Notes under the pieces: generated by a model
The model's database searches: none
The model's input: the letters and a program-made list of their open reading frames with translations, nothing else
What the model was told of the DNA's origin: nothing
Shown here: in pieces, positions 1-60,240 of the stretch
Numbering within the stretch: position 1 is the first letter of the stretch
Layout: each line of letters opens with the position of its first letter
Program-made: the position numbers and the translations under genes
NCBI GenBank assembly: GCA_038842485.1
Contig: JAWBSP010000003.1
Coordinates: 1-60,240, forward strand
DNA length: 60,240 bases
Source: Candidatus Hadarchaeales archaeon
GTDB lineage: Archaea > Hadarchaeota > Hadarchaeia > Hadarchaeales > JAWBSP01
Direction: 5' to 3'

Positions 1-694
1 AACCCCCACACTTTGTATAAACCTCGAAAAGCGAGTTCAGCCTGTCGAGAAGGGGTAAACAGAGGGAGCACTTCTTCTTGATTTCCTCGGCTTCCAGTTC
101 CGCCAGAGGCGGCAGCTTCTCGAACAATTCGGGATCGGCAACCTTGAGAAAGCTCCGAAAGGAGAGCGGAAAAAGGAAGAGATCCCTCCCCTTTCCCCTC
201 CTTCCCGGGAAACTTTCCGTTTCCCTCCTCGCCCTCATACCCATGGAACCCGTCAGGAGGAGGGTGTCCCCCCCCAACTTTCCTGTGTCGATGAGAAACT
301 TTATCGTCCTAAACCACTCCCTCGGCATGGTTATCTCGTCGAGGAAGAGAAAGCAGCCCTTGATGCCCCTTGTCTCTCTGAGTCTCAGGTAGGTCGATAG
401 AACCTCATCAAGCTCCTTATAGTCCGAGACTCTGTCGCACCTGAAGTAAAAAATTCTCTCCGGCTCCACCCCCTCTTCCAGCAACCTTTTCACGAGGAAC
501 TTGACAGTCGTAGTTTTTCCAACCTGCCTGGGTCCGAAAAGGAAATAGAGTGAGGACGGCTCAAGTTTCAATCTATCAACCAGTGCCGGAACCCATCTCT
601 TCCCCCTGCTTTGCCATCTCCGGTAGTCCTCATCCTCCTCGAACTTTTCCTTTCCCCTCCACCAAGGATTCTGGGCATCCAGCACCTCGAACAT
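1..694 (-). CDS. AAA+ ATPase (AAA_14/DUF4143 type), 3' end runs off the window
   Basis: Not in ORF track. Manual translation from ATG at 694: MFEVLDAQNPWW..., Walker A FGPRQVGKTT, Walker B FLFLDEI, TGS sensor. Confidence 0.85.
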   Translation of the reverse strand, partial: MFEVLDAQNPWWRGKEKFEEDEDYRRWQSRGKRWVPALVDRLKLEPSSLYFLFGPRQVGKTTTVKFLVKRLLEEGVEPERIFYFRCDRVSDYKELDEVLSTYLRLRETRGIKGCFLFLDEITMPREWFRTIKFLIDTGKLGGDTLLLTGSMGMRARRETESFPGRRGKGRDLFLFPLSFRSFLKVADPELFEKLPPLAELEAEEIKKKCSLCLPLLDRLNSLFEVYTKCGG

Positions 695-741
695 CGGTAT
701 TTTGAATCCCGGTTATTTAAATAATTGGCGGTATTTTAAAT
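695..741. promoter_or_regulatory. Three direct-repeat boxes between the divergent AAA ATPase and antitoxin genes (putative operator/promoter)
   Basis: CGGTATTTTGAAT (695-707), CGGTTATTTAAAT (710-722), CGGTATTTTAAAT (729-741). Confidence 0.45.
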
Positions 742-790
742 ACATCTTTAGGGAGATAAGTTAAAAAGGACTTAAGTCATTTTGTTCTCG

Positions 791-1078
791 ATGGCGAGCA
801 TCCGGGTTAAAATAAGCGATGAAACGGAACGGAAGTTCAGGGAAGCTGCCATGAAGCGCTTCGGTTATGGAAAGGGTTCGCTGAGCCTAGCGGCGGAGGA
901 GGCTTTTAGCCAGTGGGTGGCCTCGATCGAAAAAGTCGAGTTTGAGGGAAACCCTGTGGAGGCGATTGAGGGGCTGTTGGCAGATTTGAGGGTCGATTCC
1001 GTCGAACTTCAGCACTTGGCGGCCGAACTCTGGGCCGGGAGGTCGGATGTACTTACTGGATACAAACATCTTCCTTGA
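791..1078 (+). CDS. Ribbon-helix-helix type antitoxin (VapB-like)
   Basis: MASIRVKISDETERKFREAA...SLSLAAEEA RHH pattern; overlaps the downstream PIN gene. Confidence 0.7.
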   Translation: MASIRVKISDETERKFREAAMKRFGYGKGSLSLAAEEAFSQWVASIEKVEFEGNPVEAIEGLLADLRVDSVELQHLAAELWAGRSDVLTGYKHLP

Positions 1079-1454
1079 GGTCCTGCTTTCGGGACCCAGG
1101 AAGGAAGAGTGCAGGAAGTTCTTGGAGCTGGTTTGGAGAGGGGACGCGGAGGGGGTGGTAACCGACTTCACCATCCATTCCATCTTAATCATCATGGGCA
1201 GGCTCAAGCGGTGGAAGGAGCTTTCCACTTTTCTCTCGAGTCTGCTCGCCTACAGGGGGCTCAAGATTCACTGGACCTCAATAAGCGATGAACTCCGGGC
1301 GATCGACCTGAGCAGGGGAAGGGGATTAGAAGTGGAGGACGCGATGCAGTACTCGGTCGCCGTCGGGGAGAGAGTTGAAGCGATCGTTTCTCTCGACAAG
1401 CATTTCGATGGACTCGATGTCCCGAGAGTTGAACCCAAGGATATCAACCGCTGA
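1047..1454 (+). CDS. vapC: PIN-domain toxin (VapC family)
   Basis: N-terminal YLLDTNIFLE, later EDAMQY and SLDKHFD acidic PIN motifs; 135 aa. Confidence 0.9.
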   Translation: MYLLDTNIFLEVLLSGPRKEECRKFLELVWRGDAEGVVTDFTIHSILIIMGRLKRWKELSTFLSSLLAYRGLKIHWTSISDELRAIDLSRGRGLEVEDAMQYSVAVGERVEAIVSLDKHFDGLDVPRVEPKDINR

Positions 1455-1483
1455 CAGGCAAGAGGGCGGCAGGATCAAAACCC

Positions 1484-2225
1484 AATGCGCACGTGGTATT
1501 AGCTGTAATTCCCAGATGCCGTTTGAGCGCTAAGAACGATGGTATGCCGGTAATTCTATAAGCACACTGGTTTTTCCCCGCAGCTAGGACGCACGTGCGT
1601 ACCACGTGGGGCAACCAAGATTTTTCTCCATACTACGCACGTGCGCAGTTTTCGCCCGGCTGGGACGCACGTGCGCAATCACAAATTACCTAGTTAATGT
1701 TGTGATGCTCTAGTCAAAGTCGTGTGCGCGGGTGGCGGGTGGTAATGCGCACGTGCGCAACAAAAGACCTAGCAAACTGACGAACTGCGCACGTGCGCGC
1801 ATTGAGTCTCACCGTCCGCAACGATCAAGAATTCTGTGCGTAGTTGCACAAAACAGTTTACAAACGAGTGGTGATTTTGCTCTCCTGATTGCGCACGTGC
1901 GCAATCCGCTAAGGGCATTGAGTACGCACGTGCGTACCACAATGCAGTCAACCCGGTGCTTGGATTTCCCCTTTTTATTGCGCACGTGCGCAAACCATCG
2001 ATTGAAGACAAGGCAATATCTCGTCACTTGGGATTTCACGGGCAGGTGCGGTGGAGGCATCCCTAGGAGCTTTTACAGCAAGCTGAGAGAAGCGGGAAGC
2101 TTCCAGAAGATTCAGAAGAGCGTCCTGATCACGAACGATCAAGAGACCGCCTTGAGAATAGAGCATCTGGTGAAGAGGTACGGTGGTAAATGCAGAACTT
2201 TTGCCGTGATTGCGCACGTGCGCAA
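1484..2225. repeat. Cluster of palindromic repeats, core CGCACGTGCG, best copies TTGCGCACGTGCGCAA
   Basis: CACGTG at 1490, 1592, 1603, 1638, 1668, 1750, 1790, 1894, 1927, 1983, 2215; nine carry the full 10-bp core; perfect 20-bp palindrome at 1887-1906. Confidence 0.95.
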
Positions 2226-2229
2226 CTAG
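2002..2229 (+). CDS. Small Cas2/VapD-like (ferredoxin-fold) protein, ~75 aa
   Basis: TTG at 2002: MKTRQYLVTWDFTG...FYSKLREAGSFQKIQKSVLI...LVKRYGGKCRTFAV. Hydrophobic strand ending in Asp plus QxSV motif as in Cas2-like proteins. Confidence 0.6.
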   Translation: MKTRQYLVTWDFTGRCGGGIPRSFYSKLREAGSFQKIQKSVLITNDQETALRIEHLVKRYGGKCRTFAVIAHVRN

Positions 2230-2265
2230 AACGGTTACCTTTTTTGCTGACCCTTTACAAACTTG

Positions 2266-3123
2266 ATGACCATTCTGGACGGGAAGGCGCTCGCCGAAAA
2301 AATCAAGCTCCAGTTAAGGGAAAGAGTATCCAGGCTCGAGAAAAAGCCCCGGCTCGCCGTCCTGCTTGTGGGGGAGGATCCGGCCTCCAAGACGTACGTC
2401 GAGGGGAAGAGGAAGGACTGCGAGCAGGTCGGCATAGAGTTCGAGCTCCATCACTTTCCCTCGCAAGCCTCGCGAGAGGAAATCGGGCGGGAAATCGATA
2501 AGCTCAACTCTGACGAGAGAGTCACGGGGATCATCATCCAGCTCCCCCTCCCGCCCCACCTCTCCACCCTCCAGCTGATTTCCAGGATCGACCCCCGAAA
2601 GGATGTGGACGGCCTGCACCCCCTGAACGTCGGCAGGCTTTGGCTAGGGGATTACGATTTCGAGCGCGACCTCCTCCCCTGCACTCCGAAGGGAATTATA
2701 AGGCTCCTCGACCATTACTCCATCAAGCTCGAGGGAAAAATGGCGGTCATCGTAAATCGGAGCAATTTGGTTGGGAAGCCCCTCGCGAAGCTCATGCTCG
2801 ACAGAAACGCGACCGTGCTCATCTGCCACTCCAAAACCCCCGACCTCGCGAGGAAGATGGCGGAGGCGGACATCCTCGTGACGGCGGTTGGGAGAAGGCC
2901 GAGTTTTGTGGTCGGGCCGGAGATGGTGAAGGAAGGGGCGGTGGTGGTGGATGTCGGGATGAACTTCATTGGGGGGAGGCTGGTTGGGGATGTGGACTTC
3001 GAGCGTGTGAGCCAGAAAGCCTCCTATATAACGCCCGTTCCGGGAGGGGTTGGACCCATGACGAGGGCAATGCTTCTTGAAAACGTCGTGAGGGTGGCTG
3101 AGCGTGAACAAGGAAGAACTTAG
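2266..3123 (+). CDS. folD: Bifunctional methylene-THF dehydrogenase/methenyl-THF cyclohydrolase
   Basis: ILDGKALA, KDVDGLHPLN, PCTPKGI, RSNLVGKP, ITPVPGGVGPMT. Confidence 0.97.
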   Translation: MTILDGKALAEKIKLQLRERVSRLEKKPRLAVLLVGEDPASKTYVEGKRKDCEQVGIEFELHHFPSQASREEIGREIDKLNSDERVTGIIIQLPLPPHLSTLQLISRIDPRKDVDGLHPLNVGRLWLGDYDFERDLLPCTPKGIIRLLDHYSIKLEGKMAVIVNRSNLVGKPLAKLMLDRNATVLICHSKTPDLARKMAEADILVTAVGRRPSFVVGPEMVKEGAVVVDVGMNFIGGRLVGDVDFERVSQKASYITPVPGGVGPMTRAMLLENVVRVAEREQGRT

Positions 3124-3688
3124 GGCTGAGTTCAGAAGAAGGAGGCAGGAACTGGACCCGCGCGAGGTCCAGGAGAGGAGCAGGAGGGTGAGGGAAAATC
3201 TCGAGCGGCTGCCAGAGTTCTCCTCCTCAAGGTTCCTTGCAATTTACCTCCCGAAGCACGGAAGCGGGGAGGTCGACACCTACCCCCTCCTCGACCTTCT
3301 CGGTAGGAAGCGGATTGCGGTCCCGGTGGTCTTCAAGGAGCAGAGGATGATGAGGTTTTCGGAAATACTGAGTCCGGGGGAGCTCCAAGCTGGGGTCTTC
3401 GGCATCCCCGAACCAAAACCCGAGTGCTACCGGTGGGTGGAACCAGAGGAGCTCGACCTCGTGCTGGTCCCTGGCATATGCTTCGACTTGGAGGGCAGGC
3501 GGCTGGGGTACGGATACGGATACTATGACACGTTCCTGTCCGGGCTCAGAAGCGTGAACCCTGCATGCGTTTCGGTTGGGCTCGCCTACGAATTTCAGGT
3601 GGTCGAGAGGCTTCCAGACGGACCAAACGATCAGCGGGTGGATATCATAGTTACGGAGGAGTTTGTTAGACGTGTACGCGAGCGATAG
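3104..3688 (+). CDS. 5-formyltetrahydrofolate cyclo-ligase
   Basis: KEELR start, FGIPEP, LVPGICFDLEGRRLGYGYGYYD, DQRVDIIVTE. Confidence 0.93.
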   Translation: MNKEELRAEFRRRRQELDPREVQERSRRVRENLERLPEFSSSRFLAIYLPKHGSGEVDTYPLLDLLGRKRIAVPVVFKEQRMMRFSEILSPGELQAGVFGIPEPKPECYRWVEPEELDLVLVPGICFDLEGRRLGYGYGYYDTFLSGLRSVNPACVSVGLAYEFQVVERLPDGPNDQRVDIIVTEEFVRRVRER

Positions 3689-3695
3689 GAGCAAC

Positions 3696-4649
3696 ATGTG
3701 GGAGAAAATCTGGCGCTTCCCTGAGATGTGCGAGGAGGCACTCTCCTACAGTTCGGGCATGCAAACCTTCAAACCTTCCGGGATTGTGGTTGCGGGGATG
3801 GGAGGGTCAGCCATCTCGGGGGACATACTTCGGGACTGGCTCGACCCCCCTTTCCCCTTCGAGGTCTGCAGGGGCTATCACCTCCCGAGCTGGGTCTCCC
3901 AGAACTGCCTCGTCATCGCAATAAGCTACTCGGGTGAGACTGAGGAAACCCTGAGCTGCGTTAGGGAGGCTAGAAAGTACGGGGCAAAGCTTGCGGGGGT
4001 GAGTTCTGGTGGCACGCTGCAGGAGGAGTTAAGGGACTGTCCGTTCATTTGCGTCCCGCCCGGACTGCCGTCAAGAGCTGCTTTTCCCTACCTCTTCTTC
4101 TCGGCCGTCAGGATTCTCGAGGAGGCAGGGGTTCTCGAAAGGCGCGAGGAAATCCGGGAGGCCCTTGAGGTGCTGAGGTCGGTTCGGGAAAGATGGGCGG
4201 AGGAAACTAGGAAGCTGGCGGAGCGCCTTGTTGAGAGGCTGCCCTTTATCTACACCCCGCCACGCTTCTATTCGGTCGGGCTGAGGATAAAGACCCAGCT
4301 GAACGAGAACAGCAAGATTCCGGCGAAGGTTGAGGCCTTCCCAGAGCTGTGCCACAACGAGATCGTCGGGCTGCGCGGGACCCCTCCGAATGTGACCTTC
4401 TTGCTCGTGAGGGACAGGATGGAGGAGGAGAGGATAAGAATTCGAGTTGAGTTCCTGAAGAGGCTACTGGAGGGGAAAGAGATCACGGAGATTTGGGGGG
4501 AGGGGAAGGGATTGCTCGCGAGGATGCTCTCGGTATTATATCTGGGCGATTTCCTCTCCTGTCATCTCGCCGGGCTGAAGGGTGTGGACCCGACCCCGGT
4601 TGAGGAGATCTCGGAGCTGAAAAAGGAACTCCAGCGGCACCGACACTAA
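3696..4649 (+). CDS. Bifunctional phosphoglucose/phosphomannose isomerase
   Basis: GMGGSAISGD, SYSGETEET, QLNENSK, PELCHNEI; ATG at 3696. Confidence 0.92.
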   Translation: MWEKIWRFPEMCEEALSYSSGMQTFKPSGIVVAGMGGSAISGDILRDWLDPPFPFEVCRGYHLPSWVSQNCLVIAISYSGETEETLSCVREARKYGAKLAGVSSGGTLQEELRDCPFICVPPGLPSRAAFPYLFFSAVRILEEAGVLERREEIREALEVLRSVRERWAEETRKLAERLVERLPFIYTPPRFYSVGLRIKTQLNENSKIPAKVEAFPELCHNEIVGLRGTPPNVTFLLVRDRMEEERIRIRVEFLKRLLEGKEITEIWGEGKGLLARMLSVLYLGDFLSCHLAGLKGVDPTPVEEISELKKELQRHRH

Positions 4650-5449
4650 CTGGAAACGCACTTTTTCGCGCGACGCAACAGATCCAGCTGACGGGAAAGG
4701 TTCCTCCTCACGAGCCCCGACTTGAGCGCATCGCCGAAGAGGGTTTCAGCTATCAGTTCGAGCGTCTCCTCCTCCTGAAGCAAGGTTCCTATTCCCCTGC
4801 TGGCGAGCTCGAGCTTCCATGGTTCCTCCCCCAGGGATTCAAGAAACCTCCTCGGCGAGTAGAAAAGGAGCCCGTAAAGGTCGCAGGCGTCCTTTGCCCG
4901 CTTTTCCCCGGTCTCCCTCTTCAGGAAGGAGTCCACCTTAAGCAGGAAAAGGAAATCCTCGTCCGGCACGAACACCTTCCTCCCCTCAACCGAAACCTGC
5001 TTCACCGCCCCCCTTTCAATCATCCTAGCCACGACCTCGTTCGGCCATGACCCCAGGATCTCGCTCTCTCGGTTGCTCAGGACGTCCAAAAAAACGTACA
5101 TCAGCTCGAAAATCTGCTTCCGCCTCGCCTCACGCTCGCTCAGCTTCCTCATGGACTGCCTGTCAAAGATGAGGGTATACCTGAACCTGCATTCCCCCGG
5201 CCTGAAGCCGACTTTTTCTATCGCTCTGGCAAAACGACTTGGAAAATCGCTCTCACAGTCTAGATAAACATCTAGGTCCCTGGACTTGGGGAACTCCCGT
5301 CCCGTTGCCCTGAGAAAGTTTTCACTTATCAGCGAGTGTACCGCCCAGCCTCCAACCAGTCCGAAGTGGGGAGCCGGCTCGAGCTGGTCCAAGATCTCGA
5401 GAAGAACCCTCCGAGCGACCTCCGTTTCCAGCGGATCGTAAAGAATCAA
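4646..5449 (-). CDS. Nucleotidyltransferase-fold protein (AbiEii/type IV toxin-like)
   Basis: LVGGWAV...SRDLD NTase motif, LLKV..., KDACDL; TTGA overlap with upstream HTH gene. Confidence 0.7.
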   Translation of the reverse strand: MILYDPLETEVARRVLLEILDQLEPAPHFGLVGGWAVHSLISENFLRATGREFPKSRDLDVYLDCESDFPSRFARAIEKVGFRPGECRFRYTLIFDRQSMRKLSEREARRKQIFELMYVFLDVLSNRESEILGSWPNEVVARMIERGAVKQVSVEGRKVFVPDEDFLFLLKVDSFLKRETGEKRAKDACDLYGLLFYSPRRFLESLGEEPWKLELASRGIGTLLQEEETLELIAETLFGDALKSGLVRRNLSRQLDLLRRAKKCVSS

Positions 5450-6063
5450 ACTCTCAGCCCCACCTTCTGCGCCAGAAACCTCGCCGCCTCCCGCTCCCTG
5501 CCCCCGCAGCTGTAGAGGTCAGCGTAAAGCAGATAATCCGAGACTACCCAAATCCCCCTGATCTCCCTAGCACCATAGAAAGGATTCAAGTCGGAGACCA
5601 CTAAGTGAACGGTCCCCCCTTTGCCTGGATATACTTCATTCTCCTCCAAGACCCGGGACCAGGCGTCAATCTGCCCTTCCTCAACGTAAACATAGACCTC
5701 GTTCGGCACGACATAGGGAGCGACGAGCTCGGCGCCCGCGAGATGGGTGTAAGCATAAGTGAGTTCTCTCCCCGCGAGCTGGGCTATCTTCTTGATGAGA
5801 TATTGGGGCCTGTCCAGCGTCTCGAAGTCCATTCTCTTTAGGGACCTGAGCGGGCGGCCGTAGGCGATGAGATACACGAGCTCAGGGTTGACTACCCTTA
5901 TCCTCGGTCTTTTCCGGACATACCCTAACCCCTCAAGAGCGTTGATGTACTGGGAGCATCTCGAAAGGGGGACCTGAGCCTCCCTAGCGAGCTCCCTGAT
6001 GGAAACCAAGTTCGGTTTGTTTAGGAGCACATTAACTATCCTCAAAGCCGATCCTGGTATCAT
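5446..6063 (-). CDS. Winged-HTH protein, AbiEi/type IV antitoxin-like
   Basis: SIRELAREAQVPLSRCSQYINALEGLGYV HTH; C-terminal LLYADLYSCGGREREAA; paired with the NTase. Confidence 0.7.
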   Translation of the reverse strand: MIPGSALRIVNVLLNKPNLVSIRELAREAQVPLSRCSQYINALEGLGYVRKRPRIRVVNPELVYLIAYGRPLRSLKRMDFETLDRPQYLIKKIAQLAGRELTYAYTHLAGAELVAPYVVPNEVYVYVEEGQIDAWSRVLEENEVYPGKGGTVHLVVSDLNPFYGAREIRGIWVVSDYLLYADLYSCGGREREAARFLAQKVGLRV

Positions 6064-6070
6064 TTTTTTC

Positions 6071-6107
6071 TGTTCACGTTAACTTAAATATGTTCACTTT
6101 ACTTAAA
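6071..6107. promoter_or_regulatory. Direct repeat upstream of the HTH-NTase pair (putative autoregulatory operator)
   Basis: TGTTCACGTTAACTTAAA (6071-6088) and TGTTCACTTTACTTAAA (6091-6107), 20-bp period. Confidence 0.5.
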
Positions 6108-6158
6108 AGAATGCAAAATCGAGAAAAAACCGGCTAATTGCGGGAGCGAACCGAAGGG

Positions 6159-7310
6159 ATGAGAACCCAAATCGTCAGGGAGGGGCTCGTTCAGCTAGAG
6201 ATCCTTGAACTCGAAGGTTACCAAGCTCCCGGCGGCGATTTCGTTCCATCTAGGACCCCCCTCTTCTACAACCCCCACATGGAGCTGAGCAGGGACCTCT
6301 CAGTTCTCGCGTGCGCCGTGTTCGCAAGGTCTCGCCCGGGCTGCACGGTCTGCGATCCCTTGGCGGGAGTGGGCGCGAGGGGGCTGAGGTACGCGAAGGA
6401 GACTGAGGCGAGGTGGGTGGTCCTTAGCGATCGCTCTTCCCTCGCCCAGGAATTCCTGAGGGGGAACGTCAAGCTGAACGGATTGAGTAATGTCGAGATC
6501 TGCGGCCAGGATGCAAACGCCCTGCTCCACACCAGGAAGTTCGACCTGATAGATCTCGACCCCTTCGGCTCCCCCGCACCCTTCCTCGATGCCGCCTGCA
6601 GAAGCCTGAGGAACGGGGGACTGCTAATGATGACCGCAACTGACCTAGCACCCCTTTGCGGGAAGGGGGAGAGGGCTTGTGCGCGGAAGTATTCGGCCAG
6701 ACCCCTTCGAACCGAGTACTGTAAGGAGCTGGGGATGAGGATCCTCATGGGTTTCGCGGTGAGAACGGCTGCCAAGCTAAACCTTTCCCTCCGACCCGCC
6801 TTCTGCCATGCCACCAGACACTACTTCAGGGTTGCCATGTTCGGGAAGAGGTCGAGAAGGGAGACCGATCAAGCGCTTAGGGAAATGGGTTTCGTTTCCC
6901 ACTGCTTTAACTGCTGCGAGCGAAAAATCTCGCGGGGATTGGTTCCCAGGCTACCGGAAAACTGCGAGTGTGGCGCGAGGATGGAGCACGCGGGCCCACT
7001 CTGGCTCGGTCCCCTCGGCGACCCAATCTTTCTCTCCCAAATGAGGGAAGAGCTCGATCGAAGGGACTTCAGGCTGAGGGCTGAGGAGAGGAGGCTTCTG
7101 CAGCTCCTGCTGGAGGAGTGCGAGGCGCCTCCCTTTCACTTCAGCCTTCACCTCCTGTGCAGCAAACTGAGGTCCTCATCCCCAAAGATGGAGAGGGTAA
7201 TCGAGGGGCTTAGGAGGAGAGGATTCAAAGCCGTGAGGACTCACTTCTCGCCCGATGGCCTTAAGACCGACGCGCCGGTGAGGGCGATTGAGGAGGAATT
7301 GAAACGCTAG
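6159..7310 (+). CDS. trm1: tRNA (guanine26-N2)-dimethyltransferase
   Basis: FYNPHMELSRD, GARGLRY, IDLDPFGSP, TATDLAPLCG, GPLWLG, RTHFSP. Confidence 0.95.
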   Translation: MRTQIVREGLVQLEILELEGYQAPGGDFVPSRTPLFYNPHMELSRDLSVLACAVFARSRPGCTVCDPLAGVGARGLRYAKETEARWVVLSDRSSLAQEFLRGNVKLNGLSNVEICGQDANALLHTRKFDLIDLDPFGSPAPFLDAACRSLRNGGLLMMTATDLAPLCGKGERACARKYSARPLRTEYCKELGMRILMGFAVRTAAKLNLSLRPAFCHATRHYFRVAMFGKRSRRETDQALREMGFVSHCFNCCERKISRGLVPRLPENCECGARMEHAGPLWLGPLGDPIFLSQMREELDRRDFRLRAEERRLLQLLLEECEAPPFHFSLHLLCSKLRSSSPKMERVIEGLRRRGFKAVRTHFSPDGLKTDAPVRAIEEELKR

Positions 7311-7912
7311 GACTGCCCTGACCTGAAACGCTTCCCCACCAAGTAAATCTCCGCGCTCCCCGACCTCGAGGCGCTGGGCTTGCTGATCTTGGAGAACTCG
7401 AACTGCCTCGAGAATTCCCTCCAAAGCGGTGCCTGCTCCCCACCCTGGAAAAGCTTAAGAACGGCATTTCCACCCTCCCTGAGGACACGGCGGCAGAGCC
7501 CGAGAGCCGACCTGCAAAGTTCCACCGAGCGGAGGTGATCGACGGACCAGATACCAGAGATCTGGGGGGAGGCATCCGAGAGGAGGACATCGGCCTTTCT
7601 TGGGAGGTTCTGCAGGATGAGGTCGGCCGTGTCTGGGTGAGTGATGTCGGCAACAATGGTCTTTACGTTCTCGAAAGGGAGCTCCCTGATCGGCATGAGG
7701 TCGACGCCGAGAACGAATCCCCCCTCACCAACCCTCTGCCTCGCAACCTGAAGCCATCCCCCCGGAGCCGCACCGAGGTCCACCACCACATCCCCCTCGC
7801 GAATAAGACCGTACTTCTTATCCAGCTGAAGAAGTTTGAAGGCCGCCCTGCTCCTGTAACCCCGTTCCCGGGCGAGCCTCTTGTACCCGTCGTCCCTCAG
7901 CCACCTCCCCAT
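7307..7912 (-). CDS. rlmE: 23S rRNA (U2552-2'-O)-methyltransferase RlmE/FtsJ
   Basis: YRSRAAFKL, DLGAAPGGW, SDASP, KPSASRSGSAEIY. Confidence 0.95.
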   Translation of the reverse strand: MGRWLRDDGYKRLARERGYRSRAAFKLLQLDKKYGLIREGDVVVDLGAAPGGWLQVARQRVGEGGFVLGVDLMPIRELPFENVKTIVADITHPDTADLILQNLPRKADVLLSDASPQISGIWSVDHLRSVELCRSALGLCRRVLREGGNAVLKLFQGGEQAPLWREFSRQFEFSKISKPSASRSGSAEIYLVGKRFRSGQS

Positions 7913-8325
7913 TCAAGCCTCCTGGGTTTGAGCCCTACCTCCTTGAAAGCCCTCAAAACCGCCTCGAGCAAATGGGCGGCGGTTGGGGAGTAGAAGAGGT
8001 GGCTGACGCATCCGCAGTCGCTGCATCCGAACCCCTCGACGCAGGAGAGCTCGGAGGAGAGCTTCCGGGCCACTTCGCACTCCTTCCCCTTTTCCCCCTC
8101 GGCCGCCAAGATGTCATACGGGGCCGCCCTAAGGAGGAGGTAGTCGATGTGCCAGTGAAGTTTCTTCTCAGCGCTCAGGTGCCTCCCAACCCTCTTCTCC
8201 ACCCCTCCGAGCGCCGAGCCCACGTAAGCGTAGTTTCCAGCCCTGAACTCGACCTCCCCCAGACCCCCGATGAGCGTCGAGAGAGTATAAGGGACGCGGA
8301 GAAAAAGGACGTAAATCCCCCTCAT
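7897..8325 (-). CDS. GIY-YIG/Uri superfamily nuclease (DUF123)
   Basis: GIYVL...YAYVGSA, HWHIDYLL, GFGCSDCGCVSHLF. Confidence 0.85.
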   Translation of the reverse strand: MRGIYVLFLRVPYTLSTLIGGLGEVEFRAGNYAYVGSALGGVEKRVGRHLSAEKKLHWHIDYLLLRAAPYDILAAEGEKGKECEVARKLSSELSCVEGFGCSDCGCVSHLFYSPTAAHLLEAVLRAFKEVGLKPRRLEWGGG

Positions 8326-8355
8326 CAGCAAAATGCACCGGAAGGAATAACCGAG

Positions 8356-10791
8356 CTACTCGAGGTCGATGTCCAGGCCCAGCTTTTCAGCCAGTTCCTT
8401 GTAACGGTTGCGGACGGTTACCTCGGTCACCCTAGCCACGTTCGCTATCTCCCTCTGGGTTCTCCTTTCGTTGCAGAGAACCGTGGCGATGTACAGGGCG
8501 GCTGCGGCAACACCGGTAGGTCCCCTTCCCGAGGTCAGGCCGTAGGGGGCCGACTTCTTGAGAATCTCTATCGCCTTCGCCTCCACTTCCCCAGAAAGGC
8601 CGAGCTCAGAAGCGAACCTGGGGATGTAGTCGATCGGGCTACTGGAGGGGGTCTTCATGAGCTGGCGGATGATGAATCTGTAGCTCCTCCCGATCTCCTT
8701 CTTGCTCACCCTCGAAACCTCGGCTATCTCGTCTAGCGTCCTGGGGATCCTGCACTGCCTGCAGGCGGCGTACAGGGCGGCCGCGGCAACCCCCTCGATG
8801 GACCTGCCCCTTATCAGGCGCTCCTCCACCGCCTTCCTGTAGATGTAGGAAGCCGCCTCCTTCACGTCGTTGGGGAGCGAGAGGTGGGCGACCATCCGCT
8901 CTATCTCCCCTAGCGCGAAGGTGAGGTTCCTGTCCACCGCGTCCCCTATCCTGATCCTGCGCTGCCACTTGCGGAGCCTGTAAATCTGAGCCCTCCGTCC
9001 AGCCGTCAGCTCCTTCCCGTAGGAGTCCTTGTCCCTCCAGTCGATCATGGTTGAGAGACCTTTATCGTGGATCGAGTTGTGAGCGAAGATTCCTCCCAAA
9101 CCGCAAAGGAAGTTCTCACACCCCGGAACTGACAGATCGTATGCGTAACGAGAGGTGGGCTGGACCCTTCTAATTTTCTTCACGCGGAGGAAGGCGAGTT
9201 CGCTTTCTGCAAGTTTTTGAAGCTTCTCATCGGATACCCTTCTGGCAATTGCCAGAGCAAGTTCCCGGCTTATCCTCTTTCTGGCCCGAGATTTCCAGAA
9301 TCTCTTATACTTCTCAGGTGCTGGTATCAAATCCTCCAAAGCTCCTTTCCTTTTGCGCTTCTGTAGTGGGGCTACAAAGCCCAACTTTGATAATGTATCA
9401 GGATTGGTAAGACGCATCCCTGTGACTCTCGTCGGACCTATCAATTGCCCCGTCTTCATCCTTCGAGCTTGTATCTCCTCCTCCCAATAACTTGGCAGTA
9501 CACCGAGCTGTAAACAAAGGATCATCAGGTCGTGGGTAAGCTCGCGGTTGACCGAGACCGTCTGCACTTGTGTAAGGGGTCTCCAGTCTGGTTTTTCCTC
9601 TGGCTTGGAGTAGATGCATCCATCTCCCGCAACATACGCTCGCAGAAACTCAAGCTTTTGCTCGAATGGAAGGGAATACATAATCGGAGGCACCCGCTTG
9701 TTGGCCGCATGCTTCCCTGCCCTCAGAACTTCTCCTATGAGCAGGGCCAGAAGCCTGCTTCTCGCCTCTATTTGTATTTCCCTCTCGCCCCACTGAACCG
9801 TCGGGGTAACACCGAACTTTGATTCGAGAATACTTATGACATCATTTGCAAGTTCCTCCTCTTGGGGACCAAAAGAAAACCCCACCCCTGAATAGTCTGA
9901 TCGAACATGCCCTTCGCTAACATAGTAACCCAACAGTCTGCATAAATCCCTGTCTACATCTATCTTGGACGGGATACTCCATCCGCCCGAGATCGACAGT
10001 TTCGATCCTGCCAGGCGCCCGTCGAATTCAAGCGCGAGCCACAAGGGCAAAGTCTTATGTCGCTTCCAGTTCTTTACCTTTCTTTTACCCAACTTGCATG
10101 CCAATTCCTCAAAAACTTCCTCTGGGATCGGGCGAACATAAATTTTCCTCCTGAGTTCAGCTGGAAGCTTCCCGAACTCCTCTAACACATTCAGCCTCGG
10201 TGCAGCCTCCAAACTAGGAAGCCTACGGGGAACAACAATGAAGTCCCCAGGCCGGAGAGAGTCCACTTGAACAGGAACAACCTCCTCGTCCTTCACTGTA
10301 AATAGGCTGTGTGCCCCCGTCACTTTTATTTTCCTTCCGGTCTCCAGCTCCACCTCGTAGAGCGGCTCAAAGAGTTCGTGCCTAGAAACCTCACTTATAG
10401 GCATAAAACATACTCGATAATTTTCATCGAACGCGATGGTTCTGTATCCATCAATCCTGGCAATCTCAACGTTGCCGATTCGCTGTGCCCCTTTTTCTTC
10501 GATTATGGAATCAACAAATTCTCCAATTTTAAGGATCTGAATCCTACCGTCCTTCTCGATGAGTATAGGTTCCGAATGATCAACACTAAGTGTCATGGGT
10601 GCTCCAGTCCTCCCCTTGGTCTTGTCCCTGCCCATCATCCTCCAGTCCGGCCCGGCATCCAGAAGCCTGTCCGTAATCACGTACCCGCACGCCCCGCATA
10701 TCACCTCCGCGTGCTCATAGTCCCTGATGAGCCTAGTTCCACCACATTTGGGGCAGGAAACCTCCTCCCCGGCCTCGGGTGCGCCTCGCAT
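8356..10791 (-). CDS. tfb: Transcription initiation factor IIB (TFB), intein-containing
   Basis: Zn ribbon CPKCG...CGACG, GAPMT..HDKGLST, cyclin repeats RGRSIEG and GRGPTG; 811 aa precursor, ~307 aa after splicing. Confidence 0.95.
9076..10587 (-). mobile_element. Intein with LAGLIDADG homing endonuclease (504 aa) in TFB
   Basis: Begins SVDHSEPI, block [19 protein letters not shown] and [11 protein letters not shown] motifs, ends YDLSV...IFAHN followed by Ser(+1). Confidence 0.95.
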
Positions 10792-10816
10792 AGCCGACTT
10801 CTCTCCTACCACAAAG

Positions 10817-10830
10817 CTTAAAAACTTTTC
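10817..10830 (-). promoter_or_regulatory. BRE/TATA promoter of tfb
   Basis: GAAAAG-TTTTTAAG on the minus strand, ~26-39 nt upstream of ATG 10791. Confidence 0.55.
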
Positions 10831-10865
10831 TATTCGACAATAAACGAATTTTTGTAGGTAGGTAT

Positions 10866-12158
10866 CTAATAAACCGCCTCGCTGGCCTCCATCATCCACC
10901 GCCACACCGGTTTATACACGATCCTTCTTCCCCGCTCGGTCTCCTCCCCCTGCCTGTCAAAGGTCAAGATAAGCCCCTCCCTCAACTTGAATTCCCTCAT
11001 CGCCAACAGCAGGGATTCGACCTCCCTCTTTTCGGCTTCTGGCGTGAACTCCCAGCATACTTGGATGAGGTGCTTTACCCTAGCTCCCTCCTTAATGACG
11101 AAATCCACCTCCCTCCCCCTGTGGTCCTTCCAGTAGAAGATTTCCCAGCTGCCCTTCCAGTAGTCCCTCCTCCTCATGAGTTCCACGGCTACCGCATTTT
11201 CCGTCAGCCTTCCCCAGTTTTCCGATATTCTGAACCCTGCGGCGTTCGAAAGCCCCGTGTCGATCGAGAAAACCTTCTTGGGGGCAAGGATCGATTCCCT
11301 GAGCTTGGGCGAGAACCTCTCAAGCTTGAAGATGAGATAGGAATTCTCGAGAAACGATATCCAGTCCGAGACGGTGTTCGCACTTCCGAGCGAGAGCATC
11401 CGCTTCAACCTATTGTAGGTTATCTCTGCGGATGGGTTCGAAATAAGATACTTGGCGAGTTCCTTCAGCTTCGAGGGGTGTTTTACCCTGTACCTCTGAA
11501 TCACGTCCCTCTCCACGATGTCCCTGAAGTTTTCCAACAGGAAGAGCCTACCCAGCCTGAAAACGGGTGGGAACCCACCAGTTTCAAGGTACTCCCTCCA
11601 GAGTGTTTTTATCAGTGCCATTCCTCTTGTCGAATAGAACTCCCCTTTTTCCATCTTCACGCCCCTGTATCGGAGGAATTCCCTGAAGCTGAAGGGATAG
11701 AGAGCAAAGTCGAAATGCCTCCCGGTGAGGTGGGTCGCGAGTTCCCTGCTCATCAGCTTGGCGTTGCTTCCGGTGAGCAGCACTTTTCTGGCCGGCACAA
11801 TTCTGCCGATGAACCTTTCCCACCCCGGAACGTTCTGTATCTCATCGAAAACCAGCGTATCCACCTCTCCCTTCAAGGAGTAAATGGCCTCAAGAACCTT
11901 GTTCAGCTCCCCCGCCTCCATTGCGAGCCTCTCATCCTCGAAGTTCACGTAACCGAAGTTCCCCTTCTGGGCTAGCTGAAAGGCAAGCACAGATTTTCCG
12001 CACCTCCTCACCCCCGTGATGATGTTCGCCACACCGGTTGCAACGTGTTTTAGAATCTCCCGGTTCTCCCTCTCCACGATGTTCTCCGATGAGAAGATCC
12101 TCTTCATCTCCTCTTCCCTGTCCACTATCGCGGATTTGATTTCCTCGACCGAGACCAT
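10866..12158 (-). CDS. AAA+ ATPase with DUF4143 domain
   Basis: [44 protein letters not shown]. Confidence 0.9.
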
Positions 12159-12210
12159 CTTAACAGTAGTAGTATTAAGTTTTTAAAAATCTTTGCAGTG
12201 ACAGTGAAAA

Positions 12211-12286
<76 letters not shown>

Positions 12287-12310
<24 letters not shown>

Positions 12311-13720
12311 CGTTTTACTTTTTCCTCTCCCTTTTTTGCCGTAACCTCGCCGGTACCAAGGAAGGCACTTGGTGTAATAGTCCGAGAGGAAGAGGGAGAG
12401 GTGCTCATTCGAGAGAGCTCCTACCACCTCCGGCCCTCTAAGAAGTTGGTACCCCTGCTGAATGGCCTCCCCCACCTGCTTGCCCAGCAGGTTTTTTTCC
12501 CGAAGGACTTTCCTGATCACCTGCTCAGGGGTAGGCCTCCTGCTCTTGAGTTCAAATACCATCCTCCCCTCCTGGTCTATCAGAGGTCCGGCGAGCTTGA
12601 GGGGCGAGTTGAGGTAGGAGCGAATGAAGTTTTCGGCATCAACTTCCAGCGGGGGACCCTCCCTCACCTCGATCCCCTGCGGGGAGGGTTGAACCTCAAT
12701 CAGGATGGCTCCAACCCCTTCCCCCCAAACATCGCTCCGCACCACCCTGTGGCCAGCGTCGGTGAGCGAACCGGTGAGCGCTCGCTCGGTTCTCCTCAGC
12801 TGTGGGTAGAGAACGTCCGGAACCAAATCCGGGAGCCCAAAAATCACCAAGTACGTGTCCGTCCCCCTCTCCCTCAAAATTTTCCCCAGCTCCCTCCTGC
12901 TGAGCCTCCTCACTTCCTCTGGGAAGAAGAATTCCTCGCGTGGGTGCCTGAGGAAATCCTGACATGCCCGAACAAAAGTGGAGAAGGCTTGAACCGAAAC
13001 CGAGGCCGCAACATTCCTGCCTGGATCGACCGGGTCCACCACCACCAGTGGCTGACCCTCGAAAATCCTCCTCGCTTCCTCCTCGCTGTGGTAGTGCCCC
13101 CCGAGATCTAGGACCCTCCCGCGCCTCCAACCAGCAGCCTCACGAACTAGGGCCTCGAAAGAGCCGGCGTGCAGGATGAGAAGCTCACAGAGGTAGCCGG
13201 AGAACCCGTGAACCCTCAGCTCCGCACCGTACACTCCTATCCCCCTCATGAACTGTTTGAGCAGGAGAACCTGATCACGGAGGGCTGGTGTGAGACGTTC
13301 CGAAATGTACCTCTGGTGGTGGGGTGTGCGATCGACGGCGCTCTTTATCCTCCTCGGATCCTGGATTTTGTAGCAGGGTACCAGATCGACCTCAAACCCC
13401 TCAAACTCGAAACTGACGTAGGGATGCTCCGCGTATCTCTCTCTCCCCCTTCCTTCCGCCACCTCCCTCCCTATCCTGAGCCCCAGCTCCTCAAGCCTCT
13501 CCCTTGACAGGTCCTCGGGGAAGAGGATGAAGATGTCAATATCCCTTTCCTCCCTCAGCCACGTCCCCCTGGCTGCTGAACCCACCAGCATCGGCTCCCC
13601 CACCCCCTCCCTTTCGCAGACCTCCCTCGTTTTCCGCAACAGTTTTTGAACCACACCCTCCAGCCTCCTTCTCTCCTCCTCGCTCGGCCTGATCCGCTCC
13701 AGCACGGAATTCAGATCCAT
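12287..13720 (-). CDS. cca: Archaeal (class I) CCA-adding enzyme
   Basis: VGSAARGTWL...DIDIF, YAEHPY, SAVDRTPHH, GFSGYLCELL, DPVDPGRNVA. Confidence 0.96.
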
Positions 13721-14862
13721 TCCTCCCTCACCCCCTCTCCTATCCCCGAGACCCAGCCCTCTTTGGCCCCCTCAGCCTTGGCCTCCTCCACCACCCTTCT
13801 CCCCACCTCCTCATTCTCGACCAGGGCTATCAGGCTCCCACCCATTCCCGCCCCAGAAAGCTTCACCCCGAGGGCCCCGGCCTGAAGGCACGCCTCCCTC
13901 AGCCGCTCGAGCTGGGGGAGGCTGACCTCGTACAGATCCCTCAGCAGGGCGTGCTGCTCGTTCATGAGCTCCCCAAGCAGTTCTAGGCTGCTCAACTGCT
14001 TTCCCCTGGGCCCAAAGTGCGAAACGATTTCCTCCTCACGCAACTTCTCGCCCCTAAGGATTTTCAACCCGAGCTCCGTAGAGCGCTGCTCCCTCAGGGT
14101 GAAAAGTAGGCGCATCCTCGGCTTCGGAGGCAGGTCTGCCAGATAGGGTTCCAGCTCCTCCTCCCTCAGCTCCTCCCACCTCACGGTGTCGAAGGTTTTC
14201 CCTCCGGGGAGCGGCACGGGAAGCAGCTCCAGGGCCTGGTTGAGCTCCGCCTGCCTGAGGGGATGTATCTCAGCGGTCGAGTGCCTGATGCCGGAGTCCA
14301 CGATGGCAAAGACGAGATCCCTCCTGCTGAGCTCCTCCACCCTGAACGGGGGCCTGCACTCAAGCTTTATGATCCCGCCAAAGGAGCAGCCGTACTGATC
14401 TAGCCTTCCACAGGGCACGCCAACCTCCTTCGTCTCGGCCTCGAACGCCAGCTCTGCGATTTCCCTCTTGCCCAGCCCCAGCCCATAGGTGCAGTCGAGA
14501 AGCTTCAGGAAGGAAACCTCGAGGGCGGCCGAGCTGGAGAGCCCCGAACCCACCGGAACCTCGCTCTTCACGGTGACCTGCATCCCTCCAAACCTGTACC
14601 CTTTCTTGAGTAGCACGTTCACCACCCCCCTGAAGTAGTTGCCGAACCATCCTGGCTCCATCGGGTTCACCCTCACCTCAAAACAGTCCACCGATTCCTC
14701 CCCCATCTCCTCTAGGTTGAGGGAATGGATCCTGAATTCGCGCGAGGGTTCCCCCCAGCAGCGGGTCCTCAGGTTCAGCGCCGCAGGAACCACCGGGAGC
14801 CCCTTGTAGTCCTGGTGAGTGTTGAGGAAGTCCGCTCTCCCGGGTGCGGAGCAGGCCCTCAC
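13711..14862 (-). CDS. GHMP-family sugar kinase (galactokinase-like)
   Basis: APGRADFLNTHQDY, PVGSGLSSSAA, CGRLDQY, KLSGAGMGG. Confidence 0.85.
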   Translation of the reverse strand: MRACSAPGRADFLNTHQDYKGLPVVPAALNLRTRCWGEPSREFRIHSLNLEEMGEESVDCFEVRVNPMEPGWFGNYFRGVVNVLLKKGYRFGGMQVTVKSEVPVGSGLSSSAALEVSFLKLLDCTYGLGLGKREIAELAFEAETKEVGVPCGRLDQYGCSFGGIIKLECRPPFRVEELSRRDLVFAIVDSGIRHSTAEIHPLRQAELNQALELLPVPLPGGKTFDTVRWEELREEELEPYLADLPPKPRMRLLFTLREQRSTELGLKILRGEKLREEEIVSHFGPRGKQLSSLELLGELMNEQHALLRDLYEVSLPQLERLREACLQAGALGVKLSGAGMGGSLIALVENEEVGRRVVEEAKAEGAKEGWVSGIGEGVREEWI

Positions 14863-14880
14863 CAGAAACTAGCCCTGCGG

Positions 14881-16158
14881 CTAAATTTCTATGAAGTAGA
14901 AGTTCCTCGAGTCGTACCCGAGCTCCTTGAAGCGCCCCGTTATCAGAACCCTGATGGAGTCCTTGAGCTGACAGACCCTCTTTTTCGGGCCTAGGATTGA
15001 CCTCTCGAAAATCGAAACGTTGTTGCCCACCACTGGCACCATATCTGGTGTGCCTCCCCCGAACTCGACCGGGAGGGACTGGTCTATCACCGTGCCCTCT
15101 CCTATGTTTGAGTACTCCCCCACGATGCAGCCGTTAAGCCTGACCTCCCTTCCAACATTCGTGAAATCCAGAACGACCGACCCGGATATGTGAGCACTGT
15201 ACCCGACATCCACACAGTCCCCCAAAAACGAACTCTCTATCACCGTGCCCTCCTCGAGCCTGCAGTCGGCCCCTATCTTTACGGGGGGCTTGAGGACGAT
15301 TCTCCCATGCTCCACCCTCCTCCTTATGGTCTCCCAGGTGGTCGGGTGAATCCACAACCCAGGTGCGACCTGCTCACCGAGCGAGAAGGGTTTTGCGGTT
15401 TGGTGGAGGAGCGCCTGGCACGAGCTCAGATAGGCAGCGGGAGACCCCACGTCGCACCAGTACCCGCTGAGCTGGAAACCAAAGACTGGGTACCCGTTCT
15501 TCACCAAGTAGGGGATCAGGTCGCCCCCTATGTCCCTCGCCTTATCCCCCATTTTCCGGAGAACCTCCCTCACCTCTGGGGAGAAGAGATAAATGGCAGT
15601 GTTCACGAAATTCGAAGGAGCCTCGCCAGGTTTAGGTTTCTCAACGAACCTCCTTATCCTGAAGTTCTCATCCACATCTGCCACCCCAAAGGGAGAGAGG
15701 TCGCCCTCGATCCTCTTCAGCGCCACGGTTGCAACGGCACCCTTCTCCTGATGGTATCGCACCATCTCCTCAAGCGACAACTCGAAAACGCTGTCTCCGG
15801 CCACCACCAGCACGTCCTTCCTTATGTCATACCTCTCCAAGTTGTGCCTCAAAGAGTCCGCACTCCCGGTGTCGGGATAGTTGTTTTGATACCTGAAGAC
15901 CGCTGGTGATTCGAGCTTCAGCCTGGAGGAGAAGCCCGCCCCGTCCTTGAAGTAATCCTTCAGCCTGCTGGAAATCTCCGCACCCTTCGCGGCCACTATA
16001 AACTCCTTGCAACCCTGCCGTGCCAAAGATTCGAATGTTCTGGCCACGATGGCCCTTCCCACTAGGTTGATAAGGCACTTGGGTCTATCGAGCGTCAAGG
16101 GATAGAGCCTAGTTCCCTCCCCCCCCACAGTGGCAATGGTAACTACATCCAAACCCAT
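14881..16158 (-). CDS. NDP-sugar pyrophosphorylase with hexapeptide-repeat C-terminus
   Basis: [25 protein letters not shown], left-handed beta-helix repeats. Confidence 0.88.
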
Positions 16159-16205
16159 CAAAAATTTTGCTTTCTGGTCATAAAGTCCTGTTCTCTCAGA
16201 TTAAG

Positions 16206-17207
16206 ATGACGGTCAGCATCGTGGCGGGAGGGCAGTGGGGTGACGAGGGCAAGGGTAAAATTGTTGCCTACCTTTCCCTCAAAGACCGTCCCGGAGCGGT
16301 CGCCAGGGCGGGAGTCGGGCCCAACGCGGGACACACCGTGCACCATGAGGGGAGGAGATATGGACTCAGGCAGGTGCCCTGTGGTTTCGTCAACAAGAAT
16401 TGCAGGCTATTGCTTGGACCCGGGATGCTGGTGGACCCGGGCGTGTTGCTCAGGGAGGTGGAGGAGACCGGTTGTAGGGAGAGACTAGGGGTGGACAGGA
16501 AATGTTCCATCATCGAGCCCCGCCACATCGAGGAAGACCTAGAAAGCGGTGGGAGAATTGGAACCACTGGAACGGGCTGCGGGCCGGCAAATGTAGCAAG
16601 GATCAAAAGGGAGGCTAAGCTGGCTGGAGAGGTGCCTGAGCTCCAGCCCTTCTTAACCGATGTGCCCCTAGAACTCCACGAGTTTATCGAGAAGGGGGAG
16701 GATATTTTGGTGGAAGGGTCGCAGGGGTTCGGGCTTTCCCTATTTCACGGGACGTATCCCTTCGTCACCAGCAAGGACACCACAGCCAGCACCCTTGCGG
16801 CGGATGTTGGGCTGGGACCAACGGAGGTGGACGAGGTAATCTTGGTCTTCAAGAGCTACCCCACGCGTGTGGGCTTGGGTCCCTTCCCCACGGAGATCCC
16901 GGAGGAGGAGGCTGAGAAGATGGGAATTGTGGAGTACGGAACCGTCACGGGAAGAAGGAGGAGAGTGGGAAGATTCGATTTCGAAATGGCAAGAAGAGCC
17001 GCCATGATAAACGGCGCCACCCAGCTCGTTCTCACCTGCTTGGACAGGCTCTTCAAATTCGGCCCAGTACAAAGGTTCGAGGACCTCCCCCCACAGGCGA
17101 AAAAGTTCGTGGAGGAGGTGGAGGAGAAGGTGGGGGTTCCCGTCACCCTCATCTCCACTGGTCCAGAAATCGAACACATCATCGACCTGAGGGCGGAAAA
17201 ACTCTGA
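16206..17207 (+). CDS. purA: Adenylosuccinate synthetase (short archaeal form)
   Basis: [45 protein letters not shown]. Confidence 0.97.
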
Positions 17208-17743
17208 TCGTCGCGGTCACAGGCACGCCGGGGGTTGGTAAGTCGACCTTCGCCCGCCTCCTCGCTAAAAAAATGAACGCTAAACTCGTGAGGCTCGATC
17301 GGTGGGTGAGAGAAAGGGGAATCGGGGGGCCCGCCGAGGATGGGGTCTGGGAGGTGGACCCGAAGCAGATGGCGCGCGAGTTTTCTAAGGTTGCTTGGGG
17401 GGATGCGGTGGTGGAAGGATCCCTCTCCCATTACCTTCCCAGCAAACTTCTCTCCGCGGTGGTGGTGCTCAGGCTCCACCCCAGACTGCTGGAAAAGAGG
17501 CTACGCAGAAGGGGCTATGACCGAGAGAAGATTCGCCAAAATGTTGAGGCGGAGGCCATCGATCTCATCCTCGTGGAAAGCCTAGAGAGACATGGGGACC
17601 TGGTTTACCAACTCGATCTCACGGGGAAGAGGGTGGAGGAGGCGGTGGAGAAATTCCTGCGAGCCTTTAGGAGAGGGAAAAGGGTGATGGAAAGAGTGGA
17701 TTGGCTGGAAACCTTATTTAGGGGTGGGGAGAGAGTAGGCTAA
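17204..17743 (+). CDS. Archaeal adenylate kinase (AK6/Fap7 family); probable CTG start
   Basis: In-frame [15 protein letters not shown]-loop at 17207-17248 lies upstream of the first ATG (17273); EGSLSH, LRRRGY...KIRQNVEAE. Confidence 0.85.
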
Positions 17744-18618
17744 TGGGTTTCCTCTTTCGGACGTTCTGCCTGCTCTTCGGGCTTTCCCTTCTCTTCATGA
17801 TAGTTGGGGGGATCATCTCCGCGCTGACCGGCCTCAGCCTTTCCCTCACCCTCACGGCTGCCTTCCTCCTTGCCCTCCTTCTGAACTTTTTCTCCTTCTG
17901 GTTCTCAGACCGCTGGGTTCTGAAACTCTACAGGGTGAGGATGGTGAGCGAGAGCGAACAACCCTCCCTCCACGGAATAGTTTCCAAGCTCGCCGAAAGG
18001 GCTGGCCTTCCCAAGCCTAAGGTGGGAATCGCCCCGTTACAAGTCCCAAACGCCTTCGCCACGGGGAGGAGCCCCAAGCACGCAGCGGTGGTGGTGACGG
18101 AGGGGGCCATGAGGCTCTTCAACGAGGAGGAACTGGAAGGAGTGCTGGGACACGAGCTCGCCCACGTGAGGAACAGGGACATGCTGATAGGGACGGCTGC
18201 GGCCATGTTGGCGGCGGCCATCTCGTACTTAGCCCTGATGGGGAGATTTCAACTCATGACAGGAAGGAGGAGAAACGGGGGGGATATACTTTACCTGCTC
18301 GTCCTCATGCTCGTTCCCATCGCGGCCCTCCTGATAAGACTAGCGGTTTCGAGAACCAGAGAGTACGGAGCGGACGAGGAGGGGGCTAGGCTCTGCGGGA
18401 AACCGGAGGCCCTGGCAAATGCCTTGAGAAAGCTCGAGCGCGCGGTCTCGGCCGTGCCCATGCAGAGCGGGAATCCCTCCACCTCCCACCTCTTCATTGT
18501 GAATCCCTTTAGGGGGGTTGGCCTATTCGAGCTTTTCTCCACCCACCCGCCTACCCAGAAAAGGGTGGAGAGGCTTCTCTCTCTCAGAAACCTAGCAACT
18601 GTGGTCCCACAAACCTGA
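17743..18618 (+). CDS. htpX: Zinc metalloprotease HtpX (M48)
   Basis: PNAFATGR, HELAHVRNRD, SRTREYGAD, LFSTHPP. Confidence 0.95.
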   Translation: MGFLFRTFCLLFGLSLLFMIVGGIISALTGLSLSLTLTAAFLLALLLNFFSFWFSDRWVLKLYRVRMVSESEQPSLHGIVSKLAERAGLPKPKVGIAPLQVPNAFATGRSPKHAAVVVTEGAMRLFNEEELEGVLGHELAHVRNRDMLIGTAAAMLAAAISYLALMGRFQLMTGRRRNGGDILYLLVLMLVPIAALLIRLAVSRTREYGADEEGARLCGKPEALANALRKLERAVSAVPMQSGNPSTSHLFIVNPFRGVGLFELFSTHPPTQKRVERLLSLRNLATVVPQT

Positions 18619-18757
18619 GCAGTACCTCAAACAGGATGAACCCGATGGTGAAGTACAGCACGAGCCTGGGGGATATCTTCACCCCCTCTCCCTCCTCCGA
18701 AAAATACCTTATCAGCCCCGCCCCAGCCGGGGGACCCCTCTCTTCCCTCCTTCTCAT
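18584..18757 (-). CDS. secG: Preprotein translocase subunit Sec61beta (57 aa, below the ORF-track cutoff)
   Basis: Manual translation MRRREERGPPAGAGLIRYFSEEGEGVKISPRLVLYFTIGFILFEVLLRFVGPQLLGF*: AGLIRYF motif plus one TM helix. Confidence 0.9.
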   Translation of the reverse strand: MRRREERGPPAGAGLIRYFSEEGEGVKISPRLVLYFTIGFILFEVLLRFVGPQLLGF

Positions 18758-18760
18758 CTC

Positions 18761-19270
18761 CTACTCACCTCCCGGTAAAAACTCCCTCTGAACCCTCACG
18801 ATTTCCCCGCTGTCCCGGCACCTGCTGTAGAGTTCGAGCAATTCTCCGTTCAGCTGGAAAAAGGTGTCCCCCCACTTGAACCCCTCCAGAAGTTTCCTAG
18901 CTGCCTGTTTCTTCCCGAGGAGGTAAAGGGCCGCCGCCAGGGCCTCCACAGTGCTCAAAAGGGTGGGCTTGCCGAAATTGGTTGGGTTGGAGGCTATCAA
19001 GTAGGGGAGGCATCTTCCAACCATCTTCCTCCTGAACCTAGACTCCCTGATGCGCTTCCAGGAGCAGTCCAGCGCCACCAAGCCTCTTTCCTCAGCCCGC
19101 GGAAGGTCCTCCCTCGAAAGTGCCTTCTCCGAAAAGGGGTCGAGGAGAACCGCACCTAGGGGTAGTTTCCCGGGCTCGGTGACGATCTCTACTCTTCCAA
19201 ACTTGTGGAGGCGTAGAGCGGTACACCGCTTGGGATCGCACTCACCGGTGTGGTAAACAAGCAACCTCAC
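18761..19270 (-). CDS. tsr3: 16S rRNA aminocarboxypropyltransferase Tsr3
   Basis: CDPKRCTA, ALDCSW, LIASNPTNFGKP..LSTVEALAA, FKWG. Confidence 0.93.
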   Translation of the reverse strand: MRLLVYHTGECDPKRCTALRLHKFGRVEIVTEPGKLPLGAVLLDPFSEKALSREDLPRAEERGLVALDCSWKRIRESRFRRKMVGRCLPYLIASNPTNFGKPTLLSTVEALAAALYLLGKKQAARKLLEGFKWGDTFFQLNGELLELYSRCRDSGEIVRVQREFLPGGE

Positions 19271-19293
19271 ATATTACTTCGTTTCAGTTCTAT

Positions 19294-20430
19294 GTGCAGG
19301 TACTCCGCAATGCCCTAATCCTGGAAGGACAGAAATTGGAACCCTCCCGCGGTGTGGTGGTGATCCGTGAAGGGAGAATCGAGAAGGTAATGCGGGGTTT
19401 TCCCCCAAAGAAGGGAAGCTGTTTGGAGCTGAAGGGAGCCGTGCTCCTGCCTCCTTTTGTGAACTCCCACACCCACGTGGGAGACTCGGCTCTGGCGGAG
19501 GGGTACCTAGGAAAAACGCAGGAGGAAGCGGTGGGACCCGGAGGGGTGAAGTTTGAGGTGGAGAGGCTGCCGCCAAGCAGGGTGGCGGGGGCCGTAAGGG
19601 AAACGCTCGAGAGGATGCTCACCACGGGAACCTTAGCCCATTGCGATTTCAGAGAGGGTGGACCGGCGGGAGTCAGGCTGCTGAGGAGGCTCTCCCCACA
19701 ACCACTCCGCTCCATAGTCTTGGGGAGACCCAACGGCAGACTCCAAGAGGTGCTGCGGTGCTCGGACGGGCTGGGCTTTCCCTCTGTGGAGGCTGCCGAG
19801 AGCTTTAAGGATTCGCTCCCCCCATCCGGGAAGCTCCTTTCTATGCATGTGGCCGAGACAAAGGAGGCCCAAGAGAACTCGCTCAGGCTCTTCGGAAAAG
19901 GGGAGATACGGAGAGCACTGGATTTGAATCCTTCCTTCCTCGTACACGGAACCTGGGGAGGGGAGGAGTACGAGCTGCTTAGGAAGAAAGGGGTGCCACT
20001 GGTTTTCTGCCCTAGGGCCAATCACCTGCTGGGCTGCGGATCGCCCCCCATCTCCCACGCGCTAGAACTAGACCTCAAGTTTTTCTTGGGTACCGACAAT
20101 ACCATGGTGGCCGAACCAGACATGTTCTCCGAACTCTCCTTTGCTTGGGCCCTTGTAAGAAAGGAAAACGCGCGGGCCGGAGAGGAGGAAACTAGAAAGC
20201 TACTTATGGCTGCCACAGTGGATCCCGCTGCCTTCTTCGGGCTACCTTGGCGCGGGCTGGAGGAAGGAGCACCGGCAACCTTCATGGTCTTGAGTGGCTC
20301 GAACCTGCTCGCCCAAAACCCCCTCGCGGCGGTGGTTAATCGGGCTGGAGCGCGCAACCTGCGTTGCTTGTATATCGAGGGCAAAATTTATAAACCGCCT
20401 AGACAGTTAACTCGCCTACCGGCAGCATAA
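19294..20430 (+). CDS. Amidohydrolase-superfamily deaminase
   Basis: FVNSHTHVGD, MHVAE, VHGT, CPRAN, LGTDN. Confidence 0.85.
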   Translation: MQVLRNALILEGQKLEPSRGVVVIREGRIEKVMRGFPPKKGSCLELKGAVLLPPFVNSHTHVGDSALAEGYLGKTQEEAVGPGGVKFEVERLPPSRVAGAVRETLERMLTTGTLAHCDFREGGPAGVRLLRRLSPQPLRSIVLGRPNGRLQEVLRCSDGLGFPSVEAAESFKDSLPPSGKLLSMHVAETKEAQENSLRLFGKGEIRRALDLNPSFLVHGTWGGEEYELLRKKGVPLVFCPRANHLLGCGSPPISHALELDLKFFLGTDNTMVAEPDMFSELSFAWALVRKENARAGEEETRKLLMAATVDPAAFFGLPWRGLEEGAPATFMVLSGSNLLAQNPLAAVVNRAGARNLRCLYIEGKIYKPPRQLTRLPAA

Positions 20431-20605
20431 CGTGAACCGCTAGTTTCTCCAATTTTTGGAACTATATCGGTAATTTTAGTTAAAAATTAACCGATGTACC
20501 TGTACATTAAAAAAACGATTCGAACCATGTTAAGTTTCACGGCGCGGGCTTAGAGACCACAAGCTACCATGGACTTGAGGAAAAAAGCTCGAAAAATCGG
20601 CCTAC

Positions 20606-20620
20606 CGAAAGCTTTATAAG
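20606..20620 (+). promoter_or_regulatory. BRE/TATA promoter
   Basis: CGAAAG-C-TTTATAAG, 26-40 nt upstream of ATG 20646. Confidence 0.6.
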
Positions 20621-20645
20621 ACCACACCATCAGAAAAGCAAATCT

Positions 20646-20891
20646 ATGGAGTTCTGTCCCAAGTGTGGTGGCATGCTCCTGCCTGAAAAGGTGAGGGGCA
20701 GGCCCAAGCTAAGATGCCAAGCATGCGGAAGACTGGTCAGCCTGAAGGGAAAAACCAAGTCCTACAAAGTGGCAGAAAAGGGGGGAAAGCCCAAGGAGGT
20801 TCCAGTGGTGGAGGTCAAGAAACGCAGGAAGGAGAGAGTGGAAGTGGTAGAGGCGGAGCCTATTGAGTACTACGAGGAGCTTTTCGAGTAG
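20646..20891 (+). CDS. RpoM/TFS-like protein with only the N-terminal zinc ribbon
   Basis: MEFCPKCGGMLLP...LRCQACG; ends in acidic YYEELFE with no second CxxC pair. Confidence 0.75.
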   Translation: MEFCPKCGGMLLPEKVRGRPKLRCQACGRLVSLKGKTKSYKVAEKGGKPKEVPVVEVKKRRKERVEVVEAEPIEYYEELFE

Positions 20892-21669
20892 CCAGACCGT
20901 CCACCAAAGCCTTCCCGCATTCACAGTTTCGCCGGTCGGGTATTTGCTTTACTGCGAGGGAGAGAAGTTCGGTTAGTTTTTCCTTCAATCCAGAAATTTT
21001 TTCGATCACCTCCCTGTGGGTAAGTTTCCTTCCCGAGAGACCGGCTGCCAAGTTGGTGACAATACCCACTCCGGCATAGCAGAGTTCCAGCTCCCTAGCC
21101 AGCACGCACTCGGGAACCCCTGTCATTCCCACCACCTGGCCCCCCAGCATGCGAAACATGCGGATTTCGGCCGGGGTTTCAAACCTAGGCCCCTCCGTGC
21201 ACACGTAAGTTACCCCCTTGTGTAAGCGCACACCGAGCCCTCGGGCCACACGGGAGAGAACCCGGCCCAGCTCGGGACAGTAGGGATTGGTCATATCCAC
21301 GTGAGCCACGCCCCTTCTCCCCCCCTCGAAAAAAGTGCAGGCTCTTTGTTTGGTGAAATCCAAGAACTGATCCAGCAGAACGAGCTCGCCTGGCTTGATT
21401 TTTGGATCGAGAGAGCCGCAGGCACCGAGGCCTATTATCCGCTCCACCCCTCTTCTCTTCAGGGCCCACAGATTGGCCCTATAGTTCACGAGGTGTGGCG
21501 GGAGATTGTGCCACCGGCCATGCCTCGCAAGGAATACCACCTCCTTCCCGGAAATAACCCCCTCCTCCACCTCCACCTTCCCATAGGGGGTCAATACCTG
21601 CAAAATCCGGGGACACCCAACTCGGAAAGAGTAAAAGCCTGAACCACCTATAATCCCAATCTTGGCCAT
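20860..21669 (-). CDS. mtnP: Methylthioadenosine/methylthioinosine phosphorylase
   Basis: IGIIGGSG, LARHG, VNYRAN, TEGPRFETPAE, VGMTGVPE. Confidence 0.92.
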   Translation of the reverse strand: MAKIGIIGGSGFYSFRVGCPRILQVLTPYGKVEVEEGVISGKEVVFLARHGRWHNLPPHLVNYRANLWALKRRGVERIIGLGACGSLDPKIKPGELVLLDQFLDFTKQRACTFFEGGRRGVAHVDMTNPYCPELGRVLSRVARGLGVRLHKGVTYVCTEGPRFETPAEIRMFRMLGGQVVGMTGVPECVLARELELCYAGVGIVTNLAAGLSGRKLTHREVIEKISGLKEKLTELLSLAVKQIPDRRNCECGKALVDGLATRKAPRSTQ

Positions 21670-21793
21670 CCAAAAGGGTCTCAAGTAGCAGAAAACTTTT
21701 CTGCCGGTGGTGCTCGGATAACGCGGGGCTTCTGAAAAACTTTTAGGCTAAGAAACCATTTATATGTAAGCTAGCGGGGGTGGGAGGAAACGA

Positions 21794-23914
21794 GTGGTAT
21801 ATATAGCTCGGCTGGAGCTGCAGGGCTTTAAGTCATTCGGTAATTTCAAAACCTCGGTTTCTTTCGACCCGCACTTCACTTGCATCGCAGGGAAGAACGG
21901 GTCAGGGAAGAGCACGCTTGTCGAGGCCCTTCGCTTCGTGATAGGGGAAATGAGCGCCAAACAGATGAGGGCGGAGAGATTCTCGGATCTCCTCTTCTCC
22001 GGTGGGAACGGCTTCAAACCTGCACGCTTCGCGGAAGTGTCCCTCTACCTCGACAACGGGGACGGCGGCATCCCCTTGGCCTCGAAGGAGGTGATCATAA
22101 CTAGGAGAATGGATAAGGAGGGAAAATGCACCTACTATATCAACGGAAGGCGCTCAAGTAGGCAGGAGCTGATGGACCTAATTGGGTCAAGCAAGTTCTC
22201 CCTAGGTGAGTACAGCTTCGTGTTCCAGGGCGAGGTGGACAACCTTGCACGCATGACTGCCATACAGCGCAGGGAACTGCTGGACGAAATGGCCGGGGTG
22301 GCAGAGTTCGAGGAGAAAAAAACCAGGGCCCTTCAAGAACTCGAAGAAGTGGAGAGGAACCTTGAGGTGAGGAGGGTACAGCTCAACGGATTGGAAGGTA
22401 GAATTAGAGAACTGCAGACGGAGATGGAGAGGCTAGCCGAGTACAGAAAAACGGAGGGGGAGCTCGAACAGGTTCGCAACTGGCTCTCAGGAGTGCAGTA
22501 TATGGAATACAAGAGGGAGCTGGAGGAAGTAAGAAACAAGCTCTCAAAGGCAGATAAAAGGAAGCTTGAACTTGAGGAAGCACTTGAGAGGACTAGAAAG
22601 GAAATCCAGAGATTGAGAAAGGAGAGAGAGGTAGCAGAAAAATCCATTTCCAAGAAACAACAATCGAGACCGTTGTTGGAGCTGGAAGGGCTCAAAGGAG
22701 CCATCCGGGAGCTGGAGGAACAGGTGTTAGAGGAGGATCGGAGGAGGAGAGAGCTTGAGGAGCAGCTTATGAAAGCTCCCCAGCCGCTAATCGAGTTTCG
22801 ATCCCTGCTCGAGGAATTTAGGAGTGCCCGTCGGAGGATTGAGGATGCACGCTCTCTTGAAGAGGTAAAGAAAGAACTGACGAGGATAGAACAGATTCTG
22901 GATAGAATTGATCGGACGCTACAGAGGTTGGAGGGGGCCGAAGTTCGGGGACTCCCCTCTCGGTCCGAGTATGAAAACACGCTCTCCAAGCTCCAGAGAC
23001 TCAGGGAGAGGCTGGACCATCTGAAAAACGAGCTCCAAGAAAAAGCGGGGGAAGCCGAAAAAACGAAAACCGAACTCCAGACCCTCCACAGACGCGTGCG
23101 GATGCTGGAGAATCGGTTGAACCGCCTAGAAAAAAGGGAGAGAAACCTCTCCATGCAGGTTTCGGAACTCCAGTTAGAGATTTCCGCTCTCCGGGAACGG
23201 AAGGGTGAGCTGGAGGGGGAATTGAAACATCTCAGGGAGGTGAGGGTACCACAGAATTTGGAGATTCATCAGTTGGAACGAAAAAAGGAGGAACTCGAGC
23301 GGAAGCTGAGAGGGTTGGGTCCCATCAACTTCAGGGCCGAAGAGGACTTCAAAAAGCAGGAGAGGGAATATCAGGAGCTACTAAAAAGGTATCAGAAGCT
23401 GGTGGAGGAGAAGTCGAAGATAGAGGAAACCATCAGAGAGGTTGAGGAGAGAAAGAGGGATGCCTTCATGCGGGTGTTCGAGCAGGTTAACTCTAACTTC
23501 TCGGAAATCTTCCGTAAACTTCAGCCTGAAGGGGAGGGTCGGCTCGTGCTGCAGACGCCCGAGAACCCGTTTGAGGGGGGGCTGGAAATCAGGGCCAAGT
23601 TCGGAGGAGTTGAAAGGGATATCTTCAACCTTTCCGGCGGGGAGAGAGCGCTCGTCACGCTGGCCTTCCTTTTCGCCCTCCAGCGCGTCAAGCCCTCAGC
23701 TCTGTACGTCTTCGACGAGGTGGATGCCAGTCTAGATCCCATAAATGTCCAAAGGGTGGCCCAGCTGCTGAAGGAATATGCCAAGAACTCACAACTTATC
23801 CTCGTGACCTTCAGAGACGCGGTGATGGCTGCCGCCAACAGGGTGCTGGGAGTGACGAAACAGAACGGGATCTCGCAAGTCTACTCACTTGACATGAGGA
23901 GGTTCGGGGAGTGA
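21794..23914 (+). CDS. smc: Smc-family ATPase, unusually short (706 aa), no recognisable hinge
   Basis: GFKSF, GKNGSGKS, FQGEV Q-loop, LGPINFRAEE, LSGGE, FDEVDASLD; coupled to scpA/scpB. Confidence 0.88.
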   Translation: MVYIARLELQGFKSFGNFKTSVSFDPHFTCIAGKNGSGKSTLVEALRFVIGEMSAKQMRAERFSDLLFSGGNGFKPARFAEVSLYLDNGDGGIPLASKEVIITRRMDKEGKCTYYINGRRSSRQELMDLIGSSKFSLGEYSFVFQGEVDNLARMTAIQRRELLDEMAGVAEFEEKKTRALQELEEVERNLEVRRVQLNGLEGRIRELQTEMERLAEYRKTEGELEQVRNWLSGVQYMEYKRELEEVRNKLSKADKRKLELEEALERTRKEIQRLRKEREVAEKSISKKQQSRPLLELEGLKGAIRELEEQVLEEDRRRRELEEQLMKAPQPLIEFRSLLEEFRSARRRIEDARSLEEVKKELTRIEQILDRIDRTLQRLEGAEVRGLPSRSEYENTLSKLQRLRERLDHLKNELQEKAGEAEKTKTELQTLHRRVRMLENRLNRLEKRERNLSMQVSELQLEISALRERKGELEGELKHLREVRVPQNLEIHQLERKKEELERKLRGLGPINFRAEEDFKKQEREYQELLKRYQKLVEEKSKIEETIREVEERKRDAFMRVFEQVNSNFSEIFRKLQPEGEGRLVLQTPENPFEGGLEIRAKFGGVERDIFNLSGGERALVTLAFLFALQRVKPSALYVFDEVDASLDPINVQRVAQLLKEYAKNSQLILVTFRDAVMAAANRVLGVTKQNGISQVYSLDMRRFGE

Positions 23915-24522
23915 TGGAGGAGCCTTTTGGAATCCTGCTAGAACTCGTAAGAGAGCAGAGGCTTGACCCCTGGGAGGTAGAGGTGGGCAGACTCATCAGA
24001 CTGTGGCTGGAAAACTTGGGGGAGACCGATCTCCGCCTCTGTGGAAGTGGTATTCTCTCCGCTTCCACGCTGCTTAGGATAAAATCCGGCGACTTCGACG
24101 GCAACGGTGGGACATGCCTTCTGGAGGAGGAAGAGATTCCTGAACTTCCGGACTTGGGCCCGCTTGCCGTGGTGAGATTTGCCCCTAGAAAAATACAGCT
24201 ACAGGAACTGCTGGCCGCCCTTGCCGAGGCCATGAGAGAAACGGGTATCCAACGTCTCCATGTGGGGCGGAAACCCAGAGCCCAAGAAGAAAGAATCCTC
24301 CTGAACGAGTTTGAAAGAAACATCGAGAAACTCATGAGTTCGCTCTACCGAAGGCTTGTCCAACTTGGCAAGACGAAGTTCTCAGAGTTGCTGGATGAGA
24401 AAAACAGGCTTGCCGCTGTTAGGCTCTTCCTGCTCCTGCTCTTCCTCGCCTTCGAGAACAAAATATCGCTGAAACAGGAGGGCCATGAAATTGAGGTGGA
24501 GGTGAAGAGGGATGGGGGTTGA
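23911..24522 (+). CDS. scpA: Kleisin ScpA
   Basis: LLELV...LDPWEVEV, ASTLLRIKS, C-terminal FLLLLFLAFENKISLKQE. Confidence 0.85.
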   Translation: MMEEPFGILLELVREQRLDPWEVEVGRLIRLWLENLGETDLRLCGSGILSASTLLRIKSGDFDGNGGTCLLEEEEIPELPDLGPLAVVRFAPRKIQLQELLAALAEAMRETGIQRLHVGRKPRAQEERILLNEFERNIEKLMSSLYRRLVQLGKTKFSELLDEKNRLAAVRLFLLLLFLAFENKISLKQEGHEIEVEVKRDGG

Positions 24523-25057
24523 GGAGGACTGCAGCCTACTAGAAGCAGCCCTTTATGCGCGAGAAGGCTTCCTCTCGCTAAGGGAAGCCAAGCAAATCGT
24601 GGGCACCTCCTCCGAAACCTATCTCAGAAAACTCGCGGAGAGACTGGCGAAGCGGCTGGGGGAAAAGCACGGACCTTTCAAACTCGTCCAAAGCGAAACA
24701 AGCCTTTCCCTCCGCCTAAAGGACGACTACCTCTCCAAGCTTGAGGGCTTCATCCCCAAGGTCAGGCTTTCAAAAGGGGCTCTTAAAACACTTTCGCTCG
24801 TGGCATACAAGCAGCCCATACTTCAGTCTGAGCTCGTGAAAATGAGGGGAAAGCGGGTTTACGATCACCTCAGGGTGCTTGAAACCCTAGGGTTTGTTGA
24901 GGCGAGAAGCTATCAGAAGACCAAGGTTCTAAAAACCACCCCAAAGTTTTCTGGCTATTTCGGTCTGGAGGGGGACATAGAGAGCATCCCAATCAAACTG
25001 GCGGAGAAAGGCAGAGAGTTAGGCTTCCTAACTCCTAAAACTACTCAGCGGGAGTGA
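24512..25057 (+). CDS. scpB: ScpB (kite subunit)
   Basis: LEAALY, LSKGALKTLSLVAYKQPILQSELVKMRG, TTPKFSGYFGL. Confidence 0.92.
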   Translation: MGVEEDCSLLEAALYAREGFLSLREAKQIVGTSSETYLRKLAERLAKRLGEKHGPFKLVQSETSLSLRLKDDYLSKLEGFIPKVRLSKGALKTLSLVAYKQPILQSELVKMRGKRVYDHLRVLETLGFVEARSYQKTKVLKTTPKFSGYFGLEGDIESIPIKLAEKGRELGFLTPKTTQRE

Positions 25058-26159
25058 ACCTATCCTTCAGCTTTTCCAATACCTTGGGTAGCGTGGTATA
25101 CTCCATTGATTCCTTTCCAAGCCTCGCTGGCTCGAACTCGCCCATCCTTCTGATCATGGCGGCGTACTCAGCCGCCTCCCTTCGAGCTAGGTCAAAGGAG
25201 GGATCGTCGAACAGGTCTGCAATCATGGGATTCCCCTCATCATCCTCCGCGATCCTGCCGTGGCTCACCTGGAAACCCAAAGCCACGACTCTGGGTGGGC
25301 CGTCGAAGGCACAGCACCTAGCATCCTTCAGCCCCACCGGCATCAGTGGGCCCCAGTGACTGCCCCTCATCCATCCCTCCACCCAGAAGGTGTGCATGAA
25401 GGGTGCGAGGAGCTCGCCAACCGCGGGCAAGCCGTGCTGACCCCGTACAATACACACAGGATCATCCTTTCCCACATACTTACCAGCAATGAGCGCAAGC
25501 CTGGTGGTACTGGTGGAAGCGCAGATTTGCCCATCGCTTGCTCTCCAAACGTGGGAAATCACGTACTCACCTGGGGTTCCTATGAGCGCAAGGAGTTCGT
25601 ACATCTCCTCTGGGCATTTCATCACGACCTTCTTATTCTCGTAGACGTTGAGAACCTCAAACTTGAAGCCACCCGTCATGGCTGGGTCGATCACGAGACC
25701 GGCCGTGTTGAAGGGGTCAGCGAACATCTTGAAGAGCGGAAAGTTGAAGGCCCCAGGTTCGGTCTTATCCGCAGCGAAGACTACGATGGGATCGGATGCC
25801 CTTTCCTCTATCTCCATCTCGGCAACTCCAGGACCCATCCCCCTCACATTGCCGCTGAAAGCGGTTTTCAGGATATCCTGTCCAGCGGCGTAGAGCTTCA
25901 GATCCGTAGCCTTCTTGGCCGCTTCTTGGAAGGTTTCCCATGCCAACTTGTGGATCTCGGGATTGTTCTCACCCCTGGTGTGTACCATAAGTAGTTCCAA
26001 GTCGTCACCAGCGTGGAAGACAAAGTAGCTGTTGATCAGGCCTGTTTGTTTAGCCTCCTTCATTCTCCTCTCACCGATCCTGAGAAGCGGCTCTGGGACA
26101 GTGTGGTGCCCCGCCAGCGAACCCACGTCGCATTTGATGATGGATATGGTGGTTTTCAT
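25041..26159 (-). CDS. fbp: Fructose-1,6-bisphosphate aldolase/phosphatase (FBPase class V)
   Basis: Start MKTTISIIKCDVG at 26159; GDDLEL, GNVRGMGPG, DKTEPGAFN, YVGKDDP, GWMRGSH. Confidence 0.96.
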   Translation of the reverse strand: MKTTISIIKCDVGSLAGHHTVPEPLLRIGERRMKEAKQTGLINSYFVFHAGDDLELLMVHTRGENNPEIHKLAWETFQEAAKKATDLKLYAAGQDILKTAFSGNVRGMGPGVAEMEIEERASDPIVVFAADKTEPGAFNFPLFKMFADPFNTAGLVIDPAMTGGFKFEVLNVYENKKVVMKCPEEMYELLALIGTPGEYVISHVWRASDGQICASTSTTRLALIAGKYVGKDDPVCIVRGQHGLPAVGELLAPFMHTFWVEGWMRGSHWGPLMPVGLKDARCCAFDGPPRVVALGFQVSHGRIAEDDEGNPMIADLFDDPSFDLARREAAEYAAMIRRMGEFEPARLGKESMEYTTLPKVLEKLKDRFTPAE

Positions 26160-26292
26160 TCGGGAGGCATTTGAGAGGCACCTTAAAAGGCTTTCCCCGC
26201 CGCGGTTTTTGGAAAGTTTTCCCTTTACATGGGTAACCATAACACGGGGGGGAACAGAAAATCCAGTTTTATCAAAAGAGGTTAAGATAATT

Positions 26293-26578
26293 GGGCGAGC
26301 CGGTGGGTGGCTGCCGGGCGAAAGCCTGAGGAAACTCCGTCCACCGGGCAGGACCGCGAGCCCGCAAGGGCTAGGCCGGGAGGCCTGCTCCTGAAACAGA
26401 AACGAAACCCGCCACTCTGAACGATGATGCGAAAGCTGAGATGGAGTGGAGAGGGATGAAACGGTCAGTCCGCGGGGTGCAAGGACAAGCACCGCCTATG
26501 AGCCCCTGCCTGAGGCGGGGGTAGTCCGCTTAGTCAAATGCCACCTAAAACAGAAGACGGGTTACGGCCGGCTCGCCT
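26293..26578 (+). ncRNA. rnpB: RNase P RNA (archaeal type A-like)
   Basis: P1 GGCGAGCCGG/CCGGCTCGCC; GAGGAAACTCCGTC pairs with ACAGAAGACGGGTTA (P4); conserved ACAGAAACG, GATGAAACGG, GGTGCAAG, GGTAG..CGCTTAG. Confidence 0.93.
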
Positions 26579-26603
26579 TATACCTCGCTTTACCAATTTG
26601 TTG

Positions 26604-26825
26604 ATGCCGCATGGAAAGAAGTGGGGACTGTACAAGGCGGGTGGGAGGAGCCAGCCAGTGGAGTGCACCTTCTGCGGGAGGCTGGTTCCAAGAGTCAAGG
26701 CCATCCCTGTCCACCGCAGATTTGGTCTGGACAAAATTCCGGGTGTGGACGCTAGGCAGGTTTTCCTATCGGAGAGAAAAGGATACTCCTGCATCTCCTG
26801 CGCTAAGCACCGAGGAATGATCTAG
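26604..26825 (+). CDS. rps26e: Ribosomal protein S26e
   Basis: [22 protein letters not shown]...CISCAKHRG; ATG at 26604. Confidence 0.85.
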
Positions 26826-26968
26826 GCCCTGAGTTCCCTGGCCTTGGGTCTAAGCCCCCGGTACCCACACTTTCGGCAGACGGTGGCCCTCCAGGGATTT
26901 CTAGCGTTACAGCGCATACAAATCTTCACGTTGAAGAGTCGCTTCTCCGCTACCTCGAACCGCGCCAT
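26822..26968 (-). CDS. rpl40e: Ribosomal protein L40e
   Basis: [42 protein letters not shown]. Confidence 0.95.
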
Positions 26969-27828
26969 ATTCTTTTCAACACCTCCGGGATTTTGTCCAG
27001 CAGGTCGGAGGCCGTGAACCAGTATCCCCTTTCCTTCAAGCAAAGATCCCCAGCCAATCCATTGATGTAAGCTCCCGCGCTAGCCGCCATCAGTGGACTC
27101 ACCTTCTGAGCTAAGAGGGCACCGACGATTCCTGCCAGCACATCCCCCGTTCCGCCCACCGTCATCCCGGGATTGCCCGTGTGGTTGAGAAACACCCTCC
27201 CCTCACCGGCGATGATGTCTACGTGAGATTTGAGTAAGATGGTACACCCTAGTTCCTCTGAAGCGGAACGAACCATGCTGGCCCTTTCCTCCAACCTCTC
27301 CGGGCCCGGAAGTTTTTTACCGACCAGAAGCTCGAACTCCCCGGCATGGGGGGTTACCACGAGCTTGGGGTTCTTCAGAAGGGTCTTCTGGCTGGCGACT
27401 GCCTTTAACCCATCCGCATCAAGCAGGAGAGGAGACCCCAGCTCGTTGAGTTCGGAGGTTAGCTTCAAAACCGCCGAATAGGTTTCCGGTGATCTACCCA
27501 ATCCGGGTCCCAAAACGACGGCGTCAGCGTTCCTTGCCTCCTCAAGAACGGTGCCCACAACTTCTGGTTCCAAATCCGAACAGGGGAGCCGGACGGTTAT
27601 TAAATCCGGGGAGTAGCTACTTATTACCAGAGCTGTTTCTTTCGGAGCGCAGATGGTTACCAAATCCACCCCTGCCCTGAGGGCGGCCAACCCGACCAAG
27701 GCTGGGGCACCCGTATACCTTGAACTCCCTCCTACCACGAGAAGTCTGCCAAAGTCTCCCTTGTGGGCGTGGGGAGGTCTTGAGAGAGGGAGGACTCGGC
27801 CCAGCTTTTTGGGTGTGACGTACTCCAT
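26950..27828 (-). CDS. nnrD: ADP-dependent NAD(P)H-hydrate dehydratase
   Basis: [38 protein letters not shown]; start MEYVTPKK. Confidence 0.92.
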
Positions 27829-27912
27829 CCTTCCTTGGATTGAGGGATATATCGAGGACATGCAGCTCAAACCTGGCAGCTCATCCCTAATTAAGGGACT
27901 TCCCATTCATCA

Positions 27913-29244
27913 ATGAAGGAGGAAATAACACGGGTGCTGGAGAGGGTGGAAAAAGAAAAAATCAAGTTCATCCAGTTACAATTCACGGATATCCTGGGTG
28001 GGGTGAAAAACATAACCATTCCCGCCCCGAAGCTTGAAAAATCCTTTGAGGAGGGGATCTTTTTCGACGGCTCATCCGTACTAGGGTATGCCACCATTGA
28101 GGAGTCCGACATGCGTCTCATCCCAGATCCCCGTACCCTTGTTGTTCTCCCTTGGATCACGGAGGAGGAACACAAAACGGCCAGCCTCATCTGTGGGGTT
28201 TACGACCATGAGGGGAACCGTGCCCCAGGTGATCCAAGAGCCGCGCTTGAGCGGGTGATGGAGGAGGCCAGAAAGATGGGCTGGGTCTTCCACACTGCCC
28301 CGGAGTACGAGTTCTTTCTGTTTTCAACCGATTCCGCGGGCAACCCCACGGCGAACCCCTCGGATGCTGGAGGGTATTTTGATCTAATGCGGGACAGGAG
28401 CGACTTCGTGAGAAGGGAAATCGTGAACTACCTCCAGGCCATGGGGTTGGAGGTGGAGGCCTCGCACCACGAGGTTGCTCCGGGGCAGCACGAGATAGAC
28501 CTCAGACACACGGATGCCCTTGCCTCGGCCGACCACGTGGCGCTCATGAAGTACGTCACGAAGGTGGTTGCCCAGAAACATGGCCTCTTCGCCTCCTTCA
28601 TGCCCAAGCCCATCTTTGGGGTGAACGGCTCGGGAATGCACGTGCACCAGTCCCTACTCACCCTAGATGGAAAGAACGCCTTCTACGATCCCAAAGGTCC
28701 GTACAAGCTCAGCAAGCTCGCCCTTCACTTCATCGCCGGCCTGCTCGAGCACGCCAAGGAAACCTGTGCCGTGTTTAGCTCCACCGTCAACTCCTACAAG
28801 AGGTTGGTCCCGGGCTATGAGGCCCCCGTGTATATTTCCTGGGCCAATAGGAACAGGAGCGCCTACATAAGGGTCCCGGCCGGTAGGGGGATGAGAACGA
28901 GAGTGGAGCTCAGATCGCCTGACCCCGCTGGGAATCCCTACCTCCAGTTCGCCGTTATGCTCGCTGCCGGCCTGGACGGAATCAAGCGGAAGCTGGAACC
29001 CCCGGAACCCATCGAAAAAGATCTCTACCACATGAGTCCCTCGGAGCGCAAGGCCCTCAAGGTGGAGTTCCTGCCAGACAGCCTCGGATCCGCACTCGAG
29101 TACCTGAAAAGAAGCCAGCTCGTGAGGGAGACCCTAGGCGATCATCTGTTCGAACACTTCCTCTTCATCAAAGAAAAAGAGTGGGAAACATACAGGGCCC
29201 AGGTTTCGGATTGGGAGATCAGAAATCTGCTTCCGATACTTTGA
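27913..29244 (+). CDS. glnA: Glutamine synthetase type I
   Basis: FDGSS, HHEVAPGQHEI, FMPKP..GVNGSGMHVH, NSYKRLVPGYEAP, ELRSPDP. Confidence 0.97.
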   Translation: MKEEITRVLERVEKEKIKFIQLQFTDILGGVKNITIPAPKLEKSFEEGIFFDGSSVLGYATIEESDMRLIPDPRTLVVLPWITEEEHKTASLICGVYDHEGNRAPGDPRAALERVMEEARKMGWVFHTAPEYEFFLFSTDSAGNPTANPSDAGGYFDLMRDRSDFVRREIVNYLQAMGLEVEASHHEVAPGQHEIDLRHTDALASADHVALMKYVTKVVAQKHGLFASFMPKPIFGVNGSGMHVHQSLLTLDGKNAFYDPKGPYKLSKLALHFIAGLLEHAKETCAVFSSTVNSYKRLVPGYEAPVYISWANRNRSAYIRVPAGRGMRTRVELRSPDPAGNPYLQFAVMLAAGLDGIKRKLEPPEPIEKDLYHMSPSERKALKVEFLPDSLGSALEYLKRSQLVRETLGDHLFEHFLFIKEKEWETYRAQVSDWEIRNLLPIL

Positions 29245-29954
29245 GCGTGGAGGCTCCGAGGGTTTGCATGATTCTGTGCGGCGGAAGGGGGAGAAGACTA
29301 GGACTTGCCTTCCCAAAAGTCCTCCTAGAACTCAAACCGAATCTGACCATACTTGACCACCAGCTGGCACAGTATAGGAAAGCTGGCCTCGAGAAAGCCG
29401 TCCTGCTCACCGGTTTCGGCCACGAAAAAATCGAGAAACGATACGGGAAAAAATTTGAGGACATGAGAATCGAGTACGTAAAGGAGGAGGAACCTGCTGG
29501 GACCCTGAACGCCCTCAGACTTGGAATGGAACACGTACGGGAGGATGCGATGGTCAGCAATGGAGACGTGGTGGCGGAAATCAATCTGAGGCGGATGTGG
29601 GAGGAGTTCACAACCAGCGGTGCCCTCGCCTCCATCCTCATCACTCGGATGAGGAGCCCCTACGGTGTGATAAAAGTTCGCGGAAAGCGGGTGGTGGAGT
29701 TCACGGAGAAGCCCCTCCTGGATGTTCTCATAAACGGGGGGTATTACTGCTTCTCCAAAAATATTCTACCCCTGCTAGAGAAGTTCAAAAAAGGAGATCT
29801 GGAAAAAACGCTCCTCCCGGAACTGGCAAAAAGAGGGGAGCTGGTTTGGTACAGGGAGAGAGAGGGGGCCTTCTGGGCTTCGGTCGATACCCTCAAAGAT
29901 TTGGAGGAAGTGAGGAAGGCATTCCCCCAGCTGAGCGAGAAAACTAGTGTCTGA
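29241..29954 (+). CDS. Sugar-phosphate nucleotidyltransferase family protein
   Basis: LCGGRGRRL..PK, SNGDVV, FTEKP, INGGYY, WASVDT; TTGA overlap with glnA. Confidence 0.85.
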   Translation: MSVEAPRVCMILCGGRGRRLGLAFPKVLLELKPNLTILDHQLAQYRKAGLEKAVLLTGFGHEKIEKRYGKKFEDMRIEYVKEEEPAGTLNALRLGMEHVREDAMVSNGDVVAEINLRRMWEEFTTSGALASILITRMRSPYGVIKVRGKRVVEFTEKPLLDVLINGGYYCFSKNILPLLEKFKKGDLEKTLLPELAKRGELVWYREREGAFWASVDTLKDLEEVRKAFPQLSEKTSV

Positions 29955-31452
29955 AATGCCTGACGCCCGTGAAAACCATCGCCAGCCCGAGCCTGTCCGC
30001 GGCCTCTATCACCTCCTTGTCCCTCACCGAACCGCCGGGCTGGATTATCGCTGTGACTCCTGCCCTTGCCGCGAGCTCGATGGCATCGGTGAAGGGGAAG
30101 AAAGCGTCCGAAGCCATGACGGAGCCCTTAGCTCTCTCGCCTGCTTTCCTCACTGCAATCTCGGTCGAGTCCACCCTGCTCATCTGCCCCGCCCCCACTC
30201 CCACCGCCTGCCTGTCCCTAGCCAGAACAATGGCATTGGACTTGACGTGCTTGACCACCCTCCAGCCGAAGAGGAGGTCCACCCATTCCTTGTCCGTGGG
30301 AGCCCTCTTGGTGACCACCCTCCTCTCCGCAAGGAGCTTCCTGTCCCTCTCCTGAACCAAGATTCCTCCCGAAATCTGCTTGAACTCCAAATCCGGCTCT
30401 GGGCTTGGCTTGACCTCCAGAACCCTGAGGTTGGGTTTTCTGCTTAGAATCTCCAGCACCCCCTCCTGATACCCGGGAGCAACCACTGCTTCGATAAAAG
30501 TCGAGGTAAGCTCTTCCGCCGTTTCAACGTCCATCGGCCGGTTTAGGGCGACGATTCCACCATAGGCCGAGAGAGGATCGCACTCCCTTGCCAGCCTGTA
30601 CGCCTGACAGATGTTTTCGGCACTCGCTACCCCGCACGGGTTGGTGTGCTTTATCACAGCGGCCGTGGGTTCCTCAAATTCCTGAACCAGAGACCAGGCA
30701 GCGTCGAGATCCACCAAGTTGTTGAGGGAAAGCTCCTTTCCCTGAAGTTTCCTTCCCTGAGCTAATCCCTCTCCCCATCGGTAGAGAGCGGCGGCCTGGT
30801 GCGGGTTTTCCCCGTATCTGAGATCTTGGAGCTTCTCAGCCCACAAACACAAGATCTTTGGAAGCTTCTCCCCCTCCAACTGCCCCAAGTAGTTCTCGAT
30901 AGCCGCATCGTAGGCCGAAGTCATGGCAAAAGTTCTCCTCGCCAGCTCCAGCCTCGTCCGCTCCGAAAGCTCCCCCTTCTCCCTGAGTTCCTTCAAGATC
31001 GAACCATACTGCTCTGGGCTGGTCACCACCGCCACCCACTTGAAGTTCTTGGCCGCCGCACGAATCAGCGTTGGCCCCCCTATATCAATTTGCTCCACAG
31101 CCTCATCCAGCCCGGCCCCCCTCAAAACCGTTTCCTCAAAGGGATAGAGGTTGACCACGAGCATGTCAATCGGCTCAACACCAAGCTCCGCCAGCGTTCT
31201 CATGTGGGAGGGATCATCCCGCTTGGCTAGGATGGAGGCATGGATGAGGGGGTGGAGAGTCTTTACCCTCCCGTCTAGGATTTCTGGGAACTTGGTGATT
31301 TCGGCGACCTCTTTTACCTCAATCCCTTTCTCCCTAAGGAACTTGGCTGTCCCACCCGTGGAGAGGATTTCCACACCCAGGGACTGAAGCCCCCTTGCAA
31401 ATTCCTCCAAACCCTGCTTGTTGGAAACGCTTATGAGAGCCCTTCTAATCAT
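29944..31452 (-). CDS. purH: Bifunctional AICAR transformylase/IMP cyclohydrolase
   Basis: RALISVSNK, GRVKTLHP, IDIGGPT, LRYGENPHQ, KHTNPCG, SDAFFPF, RHFRH. Confidence 0.97.
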   Translation of the reverse strand: MIRRALISVSNKQGLEEFARGLQSLGVEILSTGGTAKFLREKGIEVKEVAEITKFPEILDGRVKTLHPLIHASILAKRDDPSHMRTLAELGVEPIDMLVVNLYPFEETVLRGAGLDEAVEQIDIGGPTLIRAAAKNFKWVAVVTSPEQYGSILKELREKGELSERTRLELARRTFAMTSAYDAAIENYLGQLEGEKLPKILCLWAEKLQDLRYGENPHQAAALYRWGEGLAQGRKLQGKELSLNNLVDLDAAWSLVQEFEEPTAAVIKHTNPCGVASAENICQAYRLARECDPLSAYGGIVALNRPMDVETAEELTSTFIEAVVAPGYQEGVLEILSRKPNLRVLEVKPSPEPDLEFKQISGGILVQERDRKLLAERRVVTKRAPTDKEWVDLLFGWRVVKHVKSNAIVLARDRQAVGVGAGQMSRVDSTEIAVRKAGERAKGSVMASDAFFPFTDAIELAARAGVTAIIQPGGSVRDKEVIEAADRLGLAMVFTGVRHFRH

Positions 31453-31499
31453 TATTCCCACTCCCCAGAGGAAGGTTAAAACGAGAACCATAACATCGG

Positions 31500-32873
31500 A
31501 TGGAAGACTTCACCTTTCTCTCCCCCTTCAGCTGGAGGTACGGGAGCCAAGAGATGAGAGAAATTTTCTCAGAAATCAGACGAAGAAAGCTCTGGAGAAG
31601 GATTTGGCTGGCACTCACCGAGGCACAGGCGAAATACGGCCTGGTTTCACCGGAGGAGCTGCAGGAACTCAGCTCTAAAGTAGAGGAAGTCGATCTCAAG
31701 AGGGCACAGGAGGTTGAGAGTCAAATCGGGCACGACCTAGTGGCGGAACTCAGGGTGTATGCCGAACAGTGCCCGAGAGGCGGTGGGAAATTGCATATGG
31801 GGGCGACCTCCATGGACATAGAGGACAACGCAGACATCATCAGGTTCAGAGAGGCTTTGAGGCTTATCAAGCAGAGACTCGCCGAGCTGCTCTCCATCCT
31901 TGCCCAGCAAATTGAAAGATATGCCACCCTCCCATGCATGGGATACACGCACCTCCAGCCCGCCGAGCCTACGACTTTGGGATACAGACTGAGCAACTAT
32001 GCGCAGGATCTCCTCCTCGATCTACGCCTAATCCGTTTTGTTGAGAGGGAGTTCCTGCTGGGAAAAGGGATAAAAGGGGCCGTGGGGAGCTCCGCCGCTT
32101 TTAGAGAACTCACGGGTGATCCTGCGGGGCTTGAGAGGGAAGTGATGGAGAAATTAGGCATCGAAGCTTTTCCCATCGCCTCTCAAACCTATCCCAGGAA
32201 ACTCGACTTCATCCTGCTGTGCTCCCTCGCCAGCCTAGCCCAGAGCCTCTACAGGATCGCCTCGGATCTCAGGCACCTCCAGATGCTCGGTGAGGTGATG
32301 GAACCCGTGGGGGAGAAGCAGGTGGGCTCCTCCGCCATGCCCTTCAAACGAAACCCCACCGGCTGCGAGCGGACCTGCTCGCTCTGCAGATATGTTTCAG
32401 CCCTGCCCCAAGTAGCCTGGGAAAACGCCTCCCAGAGCATTCTAGAGAGAACGCTGGACGACTCCGCGAACAGAAGGATCATCCTTCCGGAGGCATTCCT
32501 GGCTGTGGACGAGTGCCTGATCCTTCTCAGAAAAATCGTTTCCGGGCTCGTGGTGAACGAGAACCGGATTTCGGAGAACCTGAGAAGATGGGGCCCCTTT
32601 GCCATGCTGGAGAGGGTACTACTCGCCCTAGTCAAGAAAGGTCACAACAGGCAAGAAATGCATGAGAGGCTCAGGCAGATTTCCATGAGGGCTTGGAAGG
32701 AGGTTGATCAGGGGAAGGAGAACCCCTTGCTGGAACTTCTGAAATCGGATGAGGTAGTGGGAAAGCTAGAAGGGCTGGATGAACTCATGAAAATTGAAAC
32801 CTATCTCGGTGATGCCCCGCAGAGATGTTTGCAGTGGGTGAGAAACACGCTCAGACCCGAGCTGAAGGAGTAA
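31500..32873 (+). CDS. purB: Adenylosuccinate lyase
   Basis: HMGATS, GYTHLQPA, QVGSSAMPFKRNP, ERTLDDSANRR. Confidence 0.96.
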   Translation: MEDFTFLSPFSWRYGSQEMREIFSEIRRRKLWRRIWLALTEAQAKYGLVSPEELQELSSKVEEVDLKRAQEVESQIGHDLVAELRVYAEQCPRGGGKLHMGATSMDIEDNADIIRFREALRLIKQRLAELLSILAQQIERYATLPCMGYTHLQPAEPTTLGYRLSNYAQDLLLDLRLIRFVEREFLLGKGIKGAVGSSAAFRELTGDPAGLEREVMEKLGIEAFPIASQTYPRKLDFILLCSLASLAQSLYRIASDLRHLQMLGEVMEPVGEKQVGSSAMPFKRNPTGCERTCSLCRYVSALPQVAWENASQSILERTLDDSANRRIILPEAFLAVDECLILLRKIVSGLVVNENRISENLRRWGPFAMLERVLLALVKKGHNRQEMHERLRQISMRAWKEVDQGKENPLLELLKSDEVVGKLEGLDELMKIETYLGDAPQRCLQWVRNTLRPELKE

Positions 32874-32876
32874 ACT

Positions 32877-33500
32877 TTACTGCTGCGGGCTCATGACACC
32901 CTCGATGGCCCTAAGGGGTGCGGCCCTGAGTTTCTTTTCAAGCTCCTCCCGAACGCTTCCGCCCAGCTGACCAAGTTGCCATAAATCAACGTAAATCTGG
33001 ACCAATGGTGCTACCCCTCCTTGGGATAGCTTTTGGAGGTGCTCGTCAGGCCGGAGCACGAAAAGGTTGGGCTTGCCCTCCCGAGGTCCATACCTGCTCT
33101 GAACCTCACCTTTCCTAGCGTAGAGATAGACCTCTGAATAGTTCACCGATATCCCCTCAAACAGACGCTTGAACCCCGAATTAGCCGTTAGAACTCCCAG
33201 CGGGGAAAGCACCGACTCGATCTCCTGCGGGCTCTCGGGTGCGTAGGTGGCGTATATGATATCCCCAAACAGGTCCCTCCTCGCCGCCCAATAGATGAGC
33301 ATGCGCTCAGGATCGAGAAGCCTGAGCCCGAGAGGTCTGCATTCCACCATCCCCATCAACTCCAGCCTCTTAACTAGGGGATTCACCGTCCCCAGGGATA
33401 GACCACACGAACGGGCGAGCTCCTTCTGGGAGAAGAACCTCTCTCCACCCGTGTAATAGCGGTGTAGCATCTCCCGGAAAATTCTCTCACCCCTCCTCAA
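32877..33500 (-). CDS. Winged-HTH protein (AbiEi-like architecture) coupled to the MinD/ParA gene
   Basis: TTG at 33500 overlaps the upstream stop; SQKELARSCGLSLGTVNPLVKRL HTH; YSEVYLY, QIYVDLW. Confidence 0.7.
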   Translation of the reverse strand: MRRGERIFREMLHRYYTGGERFFSQKELARSCGLSLGTVNPLVKRLELMGMVECRPLGLRLLDPERMLIYWAARRDLFGDIIYATYAPESPQEIESVLSPLGVLTANSGFKRLFEGISVNYSEVYLYARKGEVQSRYGPREGKPNLFVLRPDEHLQKLSQGGVAPLVQIYVDLWQLGQLGGSVREELEKKLRAAPLRAIEGVMSPQQ

Positions 33501-34243
33501 AGTCTCCTGATCCTCTCTAGAATCGTGCCCCCCAGTTCCCTCAGCTTTTTTGAGGCGGGCGAGTTGGGCTTGTACTTGACCACAGGAATTCCGGCCGCGG
33601 TGGATTCGGTGACGGCCTTGTCCTCCGGGATAACCCCCACCACCGGCCAACCCATTGCCTGTCGTATTTCCTTGAGAGAGAGCTCATAGGGCTCCCCTGC
33701 CACTCGGTTTACTATAACACCTAAGATTGGAATCCTGTATTTCTCGGCAGCCCTGAAGGTCTTGAGGGTACTGGCGATGGTGGGAACGTAGGGGTTGGTC
33801 ACGATGAACATGCCCGAGCATGCCTTCAAAGCCATGACGACCTCACTCCCCACCCCTGGAGCGGAATCGAGCAGAATGAGCTCGAACTCCTCCCGCAACG
33901 GGGAAAGGAGTTCCCCCAGATCTACCAGACGTATTTCCTCCTCGAACGCAATGGAGCCGAGAATGAGTTTAACCCCCTGAATCTCCAAAATGGCATCCTG
34001 AATGGGAAGTTCGGAAGAAATCACATCGTGTATGGTTATCTTGGGGGTCAGCTCCCCAAAGTGTAAACCCAGATTAGGGGCTCCCAAATTGGCATCTACC
34101 GCCACGATTTTTTTACCAAGCTTCGTCAGTGAGATAGCCAGGTTGGAGACCATGGTGGTCTTCCCCACTCCGCCCTTGCAGGAGAAAAAACCTATGATTT
34201 TGGCTCGGCGCGGTTTTATGCTGACCCTTCTTCCCGCCCTCAT
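33497..34243 (-). CDS. MinD/ParA-family ATPase
   Basis: KGGVGKTT deviant Walker A, VDANLGAPNL, LDSAPG, VIPED. Confidence 0.9.
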   Translation of the reverse strand: MRAGRRVSIKPRRAKIIGFFSCKGGVGKTTMVSNLAISLTKLGKKIVAVDANLGAPNLGLHFGELTPKITIHDVISSELPIQDAILEIQGVKLILGSIAFEEEIRLVDLGELLSPLREEFELILLDSAPGVGSEVVMALKACSGMFIVTNPYVPTIASTLKTFRAAEKYRIPILGVIVNRVAGEPYELSLKEIRQAMGWPVVGVIPEDKAVTESTAAGIPVVKYKPNSPASKKLRELGGTILERIRRL

Positions 34244-34250
34244 TCCTCAC

Positions 34251-34670
34251 TTACAGGACGGGATTAAGCCTCCTTCTTCCCTCGAGGGTTCCCAGTCGCC
34301 CGACCAGTTCCAGCACCCTTCTCTTTATCTCCTTCACTACCTTCCTAGCCTCCTCCAACTCCAGGTTCGCTGGGTTGGGGAGCTCCCACCTCTCGGCAGG
34401 AACGTGTATGAGAGGACAAGCCTCCCCGCAGACCACCACTACCATGTCAGCTTCTTCGAGGAGTTCACGCGTGAGAGGTCGAGGCTTCCTGTTGCCCAGT
34501 TCTATCCCTTCCTCTCTCATGAGCTCAACGGCAGTGGGGTGCACGGCCTGAGCGGGGGAACTCCCGGCACTCACCGCCCTCCACTCCCCAGTTGCATACT
34601 TGTTGAAGTAGGCCTCTGCCACTATGCTCCTAAAACTGTTCTCCGCGCAGACGAAGAGAACCGTCCTCAC
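34251..34670 (-). CDS. arsC: Arsenate reductase/LMW phosphatase family protein
   Basis: VLFVCAENSFRS CX5R motif, SAG, CGEACP. Confidence 0.85.
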   Translation of the reverse strand: MRTVLFVCAENSFRSIVAEAYFNKYATGEWRAVSAGSSPAQAVHPTAVELMREEGIELGNRKPRPLTRELLEEADMVVVVCGEACPLIHVPAERWELPNPANLELEEARKVVKEIKRRVLELVGRLGTLEGRRRLNPVL

Positions 34671-35872
34671 CCTTCCCAGTCCAAGAGCCTCTTCTCCCCT
34701 TCAATCTTCTTCAGCCCCGTTATGTCCTGTGTTACCTCCAGCGTGCCCAGATACTTCCCTTCTCGGTCCCTCACCGCGAAGTATCTAATGTAGAGGAGGT
34801 GGCCGTCCTTCTGGATCCAGAACTCTGCCACATCCTTTTCCCCCTTTCTGAAGGCCTCTAGAATCCTGTTGACTACATGGACGCTTTTCTGCGGATGACA
34901 GAGTTGGACCTTCCTTCCCAGAACCGCCTTCGTCCTGACGAAGAAGCGCTTATCTGGCTTGTTGAAGTATCTCACGGTGTCATCCTCCCCCACGAAGGTG
35001 AGATCAACGGGCAAGGTATTCAGGATGGCCTCCACCTCCCGCCTAGAGAGAGAACCTGTTTCCAACTGAAGCATGTCCTTCCCTGCTTCCTTCCCGGCCT
35101 TCCCCTCCTCCTCGGGCACCGTGGGCCGCGGGGGAGTAAAGCAGCAGTAACCTATCTCATCGAAGCCTCTCCTCACCTCCCGCCACTCCTCCGGGGTGAT
35201 GACCCGGAGAGCAGAGGGAAAGAGGATGCGATTCTCCTTGAAGATGTGTGCCTCGAGAATGCGGCCCAGCGAAAGCACGCGCTCTCCCAGCCCCTTCTTG
35301 AACTCTCCAAAATCCATCGCGGAGGCTCTCTGAAGGAGATCGCGGAGCTGCTTCTTTTCCCTGCGGAGCTGGTCGTGCTCTATCCACATGATGGCAGGGG
35401 GCTCGGTTATTCCATGTTTTTCCAGCACCGGGAAAAGCACGTTCTCCTCCCTGAGATAGTGCTTCTCGGCCTCCAGCAGTTCTTCCGAAAGCTTGAACAG
35501 GGTGGGGAGTTCCCGTTCCGCGAAAGAAAACCCTTCGGCCACTGCGAGTCTGTCCACTGCCTCCCTCGCCCTCTCTACCCTTTTCCGCAATTCCTCGTGC
35601 TCTCCCAGGAGGATCTCCAGAGGATTGCCTGGAGGAACCTCGATCTCCTGCTTTTCCAGCTGTTCCTTGAAGACCTCCAAGTGTACTTCACACAACTTAC
35701 GGATTTCCTCCCTAGGAAAGCCCTCCTGTACGAGTTCCTGCTCCACCCTCGCGATCTCGAGTGGGCTCACCCCCTCCAGTACTCTTCTAAAACCCTCCTT
35801 GACCTCTGCCGGGGAGGCACCAGCATGCAACCGCCTAAGAAGCTCCTTCAGGGCCTCTTTCCTTTCCTCCAA
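34667..35872 (-). CDS. DUF438/hemerythrin/PAS domain protein
   Basis: EIARVEQEL, LCEVH, HYLREENVLFP, WIEHD, HIFKENRILFP, CHPQKS, LEVTQDI. Confidence 0.85.
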   Translation of the reverse strand: MEERKEALKELLRRLHAGASPAEVKEGFRRVLEGVSPLEIARVEQELVQEGFPREEIRKLCEVHLEVFKEQLEKQEIEVPPGNPLEILLGEHEELRKRVERAREAVDRLAVAEGFSFAERELPTLFKLSEELLEAEKHYLREENVLFPVLEKHGITEPPAIMWIEHDQLRREKKQLRDLLQRASAMDFGEFKKGLGERVLSLGRILEAHIFKENRILFPSALRVITPEEWREVRRGFDEIGYCCFTPPRPTVPEEEGKAGKEAGKDMLQLETGSLSRREVEAILNTLPVDLTFVGEDDTVRYFNKPDKRFFVRTKAVLGRKVQLCHPQKSVHVVNRILEAFRKGEKDVAEFWIQKDGHLLYIRYFAVRDREGKYLGTLEVTQDITGLKKIEGEKRLLDWEG

Positions 35873-36036
35873 CTTCCCCTCCCTACCTTGTCAGGATATC
35901 ATAAATCCCTCGGTCACCACTGTCCCAGCAAGCTGGGTTGGAACCACAATAATATTGACGGGAACCTCCAACATTCCAGAAGTGCCATCTCAACATTTCT
36001 AACTCGTCTATTAGAAACGAAAACAAGTCTCCTCAG

Positions 36037-36948
36037 TCAGTATCCAAAATACGTGAGAAAGAGACCCGTCGAAAGCGGAACAACGAAGTTATCCCCTCCC
36101 CTAACGCAGAGGGACTCCAAAAACATAACGGCAATCGAGACAAGAAGAGAGACCGGGAAGTCCACACGAAGCAGATGTAGAACCACCGTCCCCACCAAGA
36201 GGAAGGATAAAGACCCCTCCATAGTCTTGTGGGGACTGTAGATGATTTTGGTTTTGCCCAGGAACTCGTCCACCAGCCCCGAGATCGGGTCGGTAAAGGT
36301 GCCCATGGCTATGCAGAAAAAGGCTAGGGAAGGGAAGAGAAGAAGGGAGAACAGGATACCCGAGAGAAAGAAGAAAGAGGGGGCATACAGCTTGGTCTCC
36401 GCCTCACCCACGGCTGCCGAACCTATCCACCTGTCCGCCAGCCCCCTCAGGATGGGCCTGAAGGTGGGGAGGGGCCTCAACCTAGAGTACTCGCCGAGAA
36501 TCATGGCACAGAGGCAGAAGCAGGCCAGAAAAAACGCCAGCTCCGCCTTGAACCAGGCAAAGTAGCAGAAAATGCTACCGCCCAGTAGCTGACCCAAGCA
36601 CCTATAAGTGATAGGGCTCACCTTTCGGGCGGCCCAAAGCCATCTCCCCAGCCAGGCCTCCCGGCTTAGGAGGAAACCCGCCGCCAGAAGGGGCAAACAG
36701 AGGAGAATACCCAGGGCGAGCCCTTTCAAATCCGAGAGGAAAAGGTCTAACACCTGCTGGGTCTCCGCATAGTAAACGGATGGGCTGAACCGGTAAAAGG
36801 GGAGAACGGCGAAGATGGAGAGCAAACCAGCGAGCAGAATGTTCCCCGCCACGTTCAACAGCTTCCTCCTGAAAAGATGGAAGAGGAGGGTGAAACAGGA
36901 GATATAGGCTAGACAGACGACACCGGCCTTCAGCGCCACCCACTCCAT
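36037..36948 (-). CDS. Multi-pass membrane protein, dolichol/phytol kinase (Sec59)-like C-terminus
   Basis: Several TM segments; DPISGLV...KTMEGS...DNFVVP. Confidence 0.7.
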   Translation of the reverse strand: MEWVALKAGVVCLAYISCFTLLFHLFRRKLLNVAGNILLAGLLSIFAVLPFYRFSPSVYYAETQQVLDLFLSDLKGLALGILLCLPLLAAGFLLSREAWLGRWLWAARKVSPITYRCLGQLLGGSIFCYFAWFKAELAFFLACFCLCAMILGEYSRLRPLPTFRPILRGLADRWIGSAAVGEAETKLYAPSFFFLSGILFSLLLFPSLAFFCIAMGTFTDPISGLVDEFLGKTKIIYSPHKTMEGSLSFLLVGTVVLHLLRVDFPVSLLVSIAVMFLESLCVRGGDNFVVPLSTGLFLTYFGY

Positions 36949-36978
36949 TCCAGACTGGGAGGAGGATGATAAACCGAA

Positions 36979-38043
36979 CTACGCTACGACCTCGCGCAGA
37001 GCGGAGAGCATCTGGTCGATGTCCTCAAAAGTTATGTAGCCCATGTTCCCTATCCTGAAGGTGCGCTCCCTCAGCTTGCCGTAGCCTCTGGCCAGCTCAA
37101 AGCCCTTCGCCCTCATGGCCTCGTAGATCTGGTCTCCCGTCTTCCCCGGTGGCGCATTCACGCAGGCGATGGTCGGGCTTTCGTACCCGGGCTGGGGGAA
37201 AAGGGAGAGACCAAGTGACTCAACCCCCTCCTTTATTCTGCGCATGCGCTCCCGGTAGAGCTCGAACCTTCGCTCCTTCCCTCCCTCCCTCTCAATGATC
37301 TCAAGCTCCTTTCTGAGCCCCAAGATCTGCGGGATAGAGGGGGTCATGGGGGTAGAGAGGCGCTTCAAATGGTCTGCCTCGAAGAGCTTGAAGTCGAAGT
37401 ACCAGCCCTTGTTCACCGCCCTCGCCGACCGCTCCATGGCTGCCGCGCTCACGGCAACTATGGCCAGACCAGGGGGAAGGCCGAAGCACTTTTGGGAGCT
37501 GGTGAAACAGACATCCAGCCCCCACTCGTCAAACTTTATCTCCGTCCCGCCCATCGAGCTCACGGCGTCCACCAGAACCAGCTTTTCCCTCTCCTTCGCC
37601 ACCTTCGCCAGCTCCCTGAGGGGATTCAGGAGGCCGACACTCGTCTCGTTGTGGGTTATGGTTACCGCCTCCACATCAGGGAAGTGTTTTAGTTGCTCGT
37701 CCAACAACTCGGGAGTTATGGGTTTCCCGAGCTCCACCTCCAGCCTAACCACCTCCCTTCCATTGGTTTGGGCAACCCGCGCATACCTCTCCCCGAACTC
37801 CCCGCAGATGCAGCAAAGCACCTTGCGCTCCACGCAGTTCCTTATGGATGCCTCCATTGCCCCCGACCCCGAGCTGGGAAAGAGAAAAACATGAGATTTG
37901 GTTTCCAAAAATCTCTGCATTCCCTCAACCACCTGCTTTTGAAGTTCCTGATATTCCTTGCTCCGATGGCTGAACATCTGCCTGCTCATCTCCTGAAGAA
38001 CCTCCGGTCTGCAGGCAACGGGTCCGGCCGTGAAGAGCTTCAT
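36979..38043 (-). CDS. Class V PLP aminotransferase (serine-pyruvate/alanine-glyoxylate type)
   Basis: FTAGP, SGSGAME, HNETSVG, VDAVSS, SSQKCFGLPPG, FRIGNMG. Confidence 0.92.
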   Translation of the reverse strand: MKLFTAGPVACRPEVLQEMSRQMFSHRSKEYQELQKQVVEGMQRFLETKSHVFLFPSSGSGAMEASIRNCVERKVLCCICGEFGERYARVAQTNGREVVRLEVELGKPITPELLDEQLKHFPDVEAVTITHNETSVGLLNPLRELAKVAKEREKLVLVDAVSSMGGTEIKFDEWGLDVCFTSSQKCFGLPPGLAIVAVSAAAMERSARAVNKGWYFDFKLFEADHLKRLSTPMTPSIPQILGLRKELEIIEREGGKERRFELYRERMRRIKEGVESLGLSLFPQPGYESPTIACVNAPPGKTGDQIYEAMRAKGFELARGYGKLRERTFRIGNMGYITFEDIDQMLSALREVVA

Positions 38044-38066
38044 TTTAATTGTCCTTTAAGGATACT

Positions 38067-39335
38067 TTACTTGAGAATCTTGGTAAGAAGCTTTATGACG
38101 CAGAACTTGGAGCACATGCTACAGGTGGAAGGGTCAGCAACAGGGGGCCTGCTTCTCCTGTATTCTTCCGCCCTCTCCGGGTCGAGAGAGAGTTTCACCT
38201 GCTTTGACCAGTTGAGTTCCCGTCTCGCGCGCGCCATCTCGAGATCTCTTTCCCAGCCAATCCTCCTCCCGAGGTCCGCAATCCTTGCAGCTATTTTGGC
38301 GGCCACCACCCCAACCCTTACATCCTCCGCCGAGGGAAGGCAGAGATGTTCACCCGGTGTAACGTAACAAAGGAAGTCTGCTCCCGCAAAAGCAGCGACC
38401 GCCCCTCCTACGGCGGCGGCAATGTGGTCGTACCCGGCCGCCACATCGGTTGGAAGGGGACCAAGCAGGTATAGAGGTGCCCCATCGCTTACAGCCTTTG
38501 CCAACCTGACGTTCGCCTCTATTTGGTCAAGGGGCACATGGCCCGGACCCTCAACAATGGCTTGGACCCCCTTTTCCCTAGCCCGTCTTACCAGCTGTCC
38601 TATCACCAGCAGCTCTCCCAGCTGGAAGCGATCGGAAGCGTCGACTAGGCAGCCGGGTCTAAAACCGTCCCCCAGACTGAGCGTCAGATTGAATTCCCGC
38701 GCGATCTCCAAGAGATAATCGAACTCCCTGTAGAGGGGGTTCTCCTCCCCCCTTTCGAGCATCCATGCGGCAAGGAAAGCCCCACCCCTGCTAACCATAC
38801 CGAGAATTCTTCCTCCGTGCTTCAACTCCTCCACCAGCTCCTTGGTCACCCCGCAGTGAACGGTGACGAAGTCGACACCGTCCTCCGCATGCCTGCGGAT
38901 GGTGTTGAAGAAGGCATCGGAACTCACCTCCCCCACCGAGCTTTTTGCCCCCTGTATCACCGCCTGATAAACCGGGACTGTGCCGACCGGGACCCTCACC
39001 CCTGCCAGAACTGCCCTCCTAACCTCATCCAGATCGCCGCCCGTGCTGAGATCCATCACGGTGTCTGCCCCATATTTCACCGCCACCCTCGCCTTCTCCA
39101 CCTCCTCCTCCACCCTGCAGTAATCGAAGGAGGTTCCAACGTTGGCGTTCACCTTTACCGTCAGGCCCTCCCCAATCCCCTTCAGCTCAATCTCCCCCCT
39201 TCTTGGGTTGTGAGGGATAACCAACCTTCCGCTGGCGAGACCTCTCATTATCTCCACCGGCTCCTTTCCCTCTGCCCGAGCAACCGCCTTCATCTCCTCC
39301 GTTATCAAACCCTTCCTGGCCTGAGAAACCAGCAT
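38067..39335 (-). CDS. thiC: Phosphomethylpyrimidine synthase
   Basis: KVNANVGTS, MDLSTGG, VSRGG, SLGDG, EGPGH, YDHI, CSMCSKFC. Confidence 0.95.
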   Translation of the reverse strand: MLVSQARKGLITEEMKAVARAEGKEPVEIMRGLASGRLVIPHNPRRGEIELKGIGEGLTVKVNANVGTSFDYCRVEEEVEKARVAVKYGADTVMDLSTGGDLDEVRRAVLAGVRVPVGTVPVYQAVIQGAKSSVGEVSSDAFFNTIRRHAEDGVDFVTVHCGVTKELVEELKHGGRILGMVSRGGAFLAAWMLERGEENPLYREFDYLLEIAREFNLTLSLGDGFRPGCLVDASDRFQLGELLVIGQLVRRAREKGVQAIVEGPGHVPLDQIEANVRLAKAVSDGAPLYLLGPLPTDVAAGYDHIAAAVGGAVAAFAGADFLCYVTPGEHLCLPSAEDVRVGVVAAKIAARIADLGRRIGWERDLEMARARRELNWSKQVKLSLDPERAEEYRRSRPPVADPSTCSMCSKFCVIKLLTKILK

Positions 39336-39378
39336 CAAAAATTGGGGATGGGGTTAATACTTGAGTTCTAAAGTAGGA

Positions 39379-40155
39379 ATGGAGTTAACGCGCCTGAGGG
39401 TAGTGGTTTTAATTTTGCTTGCTCTATCCGCTACCTCCTTCCTCCTCCACTACCATACCCGCCCAGTCATAGCGGTGATAAGGGTGGAGGGGAGCATCGA
39501 GGACTTTTATGCGTACCCTGATCTTGCAAAACAGGCGATGAGGGACGACAAAATCAAGGCGGTAGTCCTAGTGGTGGACAGTTACGGAGGAACCGTGGAC
39601 GCGTGTTTCCAAGCCGAACAGTCCTTCAGGGAGCTGAATGCCAGAAAGCCGGTGGTGGTCTCCATGGGACAGTACGCCACTTCCGGGGCCTACTTGATTA
39701 GCAGCGCCTCCAGCTACATCTACGCATACGAGTACACGACCACGGGAGGGCTGGGAGTGATAGCGGTGTGGGTCAGCTACGAGAACTACCTCGCGAAAGA
39801 AGGAATAAAGTACTACGTGTGGAAATCGGGGGAAATGAAGGATATAGGCGCGCCCTGGCGGGGACCAACGGAGGAGGAGAATCGTAAACTGCAGGAACTG
39901 GTCGATGAGTACATGGAGAAACTCCTTAGAATAATAGACAACAACAGAAGACGCGACAATCGTCCCCTCCTCAAAAATCTGGACGAGCTGAAGAAAGGGG
40001 AAGTGTACTATGGGGAGGATGCCATAGCCTACGGGCTGGTGGATGAACTGGGTGACTTCAAGGATGCGGAGAGGAAGGCGGCCACCCTCAGCGGACTGAA
40101 AGAAGGGGAATACAGAGTAGTGGAACTGAAACCTAGGACTCGACCTGCTTCTTGA
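39379..40155 (+). CDS. S49 family peptidase (SppA-like)
   Basis: N-terminal TM, DSYGG, ATSGAY, SGEMKD, GLVDELG. Confidence 0.88.
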   Translation: MELTRLRVVVLILLALSATSFLLHYHTRPVIAVIRVEGSIEDFYAYPDLAKQAMRDDKIKAVVLVVDSYGGTVDACFQAEQSFRELNARKPVVVSMGQYATSGAYLISSASSYIYAYEYTTTGGLGVIAVWVSYENYLAKEGIKYYVWKSGEMKDIGAPWRGPTEEENRKLQELVDEYMEKLLRIIDNNRRRDNRPLLKNLDELKKGEVYYGEDAIAYGLVDELGDFKDAERKAATLSGLKEGEYRVVELKPRTRPAS

Positions 40156-42265
40156 TGCTCCTCGCTAGCTCGGGCCCAAGATGGGGAACCCTTGAGAGCT
40201 CAGCCTCCGTTGCCTTCCTGATGTCAGAGAGCCCGCGGTACCCGGCCTCAAACAGACTTCTCGCTCGCACCCTGCCGATCCCCCTCAGCTGAACCAGCTC
40301 GAGCAGCTCCCTCTTTATCCCGTACCGAACCCTGACCTGTAACTCCCTTAGCGGGGCAAGCACCTTCCTCGCCCTGAAAAGCTTGGCGAGTTCGTGCGCG
40401 CTGTAGAGGAGCCACTCGGCAGTTTCAGCCATTCTCCTGATGTCCCCTGCTCCAACCCCAAATGTATCGTGAATGGCATCCTCGCTCTCCTCCTCCACCC
40501 ACTCCTCCAGCATCCGTGCCGTCTTGACCTCTCGGAGGAAGTACTCGTAAGCAACTTCGTCAGAGGGATCCGGAAGAGGAAGGAGAAATTCCTCAGCGCG
40601 GGAACTCGCAAGGGCCTCATACCTTTCCGCGTCCCTCCCCAGCCCGAGTAGGGGCATGTCTGGGGTGTGGCAAATCAGATGGAGCAGGGAAAAATCGGTG
40701 GGTGCGGAAGTGGCACCCTTTACCCCGTCTCTCAGGTTTACGGCCGAGAGGGGGTCGATGTAAAGTGCGGAAACCTTCTGCCCGAACTCGGTAGCCAGAA
40801 GGTTCTCCCCCCTCTTGGTGACCATCCCCTCCTCGCTCAGAAACTCGAGAACTCTCTCCAGGAGGGGAACCATCTTCTTCACCCCTCGCTGATAGGAGAA
40901 GAAGGTGTGGGAGAAGAAATCAATCAGGCCCTCAAGACTCTCCGCATAGCCCGAGGCAATGCAGGCAAGAACATGGGAACGGAGGGCCGGCTCGGCCGCA
41001 AGCTTAGAAACCAGCCTCTCGGGGGGAGAATTGATGAACCCCTCAAAGAGAGCCTCGGCCTCCTCCTCCCCTTCCGCCAGCAGAAGAGCCTCCCCAAACT
41101 TGTCATACTTGGGCCTTCCCGCCCTACCACAGAGCTGGTGGAACTCCAGAACGGGGATGAACTCCGCCCCGTGCTCCACGCTGTACCTCCTGTAGTCCCT
41201 TATGATAACCCTCCTCGCGGGTAGATTGACCCCCATTGCTAGAGTAGGAGTGGCGCACAACACCTTGATCAACCCCTCCCTGAAGGCCTGCTCCACCTCC
41301 CTCCGCTGGAGCATGTGCAGACCCGCATGGTGGAAGGCAACCCCTCGTCTCACACAGGAGGCGAGAAGCCTGCATGTCCTGGTGGGCTCATCCAAGGCCC
41401 GCTCAATCCTGTCCGCCACCTCGAGCAGCTCTCTCTCAACCTCAAGCGAGAGCCCCTCCGCCAATAAACTTGCTAGGGACTGGGCCGACCGCCTCGTGCT
41501 CAGAAAGATCAGAACCTGCCCCCCTTCAGAGAGGGTGTCCATCACTAGGGAGTGAATCGGGTTACCCTTCTCGCGCACCTTCCGCTCGGTGCCATCGTCG
41601 AAGCGGATTTTTCCTTTGAAGTAGACGCCCTTCCTCAGCGGCACTGGTCTCCACTCGCTCTCCACTAGCTCCGCCCCAAGCCACTCCGCGACCTCTCCAG
41701 AGTTCCTCACGGTGGCGCTCAAGGCCACAAGCTGGAGCCCTGGATTCACCTGTCTGAGTCTGGCGGTCAGAACCTCTAGAGTGGGACCTCTCCCCGGATC
41801 ACCCAGCAAATGCACCTCATCCAAGACCGCCACGGAAATCAGATCAGCGAGCCATTTTGCCCTATGCCTGAGCAGGGAATCCACCCTCTCCGAGGTGGCA
41901 ATCAGCAGGTCGTAACTCGCGAGCCTAGGGTCGGCCGTGTCGTAGTCACCGGTGCTTATCCCCACCTTCACGCCGAGCGCCGAGTACTTCTCCTTGAACT
42001 CCTCGTACTTCTCGCTTGCCAAGGCACGGAGGGGAACGATGTACAGAGCCTTACCACCACCGAGAATGTGCTTTAGCATGCAGAGCTCAGCAACAAGGGT
42101 CTTGCCGGCGGCCGTTGGGATGCAGACAACCATGCTCTTCCCACCGAGCACTCCCTTTCGCACGCACTCGGCTTGAGGTGGATAGAGCTCCTCAATTCCA
42201 TGCTTCTTCAGGATCTCCACAACCTCCTCCGGTAGGCCGTAATCGATTAGCTCCGAAATCTTCAC
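40133..42265 (-). CDS. hel308: Ski2-like DNA helicase Hel308/Hjm
   Basis: PTAAGKT, DEVH, LSAT, FHHAGL, TLAMGVNLPA, GRAGRP, GIGRVRAR. Confidence 0.95.
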   Translation of the reverse strand: MKISELIDYGLPEEVVEILKKHGIEELYPPQAECVRKGVLGGKSMVVCIPTAAGKTLVAELCMLKHILGGGKALYIVPLRALASEKYEEFKEKYSALGVKVGISTGDYDTADPRLASYDLLIATSERVDSLLRHRAKWLADLISVAVLDEVHLLGDPGRGPTLEVLTARLRQVNPGLQLVALSATVRNSGEVAEWLGAELVESEWRPVPLRKGVYFKGKIRFDDGTERKVREKGNPIHSLVMDTLSEGGQVLIFLSTRRSAQSLASLLAEGLSLEVERELLEVADRIERALDEPTRTCRLLASCVRRGVAFHHAGLHMLQRREVEQAFREGLIKVLCATPTLAMGVNLPARRVIIRDYRRYSVEHGAEFIPVLEFHQLCGRAGRPKYDKFGEALLLAEGEEEAEALFEGFINSPPERLVSKLAAEPALRSHVLACIASGYAESLEGLIDFFSHTFFSYQRGVKKMVPLLERVLEFLSEEGMVTKRGENLLATEFGQKVSALYIDPLSAVNLRDGVKGATSAPTDFSLLHLICHTPDMPLLGLGRDAERYEALASSRAEEFLLPLPDPSDEVAYEYFLREVKTARMLEEWVEEESEDAIHDTFGVGAGDIRRMAETAEWLLYSAHELAKLFRARKVLAPLRELQVRVRYGIKRELLELVQLRGIGRVRARSLFEAGYRGLSDIRKATEAELSRVPHLGPELARSIKKQVES

Positions 42266-42272
42266 TCATAGA

Positions 42273-43688
42273 ATGGACGGTGAGGGAAAAATCATGCCAG
42301 TTGCCAGGACCTGCCTGAAACCAGTCCGTTCGATCTCGGGGGTTTCAGTGATAACGGTGATGGTCAGCCCCAGAAGCTGCCCACAGCCCTCGCCCTGCAT
42401 TTACTGTCCGGGAGGCCCAAAATCGGGAACCCCCCAGAGCTACACCGGGAGAGAACCCGCCAGCATGAGGGCTCTGCAGTACCAATTCGATCCCTTCCTC
42501 CAAGTGGAAGCCAGAGTGAAACAGCTTGAGGCAATGGGACACTGGGTCGACAAGATTGAGCTGATAATCTTCGGTGGGACCCTGACTGCTTACCCACCAG
42601 AATATCTCCGGTGGTTTGTTAAGAGGTGCTTGGATGCGCTGAACGGGTGCTCTTCCGCCTCCCTAGAGGAAGCCAAGCAGCTGGCCGAAAACTCCAAGAG
42701 GAGGGTGAGTAACATCGTCTTCGAGACCAGGCCGGACTGGTGCAGAGAAGAGCACCTTGATCTCCTTCTTGAACTGGGAGGAACCCGCGTGGAGCTGGGA
42801 GTCCAAATCCTCGACGATTCCATCTACCGCATAGTGAAAAGAGGACACACCACCCAAGATGTCGCCCAAGCCACTCAGCTGGCGAGGGATGCTGGGTTTT
42901 CGGTGACGTATCATCTCATGACTGGCCTGCCGGGTTCCTCACCTCAAAAGGATCTAGAGAGTTTCAAGAGGGTGTTAGAGGACCCAAACTTCAAGCCGGA
43001 TGGCCTCAAGATTTATCCCACCATGGTTCTGCCAGGAACCGAGCTCTACGAACTTTGGAAGAGGGGGGAATACCGCCCGTACTCGGAAGAGGAGCTGGTA
43101 GGACTTTTGGTGGAGATGAAAAGGATGGTTCCCCCCTGGATGAGAATCCACAGGATTCTGAGGGATATCCCCATCAACCTGACCGTTGCCGGTCCCAAGC
43201 GCGGGGATCTGAGAAGGGTGATCCAGGAAAGGCTAAACGGAGGGTGTAGATGTATAAGGTGCCGGGAGATTGGCCACGTATACTATCGCACCGGGAAAAT
43301 CCCGGAGGGGGAGGTTGAATTCAAGGTGGAAAAATACCAGGCTGGAGGAGGGTGGGAATTCTTCCTGACTCTGGAGAAAGGGGGAGCGCTTGTGGGCCTT
43401 CTAAGGCTCAGACTTCCCTCCGGACTCGCCCACAGACCCGAGATACAGGGTGCGGCGGTGGTGAGGGAGCTTCACATCTTTGGAGAGATGGTTCCGGTGG
43501 GGTGTAAGCCGTGGGTAGGTGCGATGCAACACAGAGGCTTCGGTGCGAGGCTGCTGCGCGAGGCGGAGGAAATCGCCAAGGAGGAGGGTGCCAAGAAACT
43601 GCTCGTGCTCTCCGGCCTTGGGGTGAGGAACTACTACAGAAAGTTTGGCTTTGAGGAAGATGGCCCCTATATGTCGAAGAAACTTTGA
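42273..43688 (+). CDS. elp3: tRNA U34 acetyltransferase Elp3 (radical SAM + KAT)
   Basis: KPVRSISG, CIYCPGG, QSYTG, ETRPD, CRCIRCRE, QHRGFG, GVRNYY; start could be 42294. Confidence 0.94.
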   Translation: MDGEGKIMPVARTCLKPVRSISGVSVITVMVSPRSCPQPSPCIYCPGGPKSGTPQSYTGREPASMRALQYQFDPFLQVEARVKQLEAMGHWVDKIELIIFGGTLTAYPPEYLRWFVKRCLDALNGCSSASLEEAKQLAENSKRRVSNIVFETRPDWCREEHLDLLLELGGTRVELGVQILDDSIYRIVKRGHTTQDVAQATQLARDAGFSVTYHLMTGLPGSSPQKDLESFKRVLEDPNFKPDGLKIYPTMVLPGTELYELWKRGEYRPYSEEELVGLLVEMKRMVPPWMRIHRILRDIPINLTVAGPKRGDLRRVIQERLNGGCRCIRCREIGHVYYRTGKIPEGEVEFKVEKYQAGGGWEFFLTLEKGGALVGLLRLRLPSGLAHRPEIQGAAVVRELHIFGEMVPVGCKPWVGAMQHRGFGARLLREAEEIAKEEGAKKLLVLSGLGVRNYYRKFGFEEDGPYMSKKL

Positions 43689-44416
43689 GCGCCCTCAACC
43701 TCATTTTCCTAGGAACGGCTGGTTGCGGCAAGAGTACCATGACATCCAGCTTCGGGAAATGGCTGGAGAAGGAGCTCGGGATGAAAACCCTGTATGTGAA
43801 CCTCGACCCCGGTTGCGAACAGCTCCCCTATCAGCCCGATTTTGACGTGAGAAACTACTTCACCATCACAGAACTCATGAGAAGGGAAGGGCTTGGACCC
43901 AACGGTGCCATGATCAGGGCTTGTGAGCTCATGGAAAGCAAGATCCCAGAGTTCGCTCTCGAAATCAATCGTCTGGGTGGAGAGGTGAGGCTCCTGGATA
44001 CTCCGGGTCAGATGGAGGTCTTCCTCTTTCATGGGGGACCGGAGATGGCCAAGCTGGTTGAGGGCTTCACTGTCTGCCTTTTCCTGATGGATGCCAAGCT
44101 CGTTCTTCAGTCTTTCGGTTCTACGCTCGTGAGGCTACTCGGGCTTTCGGTGGGCCTGAGAATGGGAATCCCAACCGTGAGCATCCTAAACAAGATTGAC
44201 TTAATCGAACGCAGGGAAGAGCTGGAGAGGCTCCTCGCTGTTCCGGCTTTCGGGACGGGCGTTCTCTCTGACTTGACGGGGTCGCTTTCTCAGCTCTTGC
44301 TCCAATTCCTTCCACCAGCAAGAATACTCAAAACCAGTGCAATCTCAGGGGAAGGATTCAAGGAGATGTATGATCTCATTCATGAAACTCGGTGTGCCTG
44401 CGGGGATCTGACCTAG
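43685..44416 (+). CDS. GPN-loop GTPase
   Basis: GTAGCGKS, NLDPG, LGPNG, DTPGQME, NKID. Confidence 0.92.
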   Translation: MSALNLIFLGTAGCGKSTMTSSFGKWLEKELGMKTLYVNLDPGCEQLPYQPDFDVRNYFTITELMRREGLGPNGAMIRACELMESKIPEFALEINRLGGEVRLLDTPGQMEVFLFHGGPEMAKLVEGFTVCLFLMDAKLVLQSFGSTLVRLLGLSVGLRMGIPTVSILNKIDLIERREELERLLAVPAFGTGVLSDLTGSLSQLLLQFLPPARILKTSAISGEGFKEMYDLIHETRCACGDLT

Positions 44417-44456
44417 GTCTTGCTCACCGAGTTATGTAAAAAGTTTAAAATGAGTA

Positions 44457-45326
44457 GTGATGGAAATCCTAAACTACTCTGACCTGCCTCTCCCACTTTG
44501 GAAGAGGGGAAAGGTCCGTGACGTCTATGATCTCGGGGAAAACCTGCTGATAGTTTCGACCGACAGGATCTCCGCCTTTGATGTGGTCCTGCCCACCCCC
44601 ATCCCCTTCAAGGGTATGGTGCTGAACAAGCTTTCGGAGTTCTGGTTCAGGTTTACCGATGATCTCTGCCCAAATCACCTGCTAACGGCGGAGCTGGAGG
44701 AGTTCCCCTCCCCTCTCAGGGAATTTCGTGTGCTGGAGGGCAGATCCATGTTGGTGAGGAAGACCAAACCCATTCCAGTTGAATGCGTCGTCCGCGGGTA
44801 TCTATACGGCTCGGCTTGGGCAGAGTACCAAAAGAGGGGATCTGCTTACGGCATCCCCCTGCCTAGCGGGATGAAGCTGGCTGAGAAACTGCCCAACCCA
44901 ATCTTTACTCCCACCACTAAGGAAGAAGGAGGTCATGATCGACCCCTTACCCGCGAGGACGCCATTAAGTTAACGGGGGGACTCTTGAAGGAGATGGAGG
45001 AGAGAGCTCTGGAGATATACGAGAGAGCTTGCTGGCATGCCGAGAGAAGGGGAATACTGATTGCGGACACCAAAATGGAATTTGGGCTGGCAAACGAGGA
45101 GATGCTACTGATTGACGAACTCCTCACCCCAGATTCCTCTAGGTTCTGGCCCGCAGACACTTATGAACCCGGAAAGCCCCAGCCCAGCTTTGACAAACAG
45201 TATGTAAGGGACTACTTGGAAGGGCTGGGCTGGAACAAACAGCCCCCCGCCCCCGAGCTCCCACCGGAAGTGGTGAAGAAGACCACAGAAAAGTATCTCG
45301 AGGCACTCGGAAGGCTGACCGCATGA
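44457..45326 (+). CDS. purC: SAICAR synthetase
   Basis: GKVRDVY, DRISAFD, ECVVRGY, ADTKMEFG, DELLTPDSSRFW. Confidence 0.96.
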   Translation: MMEILNYSDLPLPLWKRGKVRDVYDLGENLLIVSTDRISAFDVVLPTPIPFKGMVLNKLSEFWFRFTDDLCPNHLLTAELEEFPSPLREFRVLEGRSMLVRKTKPIPVECVVRGYLYGSAWAEYQKRGSAYGIPLPSGMKLAEKLPNPIFTPTTKEEGGHDRPLTREDAIKLTGGLLKEMEERALEIYERACWHAERRGILIADTKMEFGLANEEMLLIDELLTPDSSRFWPADTYEPGKPQPSFDKQYVRDYLEGLGWNKQPPAPELPPEVVKKTTEKYLEALGRLTA

Positions 45327-46501
45327 GGCTTTCGAAGAGGGTTTCGTTGATCTCTCCCTCACCAACGCTGGGGATCTCGGCCAGGGCTAGGGAGCTGAGG
45401 GCTGCGGGGAGGGATGTGATAGACCTGGGCGTTGGGGAGCCCGATTTCGACACGCCGGAGAACATAAAAGAGAAAGCCAAGGTAGCAATAGCCAGGGGTT
45501 TCACGAAGTATACTCCTGCCTCCGGGATAAGGGAGCTGAAGCAGGCGATCTGTGAGAAGCTGAAGCGGGAAAATGACTTGAGCTACTCGGTCGAGGAGGT
45601 CGCCGTCTCCTGCGGCGCCAAACACTCCATCTTCAACGTGCTTTTCGCCCTCCTAGAGGAGAATGACGAGGTGCTTATCCCCTCCCCTTACTGGGTAAGC
45701 TATCCAGAGATGGTCAAGCTGTCGGGGGGGGTTCCGGTGATTCTCCCGACTGAGGAGAGAACTGGGTTCAGGGTGACACCCGAGCAGCTGGAGGAAGCCA
45801 TCACTCCCAGAACCAAAGTTTTCATCCTGAACTCCCCCTGCAATCCAACGGGGGCGGTCTACCCCAAATCCGAACTCGAGAAATTGGCAGAGGTCCTTGT
45901 GAGGAAGGGAGTTTACTGCCTCTCGGACGAGGTGTACGAGAAGTTTGTGTATGGGGTGGAACACGTCAGCATCGCAAGCTTCCCCGGCATGAAGGAGCTC
46001 ACGGTGGTGGTTAACGGTGTCTCCAAGACCTATGCCATGACGGGCTGGAGGATCGGGTACGCTGCGGGACCAAAGGACCTCATCGCGGCGGTTTCGCGAA
46101 TCCAGGATCATACCACTTCCAACCCCACTTCCATAAGTCAGCATGCCGCGCTGGAAGCCCTCACGGGACCCCAGACCTCAATTCACCAAATGGTGGAAGA
46201 GTTCAGGCGTAGAAGAGATTTGGTCCTCAAAAGACTCGAGGAAATGGGGCTGAGATGTCCCAGACCTGATGGAGCTTTTTACATTTTCCCGCGAATCTCT
46301 CAGTTTTTCACGAGCGAGGTGGGGAACTCCACCACCTTCTGTCAGTTGCTGCTGGAGAGGGAGAGTGTGGCGACGGTACCGGGGGCGGCCTTCGGCAGTG
46401 ACGACCACCTCAGGATTTCCTACGCCGCCTCGGTAGAAAGCCTAGAAAAGGGGATGGAGAGGCTCAGACGCTTCCTAGGGGACCTCAAACCGAATTATTA
46501 A
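45323..46501 (+). CDS. aspC: Class I/II aminotransferase (aspartate aminotransferase-like)
   Basis: GEPDF, NSPCNPTG, SDEVYE, SKTYAMTGWRIGY, LRISYA. Confidence 0.92.
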   Translation: MRLSKRVSLISPSPTLGISARARELRAAGRDVIDLGVGEPDFDTPENIKEKAKVAIARGFTKYTPASGIRELKQAICEKLKRENDLSYSVEEVAVSCGAKHSIFNVLFALLEENDEVLIPSPYWVSYPEMVKLSGGVPVILPTEERTGFRVTPEQLEEAITPRTKVFILNSPCNPTGAVYPKSELEKLAEVLVRKGVYCLSDEVYEKFVYGVEHVSIASFPGMKELTVVVNGVSKTYAMTGWRIGYAAGPKDLIAAVSRIQDHTTSNPTSISQHAALEALTGPQTSIHQMVEEFRRRRDLVLKRLEEMGLRCPRPDGAFYIFPRISQFFTSEVGNSTTFCQLLLERESVATVPGAAFGSDDHLRISYAASVESLEKGMERLRRFLGDLKPNY

Positions 46502-46520
46502 GGGTATGGAAAGGTTTTAG

Positions 46521-47207
46521 ATGCTAAGCTTCCCGCTGCTGGTGGTGAACTTCAAGACCTACAGCCAGGGGACGGGGGAGGCCGCCGTCAAGCTGGCGAG
46601 GATCATAGAGGAGGTGGCAAAGGCGAATGGAGTGAGTGCGGCCATAGCGGTTCAACCCTTTGATGTGAGATGGGTAGCGAAAACCGTAGACATCCCCGTC
46701 CTAGCACAGCACCTAGACCCGGTGACCCCAGGATCCAACACGGGCTGGCTCCTCCCCGAGGCCGCGAAGGAAGCCGGGGCAGTGGGTTCCCTCCTCAACC
46801 ACTCGGAGCGCCCGTTAGATTTCGAGCATGTGGCGGCCGGGGTCAAGAGGTTGCACGAGTTGGGGATGGTCACCATTGTCTGCGCCAAGGATGCAGAAAC
46901 GGCGGTCAAGCTGGCCACCCTGAACCCGGAGGCAGTGGCGGTGGAGCCCCCCGAGCTCATCGGGACGGGCAGAGCCGTCTCCAAAGTTAAACCAGAGGTG
47001 GTGAGCGAGTCGGTCAAAAGGATAAAAACGGTGAATCCCAGAGTCCGCGTGCTCTGTGGGGCTGGCGTCTCCTCAGGTGAGGACGCGGCACTCGCCCTCA
47101 AGCTCGGAGCCGAGGGTGTGCTGCTGGCCTCCTATGTGGTCTGTGCTAAGGACCAGAGGGCAGCAGTAGAAGATATAATAGGGGGGATGCTCTCCTTTAA
47201 GAAATGA
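46521..47207 (+). CDS. tpiA: Triosephosphate isomerase (archaeal type)
   Basis: VNFKTY, LNHSE, VEPPELIGTG, CGAG, GVLLAS. Confidence 0.96.
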   Translation: MLSFPLLVVNFKTYSQGTGEAAVKLARIIEEVAKANGVSAAIAVQPFDVRWVAKTVDIPVLAQHLDPVTPGSNTGWLLPEAAKEAGAVGSLLNHSERPLDFEHVAAGVKRLHELGMVTIVCAKDAETAVKLATLNPEAVAVEPPELIGTGRAVSKVKPEVVSESVKRIKTVNPRVRVLCGAGVSSGEDAALALKLGAEGVLLASYVVCAKDQRAAVEDIIGGMLSFKK

Positions 47208-47782
47208 AACTCCTGCCCAGGAGTTTCTACGAGAGAGATCCAGCGATTGTGGCACAGGAGCTACTTGGGAAGTACATTGTGAGAAGACTCAAGAATCACA
47301 CACTCGTCGCAAGAATCTGCGAAACGGAAGCCTATTACGGCAGGGGTGATCCTGCCTCCAGGGCCTACAAGAGAAAGACCAAGCTAAACTGGCCCATGTG
47401 GGGACAGGGGGGAATCGCCTTCATTTACATGGTTCACGGACACTGGCTCTTTAATGTCACGGCGGATCGGGTGGGAAGAGCGGGGGCTGTGCTTCTAAGG
47501 TCCGCCGAACCGGTGGAGGGGGTGGAGTACATGCTAAAGTGCAGGGGTACCAAGGACAAGTACTCCCTGTGCGCGGGACCCGGCAAGCTCACCATGAGCC
47601 TCCAGATAACCGGCGAGCTGAACGGGGTAAACCTCACCAAGTTCGGGGAGCTTACCATCGAAGCCGGCAAGGAGGAGAACTTCAAAATTGCGAGCGCATA
47701 CAGGGTCGGGGTGAAGAGAGACCTGATGAGGAAGCTCAGGTTTTACATTGAGGGATCTCCCTACGTCTCAAAGAGGGGCTGA
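47204..47782 (+). CDS. mpg: 3-methyladenine DNA glycosylase (MPG/AAG family)
   Basis: ETEAY, DPASRA, YMVHG, AVLLR, GPGKL, RVGV. Confidence 0.92.
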   Translation: MKLLPRSFYERDPAIVAQELLGKYIVRRLKNHTLVARICETEAYYGRGDPASRAYKRKTKLNWPMWGQGGIAFIYMVHGHWLFNVTADRVGRAGAVLLRSAEPVEGVEYMLKCRGTKDKYSLCAGPGKLTMSLQITGELNGVNLTKFGELTIEAGKEENFKIASAYRVGVKRDLMRKLRFYIEGSPYVSKRG

Positions 47783-47824
47783 GTTTGGATAGGAAGTTGC
47801 AAAACCCAAGCTTCCCTTTAGGGA

Positions 47825-48259
47825 TTACCCGTAACCTTTCCTCAGACCGTACCGCTCACAGAGCTCGTCGAGTTTTCTCCTGAGCTTCAGATCCATCTCC
47901 CTCTGTTGAGGGGAGAGAAGGGAGAGAGGAGAAGCCTCGGCCCTTCTGCCCACCCCAGCGGCGAGTATCAGAGCATCTTCCTCCTTGGGGTGAATGGTTG
48001 CCAGACTAAAGGGTAGGGGCTCACCTTGCTCCATGAGGCGCTTTACCCTTTCATCCACCCGCTCCGCCAGCCTTACACCCGCTCCCACCATCTCAAAAGG
48101 ACTCTTCGGTTCCCCCTTGATCTGCCACAGCTTCCCCGCTCCGTAGAAAAAGAGATCGGTGAAGCCCCGAGAATCCAAGCCCTTTAGAACCCTCCACCCC
48201 CTCGGGCTCTTCCTGTACTCACGCAAAAGCTCCTCCATAAGCTCAGCTACCGGCTTCAT
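47825..48259 (-). CDS. Hypothetical protein
   Basis: Codon style matches neighbours; directly downstream of the radical SAM gene; no recognised motif. Confidence 0.65.
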   Translation of the reverse strand: MKPVAELMEELLREYRKSPRGWRVLKGLDSRGFTDLFFYGAGKLWQIKGEPKSPFEMVGAGVRLAERVDERVKRLMEQGEPLPFSLATIHPKEEDALILAAGVGRRAEASPLSLLSPQQREMDLKLRRKLDELCERYGLRKGYG

Positions 48260-48298
48260 CAAAAATTTCTCCTTGCCCCAATTGTACTCACTAGTGGC

Positions 48299-49384
48299 TC
48301 AGGGGATTATCTCGCACCCATTGAACTCTAAGTAATCAAAATCCTCCATCTTAACTCTTCCCTCCTCCAGAACCCTTCTAATTCTCGGCAGCAATTGAAG
48401 AAGGCTCTCCAGCAGGTTGCGCACACTCTGGCAGACGAGCTTGTAGGAGGCCCCCCACTTCTGGGTTATGGCCGCATAAAGGCACCTCCCCCCACACACT
48501 TCCAGAAGTTCGCATTGGGCACACGGGCCCGAGGGAAAGATCTTCGGGAGGTTTAGAGGATCTGAGCTCTCTATCGAACCGAGGTAGTAACTTCTCATCC
48601 CCCACATGGCCGGACAGGGGACAATCCTGCCGTCGGTCTGGATAGCATAGTTCGAGTGCCCAGCCCCGCACCTCATCCAGCACCGCTCGTGGAGCAGGAG
48701 GGAGCGCGCTACACCGAGCAAGGGATAGATCCTCAGAACCTTACCCCCCTCCATCTGCCTGACCCACCACTCTGCCAGCCTCCTCACCCCAAGATTATAC
48801 CCTTCCACCCAGTCAGCAAAATTCCTCCGATCCGCATCGGCCCAAAACCCGGCGTTCAGCTGCCAGTGTACCGAGCGGAAGGGAAAATCCTCATTTGTGA
48901 GGAGCCAGGTCACCTCCTCGAAGATATCCACGGGTTCCATCACCGTCATCCTCGCCACCAGCTCCCCCCCAAAATCGAGACGTCTGAGGTTCTCTAACAC
49001 CCTGCGGAAAGTCCCCTTCCCCCTGAAGAAATCGGTGGTCTCCTCCCTCCCATCTATGGAGAGGAGGATGGTGTGAAGGCGGGAGAGGTACTCGGGGGGC
49101 AGGTGGTTCAGCAGAAGTCCGTTGGTCTGGAGGATGAACCTCGCCTTCACGTGATCCATCAGCCAGAGCATCCCCTCGAGCGCCAGCAGGGGTTCCCCGC
49201 CGTAAAAGATGAGGGTAGGGTCGGGGTCCCTCTCGAGGAAACTCTTGAGGCCCTCGAAATCCGTGAATTCCTCCGGCAGGCAGAGATCCGCGCTGAAGGG
49301 GAAGGGCTTGTCCTCCATAGCACTTCCGTAGCAGTACCTGCAGCTCAGATTGCACCTCGTGGTGAGGAAGAGGTGGAAGAACAT
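48299..49384 (-). CDS. Radical SAM/SPASM protein (AF0577-like family)
   Basis: CNLSCRYC, FYGGEP, QTNG, SIDG; C-terminal CGAG..PCP..CAQC...CGGRC. Confidence 0.85.
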   Translation of the reverse strand: MFFHLFLTTRCNLSCRYCYGSAMEDKPFPFSADLCLPEEFTDFEGLKSFLERDPDPTLIFYGGEPLLALEGMLWLMDHVKARFILQTNGLLLNHLPPEYLSRLHTILLSIDGREETTDFFRGKGTFRRVLENLRRLDFGGELVARMTVMEPVDIFEEVTWLLTNEDFPFRSVHWQLNAGFWADADRRNFADWVEGYNLGVRRLAEWWVRQMEGGKVLRIYPLLGVARSLLLHERCWMRCGAGHSNYAIQTDGRIVPCPAMWGMRSYYLGSIESSDPLNLPKIFPSGPCAQCELLEVCGGRCLYAAITQKWGASYKLVCQSVRNLLESLLQLLPRIRRVLEEGRVKMEDFDYLEFNGCEIIP

Positions 49385-49408
49385 TTTGAACTCTGAGCCA
49401 ATTTATTT

Positions 49409-50134
49409 GTGTATTCCAGAAGGTGGGAGTACAGGGAAACGAGGATTTTGGTGAAAGCAAACTGCAAGGAAGCGGTGGAGGCGGCCATTAGGGGAGCCTG
49501 GAGGGCGCGGGTGGAGGTGGAGAAGTACGCGCTGAGATACCCGGTCTTCAGATACTCACTTGAGCCCATCAAGCTGAGGGGTAAACATCCGAGGGTTATT
49601 GAACTCATGCTCGAAGCCTCGGAAGCAGCGGGAGTGGGACCGTTCGCCGCCGTGGCCGGTGCGGTGGCTCAAGTCTCCTGCGAGAGCGGGATGCTCGGGG
49701 AGAACACCTCGATTCTTGTGGAGAACGGTGGAGATATCCAGCTTATGGGCCGGGGGAGATTCGTGGTGGGAATTTACGCCGGAGCATCACCCCTAAGCGG
49801 GAGAATCGCCTTTCGTGTGGAGCGGTCAGATATGCCCGCCGGAATATGCACCAGTTCGGGGACGGTTGGACCCTCGCTGAGCTTCGGGGAATCCGATGCC
49901 ACTACGGTGGTGGCGGATGAGGCGAGCCTAGCGGATGCGGCCGCCACCTCCATCGGAAACGAAATCAGAGGTGAACCCGAGGAATCGATCAAACGGGGGC
50001 TGGAGAAATTTGAGAGAATTCCCGGACTCAGAGGGTGCCTCATCATACGGGGAAAGCTGGCGGGAATGGCTGGCAGGCTCCCAGAGCTGCTCCCGGCTAG
50101 CCGGAAGACCCTGAAGGAATTGGATTTCGTCTAG
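49409..50134 (+). CDS. UPF0280 (ApbE-like) protein
   Basis: VGPFAAVAGA, VENGGDI, ICTSSGTVGPSLSFG, ADAAAT. Confidence 0.9.
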   Translation: MYSRRWEYRETRILVKANCKEAVEAAIRGAWRARVEVEKYALRYPVFRYSLEPIKLRGKHPRVIELMLEASEAAGVGPFAAVAGAVAQVSCESGMLGENTSILVENGGDIQLMGRGRFVVGIYAGASPLSGRIAFRVERSDMPAGICTSSGTVGPSLSFGESDATTVVADEASLADAAATSIGNEIRGEPEESIKRGLEKFERIPGLRGCLIIRGKLAGMAGRLPELLPASRKTLKELDFV

Positions 50135-50892
50135 CTCCCCACCCTCAAGTTCTGGTTGAGTTCCTTCAGTGTGGCGAGAACGGAATAGGCAGCTAGCTTG
50201 CTCGAGAGGGGGTTCTGCTCGAAGGGGAAATTCTCGATCCTGCAGTGGAAACTTCCCAGCTTGCCTTTCACCTTCACCTCATGTACCGTCTGCTTGGCCG
50301 AGGGATCCGCCACCACCCTAACCCTCAACTTATCCGCCCCCACCACCAGTGCAAGCGTCCCCGCAACATTTATGCTCCGGGGGAAGAGCCTAACCGCCTC
50401 CTGAACCCCTCCCTCGAAGAGAACACCCTGCTTCTCGCCAAACTTGACGGTGGTGAGCTCCACCTCCTCAACCCCTGCGAGCTGATGGGCCTTCAGAGCA
50501 TCCAGTCCGAGGATGGCTCCCGATGGAACGTACACCCTCCTCCCCAGTCTGGAGCAGGCTTCCATGATTCGCTGGAGGAGGTTGGGTTCCGTCAGCGCCC
50601 CCGTGCTGAGAATTAACAGGTCTTTTCCGGCTTCCAAAACCTTCAACGAGAACTCCCTCACCGCCTCTTGGGAAGCTGTTTCCACCACCAGCTCCACCCA
50701 CCTGTCTTGGAGGATTTGATCCACGCTCTCGGCGGGTCTCGGCCTGCTCCTGAGGGATGCGGAGAGTTTTAGAGCCTTTTCTGGGGTTTTATCGTAAACC
50801 CAAAGAAGTTCAACCGCGCCGGCCTTTCCCTCATCAATGCCCCTTGCCACCTCGCTACCGATGGCCCCGCAGCCGAGGAGCGCTACTCGCAT
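50131..50892 (-). CDS. nadX: L-aspartate dehydrogenase
   Basis: GCGAIG, ETASQ, SGAILGLD, FPRSINVA, NPLSSKLAA. Confidence 0.92.
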   Translation of the reverse strand: MRVALLGCGAIGSEVARGIDEGKAGAVELLWVYDKTPEKALKLSASLRSRPRPAESVDQILQDRWVELVVETASQEAVREFSLKVLEAGKDLLILSTGALTEPNLLQRIMEACSRLGRRVYVPSGAILGLDALKAHQLAGVEEVELTTVKFGEKQGVLFEGGVQEAVRLFPRSINVAGTLALVVGADKLRVRVVADPSAKQTVHEVKVKGKLGSFHCRIENFPFEQNPLSSKLAAYSVLATLKELNQNLRVGS

Positions 50893-50916
50893 CTAGTCAC
50901 TTAGGCGTGGTTGCTC

Positions 50917-51477
50917 TCACCTTTGAATCTCATCGATGATGGGTGCCCTCCTCCTCCACTCCTGAATCTCGGGATCAGTGAAAACATCCCTAGAGTCGAT
51001 GCTGAGGGAGGAGAACTCTGAAACAACTGCCCCCCGCGGCCCAGCCTGGAACCAGTGGAGCGTTTCGGGGGCAAGGGTGTACTGCTGCCCGGGCCTCAGA
51101 ACTATCTCGTGCCTAACTTTGAAGCAATCCTCTTTTCCCTTAGGTAGTCTAGCGTGAATTTTTGGAGTAGGGGGACCTGGAACATACAGGTAGACTATCC
51201 CCCACCTACACCTGAAGGTCTCCTGCTTGCCAGGGTTTGACTCATCGATTTTGGGATGCAGGTGCTCGGGACAGGTCTGGCGTGGCAGGAGGACAAGTTC
51301 CTTGGCGCAGTACCGCGGGGTGTTAACATAAACTAGCATCTCGAGCCCTATCTCCCTGATTCTTCCCAGACCGAAGTCCACCGCTGCAAATCTTTTTTTC
51401 TCCTCCGCAGTCAGTACAACCCCTGCCTTTTTGAGAATTTTCAGGGCCTCCCGCTTCGCCACCTCCAGCTCTTTCAT
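50917..51477 (-). CDS. D-lyxose/D-mannose ketol-isomerase (cupin)
   Basis: DFGLG, YCAKEL, CPEHLHP...GKQETFRCRWG, HWFQAG, SEFS. Confidence 0.88.
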   Translation of the reverse strand: MKELEVAKREALKILKKAGVVLTAEEKKRFAAVDFGLGRIREIGLEMLVYVNTPRYCAKELVLLPRQTCPEHLHPKIDESNPGKQETFRCRWGIVYLYVPGPPTPKIHARLPKGKEDCFKVRHEIVLRPGQQYTLAPETLHWFQAGPRGAVVSEFSSLSIDSRDVFTDPEIQEWRRRAPIIDEIQR

Positions 51478-51513
51478 AGAAATCTGTTCTTCCGGTCAAA
51501 AACAACTTCCGTT

Positions 51514-51591
51514 TGGTGGGGTCGCTGGGATTTGAACCCAAGTCACCGGCTCCCAAAGCCGGCAGGATAGACCAGGCTACCCCACGACCCC
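51514..51591 (-). tRNA. tRNA-Pro(TGG), CCA encoded
   Basis: GGGGTCG/CGACCCC-ACCA, CCGGC-TT-TGG-GA-GCCGG, GGTTCAAATCC. Confidence 0.96.
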
Positions 51592-51599
51592 ATCAACGA

Positions 51600-52058
51600 T
51601 TAGAGCGTCCTGCTGAAAACGGCGAACTGCCCGGGTGATTCCTCAACCCTCACCTCTACCCGTTTTAAATTGGGCGAGCCGATTCTCTCCAAAACCCTCT
51701 CCCCCAGTAGCCTCGCCAACTCCTCAGCCGTCACCTCTCGAAGGGGGAGAAGGAGAATGTCTCCCTCCGGGAAGAGATACTCTTTCCCCGCCGCCTCTAC
51801 CCTGAAGCCCCCGGCAACCCTGCCCATCCTGAGGTGCTGGCTGCGCTCGGGTAAGAGAACCCTGTGGTCTAGCTTGGAGCATTCTTCCTCCAGCACTTTC
51901 CTGAGTTCGAGAAAATCCAAAACCATTCCTCCCTCGTCTACCTCTCCCTCCACCGAAACCGAAACGCTCCAGTTGTGCCCGTGCAGGCGCTCGCATTTCC
52001 CGTGTCTAGCAATCAGGTGGGCAGCGCTGAACCGGATACCGGAAACCTCGATCCTCAA
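51600..52058 (-). CDS. queD: 6-carboxytetrahydropterin synthase
   Basis: FSAAH, CERLHGHN, LDF, LDH, TAEELA, ESP; TTG at 52058 overlaps the queE stop. Confidence 0.9.
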   Translation of the reverse strand: MRIEVSGIRFSAAHLIARHGKCERLHGHNWSVSVSVEGEVDEGGMVLDFLELRKVLEEECSKLDHRVLLPERSQHLRMGRVAGGFRVEAAGKEYLFPEGDILLLPLREVTAEELARLLGERVLERIGSPNLKRVEVRVEESPGQFAVFSRTL

Positions 52059-52807
52059 GGCAACCCCATCACTTTGTGAACTTGGGGAATAATCCTTACT
52101 TCCCTGAAACCGGCACAAGATGCCAAAAAGGACATCCTCAATAAATCCCTAGCGCTGGGTGGCTTAACCCTGCCAACTGGAGTGACTGGCTGAATGACGA
52201 GGGGGACACCAAGGGCGGAGGCTCTCTGACAGACCTTCGTAAAAATCCTCTGGGAGGAGGTTTTCATGACCACTACCTTAGCGAAAACTTCTATCCCTGC
52301 TGTCTTCGCCACCCGTATGCAGTCAAGCTCGCTCTCCAAGAGTTCCGCCCACTTGGAACTTGGAACAGCCCGATGATCCGGAAGCTTGAGATCCACACAA
52401 GCAAAATTGAGGAGCGGGGAAATCTTTCTCATAACCCTCGAATCCGTTCCCGCCGTTTCAAGGTAGGTTTTGAGCCCTTTCCTCCTCAGTCCCTTCAAGA
52501 GAGGGAAGAGAATCTCTGGGGAGGAGAGAGGTTCACCACCCGTTAGGGACACGCTGTGCAGGTCAGGGGTTCGGAGCCTCAGAACCTCCTGAACGATCTC
52601 CGGGGGGGTGAGCGGACTGAGAGTGCGGAACCTGCCAGAACCGGGTGAGGACTCCACCCTGCAGGAGGTCGCCGGCTCCCAGAATTGCTTGGTGTCGCAG
52701 TAAACGCACCTCAAGGGACATCCCGAGAACCTGATGAAGATCTGTCTCCTCCCCACATAAATGCCTTCTCCCTGAATCGAGCTGAAAATCTCCCCTATCT
52801 CCCCCAC
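52055..52807 (-). CDS. queE: 7-carboxy-7-deazaguanine synthase
   Basis: EIFSSIQGEG, FIRFSGCPLRCVYCDT, TGGEP, IPQVHK. Confidence 0.93.
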   Translation of the reverse strand: MGEIGEIFSSIQGEGIYVGRRQIFIRFSGCPLRCVYCDTKQFWEPATSCRVESSPGSGRFRTLSPLTPPEIVQEVLRLRTPDLHSVSLTGGEPLSSPEILFPLLKGLRRKGLKTYLETAGTDSRVMRKISPLLNFACVDLKLPDHRAVPSSKWAELLESELDCIRVAKTAGIEVFAKVVVMKTSSQRIFTKVCQRASALGVPLVIQPVTPVGRVKPPSARDLLRMSFLASCAGFREVRIIPQVHKVMGLP

Positions 52808-52847
52808 AAAAAACTACCCTAGATTTATCAAGCAAGGGACTGTTTTG

Positions 52848-53687
52848 ATGCTGTCCCCCCTCGCGCAACGCAAAATCGAGGAGCTCCTTTTGGAGGATAT
52901 CGGTTTTGGGGACCTTGCCAGCGAAACCCTTGACCCCAACCTAGAAGTGAGCGGCAGGATAATCTCCAAGGGTGAGGGGATAATCGCGGGCGTGGAGGAG
53001 GCCTCGTACGCCTTCTCAAGGTTAGGGGTGAGCGTCAAGGCAAGAAAGAAAGACGGGGAAAAAGTGAAACCCCAAGAAGTAATCCTAGAAGTAAAAGGAA
53101 AGGCGAGGGAGATTTTCGCGGCCGAGCGGACGGCCCTAAACTTGCTGATGTGGATGAGCGGAACAGCTACCGCTACGGCCGAGATGGTAAGAAAGGCTAG
53201 GGAGGTAAACCCCAAGGTGGTGGTGGCCTGCACTAGGAAAAGCCCCCTCCCGATTTTCGACAAAAAAGCCGTTCAGGCTGGTGGGGGCGACCCGCACCGC
53301 TTCCGCCTCGATGACTGTATACTTTTGAAACGCAACCACATCAAGGTTCTCAAAGGGGTGAAACAGGCACTCCAACGAATTCGGAAGAGCTTCACCAAAA
53401 AAGTGGAGGTGGAAGTGAAGAACGCGCAGGAGGCCTTGGAGGCGGCGAGACTGGGCGCGGACATCGTGATGCTAGACAACAGCTCGGTGGGAGAAGTTAG
53501 AAAAACCGTGGAACTCCTCAAGAAGGAAGGTTTGAAGGGAAAAGTGTTGGTCGAGGTTTCTGGGGGAATCAACCCCTCAAACATCGAGGAGTATGCGAGG
53601 GCGGGGCCGGACATCATCTCCTCAAGCTACATGACCATGCATGCCCCCGCGCTAGACCTCTCCTTGGAAATCGAGAGTACCTGCTGA
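52848..53687 (+). CDS. nadC: Quinolinate phosphoribosyltransferase
   Basis: EDIGFGD, ERTALN, TRK, HRFRLDD, EVEV, MLDN, SGGI. Confidence 0.95.
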   Translation: MLSPLAQRKIEELLLEDIGFGDLASETLDPNLEVSGRIISKGEGIIAGVEEASYAFSRLGVSVKARKKDGEKVKPQEVILEVKGKAREIFAAERTALNLLMWMSGTATATAEMVRKAREVNPKVVVACTRKSPLPIFDKKAVQAGGGDPHRFRLDDCILLKRNHIKVLKGVKQALQRIRKSFTKKVEVEVKNAQEALEAARLGADIVMLDNSSVGEVRKTVELLKKEGLKGKVLVEVSGGINPSNIEEYARAGPDIISSSYMTMHAPALDLSLEIESTC

Positions 53688-53754
53688 AAAATTGATCTGG
53701 GGGATACTCACGCGTGGAGTCCAAAAGAATTTATTTGTTCCAATACGATAAAGG

Positions 53755-54333
53755 ATGACCAAAAAATTGAAAGGAAGCAGAACGGAAAAAAACCTCATGA
53801 CTGCCTTTGCTGGGGAATCACAAGCTAGGAACAGATACACGTTCTATGCAGAGGTTGCAAGAAAGGAAGGATATGAACAGATCGCGGCAATATTTGAGGA
53901 AACCGCAGAAAACGAAAGAGCCCACGCTTTCAGGGAATTCCAGTTTTTAGAGGGCGGAGTGGTAGAAATCGTTGCCAAGTTCCCCGCCGGACCCATAGGG
54001 AACACGAAGGAGAACCTGAGAGCGGCTGCGGCTGGAGAACATGAGGAGTGGACAAAAATGTACCCTGAGTTTGAGAAGGTTGCGAGAGAGGAAGGGTTCG
54101 CTGAAATTGCGGAAATCTTTAAGGAGATAGGGGAAGTTGAGGAGCAACACGAGAAAAGGTTCTTGGCGCTATTGAGAAACCTCGAAAAGGGAGAGGTCTT
54201 CAAGAAACCAAAAGCGGTAAAATGGAAGTGCAGAAACTGCGGCTATGTGCATACTGGACCGAGTGCACCCAAAAAATGCCCAGCCTGCGGATATCCCCAG
54301 AGCTACTACGAGTTACTGTGCGAAAACTACTAA
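53755..54333 (+). CDS. rbr: Rubrerythrin
   Basis: AFAGESQARNRY, NERAHA, GEHEE, VEEQHE, WKCRNCGY...CPACG. Confidence 0.96.
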   Translation: MTKKLKGSRTEKNLMTAFAGESQARNRYTFYAEVARKEGYEQIAAIFEETAENERAHAFREFQFLEGGVVEIVAKFPAGPIGNTKENLRAAAAGEHEEWTKMYPEFEKVAREEGFAEIAEIFKEIGEVEEQHEKRFLALLRNLEKGEVFKKPKAVKWKCRNCGYVHTGPSAPKKCPACGYPQSYYELLCENY

Positions 54334-54345
54334 CCACAAACTCAC

Positions 54346-54474
54346 CACCGGGGTCAGAAAAGAGGTCGAGATAGGGCGTGGAGGAAGACAGGGGAACACA
54401 TAGATTTGGTGTTGTGGGATATGCACATTCAACGTGGTTATTAGGAGGAATGTTCCCCTACTTCTGCTCCGGTG
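54346..54474 (+). ncRNA. Candidate structured RNA or inverted-repeat element
   Basis: CACCGGGGTCAGAA (54346-54359) pairs with TTCTGCTCCGGTG (54462-54474); nested AGGGGAACA (54390-54398)/TGTTCCCCT (54451-54459). Confidence 0.4.
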
Positions 54475-54555
54475 AAAAGAAGCTAGGGCTCCCAGTTAAG
54501 AAACCCCCAAAAGTGGGAAAAATTAAGTTTAAATCCACATTCCAATCGTTTCCAG

Positions 54556-54771
54556 ATGGAAGAGCTTCCTCCCGACGCGAAAAAAGTGTACGAGGCCATG
54601 AAGCGCCTGGGAGCGACCAGTCCAAACTCTCTGAAGACCGCAGACGACATTGCGAGGGCCGCCAACCTGCCGAAGGGAAGAGTGACCAACGCACTCACCC
54701 TGATGACAAGCAAGGGAGTTGCAAAGAGAGTGGCGAGAGAGAAAGCAGCGGGGTACTACCTCCTCAAGTGA
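54556..54771 (+). CDS. Small basic winged-HTH DNA-binding protein
   Basis: 71 aa, KTADDIARAANLPKGRVTNALTLMTSKGVAKR; AT-rich TATA-like sequence upstream. Confidence 0.8.
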   Translation: MEELPPDAKKVYEAMKRLGATSPNSLKTADDIARAANLPKGRVTNALTLMTSKGVAKRVAREKAAGYYLLK

Positions 54772-54830
54772 CTAGCCATCAAAAAGCGGCTCTCCGGCTG
54801 TCGGGTTAGTGAAGGATAGTTGAATTTTTG

Positions 54831-55934
54831 ATGAGAAGAGGGTTAGCTGAGCTACCACTTCACGGGGGGAAATGCCCCCCTTGGCTTTTTGGCAGGATGA
54901 AAAGGCTAGGAGGGGCGATCACGAAGGTCATCGTAGATCAGTTCGGGAGGAAAGAGTTCCTGCGGAGAATGGCCGATCCCTTCTTTTTCCAGTCCTTGGG
55001 TTGCGCCCTTGGGTATGACTGGCACTCCAGCGGACTGACCACCGTCACGCTTGGGGCGCTAAAGGAGGGGATAGATCCAAGCCTAGGGATAGCGGTGTGC
55101 GGGGGAAAGGGGAAGGTCTCGAAGAGGACCCCCGAGGAGATAGAGAAAGCGGCCGAACTCTTCTCCCTCAGCGAGCAGAAGATGGAGAAACTTAAGTACG
55201 CCAGCAGGATGGCGGCGAAGGTGGACAACGCTTGTCTCCAGGACGGATACCAGCTCTACCATCACTGCTTCATCCTCTCAGAAGACGGGGAGTGGGTGGT
55301 GGTTCAGCAGGGGATGCATGAGTGCTGGGCCCGAAGATACCACTGGATTTCGGAGGGACTTGAGAGTTTCGTGGAGGAGCCCCACTCTGGAATTGCTGGG
55401 GAAAGAAGGGAAGAGGTAGTCTTGGATATGACGGCGAGGGCGAGCGAGGGGGCGAGGGAGAAGAGCCTAGAACTTGTGAGGGAGGATCCGCGCAACCTCC
55501 GCTCCTATGCAAGGGAGGCGGGACAGAAAACGCTGGATGAGTACCTCAAGAGAAATCCCCAGGTGAAGCTAATCATGCCTGCAGCACACGGCATCGAGAG
55601 GCTAACCGAGCAAACCATGGCCGCCCTGCAGAAAGCGCACGAGCTGAACCCCAAGGATTACGAGGAGCTGATCGCTATCCGCGGGGTTGGACCTAAAACC
55701 GTGAGAGCCCTAGCCCTCCTCTCCGACCTCATCTTCGGGAAACCTCCCTCTTGGAGGGATCCCGTCAAATATTCCTTCACGGTGGGAGGGAAGGACGGTG
55801 TTCCGTTCCCGGTTGACAAGCGGCACTACGATGAGGTGATAGAATTTCTACAACTGACGATCGAAGAGGCGGCCACCGATAGGGAGGAGAAGCTCCACGC
55901 CCTGAAGAGACTGGCCAGGTACATGCAGGTCTAA
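54831..55934 (+). CDS. DUF763 family protein
   Basis: GLAELPLHGG, DWHSSGLTT, AKVDNA..QDGY, GVGPKT, GGKDGVP. Confidence 0.9.
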   Translation: MRRGLAELPLHGGKCPPWLFGRMKRLGGAITKVIVDQFGRKEFLRRMADPFFFQSLGCALGYDWHSSGLTTVTLGALKEGIDPSLGIAVCGGKGKVSKRTPEEIEKAAELFSLSEQKMEKLKYASRMAAKVDNACLQDGYQLYHHCFILSEDGEWVVVQQGMHECWARRYHWISEGLESFVEEPHSGIAGERREEVVLDMTARASEGAREKSLELVREDPRNLRSYAREAGQKTLDEYLKRNPQVKLIMPAAHGIERLTEQTMAALQKAHELNPKDYEELIAIRGVGPKTVRALALLSDLIFGKPPSWRDPVKYSFTVGGKDGVPFPVDKRHYDEVIEFLQLTIEEAATDREEKLHALKRLARYMQV

Positions 55935-55965
55935 ACCTAAATCTTCTAAGACCAGATTTTTTGAT

Positions 55966-56051
55966 CCCGCGGTAACTCAGCCTGGTAGAGTGGCCGGCTG
56001 TAGACCCTGGCCGAAACCGGCATGTCGGGGGTTCAAATCCCTCCCGCGGGA
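55966..56051 (+). tRNA. tRNA-Tyr(GTA) with 12-nt intron at 37/38 (56004-56015)
   Basis: C1-G72 acceptor CCCGCGG/CCGCGGG-A, GCCGG-CT-GTA-G^A-CCGGC, GGTTCAAATCC. Confidence 0.93.
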
Positions 56052-56101
56052 CCCCAAAATACTTCTGGCTCTCGGGGATAAACTTACCAACCCACATTCT
56101 A

Positions 56102-56749
56102 ATGGAGATCCTCTACAGCGAGGAGGAACTGAAAGAGGAAATCGTCAAAACAAGCCGGATTCTATACGAGAGGGGTCTCATCACGGCGATAGGTGGAAAC
56201 ATCAGCGCTAGGATCCCTGGTGAAAGGGCCTTCTGGATAACGCCCAGCCAGCTCTGCAAGTCGGAACTTAAGCCAGAGGATATCGTGAAGCTGGACTTGG
56301 AATGCAACCAGCTGGAGGGGTTCCTGAAACCCTCCATCGAAAAGCTGATGCATGCTAGGGTTTACAAAGTTAGACCAGAAGCCAATGCGGTGGTCCATGC
56401 TCACAATCCCATCACCTTGGGACTTGTCTCAAGCGGGCTCTCCCTCCAGCCGGTGACCGATGAGGCCTGCATCTTGCTGAGGAAGCCGGAGGTCATCCCC
56501 TTTATTTTCCCAGGCACGGACAAGCTGGCTGATGCTGTGGAAGCAGCCGCGAGGAAGGGTGCGAAGCTGATCATCTTGGAGAATCACGGGGTGTTAGGTA
56601 TAGGATACGACCTGCTCGAGGCGAGGGCCATCGTGGAACTGGCGGAGGACATTTCGAGGATAATCATCATTTCGCATCTGTTGGGAAAGGAGCCGAAACC
56701 CATCCCTGAAGAGGATATAGAACTCTTCAAGAAACTCTACTGGAAATGA
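56102..56749 (+). CDS. Class II aldolase/adducin family (fuculose-1-phosphate aldolase-like)
   Basis: GGNISAR, ITPS, KPSIE..MH, VHAH, LENHG. Confidence 0.9.
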   Translation: MEILYSEEELKEEIVKTSRILYERGLITAIGGNISARIPGERAFWITPSQLCKSELKPEDIVKLDLECNQLEGFLKPSIEKLMHARVYKVRPEANAVVHAHNPITLGLVSSGLSLQPVTDEACILLRKPEVIPFIFPGTDKLADAVEAAARKGAKLIILENHGVLGIGYDLLEARAIVELAEDISRIIIISHLLGKEPKPIPEEDIELFKKLYWK

Positions 56750-58608
56750 AGATCGAGGGGGAGGAGGTGGGCGGGTATGCGGGAAAGCTCCTACGCGTAA
56801 ATCTTTCAAACAATTCCATAAAGGAAGAGGCGCTCTCGCTCAAAGATCTGGAATTCTTGGGAGGGGCGGGACTTGCCACCAGATACATATGCGAGAGGGT
56901 GAGTCCCCAAACGGATCCCCTCGGCCCCGAAAACTTGTTAGTCTTCATGACGGGTCCGCTCACCGGAACCTTTGTCCCCACCTCCAGCCGCTTCACCGTG
57001 GCTGCCAGATCCCCGCTCACCGGTGGATGGGGAGAGGCCCACGCGGCTGGCTTTTTTGGGGTGGAACTCAAGAAGGCGGGGTACGACGGGATTCTTATCG
57101 AGGGAAGGGCGAGCAGCCCCGTTTATCTTCTGATCAGGGACTCGGAGGTCGAAATCCGGGGCGCCGAGAGATACTGGGGAAAAGATGTGTACACCACCGA
57201 TGAGGAGCTGAAGAAGGAGCTGGGCGAGGGGTTCAACATCGCTGCCATCGGGCCGGCTGGCGAGAGGATGATTAAAATTGCCTCCATAGCCTCGAGCATC
57301 TCCCCCGGAGGTCCGAGAATTTGCGGAAGGTCGGGAATGGGGGCGGTTATGGGCTCCAAAAACCTGAAGGCGGTCGCGGTCAAGGGATCAGGAAAGGTTG
57401 AGGTCAAGGAACCGGGCAAACTCAGAGAATACCTGAGGAGAATCATGCTGTACATCATGTCCCAACCAACGGTCCAGAGGCTAGGAATGTGGGGCACGCC
57501 GGGAGAGATGGATGTCGCCCATGAGGTTTACGGGGACGTTCCCATAAAGAACTGGACACTCGGACTGCACGAGTGCGTGGAGAAGCTTTTCCAAGCCGTA
57601 TCTTCCAGAAGGTACATAAAAGAGGACAAAGGGTGCGTGGCCTGCCCCATCCGGTGCTGGAAGGTGATGGAGATGGAGGGCAGACTTGTGAGAGCACCGG
57701 AGTACGAGACGGTTGCCTCACTCGGGACCATGCTTCTCATCGACGATTACGAGAAGGTGGCCAAGCTGAACCTCCTTTGCAACAAGTATGGGATCGACAC
57801 CATCTCGGCTGGCACGGTCATCGCTTGGGCAATGGAGTGTTTTGAGCGCGGGATTCTCACCAAAGAAGAAGTAGGGTTGGATCTTAGGTGGGGGGATGCC
57901 GAGGCGGCCCTCCGGATGCTGGAACTCATCTGCAAAAGGGAGGGAATAGGTGAGCTTCTTGCGGAGGGTGTGAAGAAGGCCTCGGAAAAGGTCGGAAGGG
58001 GTTCCGAGAAGTTCGCCATGCACGTGAAGGGGCTTGAGCTTCCCATGCATGACCCGAGAGCCTTCAGCGGAATGGGACTCGTTTACGCCACCTCCAATCG
58101 GGGGGCCTGCCATCTCGCGGGCTGGCCGGTCTACAGGCTCGAACAGGGGGAGAGGATCGTCGACCTCGAAATATATGAGAGGGGTGAGAGGTTCGGGACG
58201 AAGGGGAAGGGGAGATACGTGGCCATCATCGAGGATTACATGATCCTGATAGAGAGTCTGCCCCTCTGCAAGTTCTTTCCCATAACCCCAGGACAGGTAG
58301 CCTCGGTTTACAGTTTGGCAACCGGCAGAACCCGAACTCTGAAGCAGCTCATGGAGGCATCGACCAGAATCTTCAACCTCCAGCGGTTATTCAATCTGGC
58401 GTGTGGGGTTAAGGAGGACGCTCTGCCACCTAGACTGCTTACCGAGCCGACGAGGGAGGGGGGATGCAGGGGGCAGACCGTGGATCTGGAACCCATGCTG
58501 AGAGAATACTATTCCTTCAGGGGATGGGATGAGAGAGGTGTCCCCAGCCTCCAGACCATCGAGAAATATCAACTGTCTGAATTTCGAAATCTTTTCTCGG
58601 CGGGTTGA
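56746..58608 (+). CDS. aor: Tungsten-containing aldehyde:ferredoxin oxidoreductase family
   Basis: SPLTG, GRSGMGAVMGSKNLKA, CVACPIRC, PEYET, GIDTIS, VKGLELP.HDPR, RGACH. Confidence 0.93.
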   Translation: MKIEGEEVGGYAGKLLRVNLSNNSIKEEALSLKDLEFLGGAGLATRYICERVSPQTDPLGPENLLVFMTGPLTGTFVPTSSRFTVAARSPLTGGWGEAHAAGFFGVELKKAGYDGILIEGRASSPVYLLIRDSEVEIRGAERYWGKDVYTTDEELKKELGEGFNIAAIGPAGERMIKIASIASSISPGGPRICGRSGMGAVMGSKNLKAVAVKGSGKVEVKEPGKLREYLRRIMLYIMSQPTVQRLGMWGTPGEMDVAHEVYGDVPIKNWTLGLHECVEKLFQAVSSRRYIKEDKGCVACPIRCWKVMEMEGRLVRAPEYETVASLGTMLLIDDYEKVAKLNLLCNKYGIDTISAGTVIAWAMECFERGILTKEEVGLDLRWGDAEAALRMLELICKREGIGELLAEGVKKASEKVGRGSEKFAMHVKGLELPMHDPRAFSGMGLVYATSNRGACHLAGWPVYRLEQGERIVDLEIYERGERFGTKGKGRYVAIIEDYMILIESLPLCKFFPITPGQVASVYSLATGRTRTLKQLMEASTRIFNLQRLFNLACGVKEDALPPRLLTEPTREGGCRGQTVDLEPMLREYYSFRGWDERGVPSLQTIEKYQLSEFRNLFSAG

Positions 58609-58661
58609 ACGCGCTCGACAAGTGCCTAGGAAAACGCAAAAACGGCACCCCCCAGTTTTAG

Positions 58662-58931
58662 ATGGCTGTGAAGGTAAGATTGTTTGGCGAATTCAGAGAG
58701 CTGGCTGGGGAGAAGGAAGTCCTTGTGGATGCAGACAGGTTGGCGGAGGTCCTGGAGAAACTTGTGAGGAGATACAAACAGTTGGAGGGTGCTCTCTTGG
58801 AGGGAGGAAAACTCAAGAAGTACGTGAGCATTTTCGTGAACAACCGGCCGAGCTGGGAGCTGCAGGAGATGGAAACACCCCTGAAGGATGGAGACACTGT
58901 TGCCATTTTCTCCCCCGTGGCCGGAGGCTGA
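58662..58931 (+). CDS. moaD: MoaD/SAMP ubiquitin-like sulfur carrier
   Basis: Beta-grasp size (89 aa), C-terminal PVAGG. Confidence 0.9.
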   Translation: MAVKVRLFGEFRELAGEKEVLVDADRLAEVLEKLVRRYKQLEGALLEGGKLKKYVSIFVNNRPSWELQEMETPLKDGDTVAIFSPVAGG

Positions 58932-59666
58932 ATGCAGCGTTACAGCAGGCAGGTGATCATTGAGGGTTTCGGGGAGAAATCCCAGAGGAAGCTTCAGAGG
59001 GCCAGGGTGCTCGTGGCGGGACTGGGGGGACTCGGGAGCGCCGCTTCCCTTTACCTTGCCGCTGCAGGGGTGGGACACCTTGTGCTGGTTGATGATGAGG
59101 AGGTTGAGGTAAGCAACCTCAACAGACAGGTGCTCCACTGGGCAAGGGATTTGAAGAAATCAAAGGCAGAATCCGCCGCCGAGAAACTCAGGCTGCTGAA
59201 CCCATCGATAGAGGTGGAAGCGAAAAAGGAGAAAGTGACCCCGGCGAACGCGGGAAAACTCATCGGCAACTGTGAGGCGGTAGTTGACGGGCTCGACAAT
59301 TATTCCACCAGGTACCTGCTGAACGAGCACTGCGTGCGGCTTGGCCGGCCCTTGGTTCACGGTGCGGTTGAGGGTTTCGTGGGGCAGGTTACCACCATTC
59401 TACCGGGGCGGGGGCCTTGCCTGAAGTGCATCATACCCCAGGAACCGGCCACCAAGAAAATCATCCCCGTGCTCGGGGCAACTTCTGGCGTAATCGGTTG
59501 CCTTCAGGCCATGGAAACCATCAAGCTTCTCACGGGGATAGGAAAACCGCTGGTGGGGAGGATGCTGATCTTTGACGGAAGAACCATGAGTTTTGAGGAA
59601 TTGGAGGTCAACCGCAACCCCTCCTGCCCCGTCTGTTCACCTCTCTGCAAAACCAGTGGAAAATAG
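58932..59666 (+). CDS. moeB: MoeB/ThiF E1-like adenylyltransferase
   Basis: RYSRQ, GLGGLG, SNLNRQ, DN, PCLKC, CPVC. Confidence 0.92.
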   Translation: MQRYSRQVIIEGFGEKSQRKLQRARVLVAGLGGLGSAASLYLAAAGVGHLVLVDDEEVEVSNLNRQVLHWARDLKKSKAESAAEKLRLLNPSIEVEAKKEKVTPANAGKLIGNCEAVVDGLDNYSTRYLLNEHCVRLGRPLVHGAVEGFVGQVTTILPGRGPCLKCIIPQEPATKKIIPVLGATSGVIGCLQAMETIKLLTGIGKPLVGRMLIFDGRTMSFEELEVNRNPSCPVCSPLCKTSGK

Positions 59667-59667
59667 A

Positions 59668-60240
59668 ATGGCAGACTTCAAGATACTGGTAGCGGTCTCG
59701 CATCCCGGCACCGAGTTCATGAAGAAGGCCCTTGGGGCGCGATTTGAGGTGGTGCAGAAATGCTTGGGAGAGGAGGAACTGGCGGAAGAAATGAAAAAGG
59801 ACTACGATGCCGTGGTCACCTCCCACTGGCTTCCCGTCACCAGAGAAATGCTCGAATCCGCCTCCCCCCAGCTGAAGGCGGTGGCGACCCTCAGCGTGGG
59901 GTTCGACCACATCGACCTGTTCGCTGAGGAGAGGGGGATAAAAATCGTGAATGCCGCCGCGGACAATCTGTGCGCCAGCGCCTACACCGTCGCCGAATTC
60001 ACCTGGGCGCTCCTCCTCAGCCTCCTGAGAAGGGTGGGATGGTACTCGGAGGCCGTGCGAACGGGAAGCCCCAGCTGGGAGGAGCTCACTAAGGGCACCG
60101 ACAGGTCGCTCTGGAGCAGGGAGCTGTTCAACCGGACCCTTTGCGTGATAGGGGTTGGGAGGATCGGCTCTCACGTCTGCAGGATAGGGAGGGGATTCGG
60201 GATGAGGGTGATCGGATACGACCCCTACGTGAGCAGGGAG
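59668..60240 (+). CDS. D-2-hydroxyacid dehydrogenase, runs off the window
   Basis: Not in ORF track. Manual translation: MADFKILV...SVGFDHID...TVAEF...IGVGRIG...GFGMRVIGYDPY. Confidence 0.9.
   Translation, partial: MADFKILVAVSHPGTEFMKKALGARFEVVQKCLGEEELAEEMKKDYDAVVTSHWLPVTREMLESASPQLKAVATLSVGFDHIDLFAEERGIKIVNAAADNLCASAYTVAEFTWALLLSLLRRVGWYSEAVRTGSPSWEELTKGTDRSLWSRELFNRTLCVIGVGRIGSHVCRIGRGFGMRVIGYDPYVSRE

Follow-up and report, generated by a model that had tools for sequence, protein, structure and literature searches.

What is a dense cluster of CACGTG-centred palindromes doing in the genome of a hot-spring archaeon? The cluster lies at 1484-2225 of the window, by which we mean the whole stretch of 60,240 bases analysed here, on contig C3 of a genome of 943,141 bases (27 contigs, 88.9% complete). 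An earlier note, made from the sequence alone, had proposed a multi-site array for a dimeric DNA-binding protein, possibly a parS-like centromere or an Smc-loading locus. Our analysis finds that the array consists of ten near-identical palindromes around a tiny gene distantly related to Cas2, and that it appears to be a recognition module, so far undescribed, rather than a chromosome centromere. The multi-site array for a dimeric binder still fits, with the embedded Cas2-like ORF as the candidate binder, while the centromere or Smc-loading function is unsupported. A full-text literature search, thin on subscription journals, returned no earlier description of a solo Cas2-like gene with a palindrome module.

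The counts on which the proposal was built hold on recount. The window contains 18 CACGTG hexamers (shuffle mean 6.12, largest 13), 11 of them within 1490-2220, and nine of these are exact copies of the ten-base core CGCACGTGCG, starting at 1590, 1636, 1666, 1748, 1788, 1892, 1925, 1981 and 2213, against a mean of 0.00 in 100 shuffles of the window. As had been stated, within the window the core is restricted to the array: outside 1590-2222 the 60,240 bases hold no copy, and the whole genome has ten, the remaining one at C1:79514. The irregular spacing, described as 30-232 bp, agrees with the start-to-start distances of 46, 30, 82, 40, 104, 33, 56 and 232. The suggestion that symmetry itself is selected has no significant support in this family: the first flanking position is symmetric in 8 of 10 sites and 5.8 are expected, a difference that is not significant.

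Directly upstream of the array, on the + strand, a small ORF (782-1078) overlaps a gene (1047-1454) that matches the Pfam PIN domain with E 1.5e-12, in a VapBC-like layout; the small ORF has no family match, and calling it a putative VapB is our own reading only. The array begins with a decayed half-site (1484-1497) that carries a 1-base deletion and one substitution: a C is missing after 1495 and a T stands for C at 1497, where metagenome contig L223 and the variant strain of runs X11 and X13 have a full 18-bp palindrome. There follow a 12-bp perfect palindrome with A..T arms (1589-1600), a separate CACGTG just past it (1603-1608), two full ten-base cores with mixed arms at 1633-1648 (left half A-type, right half G-type) and 1663-1678, and perfect palindromes of 14 bp (1746-1759) and 12 bp (1787-1798). 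A perfect 20-bp palindrome (1887-1906) terminates the segment 1800-1906 (+ strand), which may be a degenerate duplicate of the small gene's 3' end: its DNA can be aligned to 2110-2229, an exact 11-mer is common to 1820 and 2134, and its frame encodes a C-terminal peptide resembling that of the gene. A weaker candidate for an N-terminal-half remnant lies at 1609-1686 (tblastn E 0.001 over a very small search space). Both similarities are only suggestive of remnants of copies of the small gene. Next come a 16-bp perfect palindrome of the A..T variant (1922-1937) and an A/T-rich box, TATA-like as read from the sequence and of putative promoter function (1970-1977, + strand), which lies directly 5' of another perfect 16-bp palindrome (1978-1993). 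The latter, the proposed operator, separates the box from the start codon of the ORF (2002-2229, + strand), and a last 16-bp perfect palindrome (2210-2225) covers the ORF's final codons before the stop codon (2227-2229), a placement also seen in relatives. The long perfect palindromes, one of 20 bp and three of 16 bp, are thus as previously described. A sigma-70 promoter and terminator scan, which is not applicable to archaea, returned 0 sites. The neighbours of the array are the PIN-domain gene, a folD-type gene and an AAA_14 ATPase.

The same array is found in other samples. The independent metagenome contig L223 matches window positions 905-2508 at 99.75% and holds 10 full cores, and contigs of runs X5 (1353-2170) and X7 (1580-2307), from two other studies, show no differences in the listed pieces. 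The array is therefore not an assembly artefact. Contigs from other samples depart from the window left of 751, and the linkage of the array to the AAA_14 gene is not kept there. Two runs labelled metatranscriptomic are probably DNA, so that their contig cover of parts of the stretch is uninformative on transcription.

The stretch had been taken as non-coding, but the ORF inside it encodes 75 aa from the TTG at 2002, or 95 aa from the ATG at 1942 chosen by the gene caller (P0001). Its predicted model (pLDDT 89.2) has Cas2 chains as best Foldseek matches (probability 0.99-1.00, E about 0.01, TM 0.54-0.61), including solved Cas1-Cas2 complexes that, by their structure titles, contain DNA. The family profile matches the PDB Cas2 structures 3exc (E 2.5e-5) and 2i8e and 2ivy (about 0.007-0.009). 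Searched at E up to 0.1, the Pfam model CRISPR_Cas2 (PF09827) matches 5 of 18 family members, the window protein not included, with P0002 as best match at 24.0 bits for a cut-off of 23.8; matches of the family to TIGR01573 stay below that model's cut-off, and the other Pfam matches among the 18 are to RsmI_C (one member, E 0.013) and CjCas9_PI_CTD (one member, E 0.093). Asp11, which closes the first strand, does not vary among the 18 aligned members, and Gly14, Gln38 and Ser40 are nearly invariant; in Cas2 the Asp in this place is the metal-binding, catalytic residue. A search with the single sequence against 1.84 billion representatives gave one true relative, P0002, and two repeat proteins as chance matches, and the ESM Atlas gave unnamed clusters (scores 0.85-0.86) that serve as leads only. 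By predicted fold, profile and conserved Asp, the 75-aa ORF is a distant Cas2-like protein. Its pI is 10.3, and its homodimer prediction score is 0.30 where the mark is 0.42, which speaks neither for nor against a dimer. The window protein itself matches none of the Pfam, NCBIfam and PADLOC models, an observation that counts against the recognition reading set out below. Cas2-fold proteins are not known to recognise double-stranded DNA by its sequence, which also counts against that reading.

Concerning the paralogues in the same genome, a sister motif of AACGTT type, GCGAACGTTCGC, occurs there in 18 copies, with arrays at C9:10315-10599 and C11:4691-5316 and pairs on C2 and C23, and each array or pair adjoins a paralogue of the ORF, whether intact, frameshifted or truncated. 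One gene copy of this type is intact (on C23) and four are decayed. The arrays that adjoin dead gene copies keep perfect palindromes, in keeping with an intact C23 copy that acts in trans. Taking the C9 and C11 arrays together, 11 of 12 twelve-base cores are identical and the spacers are at most 73% alike; this better conservation of the palindromes suggests selection on the sites. Both arrays have a period of 70-72 bp with a conserved core of about 20 bp, lie 3' of a conserved promoter and leader and contain T-runs in their units, and their spacers are homologous to each other within and between arrays. A third motif forms an array on C16 beside a weaker family member (E 0.003), and one asymmetric site is retained there in 5 copies. 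Two more palindrome families of this genome (23 and 10 copies) have no adjoining Cas2-like gene, and the palindrome arrays on C12, C13 and C18 have none nearby; because the 23- and 10-copy families occur without the gene, palindrome arrays in this genome need not depend on the Cas2-like family, and these two families stand as an observation against the recognition reading.

The AACGTT family also has a peculiarity of its own. The first flanking positions hold either T..A or G..C, without a single mixed pair; 51 of 55 sites are symmetric, where 27.6 are expected, and the same covariation is seen in protein N-termini encoded across the AACGTT site; neither the window's family nor three other families show it. 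Such covariation is more in keeping with intra-strand pairing or with the copying of entire sites, and is not predicted by a dimer that reads its half-sites independently.

Across related genomes, probably Hadarchaeales, 13 of 41 contain family members bracketed by their own inverted repeats, and the repeats differ between subfamilies. In G022, G034 and G038 codons 5-9 contain one palindrome, and the next one follows 224 bp on, directly behind the stop codon; in other subfamilies different inverted repeats occupy the same places (promoter or start, stop codon, extra copies). The bracket around the gene is thus conserved across genera. Protein subfamily and motif are paired in ten loci (L178, L179, L180, L181, L183, L184, L185, L188, L189 and L191) and also at L182, L186 and G034:C33. 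At L179, the closest relative with an examined locus (38% identical), the motif differs from that of the window mainly in its two-base centre. The order of TATA-like box, palindrome and start codon is common to the window, L178 and L179, and L188 has sites on both sides of the TATA box. The module is flanked by different housekeeping genes in different genomes. Cas1 was not found in 8 of the 13 family-bearing genomes, and in the other five it lies on a separate contig from the family gene.

Motif abundance is specific to particular genomes. Copies of CGCACGTGCG number 10 in the window's genome, 5 in G034 and at most one in each of the other 39; the five in G034 were considered as family sites and judged unrelated, the extended arms being absent and 4 of 5 lying in open frames of more than 200 aa. 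For GCGAACGTTCGC, five genomes have 18, 17, 7, 6 and 5 copies and the other 36 have 0-2, with 0-1 for reversed-motif controls. Single matches on viral contigs (7 to the 16-mer and 10 to the two-core pattern) include no array, and a genome-collection scan with the two-core pattern gave, among the matches listed, bacterial records, mostly of high G+C, and was uninformative. G031 and G024 have 6 and 5 AACGTT-type sites, and a cognate gene of that subfamily was not found in these assemblies (87-90% complete), an observation that also goes against the recognition reading. In G031, four copies of the promoter, leader and first palindrome run into unrelated sequence right at the palindrome. Of the 17 sites in G022, 12 fall within open frames longer than 200 aa, and comparison with orthologues showed that three sites in two open frames arose by point substitutions; between G022 and G038, which are different species of the same genus, the dispersed sites do not occupy orthologous places. 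A role as promoter operator leaves the in-frame sites and their origin by point substitution unexplained.

Which explanation accounts best for these patterns? The one that we favour, at a likelihood we would put slightly short of even, is that the array represents cognate recognition sites of the Cas2-like protein, that the promoter site would serve as its operator, and that the array would have grown by cassette duplication and decay. It is based on the facts that the sister arrays adjoin paralogues, that the bracket is conserved and that protein and motif go together, as well as on the operator-like position, the apparent selection on sites, the pI of 10.3 combined with a Cas2 fold and the genome-specific abundance of the motifs. 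Under this reading, we infer that the basic Cas2-fold protein would bind the 16-bp palindrome of double-stranded DNA as a dimer, with each subunit on one arm. The site at 1978-1993 would be an autoregulatory operator, in the position where a bound protein represses transcription in the case of archaeal repressors, and a second site would cover the stop codon. The eight or nine upstream sites probably arose when identical palindromes recombined, so that the cassette was duplicated in tandem and its copies decayed, and may now be extra binding sites, acting as a titrating or a nucleating platform. As part of the same reading, and with the same not quite even confidence, gene and palindromes would together form a multi-copy accessory cassette specific to one lineage, probably Hadarchaeales.

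That the array is a parS-like chromosomal centromere or an Smc-loading locus now seems very improbable. The cluster does consist of 16-bp palindromes with a CACGTG centre, tandem units that each hold a 16-bp palindrome recall plasmid centromeres such as sopC of F, and the dispersal of the sister motif in G022, also into open frames, is what is known of bacterial parS and similar chromosome-organising sites. Against this, the search for ParB that the earlier note had called for gave 0 matches to ParB_N (PF02195) in the window's genome (88.9% complete), with the control search positive in 10 of 14 well-known genomes. Its proposal to look for one conserved cluster in relatives had the same outcome: the array beside folD was found in neither of two congeners, which have 1 and 0 copies of CGCACGTGCG, and in one of them, G002, folD directly abuts the upstream gene. 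Nor does the position relative to oriC help, since orc1/cdc6 (TIGR02928, over the cut-off) occurs at C6:10702-11823 and C13:6214-7248 in this fragmented assembly and not on the array's contig; a replication origin with an ORB array was rejected for the same lack of an orc1/cdc6 gene on the contig, and the GC-skew profile gave nothing usable. Three or more arrays, with two types of motif between them, in a 0.94-Mb genome and beside decaying gene copies do not suit a centromere either, and the neighbours are not ParA-type, the AAA_14 linkage being lost in other samples and the dispersed sites of G022 and G038 lacking orthologous placement. Also very unlikely is a decayed or derived CRISPR array with a surviving Cas2 gene, a view to which the Cas2-like protein and the sister arrays, with their regular period, core and leader, lend some colour: PF01867 (Cas1) has 0 matches in the window's genome and was not found, or is unlinked, in the family-bearing genomes as given above, the "spacers" of the sister arrays are mutually homologous, the window spacing of 30-232 is irregular, and a 16-mer scan of the genome showed no ordinary CRISPR array, although MAGs often lack them.

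More room, though still on the unlikely side, should be given to the view that the palindromes are RNA or single-stranded DNA hairpins cut by the Cas2-like nuclease, in a manner resembling type III toxin-antitoxin or REP/RAYT systems. The invariant Asp and the AACGTT covariation, with no mixed pair among 55 sites and its recurrence in the N-termini, speak for it; targeting at the RNA level would make sense of the G022 sites within open frames, and identical repeats around a multi-copy gene with one intact and four decayed AACGTT-type copies, the G031 copies that break off at the palindrome and the changing housekeeping neighbours all suit such a system. Yet the covariation is absent in the window's own family and three others, and the asymmetric C16 site is kept in its five copies. 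T-runs stop archaeal transcription, and those in the C9 and C11 units should end it after the first unit; the spacing in the window is irregular, unlike that of type III antitoxin repeats, and none of the 18 members has an HUH or tyrosine-transposase signature in Pfam. The region matches no Rfam family, whether searched at the gathering threshold or with E relaxed to 1. Folded as RNA, 1470-2000 has z-scores of -4.4 and -6.7; with so many mutually complementary palindromes in one stretch such values are trivial, and they were not used as evidence. It is distinctly improbable that the palindromes are sites of another host factor (a transcription factor or chromatin protein) and that the Cas2-like genes are regulated by it or hitch-hike. 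The families and arrays without a nearby Cas2-like gene, and the G031 and G024 sites without a cognate gene found, agree with it; but the motif switches with the protein subfamily in every examined locus, so that any unlinked factor would need to change in step with it in every genome, and the bracket around the gene is kept across genera.

A more far-reaching reading can be given with low confidence. Solo Cas2-fold proteins and their own palindromic repeats might form a CRISPR-independent system that recognises, and perhaps cuts or recombines at, the palindrome bracketing the gene, from which periodic arrays behind a promoter and leader and copies across the chromosome would arise. This would be a new self-propagating cassette, integron- or REP-like without a known recombinase, or alternatively a living Cas2-repeat partnership of the kind from which CRISPR arrays are assumed to have originated. 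Hardly any role is known for Cas2 other than that of structural partner to Cas1 during CRISPR adaptation, and a Cas1-less family tied to its own palindromic repeats addresses the question of what free-standing Cas2 homologues do; the repeats of such a family can expand into arrays whose period resembles that of CRISPR. The 75-aa protein and the 16-bp site make a testable pair, for which the sister pair of the same genome is a natural specificity control. Should the protein bind or cut the palindrome, a sequence-specific function would be added to the Cas2 fold, and this could bear on how repeats and Cas2 first met. For annotation, several long "non-coding" stretches and contig breaks in small hot-spring archaeal genomes are explained; in G002, for example, contig ends fall in repeats of this kind.

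It is useful, finally, to compare the module with known systems. With Cas2 (PF09827, TIGR01573) the family shares the Asp ending strand 1, a Q-x-S-V strand, small size and basic charge; it differs in being unlinked to Cas1 or to a spacer-bearing array, in that the window protein falls under every model's threshold, and in that each family gene is bracketed by its own inverted repeat. The likeness to parS pointed out before is real as regards the multi-copy 16-bp palindrome with its CACGTG centre, but the arms are unrelated to the parS consensus that had been quoted, ParB was not found and the cluster is not conserved in congeners. Plasmid centromeres and iterons such as sopC/SopB of F and parC/ParR, which are repeat arrays for small dimeric binding proteins, resemble it as an array of palindromic units by a small basic protein gene with one site at the promoter; here, however, the adjoining genes include no ParA- or ParM-type NTPase, the fold is Cas2-like and not ParB or ribbon-helix-helix, and the element is chromosomal, multi-copy and decaying. 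In type III toxin-antitoxin systems of the ToxIN type a small nuclease cuts and binds the transcript of a repeat array, and a small putative nuclease gene next to short, like-oriented tandem repeats is found here too, although the repeats are palindromic, their spacing is irregular (window) or 70-72 bp (sister arrays) and the protein fold is another one. As for REP elements, the RAYT transposase gene is flanked by its own palindromes and solo or clustered copies lie over the genome. The module shares with them the gene flanked by cognate palindromes, the dispersed and clustered copies elsewhere and the change of palindrome with gene clade, and is set apart by a protein that is not an HUH/Y1 transposase, by short and mostly perfect palindromes and by the location of some G022 copies in open frames.

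The palindrome cluster in the window is real and far beyond chance. The 10-mer CGCACGTGCG is present in nine copies between 1590 and 2222, with start-to-start spacings of 46, 30, 82, 40, 104, 33, 56 and 232, and no copy was found elsewhere in the window or in shuffled sequences. Eleven of the 18 CACGTG hexamers of the window (6.1 expected) fall in 1490-2220, and perfect palindromes of 12-20 bp are located at 1589, 1746, 1787, 1887, 1922, 1978 and 2210. The array was also recovered from other samples: a metagenome contig of 1,605 bases (L223) matches positions 905-2508 at 99.75% and carries a full 18-bp palindrome at site 1484-1497, which is decayed in the window, and contigs from two other hot-spring studies (X5 and X7) cover most of the array with zero differences. 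In this respect the sequence is as the earlier note had described it. The confinement of the 10-mer to the cluster, also claimed there, holds within the window, which is contig C3 of an archaeal assembly (27 contigs totalling 943,141 bases, completeness 88.9%); the whole assembly contains 10 copies, that is, one further copy. The archaeal origin of the window is confirmed by an archaeal RNase P RNA (26295-26576, 226 bits) and by the tRNA genes Leu-aag (12212-12310), Pro-tgg (51514-51591) and Leu-tag (55965-56054).

The tenth copy, the only one outside the array, is located at C1:79511-79526 (core at 79514), within roughly 300 bases of non-coding DNA, and is directly followed by an A/T-rich run. 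It lies upstream of a frame that we take to be the replication factor C small subunit, and on its other side there is a divergent, presumably kinase-like frame. This copy may serve the protein encoded in the window as a further target.

The stretch had been considered non-coding; however, the open frame 1732-2229 terminates in a real small gene, which lies inside the array and encodes 95 aa from ATG 1942 (the gene caller's reading, P0001) or 75 aa from TTG 2002. One true relative was found among 1.84 billion representative proteins searched (P0002, 87 aa, 51% identity), and its match to Pfam CRISPR_Cas2 is barely above the cut-off. The profile of a family alignment with 18 members, drawn from the genomes of relatives, matches solved Cas2 structures (best 3exc, E 2.5e-5); five of these members also match Pfam Cas2, and NCBIfam and PADLOC gave weak Cas2 matches for two of the five members tested. 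The best PDB matches of Foldseek are Cas2 chains, with probability 0.99-1.00 and TM 0.54-0.61, but with E only about 0.01. All 18 members share an Asp at the end of strand 1. The window protein is basic (pI 10.3) and passes none of the family thresholds, therefore we call it Cas2-like and not a Cas2.

Using the window 16-mer in a mismatch-tolerant search, we found a sister palindrome of the AACGTT type, GCGAACGTTCGC, in 18 copies in the same genome: five at C9:10315-10599 with a period of 70-72 bp, seven perfect and one degenerate at C11:4691-5316, pairs on C2 and C23, and single copies at C11:13409 and C11:33056. Every GCGAACGTTCGC array or pair adjoins a paralogue of the small gene, which is intact on C23 (80 aa), frameshifted and without a start codon on C11, truncated on C9 and degraded on C2. 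Of the 12 cores in the C9 and C11 arrays, 11 are identical, whereas the intervening spacers are at most 73% alike, and the palindromes are therefore the part kept. The array of a third motif, at C16:10821-11015, has as its immediate upstream neighbour a weaker family member (C16:11085-11279, minus strand, E 0.003). The motif of this array, which forms an array at C18:3484-3715 as well, is again CACGTG-centred, with arms TGTAACAC or TGAAACAC, and in the C16 copies one position is asymmetric throughout.

A profile search placed the family in 13 of 41 related genomes, and database homologues carry source names of Hadarchaeota or Hadarchaeales and are annotated only as hypothetical protein or Cas2. 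The same layout recurs in three other genera: a TATA-like box is followed about 30 bases on by the ATG, the first palindrome occupies codons 5-9, where it codes for an A-N-V-R motif that this subfamily conserves, the second lies 224 bp after the first, beyond the ORF and its stop codon, and a third, degenerate copy is frequent 52-71 bp beyond the second. Other subfamilies have different inverted repeats in equivalent places (promoter or start, stop codon, plus two to five more upstream or downstream), which include perfect palindromes of 14 to 18 bp and arms of 6-7 bases separated by a 2-base centre, the motif centre being mostly A-N-N-T. In the closest relative whose locus was examined (L179, 38% identical) the motif differs from that of the window mainly at the central two bases, and both loci read TATA-like box, motif, 8 bases, start codon. 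Cognate motifs are multi-copy within their own genomes; the congener G002 has another motif in eight copies arranged in pairs, and two of these pairs sit no more than about 200 bases from the start of a contig. Upstream of the family gene at L186 (G006:C21) we observed an array of imperfect-palindrome repeats, partly masked by an N run.

The module has the appearance of an accessory, mobile element, and the housekeeping genes flanking it differ between genomes. A G002 locus (L011, on G002:C2) is syntenic with window 2263-4649, keeping the order of folD, 5-formyltetrahydrofolate cyclo-ligase-like and SIS-domain-like genes, and there folD directly abuts, with no spacer, its upstream neighbour, which is presumably adenylosuccinate lyase; the window left of 2263 is therefore lineage-specific. 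Left of 751, the contigs of four other runs depart from the window at a common loose end, so that in those samples the AAA_14 ATPase gene (2-694) is not a neighbour of the block formed by the PIN gene and the array; the window start is itself a contig end. Further right, at 4646-6063 on the minus strand, an ORF of 205 aa overlaps one of 267 aa; from their translations the two look winged-helix-like and nucleotidyltransferase-type-like, respectively, and could be another toxin-antitoxin-like pair.

In one related genome, G031, promoter, leader and first palindrome are present in four copies, and unrelated sequence begins exactly at the palindrome. Copies of the conserved promoter and leader that stop at the first palindrome and lead into no gene were seen at L169, L209, L211 and L213 of G031 and at C11:13409 of the window's genome; two such copies and one site of G024 are near what we take to be tRNA genes. 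Recombination between identical palindromes would account for the arrays, the duplications and the truncations at palindromes. Part of the window array may be a decayed gene copy: 1800-1906 resembles the 3' end of the small gene and 1609-1686 may resemble its N-terminal half, both likenesses being suggestive only.

The reading that we tentatively prefer is that the cluster forms an array of sites cognate to the embedded Cas2-like gene, in which 1978-1993 would be the autoregulatory operator and the upstream palindromes, made by cassette duplication and decay, would now be extra binding sites. The main rival, which we consider rather doubtful, maintains the same pairing of protein and site but on hairpin RNA or single-stranded DNA, the protein being a nuclease. 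Within-strand pairing fits the AACGTT family, where the pair immediately flanking the core is T..A at 32 sites, G..C at 19 and mixed at none, and 51 of 55 sites are symmetric against 27.6 expected; this covariation suggests within-strand pairing or whole-site copying. It is absent, however, from the window family, with 8 of 10 sites symmetric against 5.8 expected, where the proposal that symmetry itself is selected thus finds no confirmation, and from three other palindrome families of the genome. A simple operator is also at odds with the related genome G022, where 12 of 17 sister-motif sites are inside open frames longer than 200 aa, and where orthologue alignment of three sites in two open frames indicates an origin by point substitutions, with no indels; sister-motif sites of G022 and G038 occupy non-orthologous places. 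Perfect sister-motif palindromes of 12 to 18 bp are seen within long open frames at L200 and L203 of G022 (also L166, L194, L197-L199 and L202).

That the palindromes are sites for another factor seems unlikely. In its favour, and again at odds with a simple operator, are palindromes that stand apart from the gene family. The genome has 108 perfect palindromes of at least 14 bp against roughly 58 expected, 60 of them in five families, of which the largest, with 23 copies, and the third largest, with 10, lack a neighbouring Cas2-like gene. The former is a perfect 16-bp palindrome centred on TATA (C13:3825-3995, C13:8952-9183, C18:11712-12055; also C4, C10, C11, C23 and C27), whose clusters on C13 flank an orc1/cdc6 gene (C13:6214-7248) on both sides, about 2 kb away, and might be origin recognition boxes. 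The 10-copy family (copies of at least 14 bp) is CACGTG-centred with core GCACACGTGTGC and forms small arrays in non-coding stretches (C12:1627-1934, C21:702-764, C11:19941-20071; also C2, C6 and C22); no small gene linked to it was found. The centromere or Smc-loading site proposed by the earlier note ranks low and is highly improbable: in relatives the cluster is not conserved at the folD locus, since no palindromes lie beside folD in G002 or in the second congener, G001. A decayed CRISPR array is just as improbable; the window's genome (88.9% complete) gave no Cas1 match, and no ordinary CRISPR array turned up when it was scanned for repeated 16-mers. Among the 13 family-bearing genomes, eight have no Cas1 match and the remaining five have Cas1 on a different contig from the family gene.

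The listings and abstract openings covered by a full-text literature search contained no description of such a module. Following our preferred reading, we propose that it is of the kind in which a small autoregulated binding protein is accompanied by iterated cognate sites; in a bolder reading, doubtful at present, it would be a Cas2-repeat system independent of CRISPR.
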